A model generated the notes under the pieces. The model made no database searches and was not told where the DNA came from. It saw only the letters and a list, made by a program, of their open reading frames with translations. The position numbers were made by a program, and so were the translations under genes. Below, piece after piece: positions 1 to 64,000 of a stretch of DNA of 64,000 bases (the stretch's first letter is position 1; each line of letters begins with the position of its first letter). The stretch comes from Octopus sinensis (taxonomy: Eukaryota), in assembly GCF_006345805.1 (NCBI RefSeq), contig NC_043000.1, positions 87,606,001 through 87,670,000 of the forward strand, read 5' to 3'.

Positions 1-329
1 ATATAATATATATATATATATATAAACACACCAGCGTGATTTCCATATCATCACATCATAGGTCGAACGAAGATCAAGAATTCAAAGAAATTGGCATGTG
101 TAATATTCTAAGCTACATAACAATTAAAATTTCAACATCAGCGCTTTAATTTATCAGAAGCACCACATCAAACCAATGAGATTATCTCTATAATATAGAA
201 GCGAATAGAAATACCCATTATTCATTTGGATCGTTGATGGGTTGTAGTGTACGTGATTTAGTTCAAATGCTTGGTATCATCCGCAGAATTTATGGTGCGT
301 TTACAGGTCATATCTCCCCCACCGCTTTC

Positions 330-458
<129 letters not shown>

Positions 459-823
459 CCATGTGCCTGTTTGAAAATTATACATTCATTGGTAATAAAG
501 TAAGAGGCTTTATTTTTAGACAAGGATAACCACAATAAATTGCGTGTTAAATATTTATATTAAACTGTTTGTATGCTACATATGTCAGAGTATATTTATA
601 TTATATTAACTCTACCCCATTTTTGAGAGGACGTATGTGTCATTTAAAGCTTTACAATGTGGAGGACAAAAGGAATGTTTAGTTAACATGTTTATTATAT
701 CCATTATTATCATAAATATAATAGAAAAGAAAACATAATTATATAGAAAAATGTCTGCATGTATATATGCATGAATGTAGGGATTAAAGCATAAGAATAA
801 TTATATATTCAGTACATGTTATG

Positions 824-1142
824 TTTATTTATTTATGCGCCCTTTTCAAGCCTAGCCGGGCTCATGGGCCCGGTTTCCCGGTTTTTATGGCGTATGTTCC
901 CACCCACCCAGCTGAACGGGACGCCAGTCCATCGCAGCGTTACTCAAGAAACAGGAAGAGAGAGTGAGAGAAAGTTGGGGCGAAAGTGTACAACAGGGGT
1001 CGCCACCACCCCCTGCCGGAGCCTTGTGGAGCTTTAGGTGTTTTCGCTCAATAAACACACACAACGCCCGATCTGGGAATCGAAACCGCGATCCTCCGAC
1101 CGCGAATCTGCTGCCCCAATTACTGGGCCGTTGCACCTCCAC
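824..1142 (-). mobile_element. tRNA-derived SINE, family C (octopus OR-like)
   Basis: Minus strand starts GTGGAGGTGCAACGGCCCAG with B-box-like GGTTTCGATTCCC, contains TGCGATGGACTGGCGTCCCG core-like motif, and ends in an AAAT-type tail. Confidence 0.7.
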
Positions 1143-1169
1143 ATATTATGCAAGGAGAAGTAAAAGGAA

Positions 1170-1330
1170 GTGAGAGCACATCTTGCAGAGAAAAGTGACA
1201 GAGTTCCATGTGAAAAGTGTGGTTGCTTTGTTTGAGGGTTCAAATCGCCAACCTTTTGTAATCCGCGAGCAATATTTCTAGAAACTTCGAAAAACATTTT
1301 GGCGGAAAGTTTATATAACTTTGCTTTAAT
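1170..1330 (-). pseudogene. Degenerate PIF1/Helitron helicase C-terminal fragment
   Basis: KMFFEVSRNIARGLQKVGDLNPQTKQPHFSHGTLSLFSAR resembles PIF1 motifs V-VI (FAMTINKAQGQTLxKVG..L..P.FSHGQLYVA.SR). Confidence 0.45.
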
Positions 1331-1955
1331 GTCTGCTGTCGTTGACTGACATGTCTGTCGATAAACATAGGCATTGCCTTTTTTAAGTGTGTTCATACAT
1401 TTCTAAACGAATCTTGCTCACGTGAGCCTAAACACAAATTTACTGAGATAAATACATATGTGTGCATTTATAGATAAGAAACTTGGCATGTGACAATCAT
1501 ATTTTGATATTTTCCTTAGGTTCAGTTTCATTTACTTACGACTGGTAGTAGCATATCATGTAGATTGATTCGAAAAGCATAGGAATGCATTGCACGCCTA
1601 AGAAAACATAAACATACGTGCAAATTGAATAATAGTGCGTATACAGGCGCACGTTGCTAGGATATACACTTTACACCTGACTATATATCTAACCAACTTG
1701 ACAGATCTCACAGAAGACTGCATCAATTATATAACTATGCTTCACCTTCTACAAAAATCTTGACGGATTGTATATATCATGCACTGACTCGCATCTTATA
1801 TTTATATATTATAGAAATATATGCACCTTAAACAAACAATTAGCATCTTAATAAAATGCACCACACTAGGAAAATGTATTTAACATGCACATAGCGACGT
1901 ACAAATTTTATTAACCTAGCATGTAAACATACGACTTGTTCCTAAAATCAATACA

Positions 1956-2029
<74 letters not shown>

Positions 2030-2883
2030 CAAACAAAGTTGTATTTATCTATACTGATGCATATGTTACTTGGAAATATTCGCACTCATTGATGTACATG
2101 CACACATACAAGGCAAATTTGTACACACAGATATACGAACGTGAACGGATAAATGTTGACATATATGTTTTAGAAGATGAAAGCTAGAATTCTTATTACA
2201 AACCAATGTTCTACGTATTAGCAAAACTATATATTGATAAAATTCAGACAGCGTTACATGTCAACATTCTTGCAATCATCAGTTGCTTCAAATTAGAGAC
2301 AAATACCTTGAGAAAATGACTAAGTAATTATATGTCTCCAAGTTTTTACCTTTTGAGATACAAATTGTAAGGAAAATTGATATCGCAAACGATTACTTAA
2401 GTAATGCGTAAGAATTGATTTTTCAACTGGCATGCAGAGCTCCGTATCAAATAAAACAAATAAACAAAACATATAAACAAATATAAGATGGGAATAAATA
2501 AATAAACGAACATCGACGTAAGAATTCCGGAAATAGTGCAACAACGCTAGAGGCAAGGAAAGTTCGATACCAGATTGATCCTGGTTTATTTAGTTTTATA
2601 TACGATTCTGTCTACAGACATGATAAAATAACGTAGAAAATGGCTTGCGCTAAAAGCAGGCGAACTTCATTTGAATGAATGAATGAAAGTAGAGCAAATG
2701 TAAATAAACAAATAAATGAATAAATTAATTCATTGAAATTTTATTTCTTGCAGTTTTGTCTCGAGGAGTAAAAAGCAAACTGAGATATTAGAGAATTATA
2801 TGCAGGTATGTATTTATGCACAACTGTCTGTCTGTCTGTCTCTGTCTCTGTCTGTCTCTCTGTCTGTGTCTCTGTCTTTCTTG

Positions 2884-2914
<31 letters not shown>

Positions 2915-3039
2915 CTTATATATATATATGTTTATATGTATATACATATATATATATATATTCACACACACACACATTTATTTATAAATATATGTGTGTG
3001 TATAAGTATCAATATATATGCACGTGTGTTTGTGTGTGT

Positions 3040-3105
<66 letters not shown>

Positions 3106-5421
3106 GTGTGTGTGCTTGTGCGTGTACATACTACGTTGTTAGGTAGCTTTGGCTGAAACCCATTGATAATTACTCAATACTTTATAATGTTTTATGTGGT
3201 AGAGGAAAAGAAGTAGGCCAACAGGAAGAGAAAATAAATGATTATCCTAGAACAAAAGAGGAGGAAAAGCATTCAGACACCATTAGATATGAATGCTGTC
3301 TCTACTTAAAAGAGTTTTAAGCGTTGTTGGCATTCATGCGGAAGAAAATAATTCACAGAAATGAATTAAAATAAGTCTGTTGGAGTCGAAATCAGAATTT
3401 GATAAATCCATTTATTTTAAATACGAACCTTACTAATAAGTATTGTCTAGCTATTATAGTAGGTGATTGCACAGGAGTAGTAAGATTTCTGACAGTAAGA
3501 TGTATTCTCAAAAAAATCGTTGTGGGTTGTTTACTAGTGAATCTGATGGCGATATTAACGTTGATGTTCTACTTTCTTTTGAAGAATGCATTACGCATTT
3601 TATCACTCTATTATTTTGGGGAAACAAATTGCTATAATTAAAAGTGGAGTTTGATAGAAATCCAAAAGAATTTGTTACCAAGGATTTGAAATATATTCCT
3701 AAGTAATACTCCTGTTCCTAAGTAATATTTTATTAAGAAAATAGGAAATAATATATAAAGCAGAATTGTGTTTCCTTCCTTTCAACTTCTATAATATTGG
3801 ACTAGGTATGTTATAACAATTAATCCAAAGTTATGGGCCTTGATAAGTACTTCTATGACTATCGGCTTACTTGCTTTTAAGGTATATGCATGATATACAT
3901 ATATACATATAACGGCAGATAAAAATGAACATTAGCCAAGACAACAGAAGCGAGATAATAAGTTTTCTCTTAAGATACATGTAGCTAAAATTTTCCTGTC
4001 CACTTATTAAGAGGGAAGCCACAATTAATAGACAATTAAAGACAAACTATAACTCTCCTTTGTTTTTTTGTTTCGTCGTGTAATATATTTTATAAAATTT
4101 ATTCATGTATAACTATGGAAGATAAAGGTAATATATGAGTTGCTGTATTTACAAGCCAACTATCTCCTCCAATAAAAACTTACACCTTCTCTTCCTTGGT
4201 TCTTGAATAATCATTTATCTTCTCTTCACATCGGCCTATTCTCCGTCTAACCACACGAAACCTGACTTATTGTCAACAGTTGTCTCAGTACGCCTTGTTG
4301 TAGATCTCTGGTTTATCCACTCATGTTTTACTGTGTATAGAGGGCGAAGGAGAGTGAGCTTTCATACGAAGATCAGAACGAGTTTACTTATAAATTTCTG
4401 AAAAATGCATTTCTAATGAAATTTTGCAGTATCATTTAACTTATTCTTGTTTCAATCATTGGACTGAGGCCATGACGGAACACCACCTTGAAAGGTTTTA
4501 GACGAATGAATCGATCCCAGTAATTATTTTTCGAGCTTATTATGCACAACAGAGTCTATGAAAGTACTCCAGTGGAGAGAGTTATTACTGAACAGTATAG
4601 AAGAGAGGGGAAATAAAATGCCGATATAAGAATAACTTTACGTATAATAAAATGAAAAAATATATAAAATTATAACCTCCCCAGTATTTCATCTCTTACA
4701 CAATTATGAGGAAGATAGTTAAATGAAGTTATAATATAATTTATTGTTGTATTAGATACGGATATACCAAGAACCAAGAATTTATTAAACAAGATTACAT
4801 TAAAAGGAATAGACAGGCCACATTTATCTAACATAAATCTAGGTTTATGAGTATAACATATTTCTAGTTATTATCTCCCATTGAATTCAACCTCTCTAAT
4901 ATTAGTTTTAGAGAATTTTTCAGAGTGTTTTATTTTATCTATGTTATTCCCATAATACTTAGCGCATGACAGAGGGAGCGGCCATTTACACTCGAACGAA
5001 AGGAGTAAATATTTATGTCGATAAATATTCTTCCGTTTTTAATTTTTTTTTCTAGTTTTATTCAATAAGTTTATAACGTACGTAGTGGTTTTTTACTAAA
5101 TGATCTTATTAAACACTATTGACTTACGTTTGACATAAAAAATGTTTTTTTTATACTTGTATAGATGGGGGTAAATCTTACACTGAATTATTAATTCCCA
5201 TAATGGTTATTTATATATGTTGTAGGATTTGATGTGTTTATAATTTAGTCGTGGATGATTTCCTAAGGTTTAGAATTTTCTATATATATCGATATTGTAA
5301 TTTAGGTGTTTAATTTTTTAAAAATATATTTGTAATTTATATATTTTTATCATATTTTTATTCTCATTTTTATTTTTTATCTAATATGACTTTTAATATG
5401 TATTTTTAACTTTGACACGTA

Positions 5422-5423
<2 letters not shown>

Positions 5424-5492
<69 letters not shown>
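5424..5492. repeat. (TAA)n microsatellite
   Basis: About 22 perfect TAA units. Confidence 0.97.
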
Positions 5493-6074
5493 GATAAATA
5501 GCATGAGGATGAACTGGTGGATTTATGTAGTTGGAGTAGGCTTGATACATACCTCAGCGCAGAAACACGTGTGGCGTTGATTAGAAATACCTTCTTTCGC
5601 CACAGACTAATAACGTATAACTTATATATCTATTTTTTTTATTTATTATTTATTATTTATCTATTTTTTCCGTGTTAATTGTTAACAAAGGAAAAACATA
5701 CACATCTATTTATATATACATATATGTATATATATCATACACACACACACACACACACTTATACATACTAATACGTACTAATACATACTAATACATACTA
5801 ATACATACACCAACCCCATACATACGCACGTCCAGACCTATCATACGCACTAATACTCTCTCATACACACACACACACACACACACCCTTATACATACTA
5901 ATACATACTAATACATACACCAACCCTATACATACACACGTCCAGTCCTCTCCTACGCACTAATAGCTGGTCATTCAACCCTATTATCAACCCTATTATC
6001 TCCCTTTATTTCGCTCTCGCGTCTCATGTTTGATTTTTGACCTCTGGCCGAAATCAGATCGCCATGTTGATTCG

Positions 6075-6270
6075 TTAGTTACTGCACGCATTTTTTTCTC
6101 TCCTTCTTTCTGTGTTTTTTTCTCTCTGTGTATCTTTCTGTTGAAGAGCGTAGGCTCGAAACGTTAAAGACTTGTTTTATTTATATTTCCTGAGCGCCAT
6201 ACTAATACAATTGTTTGTTTGTTTCCCACCTGCCTTCGTCTTTTGTCTATTTTCATAAAGCTTCCCGTTA
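6075..6270 (+). mobile_element. PLE pLTR module, family A (copy 1)
   Basis: Near-identical to 7681-7865 and 55899-56096; ends in (TA)n; carries HHR motif. Confidence 0.75.
6133..6170 (+). ncRNA. Minimal type I hammerhead ribozyme variant
   Basis: TCTTT-CTGTTGA-A-GAGC gtag GCTC-GAAAC-GTT-AAAGA: stem I TCTTT/AAAGA, stem II GAGC/GCTC, palindromic ACGT stem III. Confidence 0.6.
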
Positions 6271-6355
6271 TATATATATATATATATATACACATGTATA
6301 TATGTGTACATATGTATGTATATATTTATATATATATACATGTGTATATGTATAT

Positions 6356-7525
6356 ATTTGAGGAGATTCGTTATAGGTATAAGAACATACCATAAACAAG
6401 TATAAAATATGGAGAAAAGATGCTGCAACAGAAATAGATTTATTATAAAACTGGATTCAATGCATACGTTCGTTTCGAAAAACAATGTAAAAAAAGTAAG
6501 AAAAAATTTGAATCATAATAATTATAATTATAATTGAAAATAGAAAATTAAAATTGAGAATAAAAATATAAATTAATATTTAATTTATGCATTGCCATTC
6601 TCGTCAGTGAGGAATCTTTTGAAGGATATCAAAAAAGTTTAATAAGATAAAGTAAAATGAGATAAAAATAAAATAAAATAAGATACAAGAGAACACACAT
6701 GAGGCAATAAGGGAAATCGAGTAATTTACAAACCAAGTTGTGAACGGAAAAATAATGATATCAACAATAATAATGGTGAGAGAGACGAAAAATAAAAATT
6801 AAAATATATCAATGTGTATGCAAGTGTCTATGTGCAGTGAAATTATAACATAAAAATCTAACGGATGTGTTTAAAAAAATAATAATAATAAACACCGTTC
6901 TAGACGAAGTACAGTGTAAAGAAGGCTACCTGTGTTTATTAGAGTACAATGTAACAATTTCACTAGCATAAGAAAAACATAGAGGGTTATACGTATACAT
7001 AATAATATTATTGAAAAACGAGTAAATATATATATATGTGTGTATTATTTACCAGGAGCTTAAAGCTGATGACCAAGACTATGTTTGAGAATAAAAGCAG
7101 AGACAAAACCCAAGTTTTTTTCAAAGAGAGACGGCGATTAAAGAGAGCGTAGGCCAGTGTATTCAACAGAATTTCTCAACTCAAAGAATTTGCCAGGGGT
7201 AGGAGAGGCGATTGAAAAAAATCGAAAGATAAGAAACAAAGACGAATATATGAAGGAGAAAATATATATTAATTCACATTTTATTTTTTATTAATTAATT
7301 CAGAATTTTATTTAAAATTTTATTCTTAATTTTAATTTTTTATTTTCAATTATAATTATAATCACTATGATTTAAATTTTTTCTTACATTTTTACAGTGT
7401 TTTTCGAAACGTACGTATGCATTGAATTCAGTTTAATAATACATCTATTTCTGTTTCAACATCTTTTCTCCATTTCTTTATACTTTTTATGGTATATTCT
7501 TAAACCTATAACAAATCTCCTCAAA
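6356..7525. mobile_element. Truncated PLE with inverted pLTR arms (about 6356-6580 and 7300-7525)
   Basis: Diverged inverted repeat of about 220 bp; left arm starts right after a TA-rich tract; both arms carry GAAAC-N4-GTA; interior may be a decayed GIY-YIG end. Confidence 0.65.
6454..6616 (-). ncRNA. Hammerhead ribozyme with 124-nt stem II domain
   Basis: Minus strand: GATTCctca-CTGACGA-GAATGGCAATG...CATTGTTTTTC-GAAAC-GAAC-GTA-tgcattGAATC. Confidence 0.6.
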
Positions 7526-7680
7526 AATTATTTTCATATTCTTATTACCTGTTTTGGCTGATTTTCATGAATATGATAAATACTTATTAGAAATCACCTT
7601 TTCTCTCTTTTTGGATCCCCCAAAAGTTTGAATAGTTCTTTCTGAACATAACTTTGCTCACATATATGTGTATGATAGAC

Positions 7681-7865
7681 CGTTAGCTCCTACACACATT
7701 TTTTTCTCTCCTTGTTTCTTTTCTGTGTATCTTTCTGTCGAAGAGCGTAGGCTCGAAACGTAAAAGACTTGTTCTATTTCTATTCCTGAGCGCCATACTA
7801 ATACATTTGTTTGTTTGTACTCCACCTGCCTTCGTCTTTTGTTTATTTTCGTAAATCTTCCCGTT
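7681..7865 (+). mobile_element. PLE pLTR module, family A (copy 2)
   Basis: Matches 6075-6270 and 55899-56096; followed by long TA/TATG tract. Confidence 0.8.
7730..7767 (+). ncRNA. Minimal type I hammerhead variant (CUGUCGA core)
   Basis: TCTTT-CTGTCGA-A-GAGC gtag GCTC-GAAAC-GTA-AAAGA. Confidence 0.7.
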
Positions 7866-8415
<550 letters not shown>

Positions 8416-8456
8416 GGGTGTCTCAGCGTTTGCAAATACGCGTATATCTGCTGTAA

Positions 8457-9000
8457 GTTAAACATCTGAATATTTTACATTTTTCACCGTTCCAAAACTG
8501 GTTTTCAATTAAAATTTCTCAGTTAGCTGTCTCTTTTGGGTTTTATAAGGTTCAATTCCTTAAAACTTGCACTAAAGCAGTTACATAACTAAATACACCA
8601 ATAACCAAAGGAATAAATCTAAATTTATAGCTCAGATATTGTATCTGCAGATTTCTCATTATTTCACACTTTGAATATTTCCTTTTAGTAATTTAACGTC
8701 TGTTGTACAACTGATTGCTTCTACAGTACACATATTTTTCTGTCCCAGATTCTTATGTGTGTAAAATGCTTTTATTTTACAGAGGTCTTAAGAGATTTCT
8801 ACCATTATTCTTTCATGTGTGGTTGAGTACATCCACTTAATACTGTAAATTCTTATATTTCTTAGATTTTAATCTCTTTCATATAGATTATATTGTATAG
8901 TGTATTGGTCACAATATCATGCCTCTACATTGCTAGTGTTCTGATAGCATTTTAGAGAAGTCCATGTTAATTCCTCAGCGTCTCGCACTTCACTTTAGCA
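8457..9000 (-). mobile_element. Decayed R4/Dong-like non-LTR element 3' end (restriction-like endonuclease)
   Basis: Minus strand translates RHDIVTNTLYN, EIMRNLQIQYLSYKFRFIPLVIGVFSYV and GTVKNVK, which align by eye with the peptide at 13600-14223. Confidence 0.6.
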
Positions 9001-9299
9001 GTGTGTCGATCAGTTATCGAAGTTCAAACAGCTTTACTGCCGTTTAATATTATTTGGCAAATGTTTCCAGATTAAGCTAATCTTATACTGGTTCCTTTAT
9101 TTCTAGTTTCTAGTTGAGTGAAAATATTAACTCATTAATAAATATTCTTACAAGAAAGATTTACTAATAAAATCTCTCTAAAGCAAGGATGTTTGTAGAA
9201 ACTTTCCAGTTTAAGATTAAATGCATTCGAATGTTTAGTTTCGTCTCTTTACATTCTGAATTCAGACACCGTTTATCATTCTTCCTACTGCTTTTGTTA

Positions 9300-10070
9300 T
9301 TACAACTGTTATTCCTATTAATGCTGTTCTTATTGTTTTTGTAGTTATTATAGTCATTTTGGGAATAATTCCTATTATCATAATAGTTTTGAACCTTTAT
9401 GTTATTCGGGTTATTTTTATTGGTTTCTGAGTAAAGGTATTTAATTTTTTGCTTATAACCTGCTTTTTCTAATGCGCTTTTGTAGAATTCTTCATACTTA
9501 TTAAAGATATCTTCGTTGGAAGAGAGGTGTGAGATTCCCTTGCTGATGCCTTGTACTAGTCCTCTTTTTATAAAGTTAGGATGGCTGCTAAGTGCATTTA
9601 TATATCTAAGGTTTGTATTGGGTTTTATGTAATCTTGTGGTTAGGTTGTAGTTAGCATCTAAGTAGTTAATAGAATTATGCTCTTTTTCTATTGTAATCG
9701 TTAAACCAAAACGTTTAAAAAAAATTATATAGTTTTTTCTTTAATAGTTCTAGTCTCTTATTTGAAATGTTCATCAGGATAAATAATACGCCGTCTCTTT
9801 AGAGGCCTCCCCTGATCTCTGGGAATTCTTCCTGTATATGTGATATTAAGTAAATGCTTACTAAGTCGGTTACCTGTACTGAATCAGGAGTTCTCATAGT
9901 GATATCGAAGTTACCCATAATTTATTATTGAAATTTATTATGCATTTCCTCGCTTCTAAGATTACCTTAATTTCATTCATTGTTAGTTCGGTATGTTTTT
10001 AGGCGAAAATAAGAGCGCTATGTAGGGTTAATTTATGAGTAGTAATCCTCTATGTCCTTTTCTTTTTCTT
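9300..10070 (-). mobile_element. Decayed PLE reverse transcriptase fragment
   Basis: Minus strand FDITMRTPDSVQVTDLVSIYLISHIQEEFPEIRGGL*RDG resembles PLE RT FDxTMGSxDxAExxxLVGxY...GLYRDDGL. Confidence 0.6.
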
Positions 10071-10090
10071 TGCCTTTTTTCCCTTTTGAT

Positions 10091-10128
10091 CATTTTGAAG
10101 ATGTTTATTAAACGTAACGAGGTAAATG
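10091..10128 (+). ncRNA. Degenerate hammerhead in inverted pLTR
   Basis: CATT-TTGAAGA-t-GTTT att AAAC-GTAAC-GAG-GTA-AATG; stems I and II pair, two core changes. Confidence 0.45.
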
Positions 10129-10430
10129 TAAATGGACACCAATTTGATAAATAGAAACAGATTTAATAGAAACAAACACCAATGATCCACTTCTTATTGC
10201 TCTTATCTTCTAAGTGTATATATATGTATATATATATATATGTATGTATATGTATGGGTATATATAAGTGTGTATATATATATGTATATATATGTATATA
10301 TATGTGTATGCATATATATATGTATGTATATGTATGTATATATGTATATATATGTATGTATATATATATATGCATATATATATATATATGTATGTATATA
10401 TGTATGTATATATATATATGTATATATGTA

Positions 10431-10476
<46 letters not shown>

Positions 10477-10485
10477 TATGTATAT

Positions 10486-12140
10486 GTTAGTTAGTTAGTT
10501 AGTTAGTTAATTTGGCTCAAAAGCAAATAGCAAGGCCATGTAGGGGGACATGGAGTTAAGTACAGGGTGGTGTTCATGTAAAGAGTTCAGGCCACTTGAG
10601 GTCCAGGGAGGCTTTGAACAAAGCGGTCGTCGGCATCTTCACCATCTCGTCTGGCAGCTTGTTCCACGGATCCGCAACCCGGACGGAGAAAGCTCCTCTC
10701 CTTCGATTGAGATGAAATCGTCGCAGGTAAAGCTTTTCGGAATGACCCCGCAGCCGACGCTTCGGAGCAGGAGTGAAGAACAGCTCTTTCGAGAGGTTAC
10801 ACTTCCCGCTTATGATGTTGTGGGCGAGAATGAGATCACCACGGCGGCGGCGTTTTTCAAGAGAATAAAGGTCGAGCGTCCTCAGCCTTTCTTCGTAGGA
10901 CAAATTTTTGAGACCATGAACCATGCGGGTAGCCAGCCTCTGGACTCTTTCGAGATGCTGTATGTCTTTGAGGAGATAAGGAGAAGAGGCTTGAATCCCA
11001 TACTCCAATATGGGTCTCACCAGCGTGACATAGAGTGGCAGGAATATGGCTGCTGTGAGCATTCCGAATGACCGTCGAATCAAAAACAGAATTCCGCGCG
11101 CTTTGTTGGCAGCATGGACGCACTGGGCCGAAGGCGAAAAGGAGGAATCCACCAAGATACCCAGGTCCTTTACCTGATCGGTCCTCTCCAGCAGCAGACG
11201 ACCCGGCTCGAAATCAAGTTGAGTTGCAGGAGTAGAGCCGACAGGCAGATGACAGCACTTTGACACGTTCAGACACAGGTCCCAATCGTTAGACCACTTC
11301 CAAATTTGGTGGAGGCATCGACGAAGATCCTCTATACTACCGCGAGGAGCGACCAGTTTGATATCGTCGGCAAATAGAAGGGTGTGTTGCGTGAGGTCGT
11401 CGGGCAAGTCATTTATGAAGACTAAGAACAACACGGGCCCAAGCACTGAACCTTGAGGCACGCCACTGCTCGCACTGGAGACGTCGGACCGCGAACCATT
11501 AACTTGAACTTGGAAGGAGCGATCTGAGAGGAAGGCACCAACCCATCGTACAATATCCGGATGGAAACTATATGCTTGAAGCTTGACAAGTAGTAGGCGG
11601 TGGTTTACCGAGTCAAAAGCTTTGGCAAAGTCCAATAAAACGATGTCAACAGCATCACTATCATCGAGGATGCGCGTCACCAATTCTTCCATTACTAGTA
11701 AGTTGGTCAAGCATGATCTCTTCGGCACGAAGCCGTGTTGGGAATCAGTGATCGAGGCTGTGTTTAGGAGGTGGAGCATCATACTATTCTTAAGGATGGT
11801 TTCGAACATCTTGCTGATTATTGATGTAAGGGAAACCGGTCGGTAGTTAAGCGGGTCTTCGCGGCTCCCTTTCTTGAAAATTGGGCAGATTATCGCTGTT
11901 CTCCAGTCTGCAGGTATAACACCCGTCGCCAATGACATATTGAATAGTCGTGTTAAGGGCTCGCAGATGACCGGAACCAACGCTTTGATAACCCGTGGGT
12001 GTATGCCGTCAGGGCCGTGGCCCTTGTTGACATCGAGGCCTTGAATAACACGTTTGACTTCGTCCCGCGTGATGATCAATCGAAGCATTGGAGGTACCGA
12101 TCTATCAAATGGAGGGGGTTCACGACCATCATCTTGTTTG
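10486..12140 (-). mobile_element. 5'-truncated CR1-like LINE inserted in TA-rich microsatellite
   Basis: Intact RT ORF; 3' UTR hairpin CCATGT-ccccct-ACATGG; (TAAC)n tail at 10486-10510; GC-rich relative to flanks. Confidence 0.9.
10574..12088 (-). CDS. Non-LTR retrotransposon reverse transcriptase (ORF2 C-terminal 504 aa)
   Basis: GPDGIHP, NYRPVSLTS, QHGF, LDFAKAFDSV, SGVPQGSVLGP, FADD, LERVQRLATR, RRRRGDLI motifs; no stops; N-terminal endonuclease absent. Confidence 0.93.
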   Translation of the reverse strand: MLRLIITRDEVKRVIQGLDVNKGHGPDGIHPRVIKALVPVICEPLTRLFNMSLATGVIPADWRTAIICPIFKKGSREDPLNYRPVSLTSIISKMFETILKNSMMLHLLNTASITDSQHGFVPKRSCLTNLLVMEELVTRILDDSDAVDIVLLDFAKAFDSVNHRLLLVKLQAYSFHPDIVRWVGAFLSDRSFQVQVNGSRSDVSSASSGVPQGSVLGPVLFLVFINDLPDDLTQHTLLFADDIKLVAPRGSIEDLRRCLHQIWKWSNDWDLCLNVSKCCHLPVGSTPATQLDFEPGRLLLERTDQVKDLGILVDSSFSPSAQCVHAANKARGILFLIRRSFGMLTAAIFLPLYVTLVRPILEYGIQASSPYLLKDIQHLERVQRLATRMVHGLKNLSYEERLRTLDLYSLEKRRRRGDLILAHNIISGKCNLSKELFFTPAPKRRLRGHSEKLYLRRFHLNRRRGAFSVRVADPWNKLPDEMVKMPTTALFKASLDLKWPELFT

Positions 12141-12241
12141 TATATATATGTATATATATGTATATATATGTATGAATATATATGTATATATAGATGTATA
12201 TAAAGATAGATGTATGTAAATATATATATGTATATATATAT

Positions 12242-12295
<54 letters not shown>

Positions 12296-12317
12296 TATAT
12301 ATATATGTATATATATG

Positions 12318-12348
<31 letters not shown>

Positions 12349-12896
12349 ATTAGATGATTGAAACGGAATATAGAGTGTAACCAGAAGCTTTATTTAGCAC
12401 ATCAATCGTTTCGTCTTCCCTCTGCACTGCTCCTTATTGGGTGTGGGACAAAGTAATGACATCTGATGCAACGTACAGTCAAGGAGCCTTGTCAGGTGAC
12501 GTAACATGCTTCAAAAGTTATAAAATTTACATTTCATTTTCGCTCCAATTTAGATGCTAGTGGTGTGTTGCTAGTTGTTCATAGACATTTTGATGAAATT
12601 AGGAAAGTTGTGGTCAAGAAGTGGTTGATATAAAAAGAATATAAAGAATCTAACAATTATTTTTTCAAAGCGGGGATGTAGTTGTATTTATGGCATTCAA
12701 TTGAACGGCCCTAAAGCATGTGAAGACCTTTGATGGCTGGCTATGGTAGTCAAGCATGACGGCCTGACCAAGAATTTGGTGGGATGTGATTCCCATCTTT
12801 AGATGTGGTGACTGCTTGCACCGACACACACTCACACATGTATATATACACACAAACATAATATATATATGTATGTATGTATATATATAATATTTT

Positions 12897-13376
12897 CCTT
12901 GTTTCAGTCACTGGACTGCAGCATATATTGAAGAACTTTGACTTCAGTAATTATTTCCTTCGAAGCCTAGTATTTATTCTATCGGTCTGTTTTGCCGAAA
13001 CTCTAAGTTACGTGGATGAAAACACACCATCACCAATCGTCAAGCGGTGCTGGGAGAACGAGCACAAACACAAGGACACATACATACATGCCAACCACAG
13101 ACGTATACACACACACAAACACGCACACACGCACACACACACAAACAAACACACACACACACAAACACACAGACACACATTCACACACACACAAACACAC
13201 ACACACACATTCACACACACACGACGAACTTCATTCAGTTTCCATCTACCAAATCAACTCACAAGGCAGTAGTCGGCCCGGAGCTATAGTAGAAGATTCT
13301 TGTCAAAGGTGCCATGAACTAGGACTGAACTCGGAACCATATAGTTGGAAAGCAAACTTCTTTCCACACAGCCACA
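12897..13376 (-). mobile_element. tRNA-derived SINE, family A (octopus OK/OR-like)
   Basis: Same head, central CA/TG tract and TGACTGAAACAAG tail as 14311-14720 and 18981-19485. Confidence 0.85.
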
Positions 13377-13408
13377 TACATACCTACATACATACATACA
13401 TACATACA

Positions 13409-13441
<33 letters not shown>

Positions 13442-13584
13442 GCATGCATGCATGCATGCATGCATACATACATACATACAAACATACATACATACATACA
13501 TACATACATACATACATACATACATACATACATACATACATACATACATACATACATACATACATACATAGATGCATACATACA
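13377..13584. repeat. (TACA)n microsatellite
   Basis: Direct reading. Confidence 0.97.
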
Positions 13585-14310
13585 TGCTGAGGCACAAAAG
13601 GGATAGAGATGCAGGAAAAGCAGTAAAATATGACAACCGATGTAGGCTTTGTGGAGTTAACACCGAAGGTATCACCTACATCCTAAGCAGTTGGCCGAAA
13701 ATATCACGGTATTATCTGCCGATGCGACATGGTGTTGTAGCTAGGACATTCTATCAAGAATCCGTCGGAAGGATAACCCCGGAGACAAAGAAATAAGAAC
13801 CGGCAGTATGGTAGAAGCCATATCCACTCATAATAAAAAGGAGCACTGGTGGAATGGTCTTAGTGATTATCCCAATAAAATGTAAGCACAACAGACCTGA
13901 TATAATGATTTGGGATAGAGAAGAGAAGCTGTGTACAGTTGTGCTACTCTGAGGATGTTTACATAAAGCTGAAGATCAGTGAAAAGGATAATACCTATGC
14001 TGAACTACTGAGAAATCGGCAGTTATTCTATCCAGATTACAAGTTCAGGTTTATACATGTAATTATTGGGGCCCTAGGATATGTAATACACTGCCTAAAC
14101 ACCAATCTTGAGAAAGTAGGCTTCTCAAAACCAGAAAGAAGAAAGCTAATTCGAAGACTACAGATCCAGTCCATCACTGGAACTGTAAAAGACTGTAAAA
14201 CTTTCCAGAAGTTTATCATTTAAATATATATGAGCATGTCTAGATATGCAACTATATGGATGAGAATACATACATAAAGCAAAACATACAAATCTGCACA
14301 TATAAATACA
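13585..14310 (+). mobile_element. 5'-truncated R4/Dong-like non-LTR element (zinc knuckle plus REL endonuclease), frameshifted
   Basis: CRLCG...ITYILSSWPK...RHGVVAR (decayed CCHC), RPDIMIWD (PD motif), KISEKDNTYAELLR (KxxxY), IIGALG; flanked by TACA repeats. Confidence 0.8.
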
Positions 14311-14720
14311 TACTCTTTTACTCTTTTATTTGTTTCAGTCATTTGACTGTGGCTATGCTGGAGCACCGCCTTTAGTCGAGCAAATCGACCCCAGTACTTA
14401 TCCTAGTAAGCCTAGTACTTTATTCTATCGGGCTCTGTTGCTGGACCGCCAAGTCACGGGGACGCAAACACACCAGCATCGGTTGTCAAGCGATGTAGGG
14501 GGACAAACACAGACACACAAACATATACACACACATGCATATATATACATATATACGACGGGCTTCTTTCAGTTTCCGTCTGCCAAATCCACTCACAAGG
14601 CTTTGGTCGGCCCGAGGCTATAGTAGAAGACACTTTCCCAAGGTGCCACGGAGAGGGACCGAACCTGGAACCATGTCGTTGGAAAGCAAGCTACTTGTCA
14701 TACAGCCACTCCTGCGCCTA
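14311..14720 (-). mobile_element. tRNA-derived SINE, family A
   Basis: Full copy with A/B-box-like head and AAAAGAGT-repeat tail. Confidence 0.9.
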
Positions 14721-15649
14721 CATACATACATACATACATACAACATACATACATACATACATACATACCTACATACATGAATACATACATACATACATAC
14801 ATACATACATACATACATACATACATACATACATACATACACAGACACCCTGTTGTTGATGTTGAAATTCCAATGAAGGAGCCTTGAATCTAGGTTAGAA
14901 ACCGGCTCTTTCTCTATAGGCAAGAAATCTTGAAGTGAAACTAAACGAAGACATACATGTATGTATGTATGTATGTATGTATGTATGTATGTATGTATGT
15001 ACGTATGTATGTATGTATGTATGTGCGTTTATATATTAACGCATGTATGTATGCATGTATGTATTGGGTAAATTTTCTCTAAGATAGTTTTATGAAGATA
15101 GGTTTAGTAATTCCAGAGATATCTTTAAAAATATCAATATCCTTAGAATATTAATTTGATATTCTAATATCAATTAGAAAATTCACTTAAAATATTGATT
15201 TAAAACTATACTAGATTCATCGAAAGAGCATACACAATATAAATATTTAATCCTTAATTGCTTGCCGATTAATTTCAGATTCGTCCTGACTTTTGACGTG
15301 GTTTACAACGTCTGACAAATTATATTACTTTTAGTCTACAAAGCCAAGAAATATAGTCATAGAGAAAATCAATACCTATTGATTTCTAATATAGGCACAA
15401 GTCTTCACAATTTAGGCAAGAAAATAATTTAGTGCCAGAAACATAGCGATAACAGATTTGAAAACCCAGTTTTAGCGTTGTTAATATTGCTTTTTCTTAG
15501 TGCGGCGGGGTGGCAAAATCGTAAGCACGCCAGGAAAACTGCTTCGGAAGGAAATATTCTGTTTAATTGTATGACACGAATACACAAAAATGAACAAACC
15601 TTCCAGATATTAGATTACTTACACGAGAAATATAACTTCATTGAACATA

Positions 15650-16566
15650 TACTGATTCATCCAATAAATAATGCAGTTTTTTCAACTGCATGATCTAAAA
15701 GTCGGAGGGGAAATGGGATAAACTACCTGCATCAACTTGCCATAAAAGTAGGTAGTAATTTTACTTTGTCCTCATTCTTAGTGCAAGTTTTGAAGAATGC
15801 AGTTCGATTTTAACAATTATTTTTTCAAAGCTATAATGAAAGTGACAAAGGAGCATATTCGGCATATTTTGCTTTATGGGTTCAATAAAGGCAACAACGC
15901 AAAGGAAAGTGCAAGGAATATTAATGCAGTATATGGGGATCGGACAATAAGCGTAAGCCAGTGTCAACGGTGATTCCAGAAATTCCATGCCGGAAACTAC
16001 AACCTAGAAGACGAGCCACATCCTGGAAGATTTGTAGAGCTCGACGAGGACCTCCTAGTGGAACAAAACCCCATGGTAACTATTGAGGAATTAGCAGAGA
16101 AGCTTTGATTTGGTCATTCAACCAGTCATTTAAGTCAGTGCTACAAAAAAAAACGACCATCTTTGGTTTCAAGACGAAAGATGTACTTCCATCAGGATTA
16201 TGCTCGACCACATACAGCGAGGACGACATTCCAAAGGTTGGAGGAGTTTAAATGGGAAACGATGCCCCACCCACCATATTCGCCAGACATTGCCCCATCT
16301 GATTATCATTTATTCCGCAGTCAGCAAAATCATTTGGACGGAAAAAATATGAATTCTGTAGACGAGGCCAGAACAGTACTGGGGAAGTATTTTTCGTTAC
16401 AAGTGAATTTTGGAAGAGGGGGCTTTGCAAATCTACCAGATAGATGGAAGAGCATTGTAGAAAATGAAGAAGAGTATATTTTAGATTAAAAAAGAACTTT
16501 GTTTATCGTAATTATGAAGAATATAAGAAGTATAAAAAACCGCATTATTTATGGGATGACCCAATA
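15650..16566 (+). mobile_element. Internally deleted mariner transposon
   Basis: Degenerate TIRs TACTGATTCATCCAATAAATAATGC and GCATTATTTATGGGATGACCCAATA; HTH-region peptide; FHQDYARPH and HPPYSPDIAPSDY; stops and deletion. Confidence 0.88.
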
Positions 16567-17391
16567 TATAAAAGTAATTAGATATTAATTATATGCAGGC
16601 TCAGTGTTGTGAATTGTTTATATCTGAACTTTTAGAAATATGTAGATTAAATATTAATCGATGATACATAAATAGATGGACAGATCAAGATTGAAATAAC
16701 ATTTTAACACTTATATCAGCCATGTGTATAATTTAGAGAAAAAACGCTTCACATACAAAGTAAATAGAGAGAGAACGGGGAGAGCGAACGAGAAAGAATG
16801 AAGGAAGAGAGAGAAAGAGAGAGAGAGAGAGAGAAGACAAAAAAGAAGACAAAAAATAAATACTAAACTGGAAACTGAATTATGGAAAAATGAAGAAAAA
16901 CGCAGTAGCGATATGAAAGGCAAGAACGATTTACAGTGTAGTGACTTATGAATGGCGTCTGTGTTGCGTTTTATAGTCTGAAGGTAGATTATAGCAGCAT
17001 TAAAGAAAAGTATCGGTTTTTTTTTGTTTTCTAGAATATAGGAAAATGGAGGATACACAAGAAAGATTCGTAAAAATAACAACTATCTAAATTAAGATGA
17101 ATTTCGGTTAGAACACCACGATTAGAAATTTTGATAAAGTTTACTTCCTCAAATAATTGTATCTGTACTTCAAGGGTGATGGATTAGCAAAATAATCAGT
17201 TTTTGTAAAAAGTGTTCGGTTTTTTTTGCCATCTTTTTTCCGGCTCTTTACTTTCTGCGTCAAGTTTATAGTCAAGTTTATGTTTCATGCTTCCGGGGTC
17301 GATAAAATAAAGTGCCAGTCTAGTCATAAGGTTTAGTCATCAGGCTAGCCACAAGGTCGATGGTATCGACTTACTCTCAATGGTTGAATTG

Positions 17392-17600
17392 CGAACTGGC
17401 AGAAGAAATGCTTAGCGGCATTTCGTCCAACTTCGTGTTCTGAGTTCAGATTCCGCTGAGGTCGACTTTGCCATTCATCCTTTCGGAGCCAAAAAAATAA
17501 GTACCAGTTGAGCATTGGGATTGATGTAATCGACTTCCCCCTCCCTTTGCAATCGACTTGTCCCCTTGCTGGCCTTGTACCAAAATTTGAAACCAATTTT
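17392..17600 (+). mobile_element. tRNA-derived SINE, family B
   Basis: GAGTTCAGATTCC B-box; GTCGACTTTGCCATTCATCCTTTCGG...AAGTACCAG core (resembles a conserved metazoan SINE central domain). Confidence 0.8.
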
Positions 17601-18357
17601 ACATCTGCATTTATTGGGTTGGTAGAGGTGGTAGACTTAATCCGTTACCCGGTTCAACGCTACTACATGACATTTAGGTGCCTTAGTCGCCCATTGCAAA
17701 CATTCTTTATGCTTTTCTCGATCCCTCCCATATCAGTCTTGGGGGTCAATGAAAAAGATCATGGGCCTGAATCTTCATAATTCACAAAAGGATTTAATTG
17801 AGACCAACAAAAAGAGCGACAAATTATATTTGGTCAGTTGTGTAGTACTATGTTCTATGTCTGTAATTAACACACCACTCAACCCTCTCACTTACGAATA
17901 AGAACCGTTTAGTTAAAACATGATATCGTTACAAGGAGTGGGAAATTTATATCACTCAATATAAGAAATACATATATTTCATCATTTAAGATGATTCTCT
18001 CCGTCGACTTCCTGTTTTATCGTTTAGAGTCAGTGAAATTAATGTCACTCTGATTGTGTACTCGATTAAGTTGTCTAATTTCACCCAACAACCAAATATG
18101 AATATACTGACACTGTTAGAAACAAGTAGTTAGTGGATGACAATACTTAGTTTCATCTATCTTTGAATTTAGCCAGTGTAAACTTTGTTTCCAATTTTCC
18201 ATTTACGAAAAATAAAAACAAGAAAAATACTTCTGTCAGTAATAATCCTGGTGTCAATTTAGTTATCTTTAGCACTCTTCTACAAACATATTTATTTAGT
18301 TAAAAAGAGAAAATAAACTGTTACTACACACAAACACACACATGTAAGTGTACGTGT

Positions 18358-18419
<62 letters not shown>

Positions 18420-18422
<3 letters not shown>

Positions 18423-18580
18423 GGTATGACTGTAAGGTTAAGAACTTCGCTTCGCAAACCAATAAATTCAGATTTAGTTCAGCTGTGCAGCACTTTGGGT
18501 TAGTTTCTTTTATATTTCCGGACCTAGTAAAGTCTTGCGTGGGATTATGATAGACGGAAATTTGTAGGATTCTCATCGTT
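18420..18580 (+). mobile_element. SINE family A 5' fragment, decayed
   Basis: Diverged match to head of 18981 copy. Confidence 0.5.
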
Positions 18581-18980
18581 TATGTGTGTATATATATGAT
18601 TATATATAAAATACAGTGTACATTTAAACACATAGGGAATCCACTCGTGAGATTCATATGATTATATATATATATGTGTGTGTATGTGTATATATATCAT
18701 ACTTAAAGCAGATATATTGTGTGCATGCGCGAATGCTTGTCGCCGTTTGAGCAAAAGAGTGATAATGTCGACATTGTGACCAGTTATTGAGCTTTTGAGA
18801 AAATAATTCTTATGAAAAACAAATAATGCTTGGCAACCAGAAGAGCTTCTGGCCGTAAAATTCGGCCTCAAATAATTCTCCATCTAATCTCATGCTAGAA
18901 TGGAAAATCGGACGTTAAACGAATGAACGATATGTATGTGTGTATGTATATGTTTGTATGTATATATATATATATATATA

Positions 18981-19180
18981 AGCGTAGGAGTGGCTGTGTG
19001 GTAAGTAGCTTGCTTACGAACTACATGGTTTCGGGTTCAGTCCCACTGCGTGGTACCTTGGGCAAGTGTCTTCTACTATAGCCCCGACCCGACCAAAGCC
19101 TTGTGAGTTGAATTGGTAGACAGAAACTGAAAGTATCCCGTCGTATATATGTATATATATATATATTATATATATATATA

Positions 19181-19228
<48 letters not shown>

Positions 19229-19485
19229 TGTGTGTGTGGTGTGTGTGTGTGTGGTGTGTGTGTGTTGTGTGTGTGTGTGTGCGTGCGTGTGTGTGTGTGT
19301 GTGTTTGCGTCTGTGTTTGTCCCCCCAACTTGACAACAGATGCTGGCGTATTTACGTCTCCGTAACTTAGCGGTTCGATAGAATAAGTACTAGTCTTACA
19401 AAGAATAAGTCTTGGGATCGATTTGCTCGACTAAAGGCGGTGTTCCAGCATGGCCACAGTCAAATGACTGAAAAGAGTAAAGAGT
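18981..19485 (+). mobile_element. tRNA-derived SINE, family A
   Basis: GGAGTGGCTGTGTGG (A box), GGTTCAGTCCC (B box), central TA/TG tract, tail TGACTGAAAAGAGTAAAGAG. Confidence 0.92.
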
Positions 19486-19657
19486 ATATATATATATATT
19501 TTGTTTTTCAGTAAAAACAATTAAGATTCAAGTAAGTTCCAATGAATTCACATGAATGCGGTACTTAACTTTGATGCACTAGAAATCTATATGGTATTAA
19601 CCATAAAATAATGTGGGGTGATTATAAACAAGAAAAAAACAACAAGAATGGATTAGT

Positions 19658-19751
19658 TGTTCAGTACAATTGTTTCATACGAAGAACAGCTTTATTAAAA
19701 GCTGCAAATATTGCAGCAAATACAAGTGTCCCGTATTCATCAGCCAAAACA
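19658..19751 (-). ncRNA. Type I hammerhead ribozyme, branched stem II
   Basis: TGTTTTGG-CTGATGA-ATACG...CGTAT-GAAAC-AATT-GTA-CTGAACA. Confidence 0.75.
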
Positions 19752-20335
19752 CATATGAGTTTTCCAAACATCCTAGGGGGTGAGGCTAACTCATGAAGTA
19801 TCGAATCTGTATGTTGGTCGAAAGTAATGTTCTCTTTTATAAATCTCAGATTCCTGCAACTCTGACCTAGATTTTCTGTCACCACAGAAATAAACTATTA
19901 TTTGTAGGTTGTGTACTTACACCCCTTCCTCTCATTTGTCCCATAATGCCCTATTTGGGCGGTTTCTGCTTCACTAACTTCTTTTAGCCAATATAGTCAA
20001 TCTCTTCTTCCAACATAGTAGTTTTGTGAAATGAACAGAAGTGTGATCAGCATCTTCTCATATATCAGGAAATTACATCTACATTATTATGGATAAATTA
20101 ATCGTCTCTGAGTATGAAATATCTCCTCATATCTCCGGAAATTACACCTGCATTATTATGGATGGATTTACCTTTTCTGTGAAGCTAACAAACTTTTTTA
20201 AAAACCTTTTATAAAACTGTGCATCATTAGAGAACTTTTGAAGTCTGCTTACAATCCAACTTTGCTTTTTTAGAACTCTCTTCGATACTTCATGAGTGTA
20301 GCCTCATCCCCTAGGATGTTTGGAAAATTCATATG

Positions 20336-20436
20336 TGTTTTGGCTGATGAATACGGAATACGGGACACTTGTATTTGCTGCAATATTTGCAGCTTTTAAT
20401 AAAGCTGTTCTTCGTATGAAACAATTGTACTGAACA
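20336..20436 (+). ncRNA. Type I hammerhead ribozyme, branched stem II (second arm)
   Basis: CTGATGA at 20344, GAAAC at 20418, GTA at 20427; 7-nt GAATACG duplication. Confidence 0.75.
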
Positions 20437-20463
20437 ACTAATCCATTCTTGTTGCTTTTTTCT

Positions 20464-20506
<43 letters not shown>

Positions 20507-20551
20507 GAAAAAATTATTAAATAATTATTTACCAGTGGCTAGCATGCGTAA

Positions 20552-20608
20552 TAGTCAGAAGACATAGATATTTTAAAATATAATAGTGTATGAAACATAC
20601 GCGAACTA
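20552..20608 (+). ncRNA. Degenerate hammerhead motif
   Basis: TAGT-CAGAAGA-...-GAAAC-ATAC-GCG-AACTA; partial inverted copy at about 20800-20822. Confidence 0.35.
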
Positions 20609-21324
20609 AACCTTTCAGATGAGCTACAGATGATTAAATAGTCAATTAATTATCAGTTGATTTATTTGGTCAGTTATAGCGAAACTTATAAGAATAAGAT
20701 TTACTGTATCTTATTCACTCAAATCAACATGCTTTAATGTAAGAATATTCTTTCGTGGTTTTAGGCTTCGACTGCCATTTTTAGCATGGTGACCTTTCTC
20801 TTCGTGTATGTTTCATACACTGTTTTATATATATATATGTATATATATATACATACATACATACATACATACATGCATGCATGCATACATAAATACATAC
20901 ATACATACATAAATATATGTGTGTGTGTTTGTGTGTGTGTGTGAGTGTGTGGATAAGTGTGTGTTAGGATGTACCACATAAATGCAAGTTTTCGATATAA
21001 ATCATTTTAATTTATGAAAATAGATAGCGAGTGGGTTAATCCATTCGTGGATTACTTGAATAGATTTGATATTCATCAGGCTTCACTGTCCGGCTGGTGT
21101 TTATCTTGTAAGCATTTCTGTGCATTTCGATAACATGTTGACAAATTCCACTGCGCCTACCAAAAAAAAAAAGTCATCAATTTGGCATTTGGATAGAGCT
21201 GCATATGTGCAGTGATAGTCTCAGAAATTCCGCATTGAAGGTAAGAGCCTTCATAGTGAATCACTGAAGACACAAGCAACAGAGATCAGATATTTACATT
21301 TCACTCTACCAAAACATAGTGATG

Positions 21325-21540
21325 TCAAATTTTGGCACAAGGCCAGCAGTTTCGCTGGAGGCGGTGGTGGAGTAAGTTGATTGCATCAATCCCAGTGCAT
21401 AATTGGTACTTATTTTATCGATCTCGAAAGGATCAAAGGCAAAGTCGACCTCAGCGGAATTTTAACTCAGAACATGAAGACGGACGAAATGCCGCTAAGC
21501 ATTTTACCCAACGTACTAACGATTCTGCCAGCTCACCACC
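21325..21540 (-). mobile_element. SINE family B
   Basis: Reverse complement of the 17392 family. Confidence 0.85.
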
Positions 21541-21949
21541 ATAACCTATCAGAACATATTAAGAATGAATATACACGCTATTGTTTAACGTCCAGTTGTT
21601 CTACGTGGACCCCATGAACTATTATCTGTTTAGCAGACATCTGCGTGCATTAACAAATAATTTGTTGGTTGAGACCTATAAACAGGAGCTCATGCTCTTA
21701 TTATAATCATCGGTCGGGCAGCATAACTTCGACTGAAGAGGAACACAACGAAGTCGAAGCACTGTAGTATTTCGAAGTCTCCTTAAACGGGTAGATCGCG
21801 TGTGTTATGAGCACACATTGTCTAAAGGGATGTGTTCTCCGATGACGAAAATAAGAGAGATCGGCATATTCACCATTGAATCTGATAAAACATACAAAGA
21901 ATGAATACATATGTTATTAACTGAAATTTTGCTATTCCATGACTTTTCC

Positions 21950-22475
21950 CGCTTTTTATGTGTCATTGGAGGAGTGAAGGAGTTGATAAAAGAAAGCAAT
22001 TTCTGCTTGAACATCAAAAATTGTACCGTCTAGAGATATTCATTGCTGTTAATCCTCTGTAACAAAAAATGAATATTTTTTGTAACATATAATTACTTCC
22101 AATGAGAAATTGATGTTGTTCGACTATAATAAACGATCTGGATAACAGATGGATGCAGACAAATATCTAAAACATTTCTCAAAAGAACCGATGCATCCAA
22201 AAACGAAAAAAATCGCTCTAGTGAATTTACAGTAATTTGCAAAAAGCATTGTTATTGTTTATTTATTTATTTATTTGCCACAAGGAGATCAGATTATTCA
22301 GAATAACTCTGCTAAGAAAATCTGAAATCAAAACAGTAAAAATTCGTTAACAGAGATGGATAACTTTTCTTTTCGACAATGCTAGACCAAATGCTTCTCA
22401 ATTCACACTTCGAAAAATAACGGAAGTAGGTTATGAAAATTTGCCGCACCCAAATTTTTCATCTGACATTTTTCG
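21950..22475 (+). pseudogene. Highly decayed mariner transposase
   Basis: ITSNEK...KHFSKEPMHPK and LFDNARPNASQFTLRKITEVGYENLPHPNFSSDI match mariner ITGDEKW, HDNARPH and HPPYSPD regions. Confidence 0.65.
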
Positions 22476-24987
22476 AATCCACGAATCAGAAACCACTCCA
22501 TCAGAAAAAAAAAAAAAATAAATAAAATAAAATAAAAATAAAAACGTATTATGAAACATTTGAGCAGAAAACTATGAAATGCTAAGAATCTTTAAAGACA
22601 GGAATATCTAATTTAAAAGAATGAGACAAGAAGTACCGAAAACAAGAACGAAATTCATTAAAAAGAAAAGTGCAATCTCTACTAAGACCATATTTTCTTT
22701 CTTGTTTACCAACAAGTGCGTGCACACTATCTCATTTCCCCATACACACACACCTAAATACATTAATGAACGCTTGTCATCACAAACAGAAAAGAACAGA
22801 CACGTACACATTCACGTACACACTCACATACATACAATAACATGTCATGCATGGCAGCACTAAGCGACTTGAAATAAACAAAAGCTCAAAAACATGAGGT
22901 ATTCATACGAGAAGGTCGCAGATGTACAATGAAAATGTTCTTGAGATGAAAACTTAGTAAGAATAAAACATAAAGAAAACGTGAAGTATCAGTGCGTGCG
23001 TGCGTATTGTTTTCAATGTGGTAATATTTCAATGTGGTAATATTTCAAAGTTTCACAAACGTATCACTTTCAGAACACAGATCGCATGCATAAAAATGTA
23101 TGAAATATTTTGACATCCCGTTAGCAAAATATAATTGAACATAATGGAACATATTTTGAGTAAGAAAAGAATAAAGAGATACTCTCAGGCTATAAAAATA
23201 GACATTATAAAATGTATCAATTGCATTGGGTGTAAATCAGTTATACGTGAGAGGGAAAGGTGAAGGAGATATAACGACGGACTGGTAAAAGAGGAAAGAT
23301 AAGGGGGAAAGAAACATTAGATATGTGTAAGGGACGAGAATTCCCGAATGTAGTAGAATACAGAATTTCAGTGGAGAACAAGTGTTAAGGAGGAAAGGTG
23401 AAGGCGTAAAGAGGAGAATTCAAAGACTTAATTCGGTTAGGGCACAATGTGGAAAAGCTTTGTAATATAGATACCAGCAGGGAATAATTATAGCTGAGAA
23501 ACTATTAAGGTGAAGGCGTACAATCTCATTAATATCACGAGGGATTTACAACAGCATGAATCAGGTGGTCATCACCTTCCAATAAACAATATTCCAGAAT
23601 TGATTATGTACCAGGAAATGTCGTGGGGCATATCCTAAACTCTGAGGTAGTAGATGTGTGTTACTAGGTACGTAGATCGTTTTATGAGTTATTATTCGCC
23701 AAAGAACTAAGATGTGCAAAGAAATCGGTGCTTAGAGACAGTCGTAGATTTAATGGGGAGTGGGCGTGTGTTGTGGTAATTATGCATTTATACATTATAT
23801 TTCAGCGTATACAATGGCCACTAGAGAGAAATTAATATGTATTCTAAAGTTACACTTCTTATCTCGATCTACGCGCGGTCCACTCATTGTCACGTCTAAA
23901 TCGATATAGATAATACTATTATTATTCCTATGAAAAATACTATCAGTGCCACCGTTATCATTATTAGTTGATACTGAAGCTGCTAGAGTAGCTATCAATG
24001 TTATCGCTGTGTTAATTACTATGATCAAAGCAGTTGTGGCACAAGCCGCTACAACTATTACTATAATTCTTAGCATAATTATTAACGCTGCTTACCAGAT
24101 TATCCGTATTACTCTGGGTGAGAATTAGAAAAGTAATATTAGTCGGGATCAATTGACCGTGTTTTGTAACTTTGGCCTCGATAGATAACGTCAGTGTGAT
24201 GGCTGATTGATGCTTAATTATGATTATTTTTAATATAATCATTAATATTAGTGTTATGAGTATCTATATTAAATTTGTCATTCACAATTTTCTCACTAAG
24301 TGTGCACTTTCTCTTATTACTCTCATACTCGCTACGGTCAATATAAGTAAAATTACCAATAAGTATTGGTGTTGTTAATGTTATTAGTATACTTTATCTT
24401 CATTATATATGCATTTTCATTTTCTTTCTGTGACTGTTGTTGTTATTAAGCTAGTAGTATAGATGTTTACAGGTGTAGTAATGTTGCTATGAGGGGTCAA
24501 AGCCTAGTTTTGGGAATGTCGGTGGTTTTCTCCGAGAAGTAAGGAGGACTTGGTAAGGGAAATGTCCTCATTAGCAGAGAGATTTGAAATCCTAATGGAA
24601 GTATTTTTATGATACTATTTAAAATAGATAGAGGGTGAATGGATTTCACGTTAATATATCATAAAGATTCGTTAGGTTTACGTTAGTGGTAGAATATACC
24701 AGATTTTAAGTATAGAATGCCAAGTAGTTGGCTACTTTCTCTTTCTCTCTCACTCTCACCTTATCTTATGATACAAATAATTTAAATAACATCTTGTGCG
24801 TGTGTCTCCATTTTCCATTTCTCTGATGTTCTCCAGAAACGTCTTACTTCTCTTCAGAATTATCACTCATGCAAGTGTCGTTACTAATTTCTTAGGCGCT
24901 TATGTGACATTTGGCTACCCTGGTAACTATTTCTGTGAACCTTTCCTTACAAATTAAACATATATATATATACATACATATATATAT

Positions 24988-25053
24988 AATCCAAACAAGA
25001 AAGCACAAAAAAACACAACAACGCGAGGACGTGCAACAAATATAGTATTATTG
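24988..25053 (-). mobile_element. 3' tail of PLE pLTR module family B
   Basis: Reverse complement of 45897-45963. Confidence 0.75.
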
Positions 25054-27259
25054 TATATATATACATCACGTGACCGCACAGACAATCAGATACTGTTACA
25101 CATCGCTGGTCACAATGCGCGTTTGCATCGGTTTAGCTTTCGAATGATACCATCCCGCTGGGTAGGCGAGCAGGCAAACATTTTCCCCAATCGAAAGGGG
25201 AAATGGAGCAACATGAAATGAAGTATTTTGCTCAAAAACATGCTAAAGACCACCATGGAGGTAACTTGGGTCAACTTGACATCCGCATCTTATCCAAGCA
25301 CCCAAAAGACCCAACACCGACAAATACGAGAGTACGTCCTTATAAATGAAACCTCCCCAATACTAAATAGGAAATATACATAGTAGATACCATACCTTCA
25401 TACCCACAGTTTACACAGGTAGAGTAGAATAGTTAGTGGACTGTTAAGTAGATAAATGCATGTATGTGTGTGTGTATACACATTTTTGTATGTAAGCGTA
25501 TGGATATGAAAATAAATAGATCAACATACAGACGGATAGGTACATAGGTTACAAGAACAGACAAGCACACATACGCAAATGGAGACTGAAACACATGACC
25601 ATATATATATACACACTTTACTCGACACAGACACATATTGAGACACGAATCCACACATATAAAGTTGCACATCCATACATACAAACATGGTACATAGTTG
25701 CATAACACACACACACACACAGACATGCACACACAAGGAGACATGATCACACACACATACGTAGAAAATACACAAACACAGACATGCAAGCACATAATAC
25801 GCAGTATACATACATAGAGATGCACACACATACATACACATATACATATGCATACACACACATATATACATACATACACATGCAAACACACATATATACA
25901 TACGTACATGCATGTATAGGCACACACACACACACTGACCCACACACATGCGCACAAACAAACAAAAGGGAACGCAGTGTAAATAACGGACAGAGTCAAG
26001 AATGATGAAAAGGTTGCAAGACGCAACGAAAATTTTAGGAAAATATAAATAAGAAATAAGTGGAAATTTTACCGGTGAGTGTGTTAAATTATAAGGCACA
26101 AAAAGAAAATGACTCTCCCCAGAAACAACAGAATAAATTTAGTTACCTATATGATACGTTTAGCATATTTTTCCGTACGTATAAAACGTTATTTCTTTTT
26201 ATGTTATTTATTTATTGTAAATATAATTTAGTAGTATTAGTGTATAATTTACTATATTATTATATGTCATATTAATATATTTGAATAATTTTAAACCTAG
26301 ATATTTCCTAATACATAAATGATTATATATAATTTTATTAAGACCTATTAGTTATTATAATATAAATTAATTTAATATTATATGTATATTTTACGTAATA
26401 ATTATTTGGAAATTAATTTATTGTAAATAGTCATTTAGAGTTCTTTTGTTATTCTATTTTTCTTTTATTCATGGAGCTTAAATATTTTTCGTCATTTTCA
26501 TTAATAAATATTTTTCGTCATTTTCATTGATAATTTTATTCTATTTTTTTACACAACGTCTTCACGAGTTTAATTTCTTATAAACGCTAAGACCTACATT
26601 TTTTCGTTTAAAATTCAGTTATATTATTTTCATCGACAAGCTAAGTAACGTTTTTTATTTAACAATATTATTTAAATTTTGAATTGTATTAAGTTTGATT
26701 ATTATTATTATTATGATTATTATTGTTGTTTAAATATTAATTTATACATAATTTCTTGATAATTATTAGTTACGATATGTATATCTATTTATTTACTATG
26801 TCTTATGATTATTATTAACTTTATAATATGATTTAACGAATTACATATAATTTAATTTCAGAATTAGTTTTGTAAGACAATATATTATCTAATAGTTAGG
26901 TGGTATTTTTTATTACGTAGTATTACATTTAAGTAAATTAGTTTAATATTGATTGATATTTTGGCCAACTATATAATTGCGTAAAATATTAAATCTATAT
27001 ATACTATATATATTAATAATATAGTTAGTTTATCTAATTGGTGTGTATATAGTTAAACCATTTCCTATTATTAATTCTAATATTTATAGCTTGTACTAAC
27101 ATTATGCATATTACTTAACATTAAGAACTTTAATATAAATAACTTAATGAGTATAATATTTTATTTAGATGTTTGTTAAATAAATAAATTAATCAATAAT
27201 TAAATTTAATGTATATAGATTAAATTATAGTATTTAGTTTTCACTTAATGTATATTTTG

Positions 27260-27328
<69 letters not shown>

Positions 27329-28216
27329 TTTGTTTTAAATATTTTAATTAATTGTATCTTATTTTTCTAATTCTATTTTTTAATTTAAGCAAGAATATAT
27401 TTGTTAAGATATTTCGTATTTTACAAGATCATTTACGTATATTTATCAATTTATCTAATTAAATATTTTATTGTTTTTATCTTTAACCTGAAGAGTGGCT
27501 ATATTTATATTAAACTGATTTTACAATTATTATTACTATTATCATTTCTTAAATATAGCCACGAATCACGTGTCGTTATTTTACCAAATATATACGTTTT
27601 ATTTACAATTTTGCACATTACATAATCATTGTTATATGTTTTATCTTATAATTAATCTTTCTATAATATGTAATTTGTCTAAATGGTATGATTTAATTTT
27701 TCATTATTGAATTGATAAAATGTGTTTTTTTCTAATTTATATATATGAAAGAATACACATATATACACTTAAATACCGCAAATATGCCGCATGTTTTCTA
27801 TACATGGCGCATTCAGCTTGAATATTTCATATAGGTGTTGGTCATAATCTTATAGAACACTTTTGATGAATAAACATCTTGATTAGACGAATTAAGATGT
27901 GTTTTGTGAAACTGATGCGTGGTTAATAACCATTATGCAAAATAATGCAAATTGATCACAAAAGAATTAGTATATATATATATATATATATATATATAGG
28001 CATAATTAAATCTCAGAATGAGATTGAAACAGTAATCGCTCGATAATGTAAAGTATAGAAGCCATCTTATCATGGCTAACCACATTGGGGAGGGGGTGTT
28101 ACTGTAGCTTTATAGCCCCAAGAGATCTCCGTCTCAAGCTGGCTTTAGACACAATATCTGTGTCCTTGGAGTATTTGCAAAGGGAGGCCATCCCTTCCTC
28201 GCAAGCCTGAGTGATA

Positions 28217-28259
28217 CGCTCGAACTAGTTTCGGGATTGTTGTCCCTCGTCAACGGGCG
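28217..28259 (-). ncRNA. Type I hammerhead (C3U variant)
   Basis: CGCCCG-TTGACGA-GGGA caacaa TCCC-GAAAC-TA-GTTC-GAGCG; lies downstream of the PLE fragment. Confidence 0.6.
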
Positions 28260-28269
28260 GTAACCACCA

Positions 28270-29027
28270 GGTAGCGATGAAAGAGAGTGGGGTAGAAGTG
28301 GGGTATGGGAGGACGAGAATGGGGTAGAAGTGGGGTATGTGGGAGTGGGTGCAAGGGATGGGACGGTTAGAGGTAGGGTGGTGGGGTGGCAGGTGATGGG
28401 AAATGGTTGACGGGAGACGGCAGAGAGGGTGTGGGGGTAGAGAGCAGATGTACGGTCCACGGAACGTGCTCTGGCAAGGGAGGTCTGGATAGTAGTGAGG
28501 GGATATCCACGTAGGATGAAGTGGCGAGCCATGAGTTGAAACTGAGTCTCAAAGTCATGGTCGTCACTGCAGAGCGTACGTAGACGGAGGAATTGGGAAT
28601 AGGGGATGGAGAGCTTGGTGTGTTTAGAGTGTGAGTAGGAGAAGTTTAGGTATGAGTGTGAGTCTGTGTATTTGTAGTAGATGGAGGTGGTAAGAGTGAA
28701 GTGATGAATGCTGACCGAAATATCAAGAAATGAGACAGAAGTGTCAGAGAGAGTGCAGGAGAAGTGAAGGGCAGGATGGAAAAATTTGACAAAAGGAGTC
28801 TAGATGTTTGCAGGAGAGGGAGGTCACATCAATACATTCATCAATATAACGGCCGCATAGTTCGGGAGTAGGACCAGTGAAACTTGAGAATATTTGGGCC
28901 TCAACGCAGCCAACGAACAGGTTCGCATATTTGGGGCCTATTCTCGTACCCATGGCCACTCCCGAGACTTGCTGGTAAAACTTGCCAGCGAAGGAGAAGC
29001 AGTTGAGTGAGAGGACAAGTTCGGCCA
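28270..29027 (-). mobile_element. Penelope-like element RT fragment
   Basis: [38 protein letters not shown]...GRYIDECI; RLRTLCSDDHDF; MARHFILRGYP. Confidence 0.88.
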
Positions 29028-29049
29028 GATACATACATACATACATACA

Positions 29050-29085
<36 letters not shown>

Positions 29086-29162
29086 CATATATATATATAA
29101 TTATATATATTTACATGACATATATACATACATACATATATACATATATATTTACACGTATA

Positions 29163-29270
29163 TACGAGGGGTGTATGAAAAGTCTTGAGCCTCAAAAACA
29201 CAAAACATGTTACAAGACCTCTGATGAAGGTACAAGACTTCAAGGCTCAAAACATTTCTTACGCCCCTCG

Positions 29271-29272
<2 letters not shown>
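29163..29272. mobile_element. Mariner-type MITE (about 110 bp)
   Basis: TA-CGAGGGGTGTATGAAAAGTCTTGAGCCT ... AGGCTCAAAACATTTCTTACGCCCCTCG-TA; roughly 28-bp TIRs with TA target-site duplication. Confidence 0.85.
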
Positions 29273-29303
<31 letters not shown>

Positions 29304-29384
29304 ACGTATGTATTTATATGTACATATATTATATATATACACACGCACGCACCCACCCACATACACACACATATATATATATAC

Positions 29385-29415
<31 letters not shown>

Positions 29416-31549
29416 TGTATGTATGTATGTATATGTGTGTTTATGTGTGAGTATGTTTTAAAATGTATTGAACACAATCGAAAATTTGCCTTGTTGAACA
29501 TTTGATGAAGATAACCAAGCTTGTATATATGTACAAATATTATATTATAAACTACGCATATTATATTATGAATATATATTTTTGACATATCGCGCTTAGG
29601 CAATATTAATATTACTGTATCTACTCAGTGTTTCCAATGCAAGGCATAATCCAATTTATTTATTAACGTTTACGATAAACAGAAAAATTACTCCTTTGAT
29701 ACAAACAAAAAAAAAGAGACAGAAAGGAAAAAAATATGTTCATAAGGCTTGATTATGTAGAACAGATAAAGTTGACTCCAGCCAGAAGCAGTTTAATGAA
29801 TTATAAATTTAATTCATCACCTGGCCACCTGTCTAAGAGTAGGCACTGCTCTTAGCTCTCTTTAATTCGTTTACTATTTCGATCTTTGAACTGAAAGCGT
29901 GTTTCAAGTAATATATATTGTTTTTTCCTATATTTAACTTATAATTATATTTTCTTTGTTTATTCTGTTCTTTCTCAATCAGCTTTCACTGAAAGTTATC
30001 TACCTTCTGTTTTGCTCACATACTAATGTGATAATTGTTAATCCCGCCCTGTCTCTCTTCCCCCACCTCTTTCTGTCTCTCTATATCCCTCTCTGTAACT
30101 TTCTCTCTCTCACTCACTTTCTTTATCTTTATCTTTTTCTATCGTCAATCTTTCGACAATCCTCTTATCGTTCTCCAGTCTCGTTTTCAGTCGAGTGTAG
30201 AATAAATAAGAGAGAAGAAACCAGAATATATGTCACTGGAAATAGATCATATCCTTACTATTTCAAATAAACTATTTTGTAATGGATTGACACTGCAAAT
30301 TGATGAAGGGAACAACGAAATATCAGTTCTTTCACGCTAGTAGTATAAATTCTTCTTAGAGGGAGTCTATAATGATAATTTACTTTCTTCCAATCTTTTT
30401 TCATTATACGAAGCAAATTCTTATTCTACGACAAATTCCACTAATAAAATGTATTGGTCTAAAGAAAAGGTACGAAATTGATCGGCACAAAATCGCTTGT
30501 CAACACACTCCCGAACATCACTATTCCACCTCCATTTCCACCTTTATTCCATCTCCACTATCTTTTATCATTTCAGTAGCTGTTGTAGTACCCTCTGTTC
30601 TCCAGAGCTTGCTGGTCTTGTTTTACATAAACTAATAAACTTCCAGTTCATATACTTCTGAACCTCACGTTATTAGTATTTTAGATCCACTCCAGGCTTG
30701 GCACCGGCTACTATATCCAGTCCAATCGCTCAGAAGCGTTGGTCCATAGGAATCTTCTCTCTGTCTATGATTCTCTTGCATTTGTGGGCTGTAACTATTA
30801 AGAGGTAATATTAACTTCGTCGGAGCTGTGAAGACAATTGCTCAGCACCTTTTTGTTGATCAAACGTAAGAAGAAAAAAACGAGAAGGAAAAAATGTGTT
30901 GCAGCTGAATATGTTGTTTGGTTGTATGTCTCAATGTGTCTCCATTTTCCATTACCCCTTCCTGTCCATCTGCCTGTCACTGGAACGGAAGTAGTGGGAT
31001 GACAGGTTCAAGTGCGATTTGTTTTTATATACTTAGTGCGTAGGAAGGGAAGGACGCATGACGTCCTAAACTGGTAACGTAATGCTTGTAATATTCCGCT
31101 TATACCTTTTCATGTCAACACCTGCAGGAAAGACTTAAGCAGGGAAGAAATTCCAGGAAGACGATGTCCTAGGAAGAAATAATTGGAGATAATATTTAGT
31201 AAAGGGCTGAAGAGGGCAGTTGTAAGCACCAAATCTGATGAAATGTAGAGAGACAAGTGTTTCACAGTTGTCTGAATAGAAGAAGTACGATACCAGTCAG
31301 TTCCGAGGAGCAGAAGCCCTTTCATAGCGATATCAATAGTAAACGGTCTTGCACACATTTTCAGACTGACTTTAATGGAATTAGCAATACTTATGATGCT
31401 GATTGGTTTATGTTCTTTGTCAGAGACATTTTTGTTTGATGTTTTCTACTGTTTAGCCTTCTCTTTTTTAAAAGATCACGTAACACATTACTTAGTTTTC
31501 CCATTTTGTACCACTAACATGAAGTCCTTAACTTCTACGCTAATTTTAA

Positions 31550-33150
31550 ACAACGCCTGAGAAATCCAAAAAGTTTTATGGAGTCATAGTACCAGAATCT
31601 TTGTTGCAGAAGCTTCAATTCGTTCTAGCCTAGATGACACATAATCTGTTACACGCAACATTCATTTCATTATTCATTCGGTTCTGATCGTGCCTTCAGG
31701 CGACAGCAAGATAATTCCACCTTCTAACTCTGAAAGTGTCCTTGACAGCTTGTTCCATTGTTAACCCTCTACTTTTAAGATCTTATGTTATTATTCTCCG
31801 TCACGTTTCCTTTGATCGGCAACACCCATTTCTTATTCCTCTATTAAGAGTCATGTCCTATTTATAATTCCTTTCTACGGGGCCTCAATTCGACAAGTGG
31901 TGACATAGTGAGTATAGTCCAATCTTTCTGTCAATAGCCACTCATCTAGATATCAACAACAAGGACTCTCAGTTACACAAGTTAAAAACTCTCCCTTTCT
32001 CATTTCTCCAAATACATCTGTTCAGTCTATCTCTTCAAACACCAAAAACACTTCGACCGTATCCTGTCCTGCATTAAGGAGATATATCTCAATTAAACCC
32101 TCTTCGAAGTCGTAACTCCTTTTGGTTCTCAAACTCATTCCATATTGATGGTTCTGGTCCAGAAAAAAGAATCTTTTGTATCCTTGATTCTCTCTTACAT
32201 GACCTAATTTCATCCCTAACGCGCATCACTAGCTCACTAGTGCTTTATTGTCGATCCATTGAAAGTAATTAAACCATTGAGGCGTGTGAATGAAATCCTC
32301 CTTTCAGTTATGTCCTTCTACATCCCAAACCGAAGAACTCAATGATCCAAGTTTCTTAAGTGACTCATTGTTGCACTCCAACATTTTACGTAAAATTTCA
32401 AGGCATACAACGCCTTTTCCTTAACCTTTCAATCCTGGACGGTGTTTATTTCGAATATCTCAAATATAATGAAAATAACCATTAACAATGACCTTCTATA
32501 ACATCTTGAGTTTCTGTCCTCAATGATCACCAGTATGTCTTTCATAATGTTAGATCTAAGAGAGACTTACTATTTTGTGGGCTGTTACCTTTTAGAAACG
32601 TAGGAAAATCAATACTGTTTCCCTCGACAGCAGACACACTTCTGACAAGGACCTGCATGCGAATCTCCTGTTAAAATTTAAAACTTAGTCCGTCTCCCAT
32701 CTTTCTTGGAATGGCAGCTTTCGATTGGATCGCAACAACGTGATACGTCCTTCTGAAGCTCTGTCTGTCTCACACCTATACTTATCAACTCTGGCGTATC
32801 CCAGGATTCAGTCCTGATCTCATCCACAATCTATCTTACCTACATCAATGTTACTTTTGCGGTCGCGTTCGACGACTCCACCCCAAAACTAATACAAAAA
32901 ATTCTGCTCTTCATTCCTCGGAGACAGTTTGTCTCGTACAACTTCCACTCAGGCACCTTCAAGTCATTCTCCTTCTTCTTTCATCATCCATGTTTGCTGA
33001 ACTCCCAAACCCTGGCTAACACTTACTCTCCCTCCTACCTCCCTCAAAACGTTGACCTTCTGGAATTCCTTGCTGCTAATATCGTTCCTGCAATCATAAC
33101 CGTGCAACAATTTAAGCGGAATGTTAACAGTATTAAGTCTGACAGATCTT
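31550..33150 (+). mobile_element. Old decayed LINE (Jockey/CR1-like) remnant
   Basis: CCCAGGATTCAGTCCTG...TACATCAATG near 32800 resembles PQGSVL...YIND; many stops; pyrimidine-rich LINE-like composition. Confidence 0.4.
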
Positions 33151-33894
33151 GAAATACCAGAGAAAGCCGAAGATACTGCTCCTTTCTACAAACCTACAAA
33201 TTAAAAAAAAAATTAATGTAAATATAACAAAACAGATAGAAGGCTGTTGAATCAAGTTCATTGTTTAGTTTTGTCAAATTGCTTTCATTTCTATGAATTG
33301 ATAACGTGAGCACCAATTGATAACATAAGTACCTGATTAAATTTCCACCGATTGTATTCCTTCAGTCTAAATATTTGGGTTTGCTTCTATATCAGAAACC
33401 ATATTATAATTTGCTATTTAATACAGTTTGGTTATGCTAGTCAAAAAGAAACCAATCCTATTAAATGTTTACAACAATCTATTTAAACAGAAATATTTCT
33501 AAGACATCATCAAAAGATCAGATTTATATTTCTTAAACGCAAAGAGATCTTTTCCTTTTGAAGCTTTCAATCCAGTTTTATTTATAGTTTAACAACGATT
33601 TTTCAAACAAACTCTCATCAATAAAGTGAACTATGCAGACAGTATATCATACGCTCACAATAACGTGCAAATAACATGAATATTGCAAGTTTGGTTGTGT
33701 GATTTACATGGGTATGCTACAAATATATGATTCCAGATTACATCAGATTGCATCTCTCCTGGGCAGGTATTTTTTTACTACAGTCTTCGGTTAATAAATG
33801 CTTTGTTATTTGAACTTGGGTAGTTGATCAATTATGGTATCTATATCTTGTATTCAACTTCGCTTTTCATTTGCTTCAGACTTTCTATTTAAAT

Positions 33895-34098
33895 AATGGT
33901 TTCAAATTTTGGCACAAGACCAGCAAATTCGGGTGCGGGGTTAAATCGATTACATCGACATTAGTGTTTAAAGGGTACTTATTTTATCTATTCCAAAAGG
34001 ATGACATGCAACGTCGACCTTGGTGGAATTTGAACTCAGAACGTAAAGACGGACGAATTTCCTCTAAGCATGCAAACGATTCTGCCAGCTCGCCTCCT
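33895..34098 (-). mobile_element. SINE family B
   Basis: Homology to 21325-21540. Confidence 0.8.
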
Positions 34099-36680
34099 TG
34101 ACTTTCTACTTAATAATAGCTTAGGTAAACGTTGGTTAGCTGGTTGGTTGGTTGGTTGGTTGGTTTCTTTAGTCATGTTTTACATCGTATAGGGAGAGGT
34201 ACAGAAAGACTTCAAAAGAGAGACATAGAGAGAATTAACACAGGAGGTTCAGGGGGAGTGTCAACTTTCTGGCAAATACAATTTTTTTTTAAATGGAATT
34301 TTGCAGAGATAAGTTTTCAATTGAGTAGGTTACGACTATGTTGATAAAATCTTAAAAAATAACAACGTATGTTTATTGCAAATATGCATATGAGAAATTT
34401 GTTATATCTAATTATATTTTAAGGTAATAAATATTTTTCGTTTGAAAAATTAATATTTGTATATAATTACTAAGAAATTTTATAAAAGTTAAATTATAAT
34501 TCTTGTATGAATGCCATATTTTCTAATATTCTCCGCAGTGACAAAGTCAATAAAATAATGAATATACCCTTTACCTATAAACATGTCCTTGTGTTTAAAC
34601 AGAAGTAATTAATAGTATTTTGTGTTTAGTATATTATTTAGCTTCGAGCTTCTATATTTTGAATATTAATAGTATCGATGTTAACTTCATCGTTCTCGCA
34701 GCTCGCTTCCAACGACTTTACCATATTTCAATATAGCCTGACCTTGTATTTAGTACAAAAATCAATACTACTTTCAGTGAAATAGAAACAAAATGAATCA
34801 AAAATCGATAAAAAAATATTTCTTAATGATTTTCTTTTAATGAAATTTTTCTTCTTTTAGCATTTATGATGATTCTTCCTTTACGTGAATGCTACAAAGT
34901 CACAAGGAGAGATCGTATGCTTAAGAAAGATACCTCAGTGAAGTATTGCTCAATAGCAATGCTTCAACAATTACCAAGATTCAAAGCGTTTACCAAGCAG
35001 AAAAAAAGGATTCAGCGTGAAAATTCAAAATTCAATAGAAAAACACGGTAAATATGATATTTTTGATTGATTTATGTCTTCCACTTCTAAAAGAAAGTAA
35101 ACCTTACATGTCAAAAATCTCGCCTCGAATAGAAATTATATGCTATGACGATTTATAATGTTTTCTAATCATTTATAATGTTGTGTGAATTTAGTATTCG
35201 AATTTTCTTTATCTCTAGTGTTTGATATATGAATTATTCATTTGCTGAAAAGTATGAGCGATACATATATACTTCGGCATCCTCAGTATCGATATCATGG
35301 ATATTTGACATGGTTCACTGCCAAAAGCTATTAGGAGCAGTCAAACAATATCTGTTGACAGTGCACGATTAATCTTTCTGCTAGCTGATGTAAAACTGCA
35401 CGCACAAAGGTGAAATTCTTACCCAGCATTGTTTCGGTGTTTTAGAACACCAAATGGAATGTCAATAAAGCAACTTGATCGAGGCGAACCAAAAACGGTT
35501 TGTCTTGTTGTCTGACACTCTATCGCGTCGCACAACTGGGACTGCCAAGAAATCAAAATGAATGTGCAAACCAAAGTTTGTAATTAAGCACGTTTTTTCA
35601 TAAATAAATAAATGAATAAATAAATAAATTCACTTGTCAGATCATTTAAAATTTTGATTTAACAATTCGTACTAATCGAATTGGATTAAGAAAAATGTTT
35701 TCGTGTTAACAAACGAAAAATTGAAATAGGTCATCGGATCTTGAAAAAATAATAGAAATGAATATTTAAAAATTTGTCTTAAGGTAAATTAACTTTAGAG
35801 AGCAATTAAGATATTCTCCTCTTTACTTTATTTGAGATAATTATTTTTCAGATTTCCCGAGAGATTTTTTTTCTAAAACAAAAACGAAAAACATTGATCC
35901 ATCCCATTTTTTTTATTAATTCATTCTTTGACTTGACAAAAAATATTACCTCCACTATTATCATGATGCAAATGAGTGAAAGTACAATTAATAAGGCTCT
36001 TTGCTGATAATTAGTTGAACAGTCCTGCGGTGAAATGTTCTTTCTTCTTTTTGGTTTTCTTACTTCAAGCAAATCCTATTAATTTTTTTCTCGGTATTCA
36101 AAATAATAAAAGAAACTAGAGAAAATAAAAAAGAAAGCTTTCTATTCTTACGCAAACTATTCATTTATTGGTGGAAAATGATCTGGGGCGGAAAAAAGGT
36201 TACCGAAAAGGCATTTTTGATGCGTTCTTGAAAGAAGTATTAAACTTTAAAATAGCTGAGAAATCTCTTAGCTAATAAACGACATCTTCGTTTATCAATT
36301 CCTAATAAGTATGACTTACCATAATAAAGTATTTACTTGTTATGCTTAATTTAGCTGCTTGAGAGAAAGCAGGCAATTAATCAATTAATGTCTAATTTAT
36401 GATTAACTCCTTCTCAGACTAATTATTTCCCTTAAAGCTTTTTATTTTTAATCAATTTCTTTTTTACTTAAAATAAAAAGTTTTTGTTTATTATTGCTGA
36501 AAAATGTTTTCTATTCAATATTTTATGATTTGCTCAGAAATACATGATGCACAGTATAAACTCATTCTGGCCATCATGCGTATCTCATTTTATTTTAAAC
36601 ACGCGTTTTATAATTATAATCATAAGGTTCCAGAAAAGAATTTTAGTGATTATTAATTGAAGAACTAAATTTAAGTTACC

Positions 36681-36895
36681 TTTTACTTGTTTAAGTCATT
36701 TGACTGCGGCCATGCTGAAGCACCACCTTGAAAGGTTTTAGTCGAACAAATCGAACAAACGCCGGTACTTATACAATTGCCTTTTTTTGTGGAACTGCTA
36801 AGTTACGGGGGCATAATCACACCAACACCGGTTGTAAAGCGGTGGTGGGGACAAACAGACGCAAAGACATATACATACGTACATACATACACACG

Positions 36896-36930
<35 letters not shown>

Positions 36931-37519
36931 ATATATAAAGTAATGGTTATTGCCACTTAAATATGGCTGTTCCGTAGGAACCGACGTTATTACCATTTTA
37001 ACGCCAGGGAGACATCTCCAGATGGTTATTCGATGCAACCTGTACCCGATATATATTGCAATCAAAGGAGTGAAGCCCTACCATATTCCAGCCACGAGAC
37101 CACCAGACCGTACGGTTTCGAGCTCTTTGTACTCATCCTCGGTAGTAGAAAATTTTTATAAGAGATGAAAGCAGCAACTATACTGAGAAGTAATGGTTAT
37201 CACCACTTAAACATAGATGTTCCGTAGGAAGTGATGCTACTACCATTTTAACTACAGGAGGACGCCTCCACCAGCTGCTTATTTCATGCAATCTGCACCA
37301 TGGAGTTAAAATTGTAGTAACGTCGGTTCCTATGGAACAACCATGTTTAAGTGGCGATAACCATTACTTTGCGCTTCTTTCAGTTTCCGGCTACCAAATT
37401 CACTCACATGGCCCGAGGCTATACAAAAAAACACTCACTAAGGTATCACACAGTGGGACTGAACCCGGAATCATATGGTTGGGAAAGCTTCTTATCACAC
37501 AGCTACGCCTGCGCCTGCG
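36681..37519 (-). mobile_element. SINE family A split by an insertion at 36937-37370
   Basis: Tail half 36681-36935, head half 37371-37519. Confidence 0.8.
36937..37370 (-). mobile_element. Retrozyme-like or mini-PLE insert (250-bp partial tandem plus inverted end)
   Basis: 36938-37048 repeated at 37188-37298; 37305-37370 is an inverted copy of 36937-37002; HHR-like motif at 37100-37145. Confidence 0.6.
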
Positions 37520-37762
37520 TTATATAGATTCGAAAAAGGAAAATCAATTTGTATGGAAATTTAGGGCCTATACATGCTTTAAGGCAGGTATGGAGGTGTT
37601 GGCTATTCCCGGAGTTTTCTGTAACTTTGGGTTTGTATTTCAGTTGTCTGGAACTACCTAGATTTTGTTTTGCTCATATAACTTTCTTTTCTTTTCAGAT
37701 GTCAAAGACAATTCATATCTCTTCCATTTCGAATTATTCTAGATGCTGGAAAGAACTAGACG

Positions 37763-37763
37763 A

Positions 37764-37804
<41 letters not shown>

Positions 37805-37807
37805 AAC
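37763..37807. repeat. (GAAA)n microsatellite
   Basis: Direct reading. Confidence 0.9.
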
Positions 37808-38174
37808 AATTCAGACCTCAATGCATAACAAGAAAATTATTATGAAAGTCGATATCGGGAAGATAAGCATCTAGACTAAAAGTGTGATTTCATGATAGCG
37901 ATACGAAAATAGGGCCAGGTATGTTGTTAAGCGAGGAGACTTTTATAAGTACATGGAATTGCCATTTTTTCTGAAAGGCAACGTTTTTTTTATGCTGACA
38001 ACACAAAAATCCATTACACAGAAAAAATTGCTTTTACTATTTTTATTCTCTTGGTTGTATCATGTAAACATGAGCCGGTTACTACATGAATCAGGTACCA
38101 CGTTATCTATAATAAAGCAAAAATCCTTAATGATTAAAGACAAAATAATATCAAAACATTTCCTTATCTGATTC

Positions 38175-38213
<39 letters not shown>

Positions 38214-38254
38214 GTTGTTGTTGTTGTTGTTGCTGTTGTTGTTGTTGTTTCATC

Positions 38255-38444
38255 TTTTACTTGTTTCAGTCATTAGACTGCGACCATGCTGTTGCATCGT
38301 CTTGAAGAATTTTAGTCGAAAAAATGCGGCCCCAGTACTTAATATTTTTTAGGCCTGCTACTTATTATATCGTTTTCGTCGAGCCGCTGTCTTACGGGGA
38401 CGTAAACACACTAGCACCGGTTGTCAAGTAATGCTAGACAAACA

Positions 38445-38479
<35 letters not shown>

Positions 38480-38620
38480 CAGTTTCTTAAGTTTTTATCT
38501 ATCAAATCCACTCAAGGGTTTGGTCATCCCGAAGCAATAGTAGGTGCCATGCATTGGGGCTGAACTCGGAACCATGTAATTGAGAAGCAAACTTCTTCCT
38601 ACACAGCCTTGTTTGCCCCT
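38255..38620 (-). mobile_element. SINE family A, diverged
   Basis: Homology to 14311-14720. Confidence 0.8.
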
Positions 38621-38664
38621 TGGTGATGTTGATGTTGCTGCTGTTGTTATTATTATCAAAAGTT

Positions 38665-38875
38665 GCAAGCTGGCAGGGTCTTTAGCACACCGAACAAATT
38701 AGAGGCATTTTATCCATCTTTACGTTTAGAGTTCAAAATCTGCCGAGGTCGATTTCGCCTTTGATACTTTCAAGATCGATGAAACAAGTATTAGTTGAAC
38801 ACTGAGGTCAATATAATCGACTTACTCTTTCCCACAATATTTTTAGCCTTGTGTCTATAGTAGAAAGGATTATTA
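38665..38875 (+). mobile_element. SINE family B
   Basis: GCTGGCAG head ... GTCTATAGTAGAAAGGATTATT tail. Confidence 0.75.
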
Positions 38876-39139
38876 ATTGGGCGGAGGCACAATACTTAGC
38901 GGCACGTCTTACAGAGAAAAGGAAAAGGCTTTCAATAAAAGCATAGTAAAAGTACCGGAGGACCTGAAATTGGTAACGTTGCTATTAGATAGATGTCGGA
39001 AAATGAATTTCCCGCATGGTGTTGAGCATCCTAGCATTACAGTCTCGGATAGGCTACTTCAAGGTTTACTCAAGGACCCTCACTCAGAGAAGGGTCTTTG
39101 AGACAGTCGATTGCCTACTGAAATCCCATTAGGACATGT

Positions 39140-40700
39140 GGCACTCTTTTATTCGCACCTTCCCTCCTACTAACATAGCCACTTTAAGAGTGAGTTGCAT
39201 AAATGCACGGGGCCTGGGATCACCGTGTTATCAGTGGTGCCTGCTCAATTGCCTCAGCTCACTAGCTGTGAAAGTGATAGCCATCAGCGGGACATACGTG
39301 ATATTTTTGAGGATTTTGAGATCTATGCATCTCTGAACCGACCTGGAATGGGAAACGGAAAAGCAGCGTTGTTTTCAAAAGTTCTGGGTCCAGGGATACA
39401 GTTGATTTTCGTGGATCTGAACGTTAAGTTGATGGTCCTGGATGTGAACAATAAATAAAAGTTGCCTTCAGATTAGAGCGGGGCAACCAGATTTTTTCAG
39501 ACGTCTGAAGGTTTTTCTCATAATTTCCTAATCTTTAGTGTTAGCGGAAGGTTGGAACGCCATCTTGGATGTACATTTGGATTGTGTGAGGCTAGATAAT
39601 GGGAGAGGGAAGAGCAAAAACATCGCAAACTTGCTCAGACGTTTCCAACTGTCAGAAAGATACCGACTAAATTTCGTGAACGCTTGCGTGCACATGGACA
39701 TGAGCAAATAACATTGAGTTTTCAGATTGTATCAAGACAAAAGTTGTTGGCTGGGTGATAGAGATACTGTAGATTGTGCACTGTTCAAACTGATCAGTTA
39801 CATAAGCCACAAAATTGTGATTTCTGCAGTCGACCTAGACAAGCTTCTTAGGCAGGGACTCCGTTACTGAAAGCCGGACGCGTTACTCCTAGCCGGCAAG
39901 CTTCAAGAGACCAGATTAGCGAATTAGTAAGGCAGGCGTTGACGGTGTCAGTCGTCAATAACTGATTGTGGTTAATCCTGATTAGATTAAAGGGGCTGAA
40001 AGAAATATTGATAAGGAATTCTAGATTAGAGAGAGAAAGCATTCTGACTGTCGTGCTGCGGCGAGGTAGGCCCTTCATCAGTTGATCAACCAAAATCATG
40101 GAGGTTGTGTTGTCAGAGCTAGGGTGTGTTCTATAAGACATAAGGATAACGAAAACCGTTCGATAGGCTAAAGTAGCAGAGGCACAACATGGCAACAAAG
40201 CCACAATTTGGTCTTTGACGGATCGGAAGAGCGCGTTGTATAAGATTTCAAGCAGATGTGGGCGGCTTTCCGATGGTTATTCGCTCCACCATTTGAGGCG
40301 GACGGTGGACCGGAAACGAAGTGGCCTTTATTACCTTTCTCAACAGCCTTCTGCGGTTCTCGCATAAGGATACAAAGTTCTGAAAATAAATGCTGATGAA
40401 ATGCGAAAAATGATAACGGGCTGCAACAGACGCCGGCGAAAATTGGATAGTTTGCCCTACGATCTTTATCATCATATACCAAACTCGACTGAGGGCCTAT
40501 TGGTAGGTGTCTACTGCAACAGGCAGCATAACGCGGGAATTCCCAGTCCCGCGAAACGAGATGTGGTAGTGCTCCTAAGTGTGAAACACAAAGAGGAAGT
40601 AGGGTATCCATCAACCTCCACTTCTGACATAATGATCCAACAAGCTCGAGATAATGTTCTGGCAAAATGGTGAGTGATCCATGATAGGGTGAGATGTGCA
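39140..40700 (+). mobile_element. Decayed Tx1/L1-like LINE (APE endonuclease to start of RT)
   Basis: RVSCINARGL (APE motif I), LAEGWNAILD (GDFN-like), KLDSLPYDLY (PGxDGLPxEFY-like); frameshifts and stops. Confidence 0.65.
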
Positions 40701-41062
40701 AATTAGTCATGAATCCAACCTCAACTCTAACTATTCTCACCAAAAACGCTTCATATTCATCGTTGGAGCAGTCTAGTGTGAGTTGACAAACCTTTGCACG
40801 ATTGCGCTTATTTGCTTCGGTAAGTTCTCTTGACATTCATCTGTTACAGACTTTACTGATGTGAAGCTTATTGTGGTGGATTTCGTCTGCAGAATCATGA
40901 CAATGCATGCACACATACAGCCACTCACATCGTCGAAACCATGGTTTCGAGTTGTTGGGACACTCTTGATACAGTCTAAGTCTCGCTCCTTCCGACTATC
41001 ACCTATTTGGCTCGTTCAAACATCTTTTATGAGGTCGTCGATTTATCTACCTTCTGTATATG

Positions 41063-41095
<33 letters not shown>

Positions 41096-41772
41096 CCCCC
41101 CTCTCTCTCTCTCTCTGTGAGAGTCTAACGCTCTCACAGTTCGACCTCAACTATTTACTGTCTCATCTGCTTACAAGACACATCCAGTCCACTGACAGTC
41201 ACGTGCGGCGGTATCAGTTCACTCCACAACATCAGCCCTTTTAAACTATACACTTCTCGAAGAGTATGGGTGTACACGTTTATTTATTTATTTATATATT
41301 TTATCTTTATTTCTCCCCCACATCTCCCCTTTTGAAAAAAATCACCTCCGAACGGAGTTCAATACTTTTTCCTCTTTGGGTCAACCATTAAAGGCTCTGG
41401 AAATTTTCCACATCCCAGTACTACTCAGAACGAGTGTGTCAATTTTATCTGGTATTTGTACTTCAAAAATTGTGTACATAAAATTCATCGGTTCTGCAAT
41501 TCTTTTAGTATTGTTCTCGGTGTATCTTTTTCTCAACTGGTTTGCATATCTTTTGAAATCGAACCCTTGTCATTTTGCCTTTTTTTACCATATAGATCAT
41601 TTTGCCTTTTTTACCATATAGATACCGTCCTCCCATGATTGTTTTCCATATCTATGTTTTAAACAGCACTTTTTAACTTACTTTAAAACTTTTCGGCGTA
41701 GCGCTTTTGTCATTATTGTTATTCCGAGTATTTTTCTCTGCTTGACAGCAGTTTGTCGAATATGGACTTAAT

Positions 41773-41776
<4 letters not shown>

Positions 41777-41856
<80 letters not shown>
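41777..41856. repeat. (CT)n microsatellite
   Basis: Direct reading. Confidence 0.97.
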
Positions 41857-41860
<4 letters not shown>

Positions 41861-41999
41861 GTAAAAGTATTTCTTTCTCTCCGTCGTTTACCTACCCTGT
41901 TTCACACTTAAGATGAGTCTGGTGATTTCGGAAAGTTTTATAGTTGGCTTTTCTCCCTTTATTTTTTGGACAAATGTATGTAGAAGATGCTTGCACTTA

Positions 42000-42750
42000 G
42001 TAGAAACCTATAGATACAGTAAAGTCTTTAACAGCCACACGATTAAAATAACCTTTCTTTGCCCCCTAATGTTAACTCATATGTCAATAAGCAACAGACG
42101 AATCAAGCCTGCCCTGGATGCACGTGTAGAGACAATTCTAAGTATCCTCTAGGGTAGAAATGCGATATATCCTCCGTTGCTTATGAAGCAAAGGTATCAG
42201 CAAGCTATGATCAGAAATCAAACGTTATGTCGGAGCCATGGAAAGGAAACTTAAATCCAGACATAACAACCATATTTCGAATTTTAGGTACCCTGATATG
42301 TGATATTCAGTGACCCTTTCAACTTTAAACTGGAAACTTAAAGACAAAGAGAGCAGCTACATCAAATGGAAAATCTTCTCCAAAGTCAGGCTATATTTAC
42401 GGGTTCAAAATATGTTCAGAATGTCCTCTTCAGAAACTATATACCTTAAAGAACTTGAGAATCTCCAACGACTACATAAATTCCTAGCGGAATTTAAGAA
42501 TAGGTCACCAGAAACAGAGTAAACCATTAATAACTTTTTTATGCGTGTTTGACATTTGTTTATTGTAAAGTCGGTTACCTTCCTTATGCTTTTCTTTTGT
42601 CTTCGTCCTTATCAGCACCCTTGTTTAAACACAATCTGCTTTAAAAAAGCAACTGACAAACGGTCTTGTTCTCAGCTTTAAAAATGGCGAAGTAAATTAA
42701 TGTCTCGACCAGGAAACCCGGGGTAGCTGTATTTAACAAGACCTGCAGTT
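42000..42750 (+). mobile_element. PLE 3' end (decayed GIY-YIG C-terminus plus pLTR)
   Basis: LSTLNWKLKDKESSYIKWKI resembles PLE LSxYIWxLKD...IKWxI; followed by HHR-like motif. Confidence 0.55.
42641..42736 (+). ncRNA. Degenerate hammerhead with long stem II
   Basis: TTAAAAAAGC aa CTGACAA ac GGTC...GACC ag GAAAC-CCGGG-GTA-GCTGTATTTAA. Confidence 0.45.
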
Positions 42751-42772
42751 GTTATCATAACACACGCACACA

Positions 42773-42820
<48 letters not shown>

Positions 42821-43522
42821 TGTATGCATGTATATATACGCATTTCTTTCTTTCTCTCTTTACTTTGCTTCTGTTTTTTTCTGCTTTTTAGGACCGTTAC
42901 CTCTCCCACACTCTGCCTTTCCCCTTACCCTTCACCACCCGTTCTCTCTCTCTCTCTCTTTCTCAACCCATTTTCGGTACCAGGTGACCATCTTATTTCT
43001 GCTTTGTTGCTCGGCCGCTGACTTGTTCAATCATGCTCTTTTAGGCGCGCGCTTTAGCTTCTACTTTCACGGCTGGATTCGTCTTATTTTTTCACCTTTT
43101 GTTCGATCTTTCAATCACCATCTTTCAACCAATTTTTTTTTTACCTTTCTGTCTCTCTACGTTCCTTTCCAAGTTTTATAGCACATCATTTTCCATTAGC
43201 GTTACTTTTACACATGTCCTGTCTTAATGCTGCCTCATAGCTGAAAGGCCTTATATGCATGTATGTACCAACTACCTGTGACGTTTTCCATTGACTTGTT
43301 CCCATTCTATTAGCATTTATCGTTTATGTTCGCTCACTTATTCAAGCAACTTTTTGCTGTTGATGCTACGAAAATGAACAATATTATCGATGATGGCGCA
43401 AAATTGAAATGATTTTTGTTATAGTTTTGAATGTGATTTTTTTTGTAGGTTCCTTTGTCGTCCTCCTGTGAAATCTTTTTCCTCTTATATATACATATAT
43501 ATAAGCATACATACAAATGTAC

Positions 43523-43596
<74 letters not shown>

Positions 43597-43789
43597 GTCT
43601 CTTTCTCTCTCTCTCTCTCTCTCCTCCCTTATTCCCCTTCCTTTCTTTCCCTCTCCATCCGTCTTCCCCCCCCCCTTCTACGTTTCTCTATCTCTCTCAC
43701 CTCCAGCCCCCTCGATCTGTCTCTTTCTTCTCCTCCCTCGTCCACCTTCTCTCTCTTTTCATCTGTCCCTTTCTCCTGTCTTTTGTTCT

Positions 43790-44293
43790 CACGTGACCGC
43801 TAGCCGCTGTTGAGCGCTCTTTTCGTTTCAGCAGTCGCAGAAGCAACACGTATTTGTTCGTCTCCCTGCGGCCATTAGGCACAACTTCACAAGCCAGCCC
43901 CATACTCAACTCGTCCTGTCGAAAGACCCTTGTCCTACGTCCTGGTTTTGTTTTGTTGTTTATTTTTTATTTTTACCGTTATTGTTTTTACGTTTTTGTA
44001 TTCTTATTGGTGTCACGTATTCTGTATTTTTGTTCGTGTACTTCGTTCGTTTTCCGTCCTCGTGTTGTATACATTCGAAGCTTTCTTCCAGGGGATCTAA
44101 TGCGCTTGGCTTAGATTTCCCTTGGCGGGCTGGCCATATCGGAGCAATCTCAAGATTAATCAGCCGAAATTGCTAAGATGATCTGGTTCTTGACTGATGA
44201 CTGAGGGCTTCGAATGTCCCGTCCTGTGGTTCTTGTGTCGTCTCTGTGGTGTTTCATGTTCCTGTCCATGTCTGTAATTATTTTTACTGTTTA

Positions 44294-44295
<2 letters not shown>
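43790..44295 (+). mobile_element. Repeat family D module (CACGTGACCG... GTCGAAAGACCC..., probable PLE pLTR)
   Basis: Homologous to 44848-45285, 53920-54062 (minus) and 55430-55850; CT-rich leader; ends at (TA)n. Confidence 0.55.
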
Positions 44296-44374
<79 letters not shown>

Positions 44375-44428
44375 GTATGTATATATATATATATACGTAT
44401 GTATATATATACATGTCTATATATATAT

Positions 44429-44506
<78 letters not shown>

Positions 44507-44847
44507 TTATCTATCTATCTACCTAGCTATTTTTCTTTCAGTTTGGCAAAATAAACGGGTGGAAATATAACTCAGTATATAAGTATATTACAATTTCTCT
44601 TTATACACTTTTATGCATTTATCTTATATTTAGCTTTATACCGGTAAAACTTTCTCTCAATAACAATAATGTCATATGTGTGTGTGTGTGTGTGTGTATG
44701 TATCCCTTTCTCTCTCACATTTCTTGGCCCTCTCTTTCTTTAACTTCCATTTTCCTCCTCGTTTATCTCCCCTATACCTTTCCCTTTGTGTCTTTGATTT
44801 TTTCTAATCCTTCAATCCCACTGCCCTTGTACCCTCTCTCCTCCTTC

Positions 44848-45285
44848 CACGTGACCGGTGTCCGAGCAGCCATCATCTTTCTTTCTTGGCCTGACTGCTG
44901 ACCGCCAACATCTCTTATGTCCATCTTCCATCTCCTGTGTTCCTGCCTTTAGGCTTTCACTCAATTTGATTCGTCCTCAGTCGAAAGACCCCTATTGTTA
45001 TATTCTTGTTGTTTTTATTTGTAATTGTATACCACGTTCTCCGTTTTTTCTCTTCCAAAAAATCTAAAGCTTTTAGCTTTGACTTTTTGGCGGGCAACCA
45101 GATCGAACAGTCCCAAATGTAACAACCCGAAACTGTAAGGAAATCTGGTAACTCGACTGAAGAAAGAAGGCCACAAACGACACGTCCTTTTTCCCTGTCC
45201 TTCTAATTGTTGTTTTTCCTATCCGCCTTTGTATCGTCTATCTGCCCAAATGTTTTATTGTCCTCTGTTGCGTTTCTATTCCATT
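44848..45285 (+). mobile_element. Repeat family D module
   Basis: Same motif order as 43790-44295. Confidence 0.55.
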
Positions 45286-45797
45286 ATATATATATATATA
45301 TATAATCTCTTCGTATTTACATATCATTGAATTATATTGTTCCAAACCTCCTTCTCCTTGCACTTTTATTAGATATTCCGGCTAATCGCGTTTTACACGA
45401 AAAGTATTTTCTTTCATATGACAGCGAAATATTTATTCATATAATAATATAAAAGATTGTTCCCGTGAGCTATTCTATTTTTAATATGGATTGAAATCTT
45501 GGAAGACTTGACAATGTTGTTTGCAAAGAAATTACACAGTGTGTACTGTGATTAATATTTCAGCCATTAACGTGCATCAATGCCTTCACAATGCTGGATA
45601 TAGAGAATAAAATATTTTTCCTGTCTTTTTTTTACTTCATCTGACGAATGTAATGCATGGTCTCACCCCCCCACACACACACACCACACACACACACAGA
45701 CGCATCAAAGCTGTTTTCACAGTGTTTATACATTCAAGAATTCCTTTAATTTCTGTAGAATACCAATTCACACGTCACTTCTCACTTTGTTTACAAT

Positions 45798-45965
45798 GTC
45801 TTCCCTTCTCTGGATCTTTCCTTCTCCTATGTTTCAGACGAAGAGCTCCGCTCGAAACGTTAAAGCCTCCTTCTTTCCTTCTTTCATGAGCGTCCAATAA
45901 TACTATATTTGTTCCACGTCCTCACGTTGTTGTGTGTTTTTTGTGCTTTCTTGTTTGGATTAACT
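45798..45965 (+). mobile_element. PLE pLTR module family B with HHR (core CAGACGA, degenerate)
   Basis: Near-identical to 47950-48118; HHR at 45831-45866. Confidence 0.75.
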
Positions 45966-45998
45966 ATATATATATATATATATTATATATATATATAT

Positions 45999-46037
<39 letters not shown>

Positions 46038-46193
46038 ATGTGTGTGTGTGTGTGTTGTGTGTGTGTGGTGTGTGTGTGTGTGGTGTGTGAAAGAAGAAAT
46101 AGAAATGGCTTTTCTGATAATTTTTCCATAGAAAAACCATTTCTTCCCCAAATATATAATTATGCACCAAGGGCTTTCTATTTCTTATTCTAC

Positions 46194-46261
<68 letters not shown>

Positions 46262-46452
46262 CAAATCCAGAAAAAATGAAGAACAAACACAAGAAAAAAA
46301 CAACATCGCGAGGATGAAGTACATGCAAAGTATTAGCAGATACACAGGGAAAGATATATATATATATATATTATATATTATATATATATCATTTGTATAA
46401 AACATAAATCCGAAAGAAGTACACACTAAAACATCATGAGCCAACAGGTCTT

Positions 46453-46515
46453 TGGGACCTGACGATACGCCATAGAACAAAACCCTTTATAGACGGGAAA
46501 CCTAAGGTAATCCCA
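46453..46515 (+). ncRNA. Type I hammerhead ribozyme
   Basis: TGGGAc-CTGACGA-(31 nt)-GAAAC-CTAAG-GTA-aTCCCA; stem I TGGGA/TCCCA, stem III ACCT/AGGT. Confidence 0.65.
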
Positions 46516-46543
46516 TAAACCGACCTTCCCCATTTATATATAT

Positions 46544-46607
<64 letters not shown>

Positions 46608-46612
<5 letters not shown>

Positions 46613-47053
46613 TAAAAGAAATTCCAACCTTGTCTGATTTTCACGTTTTATTTACAATCTTATAATGATATAATATAATATAATAAAATAAAATAAAATA
46701 ATAGAATGTTAAATGTTCATTCTGATTGAACTAGTACTTAAGTAATTGACTGATACTACACACTGATTGATCAAAATACAGTTTGCAAAGCAATCTGGAG
46801 CCTACACAGCTGTATTTAAGGCACAGGTTCAATCATCTCGCTACAGTCAAAAATTGTGAAGCATGACTATCACCACTACTACATGAACCTGAAGATTGCA
46901 GAATTTAATGCATGAAAGTACTAGTTCAATCAAAATGAACATTTAACATTCTATTATTTTATTTTATTTTATTATATTATATTATCTTATATCATTATAA
47001 GATTGTAAATAAAACGTGAAAATCAGACAAGGTTGGAATTCCTTTTATTAATA
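46608..47053. mobile_element. Mini-element with about 135-bp inverted arms between (TA)n tracts
   Basis: 46608-46739 is the reverse complement of 46916-47053; extra inverted piece at 47142-47180. Confidence 0.8.
46884..46928 (+). ncRNA. Minimal type I hammerhead ribozyme, intact core
   Basis: TGAAC-CTGAAGA-tTGCA gaatttaa TGCAt-GAAAG-TA-CTA-GTTCA; palindromic AGTACT stem III. Confidence 0.78.
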
Positions 47054-47085
47054 TATTCTTTTATACACAATCACACACACCCGTA

Positions 47086-47116
<31 letters not shown>

Positions 47117-47174
47117 TATATATATATATATATATATATCACTCAATTACTTAAGTACTAGTTCAATCAGAATG

Positions 47175-47223
<49 letters not shown>

Positions 47224-47279
47224 TTTTAATGGAATAAAAATTCCGGCATAACAGAGGTTCAAATTATTCTCAATGAAGA

Positions 47280-47912
47280 AATATATTTTAATTTAGAGAT
47301 AGTAGGCCCCTACATCTCACCATATAAAAAGAATTTTTATTTTTATTTTAAATACCTACTGTTTTATTACTTGGTAACACGTGTTTCATGAGGTACATCC
47401 TCTGGTTCCTAAACCACTCCGTGTTTTCCTGGAACCCTTCTTAAAATGTAACCCCAATCATCAAGCCCTTATATCTCTTTATCAACGTTCAATACAATAA
47501 ACTATATTTTAATTTTTTAAAGCCCTTAAGTATGTGTAAAATAGGTATGTTTAAATTAGGTTTGCTGGACCCTACAGTACAAGCCATAATTCAAATAAAA
47601 ATTCAAATAAAATGTTACAAAAATAAAAGTTACACAAATAAAGTAAGGAATACAAAAATATACGAAAATTTACAAAAACTATGTTAGTAATATATAGTGC
47701 CCCAAATAAAATTAAATTTACAAAAACTATGTTAATAATTTATAAAAAATATTTAAAAATATATTTAAAAAATATAAAAAATGTGAATAAAAATGAAAGT
47801 AATGGCAAGAAAAATATATACAAATAAAAATAAAACAGTAGGTATTTAAAATAAAAATAAAAATTCTTTTTATATGGTGAGATGTAGGGGCCTACTACCT
47901 CTAAATTAGAAT
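47280..47912. mobile_element. Mini-element with about 80-bp inverted arms (47290-47369 and 47829-47906)
   Basis: Inverted repeat; HHR-like motif just inside the left arm. Confidence 0.7.
47371..47468 (-). ncRNA. Degenerate hammerhead with rod-like 70-nt stem II
   Basis: TTGATGA-tTGGGGTtACAT...GGTTCC...GGAACC...ATGTACCTCAt-GAAAC-ACGT-GTT; stem I weak. Confidence 0.5.
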
Positions 47913-47949
47913 ATATATATATTCAAAATGTGGCGATTTTTTTTCCTCC

Positions 47950-48118
47950 GTCTTCCCTTCTCTGGATCTTTCCTTTTCCTATGTTTCTGACGAAGAGCTC
48001 CGCTCGAAACGTAAAACCCTCCTTCTTCCCTTCCTTCCTGAGCGTCGAGTAATACTATATTTGTTCCACGTCCTCGCGTTGTTGTGTGTTCTCTTTGTGT
48101 TTTCATGCTTGGATTAAC
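47950..48118 (+). mobile_element. PLE pLTR module family B
   Basis: Matches 45798-45965; ends at (TA)n. Confidence 0.78.
47983..48017 (+). ncRNA. Minimal type I hammerhead ribozyme, intact core with extra A
   Basis: GTTT-CTGACGA-A-GAGC tcc GCTC-GAAAC-GTA-AAAC. Confidence 0.8.
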
Positions 48119-48124
48119 TTTATA

Positions 48125-48180
<56 letters not shown>

Positions 48181-49410
48181 TTATACGTATGTATGTATGT
48201 ATGTATGTATGTATGTATGTATGTATGTATGTATGTATATGTATATATATGTGTGTGTGTGTGTGTGTTTGTGTGTATAGACAGTAGGTACATATAAGCT
48301 CTCTTCACACTGGTTATCTGTACGACTTTTGTAACAATTATAGATCTTATAAACTCTTTTGCATTCCCTGTTAATCCTATAAACTCTAAGTAACTAATGA
48401 TGTTGAATACTTTTTTGAACCGGTACAATATCTATCTATTTAATTTATTCTAAATAATGCTGTGTGGCTTCTGTTACTATAGCCACTACGATAACGTCAT
48501 TTACCACTATCTAGGTATCATAATTCTGTTTTTCTCTTTTAGGCAGATTCTGACCTTCAGTTTAATGGTTCTTTGAAATAAATTGACTGATACCTACATG
48601 TTTCGTTATTCGAATCGCATAGATTTCTAAATTCTTGGATTTATTAATTTAAAAGTTTATACCCATGTATTAAAATAGAGTATTAAGTGTATAGATTTCG
48701 TAACTGACAGTGAACCTTACATTTTTCTTACTTGTTCTGTTTATTCATTTTTTTTTTACTTGCTGTACCGGTGAAAATTCTACGATGAATTCGAAAATTT
48801 TTAGATAGCTATAAGATTTATGTAGAGCCATAAAAATTAGTGTTCTTTATAATTTGTATATTCTGCATTATTTTCATTTAAAACACCTTTCAGTTCTTCT
48901 GGATAAGGATGTAATTGAAGGTGCATGATTTTGCTATTCTTTCACCACCACCACCACCACCACCTTTATTGCTTTCAGTAACAAATATCAGTTTAAGTTG
49001 TTTGTGAACCAAGATTATTTCATTTCTGTTCAGTTCATTTGTTGTTTATATCTACAAAGTTCGAATAACAATTTTAAAAGAGAATAGTAACATCCACGGC
49101 TATTTTGTTAAGTTATTTCACTTTCATCGATGTATTTGTCCATGAGGATAGATAGACTGACAGATAGAAGATATGAAAATTGAATATCAAAATGTAATTT
49201 TCTTGTCAGTCGCAATAATATATAATGTCTAACATTTCCTACAGCTAAACTCTTCATTTCTCTCTCTTTTTTTTTCTATCTGCCTCTCATTTTGACAAAC
49301 TTTTTCAAACCATGTCATATCATTTCTCTCTCTTTATCTTCACCTCTCACTTCTGCGAACCACATGACAAGCCTGTCACTGCATCGGCTAGCAATAATGT
49401 CACTACTCTT

Positions 49411-49454
<44 letters not shown>

Positions 49455-49926
49455 TTTCTCTCTCTCTGTATTTAACTTTCTTTAACCTCACCACCAGAAC
49501 ATCGCCCATTTGCTAGACATCCTATTCTCTCTTCTTCTATATCACATCCTTCAACTAACTTGTTAACCACGTAATATCTATTACATTCTCCTTACAACAG
49601 ATCGATTACATGTGTATGTTTATATATATAATATTGTTCTAATAAAAAATATAGAACTACTTAATAAGTGTTCGGGTCGAAACCGAGACAAAAGATAAGA
49701 ATTAAGATATAAAATCAAATTAGGCAATCATACAGTTATAAATTTGACTAAATATTTATAAGGAGTGGCTGTGTGGTAAGTAGCTTGCTAACCAACCACA
49801 TGGTTCCGGGTTCAGTCCCACTGCGTGGCATCTTGGGCAAGTGTCTTCTGCTATAGCCCCGGGCCGACCAATGCCTTGTGAGTGGATTTGATAGACGGAA
49901 ACTGAAAGAAGCCCGTCGTATATATG

Positions 49927-51215
49927 TACGAGGGGCGTTCAATAAGTAATGCCTCTGACCCACTTGCAGTTGTTTGATCTAGCTGAAAATTTACATGTGC
50001 AATTATTTATATCTCCATAGATTAAGTGGCAAATTACAGCTGTGAACTAATTGTGGTTTCTGATATACAGGTGTTTGAACTGAGTCAAGTGTGAAATGGA
50101 GCCTGTTGAGTGTCGAGCAGTGATCCGGTTTTTGTATTTGAAAGGACGCACACCACGGGAGACTTTTGATGAAATGAAAGTAACTTATGGTGATGATGCC
50201 CCATCATATGATCTTGTAAAACGCTGGCATCGTGAATTCAAACATGGTCGGAACTCTGTGGAAACAGCTCCCAGATCTGGTCGCTCCCCTTCTGCCATTG
50301 ATGAGGCATCTGTCCGTCAAGTTGAGGCTGCCATTTTGGAAGATCGACGCATAACTATTCGCCAAATAGCCCATGAGGTCAAGTTTAGTACCGGGTCTGT
50401 GGAAACTATCATTCATGACCATTTGCATATGCAAAAAGTGTCTGCCAGATGGATTCCCAGGTTGCTCACACCTTTCCAGAAGCAAGAACGCGTCGAGTGC
50501 TCGAGGATGAATTTGGAGATGTGCCAAGAAGATGAGTCAAAATTTTTCAAAAGACTGATTACACAGGATGAAACCTGGGTCCATCACTATGATCCAGAGA
50601 CCAAAGCCCAGTCAATGCAGTGGAAGCTCCGTGACTCACCTCCTCCAAAGAAGGCAAGGGTGCAGCCCTCCGCTGGCAAGGTCATGCTCACAGTCTTCTG
50701 GGACCAGGACGGAGTAGTGATGACAGATTTCCTGGCAAAGGGTACCACAATTACAGGAGCCTATTATGCTTCACTTTTGAGGAAATTAAGAGAAGCTATC
50801 AAAATCAAGAGGCGGGGCAAGATCAGCAAAGGCATCCTCCTCCTGCAGGACAACGCTCCGGTCTACAACTCGCGTGTCGCCAGATCAGAAGCACAGGCGT
50901 GGGGCTATGAACTCCTCCCCATCCCCCTACTCTCCTGACCTTGCACCCTCTGATTTTCACCTCTTCCTAGCCATGAAGTTGTTTTTGAAAGGAAAGCGTT
51001 TCCCAGATGATGCAGCCTTGATTTCTGAAGTCACGTGTGGTTGGAGGACCAAGCTGGGGTCTTCTACAAAAACGGTCTCCAGAGTTGCATCAAACGATGG
51101 GAGAAATGTGTAACTCTGAGTGGTTTCTATGTAGAAAAAGACTAATAACTGTGCCAAGTTTCGTTGTTCTACTGCTATGGGAAGTGGGTCAGGGGCATTA
51201 CTTATTGAACGCGTA
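49927..51215 (+). mobile_element. Full-length mariner (irritans/Himar1-like) transposon
   Basis: TA target duplication; TIR CGAGGGGCGTTCAATAAGTAATGCC and GGCATTACTTATTGAACGCG (5-bp terminal deletion on the right). Confidence 0.93.
50096..51145 (+). pseudogene. Mariner DD34D transposase with frameshifts near 50920 and 51035
   Basis: WIPRLL, ITQDETWVHHY, LQDNAP, YSPDLAPSDF split over ORFs 50096..50938 and 50874..51113. Confidence 0.92.
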
Positions 51216-51223
51216 TATGTATA

Positions 51224-51265
<42 letters not shown>

Positions 51266-51645
51266 TATGTCTGTGTTTGTCTCCCTAGCATTGCTTGACA
51301 ACCGATGCTGGTGTGTTTACGTTCCCGTCACTTAGCGGTTCGGCAAAAGAGACCGATAGAATAAGTACTGGGCTTACAAAGAATAAGTCCCGGGGTCGAT
51401 TTGCTCGACTAAAGGCGGTGCTCCTGCATGGCCGCAGTCAAATGACTGAAACAAGTAAAAGAATAAAAGAGTATATATATAAATATACATAAAAATACGT
51501 GTAAATAAAACCCATGTGACATACGTATGGAAGGAAGAGTGAGAAAAAGAGAACTGATAAAAATTATTTTTGTACTAAAGTTAAGAGCGGTTAAGAGTTT
51601 CAAATAAAAGATCTTTAGAGTTCGATGTTTTTTAAATATATATAA

Positions 51646-51891
51646 GGTATATAATACAATTCGAGGAAGTCTACTTTTTATGGTCGCTTCCAGAGTTCAT
51701 GTCCTGGTAGAAAATTTAATGAAAATTCTTACAAACCATGCGGATAGTGTCCTCTTCATCAAGAAAGGTATTTTCATAAAATCACGTACTTGACACAGAT
51801 TTTTATAAATTAATATTTCTACTAGGACATGAACTCTGGAAACGGCCGAAGAAAGTGGAGTTCCTCGAACTGTATTATATAGCTTATATAC
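51646..51891. repeat. Imperfect inverted repeat of about 70 bp (51646-51718 and 51812-51891)
   Basis: CCAGAGTTCATGTCCTGGTAGAAA versus TTTCTACTAGGACATGAACTCTGG. Confidence 0.7.
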
Positions 51892-51924
51892 CACTAGAGT
51901 TTATACCTTAATTCTTATATTCCT

Positions 51925-52255
51925 TGGGGAAGTGACTTCTACTATAGCCTCGGGCCTACCAAATCCTTGTTAGTGCATTTGGTAGAAGCTAAAAGAAACC
52001 AGTTGCATTTATCCATGTGTGTGTATCTTTGTGTCTGTGTTTGCCTTCCTCATCACGGCTTAATAACCGGTGTTGGTATGTTTACATCCCCATAACTTAG
52101 CAGTTAGGCAAAAGAGACCAAAAGAATAAGTACTAAGTTTAACAAAAAGTCCTGGGTTAGATTTGTTAGACTAAAAATCTTCAAGGCGGTGCTCCAGCAT
52201 GAGCGCAGTCAAAAGGCTGAAACGAAACAAAATAAAACAAAAAGAATAAAAGAAT
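51925..52255 (+). mobile_element. SINE family A, 5'-truncated
   Basis: Body and tail homology. Confidence 0.8.
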
Positions 52256-52431
52256 ATGTGTTTATGTGTGTGTGTATACATATATGTATATATATGCATA
52301 CATATATATATAACACATACACATGTGTGTATTTATGTATATATATATATATGTATGGGTATATGCTTATATGTGTATACGTCATTATATTTGCTTATAT
52401 ATATATGTATATATGTGTATTATATGTATAC

Positions 52432-52462
<31 letters not shown>

Positions 52463-52464
52463 TG

Positions 52465-52540
<76 letters not shown>

Positions 52541-52556
52541 TACATACATACATACA

Positions 52557-52591
<35 letters not shown>

Positions 52592-52611
52592 GTATACATA
52601 TATATATATAT

Positions 52612-53920
52612 AGTTGAAATTTAAAGTTGAAATTTATAGAAAAACAAAAGACGAAGACGGGTATATGAACAACAAACAGGTGTATTAGTTTGATGATCGG
52701 AAAGTGAGAAATTATTTTACGTTTTGAGTCTGCGCTATTCAGCAGAAAGGAATAAGAAAAAGTAATTAAAAAACCTGCGGATTTAGTGATCAAGCATGGC
52801 GACTGGTTGGGAAAAAGGTTTGACTGGACGGTTTGAATGAAGGAGAGATAATAAAGTATTGGTGATCCCCAAATGAAGGTGTGCGTGTGCATGTATGTGA
52901 GAATGTAAGTGTGTGTGTGTGTGGATAGAGTCTAGTAAATTTAGCGTGTGTAGATGTGTGTATGCGTAAGTGAGTGCGTCTGTAATGTGTGGGTGTGTGG
53001 ATGATGATGTGTGGGTGTGCGGATGATGGTGTGTGTGCAGATGATGGTATGTGGTGTAGGTGCTGGGAGGTTGTCAGTGCTAGCGTGTATGGAGTGGCGT
53101 GGTGTGGTGTGATGTGGAGGTTTGGGGTGATGTGGGGGTTGGGTGTAGGTTAGGATTGTGGGTGTGTGGGGTGAGATATGGGTATGGGGTTAGGTTGTGA
53201 GTGTGGAGTAGGGGTGGGCTATGTGGGAGTGAGTGGAGGGGTATCAATGAAAAGAGAAGGTGGGTACGAGAGGTAGTAGGTGTCAGAGCAAGAGAGAAGA
53301 GAGGTGGGTAGGAGTAAAGAGAGGAAGTAAGTGTGAAATGAAGAGAGGGGATGGAGGGGAGTCAGATGAAGAGAGGAGGGCAGTTTAGCCCATGTGGCGC
53401 AAAGGAGAGAAGATTAATCCCTGCTCACGGTGAAGGTGTGAGTCCGGGTGGCCCCTGTGTAAAGACAATCCGAACACAGGTGTTGTAGTGAATGACTGGT
53501 AGAGCGGAAATGGCGCAAGACCGGAGTGTCATCGCTGAGTCTGACGTCTCTGAGGTGCTCCGCGAACCGGTCAGACAAGCGGTGTCCCGTTTGAGCGATG
53601 TACATAGAAGGGCAGAAAGAGCAGGAGATGTAGTGAATGTCGTTGCTAGAATTGCAGGTAAAGGAGTCGGTGATATGATAGGGACGATGATGGGTGCTTA
53701 CGAGATGGTGGTGTTGGAGAGGTAGGGGCAAGTGCGGCAGCGTGGGCGGGAGCAAGGAAATGAGCCAAGTTGGGAGGTGGGAGTAGGGAAGAAACTGTGA
53801 ACCAGAAAGTCACGTAGGTTGTGGGCTCGTTTGAAGGAGGGAAGGGGTAGCTTGGAGAAGATGTGCGAGGTGGAGGGGTTGGACTGGAGTCGTTGAAACT
53901 TTCGAAGAATGGTGCGAAGT
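52612..53920 (-). mobile_element. PLE 3' end: GIY-YIG endonuclease, CA-rich UTR and pLTR with degenerate HHR (52706-52748)
   Basis: FPCSRPRCRTCP, FTCNSSNDIHYISCSFCPSMYIAQTGHRLSDRFAEHLRDVR; terminal module homologous to family A (CTTT-CTGCTGA-A-TAGC gcag ACTC-AAAAC-GTA). Confidence 0.88.
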
Positions 53921-54062
53921 GTACGTACGCCGCTATATATATATAAAGAAAAACAAGGACGGGTCATTCGGAGTTTTCTTTCCAGATTATCTTTGCAATT
54001 TCGGATGGTTATACTCTAGATCGCTCCAATCTGGCCAGCCCCAAGGAAAAACTAAGCTAAGA

Positions 54063-54127
<65 letters not shown>

Positions 54128-54940
54128 CACATAGTTCTTTAAAGAATATCATTATTCTTTGCAAATAATGTATATTGTATGCAAGATTGAAGATCTATTG
54201 AGTAAGAATGAAATGAAAGATAGTGAGAAAGGAAAACTGTGATCTAGAAAATAAAGGCTGGGAAGAAAGAGAAGTAAAGGGGAACATAATTAAAAGTAAA
54301 AAGCGAAAAACGAAGGAAGACAGATAAGAAAGATTGTCGTTGTAGCATGAAAAGGCCGATATTGAGATTTGAGATTTATGACAAATTAATGAATTAAAAA
54401 AAGGAAGAAAAAGAGGAACGATCTTGTGATGCTATCGAATGAAGATGTGGAAACAATGGAAAATAAATGTAGCATGAATAATCATAGCGGAAACCGTACA
54501 AAAACATAACAAATTAGGAAAAGAGAGTAAGATACGGAGAATAAAGGAGATGATGAGCATACGTAATTAAAAAGAAATAACAATAACAGAGCCTTTAAGC
54601 AGTCATGGTATTGCATTGTTAAGCCGAAAAATTAAACCTAAGGCCAAAAGATAACTAGAACGAGAAGGAAGAATGCTAGAGACTACAGAAATAATTATGA
54701 AAGCTAAGAAAGTAAAGAAGAAGAAGAGGGGGTGGGGAAAGAGAATAGCAGCGAAGATAGAATAATCCAAAATATTCGTTTCATGTTGGAAAACATTTAA
54801 AGATAAAAGGAACCTCTTCATCCGCGCATATATATACATATACATATAAATACATACATACATACATACATACATACACACACACACATACATACATACA
54901 TACATACATACATACATACATACATACATAAATATATATA

Positions 54941-54956
54941 TATAATATAAAATCCG

Positions 54957-54993
<37 letters not shown>

Positions 54994-55333
54994 TTCTAGG
55001 ATCTCGAGCATCCTCCATCCGATTGCGCTCAAATTTGACATGTAGATACCAACGGTATCAGGGCGTGTATAAGTCTTGAAAAAATTACAAAAATCGATTC
55101 CAGGTGAGAATGTGATCGATAAAGCCGTGGGAACGTGCATTTGTAAAATTGTTTTTCTTGGAATAGAAAGAAGTTTATCTTTATTTCTTCTTTTGCTGGT
55201 GTCTCAAATTTAGGTTAAATCAGTGTTTTTCAAAGAGGAGGCCTATAGGACGGTCGGACAAGTTGTTTTGAGAAAATTTGGTTTAAATGTTTGACAACTC
55301 AGCACCGTCCATTGGACGGGGGGCGTTTTGCTC

Positions 55334-55337
<4 letters not shown>
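54941..55337 (+). mobile_element. Non-autonomous Helitron-like element, copy 1
   Basis: 5' TG/TCTG tract, CCGATTGCGCTCAAATTTG, 3' hairpin CCGTCCA-t-TGGACGG then GCTCGT; no TIRs. Confidence 0.6.
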
Positions 55338-55373
<36 letters not shown>

Positions 55374-55429
55374 TATTTACAAGGTGAGCAAAGGTGTACG
55401 TACACCGCTATAAGTATATATAATTTTTT

Positions 55430-55850
55430 TTTAAAAACGGAACAAGAACGCAGCAGGTGACAGCAAAAACATACGGACAGATAGACGATACAAAGTCAGA
55501 CAGGAAAAATCAGGACGGATCATTCGTGTCCCTCTATTCATCAGTCAAGCTTCCAATCATTATCATAGTGTTTGTAATCGTGTAACATTTTCTCCGTTTT
55601 CTCGGTTTTTGTCCGTGTTGTCGTACAGGTTCGCTTGCTTTCTCCCAAAAATGTTATACTCCTAGCTTAGATTTTGGAGGCCTACCAATTTTAAACAGTC
55701 TTGAGTGTGACAGACCAAGGCTGTGATGATGATTGGAAGCTTGACTAAAGAATAAAGGACCACGAATGATCTGTCCTGGTTTTTCCTGTCTGTCTGTGTC
55801 GTCTATCTGTCCGCATGTTTTTGTTGTCTGTTGCGTTTGTGTTCCTTTTT
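55430..55850. mobile_element. Family D module with inverted arms (55430-55570 and 55720-55850)
   Basis: Diverged inverted repeat between (TA)n tracts; CTGATGA on the minus strand near 55537-55543. Confidence 0.65.
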
Positions 55851-55898
55851 TTTTGGTGGGGGGGGGGATATATATATATATATATATGCCATAATAGA

Positions 55899-56095
55899 TC
55901 GTTAGCTCCTACACGCATTTTTTTCTCTCCTTGTTTCTCTCCTTGTTTTTTTTCTATGTGTCTTTCTGTCGAAGAGCGTAGGCTCGAAACGTAAAAGACT
56001 TGTTCTATTTCTATTCCTGAGCGCCATACTAATACATTTGTTTATTTGTACTCCACCTACCTTCGTCTATTGTTTATTTTCGTAAACCTTCCTGT

Positions 56096-56096
<1 letters not shown>
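55899..56096 (+). mobile_element. PLE pLTR module family A (copy 3) with HHR at 55961-55998
   Basis: TCTTT-CTGTCGA-A-GAGC gtag GCTC-GAAAC-GTA-AAAGA, identical to 7730-7767. Confidence 0.8.
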
Positions 56097-56119
<23 letters not shown>

Positions 56120-56126
<7 letters not shown>

Positions 56127-56500
56127 CCATTCTGCCTGTCTGTGTGTGTGTCTTCTAGGATCTCGGTCATCCTCCATCCGATTGCGCTTAAATTTGATAT
56201 GTATATACCGACGGTATCAGGGTGTGTATAAGTCTTGAAAAAATTGAAAAAATCGATTCCAGGTGTGAATGCGATCGATAAAGCCATAGGAACGTGCATT
56301 TGTACGCGCAAGTACATCAGCTGTTGCGATCGATACTACGCGTACGCGAGAAAAATGCACGTGCAGTTTCCGCAAAAATAGCCTGCTGGCTTGAAATAAC
56401 GCTACAAAATGGGACGGTCGGACAAGTTGTCTTGAGAAAATTTGATTTAAATTTTTGACAACTCAGCACCGTCCGTTGGATGGGTGACGTTTTGCTCGTA
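56120..56500 (+). mobile_element. Non-autonomous Helitron-like element, copy 2
   Basis: Both ends match copy 1; middle differs. Confidence 0.6.
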
Positions 56501-57129
56501 TATATATATACGGTTTGATGCTCTTCCTAACGTCAACCACTTCACAGTGTGTACTAGGTGTTTTTCGAAATCGTGGATTCGGTGCTAGTGTAGTCGCCGT
56601 ACAACTTGCGAGACAAACATCTCCTTCGGCAAAGTGGCGCTACAGTGAAAAAGGAAGTGGCTCTATACCAGGAGGGGTCGGAACAGATCGGGTTTCTTGC
56701 TGTGGAAGAGCGACAGGGCTACACTCATTGTAAAAGTGAGGATGAGAATAACTGGGGTGGCCCTAGGAAGAGATCAAAACAGTGGTGATGAGGTGTCAAA
56801 GCTGAACCTCAGGGTACGAGGTGAGTAGGGACAGAAGAGGAACTGTGGGTGGGTAGAGTTGCAAGAGTGCATGGGAGAATGAGAGATGTCTAGCGACATT
56901 GAATGGGTGTGTGGGTAAATATAATAAAAGAATAAGTGCTGATGAGTTATAATTAGAGATGGTAGGGAAAATGAAGAGTAAGTGACAACTGTAAAAATTA
57001 AGTAAGGTTAAAGGGATGACCAATGACAGATGTGATTTGGGTGAAATAAGGGAGAGGTAATGACCGAAACTGTAGTAGAATAGTAATTATAATCAAATAG
57101 TAATGAAGAACAGCATAATAGTAATAATA

Positions 57130-57567
57130 ATCCTTTCTGCAAAAGGTGCAAGGCCTGAAATTTTGGGAGAAGGGACTGGTCGATTACATCAACCCAAGTG
57201 TTTCTCTGCTGCTTAATTTATCGATCCCGGTAGAATGGAAGGCAAATTTGACCTCGGAGGAATTTGAACTCAGAACGTAGCGACGGGCGAAAAACCGCTA
57301 AGCATTTCGTCTAACGATTCTGCCAGCTCGCCGCTTTGACCATAGTAATGATAATCCTTTCTACTATAGGCACAAGGCCTGAAATTTGGGGGAGAAGGAT
57401 AATCGATTACATCGACCCCAGTACTCAACTGGTACATATTTTATCGACTCCGAAAGGATGAAAGACAAACTCGACCTCAGCGGAATTTGAACTCAGGATG
57501 TGAAAACATACGAAATGCCGCTAAGCCTTGTGTCCGGCGTACTAACGATCCTGTCGGCTGGCCGCTT
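57130..57567 (-). mobile_element. Two tandem SINE family B copies (57130-57335 and 57350-57567)
   Basis: Each has the AATCCTTTCT...AGGCCTGAAATTT...GACCTC...GGAATTTGAACTCAG...CGAAA..CCGCTAAGC order. Confidence 0.85.
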
Positions 57568-57645
57568 TGATAATAGTGATAATGATAATGATACAGTAGA
57601 CAGACGAAGAATCAAAGAAAGAGCAGAAGAGAGCGAGTGCGAGAG

Positions 57646-57684
<39 letters not shown>

Positions 57685-57994
57685 TGACATATAAGTGAGA
57701 TGGAAATAAGAGTGAAGACTAGATGTAGAAATGGGGAGAGGCGTATGGTGGTAGGAGAGAGTTAGTATGGTGGTTAAGGAGGGTGATGAATGTAAAATGT
57801 TGTTAGAGAGGACAATATTAAGAAAGATGGATAACGAGTGAAATTGTTTCGAGCAGTAAGAAAGATAAATGATTACAGAGAAGAACTGGTGAAGTATGCA
57901 GTTCTGTTCGTATTTAATTACATCAGTAGAATAGTGTAGTTAGAGCGATGATAGATAGTGGGAATGTTTTGAGGAGGAAATTGGGCCAGGGGTA

Positions 57995-58415
57995 GGGTAG
58001 TAGTTGTGCAGTAAATGACGTTGCTAGAAGTACAGGTAAAAGAGTCAGTCATTTGATAGGGACGATGTTGGGTGCCTGTGAGATGGTGGTGTTGAAGAGG
58101 TAGGGGCAAGTGCGGCAGCGTGGACAGGAGCAAGGAAATGAGTCAGGTTGGGAGATGGGGTTAGGGAAGAAACTGTGAACCAGGGTCACGTAGGTTGTGG
58201 GCTCGTTTGAAGGAAGGTAGAGGTAGGTTGGAGATGTGCGAGATGGAGGGATCGGACTGGAGTCGCCGGAACTTTCGGAGAATGATGCGTTGGAGGGCAA
58301 GGTGAAGGGTTGGTAGGTGAAGGGAAACGGGATACGGGCGGGTAACGATGGTGCGGGTACGGAGAGAGAGAGAAGAGCTATGGTCCACGGAACGTGCTCG
58401 GGCAAGGGCCGTGTG
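57995..58415 (-). mobile_element. PLE fragment (linker and Cys motif before GIY-YIG)
   Basis: LPSFKRAHNLRD, FPCSCPRCRTCP, FTCTSSNVIYC; homologous to 53620-53920. Confidence 0.85.
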
Positions 58416-58419
58416 GATA

Positions 58420-58652
58420 TTTTATTTGATTTGCTTTTCGCAAGAAGGAAAGTTTCTATCGAAGATGCGTCTCGCCTTCACCTTCGAAACGCAGAGTAGA
58501 TGAAACCATGGCGACTGAAGAAGGGTTTTTTTTCCTTGTGTTATTTGTCCTGTACTCTATTTTTTTGTTGTTTAAGAAAAATGTCCAGTTCCTTGGTTTC
58601 GTGTCTATGTTTTCGTTTCTCATTGTGTTCGACGTTTTTTTGATGTCCTGTG
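58420..58652 (+). mobile_element. Repeat family E module (probable inverted pLTR)
   Basis: Reverse-complement homology to 62250-62480 and 62995-63060. Confidence 0.6.
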
Positions 58653-58740
58653 CTCATATATGCGTGTATATATACATGTAGATGTAGGTACGTACATATA
58701 TATGTATATATATATATATGCATATGTTTTATTTATTAAT

Positions 58741-58790
58741 ATACATACATACATACATACATACATACATACATACATACATACATACAT

Positions 58791-58888
<98 letters not shown>

Positions 58889-59000
58889 GGATAGATAGAT
58901 GGATAGATAGATAGATGGATGGATGGATGGATGGATGGATGGATGGATGGATGGATGGATGGATGGATGGATGGATGGATGGATGGATAGATAGATAGAT
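58741..59000. repeat. Compound tetranucleotide array TACA>GACA>GATA>GATG
   Basis: Direct reading. Confidence 0.97.
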
Positions 59001-59429
59001 ATGCATATGCATATGCTTATAGAAATATACGTATATCCAGTATACGCAATTGAGACAGTAACTGATTAAAAGAGCTATCTGTTTATCATACTTAATGTAT
59101 ACACACCGTCGATAGGTTAGTTACTAAACTATTTCTCCTGCGATAAAATCTCTTATGGACTTGCTGTATTAAAAGCACAATAAATAGTAGAGAAAAAGTG
59201 AGAGAGAGATGGGGAAGAGAGGAACATTCGTTCCAGCAGCGGCCAATCATTTGGATCTTTTCAGTAGCGTGCACTCGTGGGCCGTCGTACGCTTGGATGA
59301 GAATTTGTCGTCCCTGATATAGGAAAAAAATAAATAAAAGATGCACTAATGTTAAGAATTGCCTCCTCGCTAATTAAAATCCAGCATACGCAATTGCTGC
59401 TGTATTTAATTAAAATAGCTATCTATGAC

Positions 59430-61310
59430 CGGTAGAGCGGAAATGGAAGAATTGGACAAAAGAGAGGAAGGAGTCTAGTTGTTCGCGGGAGAGCGAAGTC
59501 GCACCAATACTGTCATCAATGTAACGACCGTATATTTCGGGAATGGGACCAGTGAATCTTGAAAATATTTGGGCCTCAACGTAGCCAGCGAACAGGCTCG
59601 CATAGTTGGGGCCTATTCTCGTTCCTGTGGCCACTCCCGAGACTCGTTGCTAAAACTCGCCCGCGAAGGAGAAGCAGTTGAGGGAGATAACAAGTTCGGC
59701 CAGACGAAGAAATGTGGACGTGTCAGGTTGGGAGTTGGGTCGAAGGTCTCGGAAGTGTCTGAGGGTAAGAAGTCCTCCGTGTTATGAGATCACCGTATAT
59801 AGATTCTTGATATCAAGAGTAAAGAGAAGTTTAGAAGGGCCAGGAGGGAAGGAGAAAGAGTTTGAAAAGACGAAGAGCATGGTTTGTGTCGTGGTTGTGC
59901 GAGGGAAGGGAAGCCACTAGGGGCGTAAGTACACGGTCGATGTATTTAGAGATGAGTTCCATGGGGTAGTTACAGGCAGAGACGATGACGCGGCCAGGGT
60001 TGTTGGGTTTGTGGATTTAGGGAAGGAAATAAATGGTATGGGTGCGAGGAGAACGGACAATGAGGTGGGAGGTGGTGAGAGGGAGATGGGAAGAGGATAT
60101 GAGATCATGGATAATGGAGGACAGTCTGTTGGTAGCTAGGTGTAGAGTTTGTGTGTTGAGGACACTAGAAGGAGATGTTTTGAAGTTGGCGGAGAGCTTC
60201 AGGCTTGTAGAGGTTTGCGCGCCACACAACCACGACTCCACTCTTGTCGGACGGTTTTATGATAATGTCTTTGCGGCGTCGGAGACATCGAAAGGATGAG
60301 CGTTCAGCTGGGGAGATGTTCAGATGTCGGGGACGCCCGCGAATGTTAAACCGGTCCACAACACCTTGAAAGATGCCCGCAAAATGATCGACTGCTTGGA
60401 ACTGGCCAGGTGCTAGTGTCCAGTTGGATGGTCGGCGGCCCAGGTCGATGAAGCAGTGTTATGGGATAGTGCATATAGCCTGACACGGCGCACAAAGCCA
60501 TGAATATCAGCACCGGTCTGAAATTCATTACTGGATGGTGTGAGAGGTGGGAAGCGCAGAGCCCTACTAAGAGAGCGCTTCGCCTCAGATGGGGGAAGAT
60601 CAGGAGGAATGGTAACAACAAACTGAAGGGGGTGGGTGGATGGGTTAGATGTGGGAGGGGTGGTGGGTAGTGGAATGCTGGGAGGGAGAGAGAGTGGTGG
60701 GATAAGTGTGTGTAGGGCTTGGAGTGACGGAGGGGTTGTTGTTAGGATGAGGGAAAGTGTATCGGGGTGGGAGGGGTGAGGATAGTGGCATCGGATGTGA
60801 CGGAATGGAGTAGTGAGTGGCGTTTACGTTGTTTAGTGCGAGCGAGAAATTCATGGAAGAGATGATTTAAGTGAATTATGTAATGTAGTGTGCAGAAGAA
60901 GATGAAAGAGGGGAGAAAAGGATGGAATAAGTGAGAGGGAGAAGGTGGTCGATGGTGTGTATTTTAGAGAGATTGGAACGAATGGTGGCATGCATAAGGC
61001 GATAGGAGGTAGTACGGAGTATGGGTAGGATGGCTGAAGAAGAGTGGAAGGTGGGGCTGAAATAGAGGCGGAAACCTTTGAGGATGAGGCGGTGGTGAAC
61101 GTAGCGACTGAGAAATGAATCGTGGCTAGAGAACCGTGTTTTTTTTAAAATTAGTAGGGAAAGATTAATAGAAATTTGAAAGTAGCGGAAAGAGGGTGTG
61201 GAAAGGTGTGCCTTTAGGCGGTGGTAAAGGCGGAGGAGGAAAGATTTGTAATCGGGAATGATTGAAAAAGGAGAAAAAAAGGAGGAGAGCGAAAAGCATA
61301 GTAATGACAT
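59430..61310 (-). mobile_element. PLE 5' region and RT, pseudogenised
   Basis: KDIIIKPSDKSGVVVVW, IYFLPKIHKP...GRVIVS, GVATGTRIGPNYASLF...GRYIDD. Confidence 0.9.
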
Positions 61311-61531
61311 GCGGAGTATAAAAATTCAAAACATTCAAAAGGCGTGAGGAGAAAAAATTCAAAAGGCAGGAGGAGAAGAAAATTAAAAAAAGAAGAGAAA
61401 AAAGAAACGGAGAGAAAAGGAGAAGAAAAGAAGAGAAGACGAAAAGGAAAAGAAAGGGAGTGAGAGAGAGAGAGAGAGAGAGAAAACAGTAAGAAAAACA
61501 GAAAGTTCGCGCGCGCGCGTGTACGATGTCC

Positions 61532-61569
61532 ATCTTTCATATGTTTCCCTAGAGTTTCTTCAGAAAGAT
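61532..61569 (-). ncRNA. Degenerate hammerhead upstream of the PLE ORF
   Basis: ATCTTT-CTGAAGA-aactctagg-GAAAC-ATAT-G-AAAGAT; perfect 6-bp stem I, cleavage triplet deleted. Confidence 0.5.
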
Positions 61570-61985
61570 TCACCTATTCAAACAAAATGTGTAACTAAAT
61601 AAAGGATATATTATTTCATATGAAAATATGAGAATGAACGAGACGTAATTCTTATTTCCGAAACAATGAGAAATATAAGTGATGTGCAGTTTCTGAATGA
61701 ATATGATTTAAATTGATAGGGAAAAACTAGAGAAACACCTTGGCAACTATCAGAAAGAAAGAGTGAAGGTTCAGAATCTAAAGGGAGGGGGAAGACAAGA
61801 AAGTGAGAATTGACTGAAGAGAACAACAAAGTCATGGTTGACGTAGTTAATAAGGTCTATGTACACTTATGCGCGCGCACACACATACACACAAATGCGC
61901 ACGCATTATACATTTATATATATGCGTGTGTACTGTACTCGTGTATTTGTGAATATATATATGCACACATAATATAATATAATAT

Positions 61986-61986
61986 A

Positions 61987-62030
<44 letters not shown>

Positions 62031-62066
62031 TATATATATATGTATATAATATATATATATATATAT

Positions 62067-62158
<92 letters not shown>

Positions 62159-62250
62159 ATATATATATTATATATAATATATATATATGTAATATAAATT
62201 ATATATACTTACATATATGTACACATATATGTATTTATACATGTATATAT
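61986..62250. repeat. (TA)n-rich microsatellite
   Basis: Direct reading. Confidence 0.97.
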
Positions 62251-62880
62251 GGGCACAGGACATAAAAAACATTGAACACAATGAGAAACGAAAACATAAA
62301 AACAAAAACGTAGAAAACGAACTTTTTTTTCGAACAACGAAAAATACAAACAGAGAAACGAGCCATGCAACATAAAAATATTCCCCTTCATCAGTTGTCC
62401 CCGTTCCATCTACTCAGCTTTCGAAGGCAAGGACAATACGCGACTTCATTTGAAACAATCCTTCCCGCAAAGGAAATTAAATAAAAATTTGGGATTCTTT
62501 TGCGGAGGGTGAAAGTGGTAACAAAAACAGGACAGTGAGAACAAGACTGTAAAAACAAACGGTGAGGGTTGTTAAGCCAAGACGATAGAACAATTATTAT
62601 GAACGCTAGGAGGACGATCTTATGAGGGGAGACAGGTATAAGCACGTGTTGTCTTTAGGAAGGAAATGGGCAGAAAAATAGATTCCCTTTCATCACGTGT
62701 CAGCGTCGGGAGAGTCAAGGAGGAAGAGTGAGAGAAAGGGAACGGTGAAGAGGAGAGGAGAATAATAGGGAAGGGTGGGAGAGAAAACCAGAAAGGATGA
62801 AGAACATGAAAGGGAGAGAGATAGACAAAAAAGAGATAGTAGTGCGCATCATAATTATTAAAATAAAACTTACTTTGGAA
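62250..62880 (-). mobile_element. Repeat family E module
   Basis: Homologous to 58420-58652; CT-rich leader on the minus strand. Confidence 0.55.
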
Positions 62881-63061
62881 AAGTATGCGTGGCGTTCGAT
62901 TATATAATAATATAAATAATATATCAATATATGCATATATACATGCATATATGTATATACCTACATATATATGTATATATGCATGCATATATGGGTACAG
63001 GACATAAAAAAAACGTTGAACGTAATGAGAAACCAAAACATAAAAAACAAAAACATAGAAT

Positions 63062-63354
63062 ACGTCATTATCCGTAAAATTCGGCCACTTATGAAGATCT
63101 TTAGTCCAATCTGATTTCAGCACATTAGGATCAGATAAAGCTTCACGGAGAGGAGTTACAAGTTTCTGCTTATTCCGATCTAAAGCACACTTCTCGTCTG
63201 TTGATTTTAATTCATTGACATTCTTTATCGACAGAATTTTAATACCTTTTAACCTTTCAACCAAATCCGCCTTTTTTCCAGTAACATACTGTCCATGTAA
63301 TCGCAAATAATTCTTTAATTCGAGCTGCTTAATATTCATGATATGACATGACAC
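63062..63354 (-). pseudogene. SAP-domain protein N-terminal fragment, probably of DNA-transposon origin
   Basis: LELKNYLRLHGQYVTGKKADLVERL fits the SAP consensus; followed by WTKDLHKWPNFT; truncated by a family E repeat at about 63060. Confidence 0.55.
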
Positions 63355-64000
63355 ACAACAACAATGGCGTGGGTAGCCCGCAGAAGTAGAATTGTCTGCA
63401 TGGAGAGCCGCCTAACCAAGGGAGATAATCTACTTATCGGGCCTCAAAATTTATTTCCTCTTATTTTACAATTTCATACAGAATATTTTTATGGTCTTAA
63501 GGATCTACACGTATTTCCACTGCACAGATTACGAGCAATTGCAATTACAACCCGGCATAATTTTCAGTGCAGCTACTTCAGGGTCTTTCCATTCGACTAG
63601 TTTCGAAGCGAACTGAGTGGAGTTAGTTGTTTGTCAGTTATGGTTCGGGGGGGGGGGGCGTGGTCTTTTGAAACTGAAATCTGATCCGTTTGTAGGCTTG
63701 CCCAGATTCACACCAGTGACTGTCCGAAGTTAGGATTTGATACAATTGAATCATGGACGCACACAGATAGATTCCATCTACGTACATTCTTCTGTGAACC
63801 CCTATTAAAAATTCCCTTACAAAAAGGCTGACACATCCAATTACTAAGGTTTTAAATACTGGGCATTATATATTTGACCTTTTTATTATCAAAGCAATGG
63901 ATTAAATCCAACGAAACTAAAAATTACAAAAACTACTGACATATCCACTACATACCTAACCAAAGGGCAACACACCTCTTTATACACACTCGCTTGCAAA

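What the first reader, a model, noticed from the sequence alone, without database searches (positions are those of the whole stretch)
19628..20466. Inverted-arm mini-element with an intact hammerhead in each arm and a branched stem II
The two arms of about 180 bp are near-identical and point outward, so transcription through either strand yields a CUGAUGA...GAAAC-AAUU-GUA ribozyme. Stem II (AUACG/CGUAU) encloses about 50 nt with two overlapping, mutually exclusive hairpins (GCUGCAA-uau-UUGCAGC and CAGCUUU-uaau-AAAGCUG). This is far larger than the usual short loop II and could act as a switch or a protein-binding domain (inference). The right arm has a 7-nt GAATACG duplication at the stem base.
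Basis: partly seen in the sequence, partly recalled or inferred. Interest (0 to 1): 0.72.

Follow-up and report, generated by a model that had tools for sequence, protein, structure and literature searches.

The report
Long-armed hammerheads, back-to-back Penelope stubs
This is two broken-off 3' ends of an abundant Penelope-like jumping gene pasted back to back, each carrying a predicted self-cutting RNA motif whose side arm is much longer than in described relatives but is the commonest form in this genome; the proposed two-hairpin switch is not conserved.

Summary
The arms, both hammerhead cores and the 7-nt duplication are real. But this is no mini-element family. The insertion spans 19505-20466, between (TA)n tracts. 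It is two 5'-truncated copies (301 and 660 bp) of the non-coding 3' end of a ~4.2-kb RT+GIY-YIG Penelope-like element with Hydra-clade motifs, joined head to head. Near-full-length copies exist in the genome. Arm lengths vary from 34 to 4162 bp (35 insertions). 38 of 39 inverted insertions carry a ~120-nt tail on exactly one end, a known PLE signature, here 3-4 times longer than described. Domain II (60 nt) folds as an unbranched rod. Stem I and basal stem II covary across 30 related sequences and the apical hairpin stays paired; hairpin 2 is not conserved. The duplication is unique in the genome. Cores spaced 39-68 nt are the genome's majority (39,380 vs 1,679 control). The two ribozymes lie on opposite strands and would be locked in a duplex in a read-through RNA. 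This scan noted long-armed Hydra hammerheads and one-ended tails before on other DNA. Verdict: new variant of a known kind, moderate interest.

The parts
19485..19504 (.). Left target: (TA)n tract plus 6 extra bases, at the 3' end of a SINE-like repeat (SINE label recalled, not tested)
   Evidence: (L001)
19505..19627 (-). 123-nt tail: the sequence that follows the pLTR in tandem copies and lies about 60 nt upstream of the ORF start; marks the downstream (long) 3' end
   Evidence: L236; L074, L063
19628..19805 (-). Left copy: last ~179 nt of the PLE unit (3' UTR/pLTR), 5'-truncated
19660..19748 (-). Left hammerhead motif: core 19743-19737, 60-nt rod domain II 19736-19677, palindromic stem III, predicted cut after 19665
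19806..19806 (.). Head-to-head junction, one base found in neither copy
   Evidence: L001
19807..20466 (+). Right copy: last 660 bp of the PLE unit, wholly 3' UTR/pLTR (96% to L061, starting about 600 bp after that copy's ORF ends); ends at the upstream (short) 3' end, 37 nt after the predicted cut
20052..20179 (+). 59-nt imperfect direct repeat (81%) inside the 3' UTR, shared by other copies
20339..20434 (+). Right hammerhead motif: stem I 20339-20343/20430-20434, core 20344-20350, domain II 20351-20417 (67 nt), GAAAC-AAUU-GUA 20418-20429, predicted cut after 20429
20349..20362 (+). 7-nt tandem duplication, unique in the genome
20377..20393 (+). Apical hairpin (hairpin 1), conserved in pairing and sequence across families
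20390..20407 (+).
20467..20504 (.). Right target (TA)n tract

Best explanation
The locus is a non-coding, head-to-head pair of 5'-truncated copies of a ~4.2-kb Penelope-like retrotransposon with Hydra-clade motifs, sitting in a (TA)n tract and likely made in one event in which both nicked target strands primed reverse transcription at two fixed RNA sites about 123 nt apart. SHOWN: the parent unit (pLTR with hammerhead, tail, ORF of ~920+ aa with RT and C-terminal GIY-YIG, ~1.2-kb 3' UTR, pLTR), variable truncation, two discrete 3' ends, one-long/one-short asymmetry, and (TA)n targets. INFERRED: the endonuclease nicks both strands of (TA)n; each 3'-OH primes at one of the two sites, probably helped by the UAUA that follows both sites in the RNA; the two prematurely ended cDNAs are then joined by end joining. 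The hammerhead belongs to the parent. Its core, stem I and basal stem II are selected in active lineages (covariation shown). It is predicted to cut only as a dimer through the palindromic stem III and/or with help from the element's protein (inferred, about 0.6). Domain II is an unbranched ~60-nt rod with a sequence-conserved apical hairpin, most likely a recognition handle for the element's protein or a tertiary-contact partner (inferred, about 0.35). It is not a two-state switch. This genomic copy itself is probably inert.
For: Parent: L061, L074, L063, L065, L069, L236, L238 and L239 carry RT (GLYRDD) and EN frames upstream of the same 3' UTR. L239 has a 922-codon open frame with RWK, DKT, CxCx5C, YLG, CxxC and CxH, and its 3' UTR matches the window at 81-89%. 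L236 has direct pLTRs 4,200 nt apart, with pLTR-tail-ATG in order. By eye P0001 follows the visible N-terminal ~400 aa of Hydra-1_Obim in File S4 of PMC8557442. Ends: 47 of 82 arms stop 33-42 nt after the cut and 35 of 82 carry the tail. 38 of 39 inverted pairs have one of each (p about 2e-11 if independent). Arms span 34-4162 nt; junctions show 17 overlaps, 3 blunt joins and 15 insertions in 35 pairs. In print: inverted 5'-truncated copies with a tail on one end (PMC8557442 Fig. 2 legend; PMC3846280 passages); both-strand cleavage and extension, two internal RT starts and a protein-assisted HHR (PMC11167929); opposite-strand min-HHR pairs 100-700 bp apart (PMC4209133). Structure: 81.5% of cells paired, 84 two-sided changes vs 39 shuffled, 38-49% when slid; stem I 88%, basal stem II 78%, apical 89%; stem III pair 86-89 has 10 two-sided changes. 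Identity between two divergent groups is 0.74 in the apical core vs 0.36-0.46 in the stems.
Against: No catalysis, RNA or protein binding was tested. The monomer hammerhead-competent fold is rare (p about 2e-5; stem III was left unpaired there, so a dimer gain of up to -8.4 kcal/mol is not counted). This subfamily has A-U rather than the usual G10.1-C11.1. RNAalifold on alignment A1 recovered only 3 apical pairs. The middle of the rod is only 67% paired in the MAFFT register. Core invariance in A1 is built in by the search pattern. Within the subfamily the core mutates as fast as the rest (1.10% vs 1.15%), so inserted copies show no selection. PMC11167929 found HHR cleavage dispensable for insertion in vitro and no RNA-seq ends at the cut site. 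Pfam and PDB did not recognise the RT/EN, so its identity rests on motifs and the by-eye comparison. No fully intact copy was seen among the 40 large stretches fetched. The unit (4.2-4.6 kb) is longer than described Hydra elements (<3 kb). PAc starts RT without homology to the target, unlike the UAUA-assisted priming proposed here.
Confidence: 0.88

Rival explanations
1. A non-autonomous mini-element (MITE-like or retrozyme-like) with terminal inverted arms that transposes as a unit.
For: Near-identical outward arms, no ORF, more than 1,000 first-look candidates in the genome.
Against: The interior is the parent's 3' UTR and continues upstream into the ORF in other copies. No two of 35 pairs share both breakpoints. 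The two ends differ by the tail.
Confidence: 0.04
2. Domain II is a two-state switch between two overlapping hairpins that gates cleavage.
For: Both hairpins are perfect 7-bp stems in 57-62 of 68 close copies. Hairpin 2's covariation score exceeds most shuffles (1/500), which relatedness alone can produce.
Against: Hairpin 2 is about 3.7 kcal/mol less favourable in the left arm and 2.7 in the right. It is 63.5% paired, equal to the slid control. Its G is the most often changed position in the subfamily (9 of 68). Both states leave the basal stem II intact, so neither would gate the core.
Confidence: 0.04
3. The inverted pair arises by self-priming or fold-back on an antisense or cDNA template rather than double priming (the model discussed in PMC3846280).
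For: Some junctions are palindromic or show overlaps (17 of 35, up to 18 nt).
Against: The window's junction has a 1-base insertion and no palindrome. Fold-back alone does not explain why exactly one end carries the tail in 38 of 39 pairs.
Confidence: 0.12
4. The long domain II is a tolerated neutral expansion whose only constraint is to stay a closed hairpin.
For: Lengths run continuously from 8 to 98 nt in this genome with unrelated sequences. From general knowledge, hammerhead stem II tolerates insertions.
Against: The apical hairpin keeps its sequence (0.74 identity) while the stems diverge (0.36-0.46) between two groups of families. That comparison covers one clade only.
Confidence: 0.4

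Closest known systems
Hydra clade of Penelope-like elements, incl. Hydra-1_Obim and Penelope-13_HM (PMC8557442; read: abstract, passages, section 11, supplement parts 1, 2 and 7 and a search listing)
   Same: RT then C-terminal GIY-YIG; RWK, DKT, CxCx5C, CxxC/CxH motifs; (TA)n targets; type I hammerhead with near-palindromic stem III at the 3' end; Penelope-13_HM is listed with an inverted 5'-truncated copy and a hammerhead on each strand.
   Different: Unit 4.2-4.6 kb with Asn-rich inserts and ~1.2-kb 3' UTR vs <3 kb; domain II 60 nt vs 10-24 nt (loops 3-10 nt in all 26 Hydra rows of File S2); tail ~123 nt vs 30-40; a different family from Hydra-1_Obim (709 aa).
Minimal and palindromic-stem-III PLE hammerheads (PMC4209133; read: parts 1-2 of 4)
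   Same: Core, short stem I, palindromic stem III implying dimers; opposite-strand pairs 100-700 bp apart described in Schistosoma.
   Different: Helix II there is 6-8 bp; here a ~60-nt rod; A-U instead of G10.1-C11.1 in this subfamily.
PAc (Poseidon, Anolis) (PMC11167929; read: parts 1-2 of 4)
   Same: Two internal RT start sites that define the tail, both target strands cut and extended, AT-rich target, protein-assisted hammerhead.
   Different: Other clade; the tail there is short and inside the ORF, with RT start said to be non-homologous to the target; here the tail is 123 nt, upstream of the ORF, and both ends precede UAUA.
PLE-X1 hammerheads of Selaginella and Naiad 'HHR_half_core' cases (PMC8557442 File S2, Methods)
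   Same: Long spacing between core halves (loops of 29-35 nt; halves 35-50 nt apart, including cephalopod Naiads).
   Different: Flagged there as non-canonical or half cores, in other clades, without covariation analysis; here a full core with covarying stems in tens of thousands of copies.
Adineta vaga Penelope elements (PMC3846280; passages)
   Same: Head-to-head inverted pLTRs, tail on one inverted pLTR, Asn-rich inserts in the ORF.
   Different: Penelope clade; 31-bp tail; self-priming model favoured.

Membership tests
Penelope-like elements (EN+) | Single ORF with RT and GIY-YIG endonuclease in the parent | tested here: met
   922-codon frame in L239 with GLYRDD and a YLG-type motif. By motif and by-eye comparison with File S4; Pfam and PDB gave no RT hit.
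Penelope-like elements (EN+) | pLTRs from partial tandems, 5' truncation, inverted upstream copy, tail at one end | tested here: met
   L236 direct pLTRs 4,200 nt apart; 38 of 39 inverted pairs with one tail.
Hydra clade | C-terminal EN; RWK motif; DKG changed to DKT | tested here: met
   P0001, motif tags.
Hydra clade | CxCx5C linker; no CCHH; CxxC and CxH near the EN end | tested here: met
   CxCx5C, CxxC and CxH are seen in P0001; absence of CCHH judged by eye.
Hydra clade | Insertion into (TA)n | tested here: met
   Flanks printed; most ends run into TA repeats.
Hydra clade | Generally <3 kb (descriptive, not diagnostic) | tested here: not met
   Unit 4,200-4,250 nt, sister family about 4,600; filed as a long variant.
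Hydra clade | RT phylogeny within the clade; no IFD | not tested
   The paper's sequences could be read but not loaded into a tree.
Type I hammerhead ribozyme | Core C3-A9, G12-A15.1, U16.1-H17 | tested here: met
   Both arms; 60 of 68 homology-found arms.
Type I hammerhead ribozyme | Stems I and II with covariation | tested here: met
   5 of 5 and 5 of 7 pairs with two-sided changes.
Type I hammerhead ribozyme | Stem III closed in the monomer | tested here: not met
   Only a 2-nt loop is possible; the palindrome allows an intermolecular duplex (-8.4 kcal/mol). This is the usual state of metazoan dimer-type HHRs per PMC4209133.
Type I hammerhead ribozyme | Match to Rfam hammerhead models | tested here: not met
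   None among 46 matches at E<=10; the long domain II is the likely cause.
Type I hammerhead ribozyme | Site-specific self-cleavage | not testable with these tools
   Needs an in vitro assay.
MITE-like or retrozyme mini-element | Fixed short unit copied as a whole | tested here: not met
   All 35 junction pairs differ; the unit contains an ORF.

The most novel reading that the evidence does not exclude
Octopus-type Hydra PLEs carry a class of hammerheads, tens of thousands strong and invisible to standard models, whose stem II has grown into a ~60-nt rod with a sequence-conserved apical hairpin that docks the element's own RT-endonuclease. The docking licenses cleavage and positions reverse transcription at two UAUA-adjacent sites 123 nt apart, one per nicked (TA)n strand. 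That would give PLE hammerheads a defined job in the insertion cycle and explain the one-tail rule.
Probability: 0.2. Interest if true: 0.72.

Novelty: new variant of a known kind. Interest (0 to 1): 0.36.

Why it matters
The role of hammerheads in PLEs and the origin of their inverted, one-tailed insertions are open questions (PMC8557442 says so). This family gives a clean test set: two 3' ends 123 nt apart that are easy to score, a 38-of-39 asymmetry, near-intact ORFs, and an enlarged domain II with a conserved tip. It also shows that descriptors limited to short stem II miss most hammerhead-like motifs in this genome (about 52,000 matches spaced 39-98 nt vs 19,727 spaced 8-38). The locus itself is an ordinary, probably dead insertion.

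Tried and rejected
Rfam scan: no hammerhead hit. Pfam on six ORF pieces and PDB phmmer: nothing relevant. Naiad clade considered because of the CxC-type motif and rejected, since the EN is C-terminal and RWK/DKT are present. RNAalifold on A1 gave only 3 pairs, so named structures were counted instead. One of 31 clusters (L121) was left out of A1 as not alignable. Four of the 39 pairs (L071, L116, L207, L239; sister or diverged copies) were left out of the junction analysis. Sequencing runs: no RNA holder listed; contigs laid cannot show ends, strand or expression and could not confirm or exclude the duplication. The search of earlier findings by sequence returned nothing. Literature searches listed no paper on long-stem-II hammerheads in cephalopod PLEs; bioRxiv 10.64898/2026.07.22.740005 (term search only) has no 'octopus', 'stem II' or 'helix II'. 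Subscription papers and Repbase were not searchable, and that preprint's supplement was not seen. No structure or complex prediction was run.

Full report
Observation. The window holds two inverted arms, 19628-19805 (minus) and 20281-20466 (plus). They are 94.1% alike over 186 columns, with three substitutions, a 1-nt indel and a 7-nt tandem duplication in the right arm. Each has an intact hammerhead core with a palindromic stem III; predicted cuts are after 20429 (+) and 19665 (-). Rfam did not detect them. The genome is 2.7 Gb and likely an octopod's: the named homologues of the parent protein come from Argonauta hians and Octopus sinensis.

What it is. Genome searches gave 1,268 first-look candidates for the arm and 1,053 for the interior, 40 scored each. 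[quoted passage not shown] Of 40 large stretches fetched, several are near full length. L236 has direct pLTRs 4,200 nt apart, in the order hammerhead, pLTR end, tail, ATG. L239 has a 922-codon open frame. The protein shows RWK, DKT, CxCx5C, CxxC and CxH, the diagnostics that PMC8557442 section 11 gives for the Hydra clade, and by eye it follows the visible part of Hydra-1_Obim. Pfam and PDB did not recognise it and no tree was made. The window's insertion is therefore 19505-20466: a 301-bp minus copy (179 nt of the unit end plus a 123-nt tail), one extra base at 19806, and a 660-bp plus copy. Both lie in the non-coding 3' end, between (TA)n tracts. The arm length is simply where the shorter copy was truncated.

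How it formed. Of 82 subfamily arms, 47 stop 33-42 nt past the predicted cut and 35 carry the tail. Of 39 distinct inverted insertions in the fetched loci, 38 have one end of each kind and one has two short ends (p about 2e-11 under independence). These loci were picked by arm or motif searches and are not a census. In 35 of the 39 (four sister or diverged ones left out), arms run from 34 to 4162 nt and no two share both breakpoints; 17 junctions overlap, 3 are blunt and 15 have insertions. A fixed mini-element is thus excluded. The layout is in print: an inverted 5'-truncated copy with a 30-40-bp tail at one end (PMC8557442 Fig. 2 legend; PMC3846280), opposite-strand hammerhead pairs (PMC4209133), and two internal RT starts with both strands cut and extended (PMC11167929). 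I infer double priming: each nicked (TA)n strand primes at one of two sites, both followed by UAUA in the tandem RNA (seen in L236), and the two truncated cDNAs are then joined. The tail here is 3-4 times longer than described.

The hammerhead. Long spacing is not special to this locus. Core halves spaced 8-38 nt match 19,727 times (control 1,529), 39-68 nt 39,380 times (1,679) and 69-98 nt 12,636 times (1,268). All 26 Hydra rows in File S2 have loops of 3-10 nt; longer ones appear only in two flagged Selaginella motifs and in Naiad 'half cores'. I aligned 30 of 31 clusters of related motifs. A rod model is 81.5% paired with 84 two-sided changes (39 shuffled; 38-49% paired when slid): stem I 88%, basal stem II 78%, middle 67%, apical hairpin 89%. 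The core is invariant there by construction of the pattern. RNAalifold alone recovered only three apical pairs. Domain II folds as a single hairpin in 27 of 30 sequences. The apical hairpin keeps its sequence (0.74 identity between two divergent groups, vs 0.36-0.46 in the stems), which hints at specific recognition. The duplication occurs once in the genome and leaves the rod intact.

Activity at this locus. As a monomer the competent fold is rare (p about 2e-5), and stem III can form only between molecules. This fits the dimer-type or protein-assisted PLE hammerheads in print. The two cores are on opposite strands, so they cannot dimerise in cis, and a read-through RNA would pair the arms into a ~175-bp duplex. 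In 68 homology-found arms the core is intact in 60 and mutates at the same rate as the rest. Inserted copies therefore decay neutrally, and selection acts only in the active lineage.

Earlier notes of this scan. Searches returned unreviewed notes on long-armed Hydra hammerheads and on one-ended tails and double priming, in this and other genomes. They are not independent support. The long-arm note prompted me to treat the trait as genome-wide; the asymmetry was measured.

Verdict. Real, well explained, and a new variant of a known kind. Confidence 0.88 in the architecture; about 0.6 that the motif cleaves as a dimer or with protein help; about 0.35 that the apical hairpin is a protein handle. 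Interest 0.36.

Noticed in passing
G000 genome-wide: About 72,000 hammerhead-core pattern matches vs about 4,500 control; many unrelated families, including tandem arrays with ~400-600-nt periods (e.g. C1:4297863-4299124, C1:18221705-18225984) that look retrozyme-like.
   Followed up: partly
L239:940-3705; L065; L061: The parent ORF has two long Asn-rich inserts (after the RT and before the EN), as described for Adineta Penelope elements (PMC3846280).
   Followed up: no
P0030: An annotated Octopus sinensis ankyrin-repeat protein contains a piece 70% identical to 21% of the parent protein: a gene-model artefact or an exonised PLE fragment.
   Followed up: no
window 9383-10025 (-): Decayed fragment of another related PLE RT (45-53% identity to P0001).
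   Followed up: no
window 28137-28799 (-); 10577-12247 (-); 50084-50935 (+): Frames resembling a Penelope/Poseidon-type RT thumb, a LINE RT and a mariner transposase (labels recalled, not tested).
   Followed up: no
window 17406-17544 / 21366-21504: 139-nt inverted pair, 84% complementary, probably two SINE-like copies in opposite orientation.
   Followed up: no
L236 and tandem copies L074, L063: Both fixed 3' ends are followed by TATA in the element, suggesting microhomology-assisted priming by the (TA)n target.
   Followed up: partly
L241-L254: A sister family (about 83% identical, unit ~4.6 kb) has more full pLTR-ORF-pLTR copies than the window's subfamily.
   Followed up: partly
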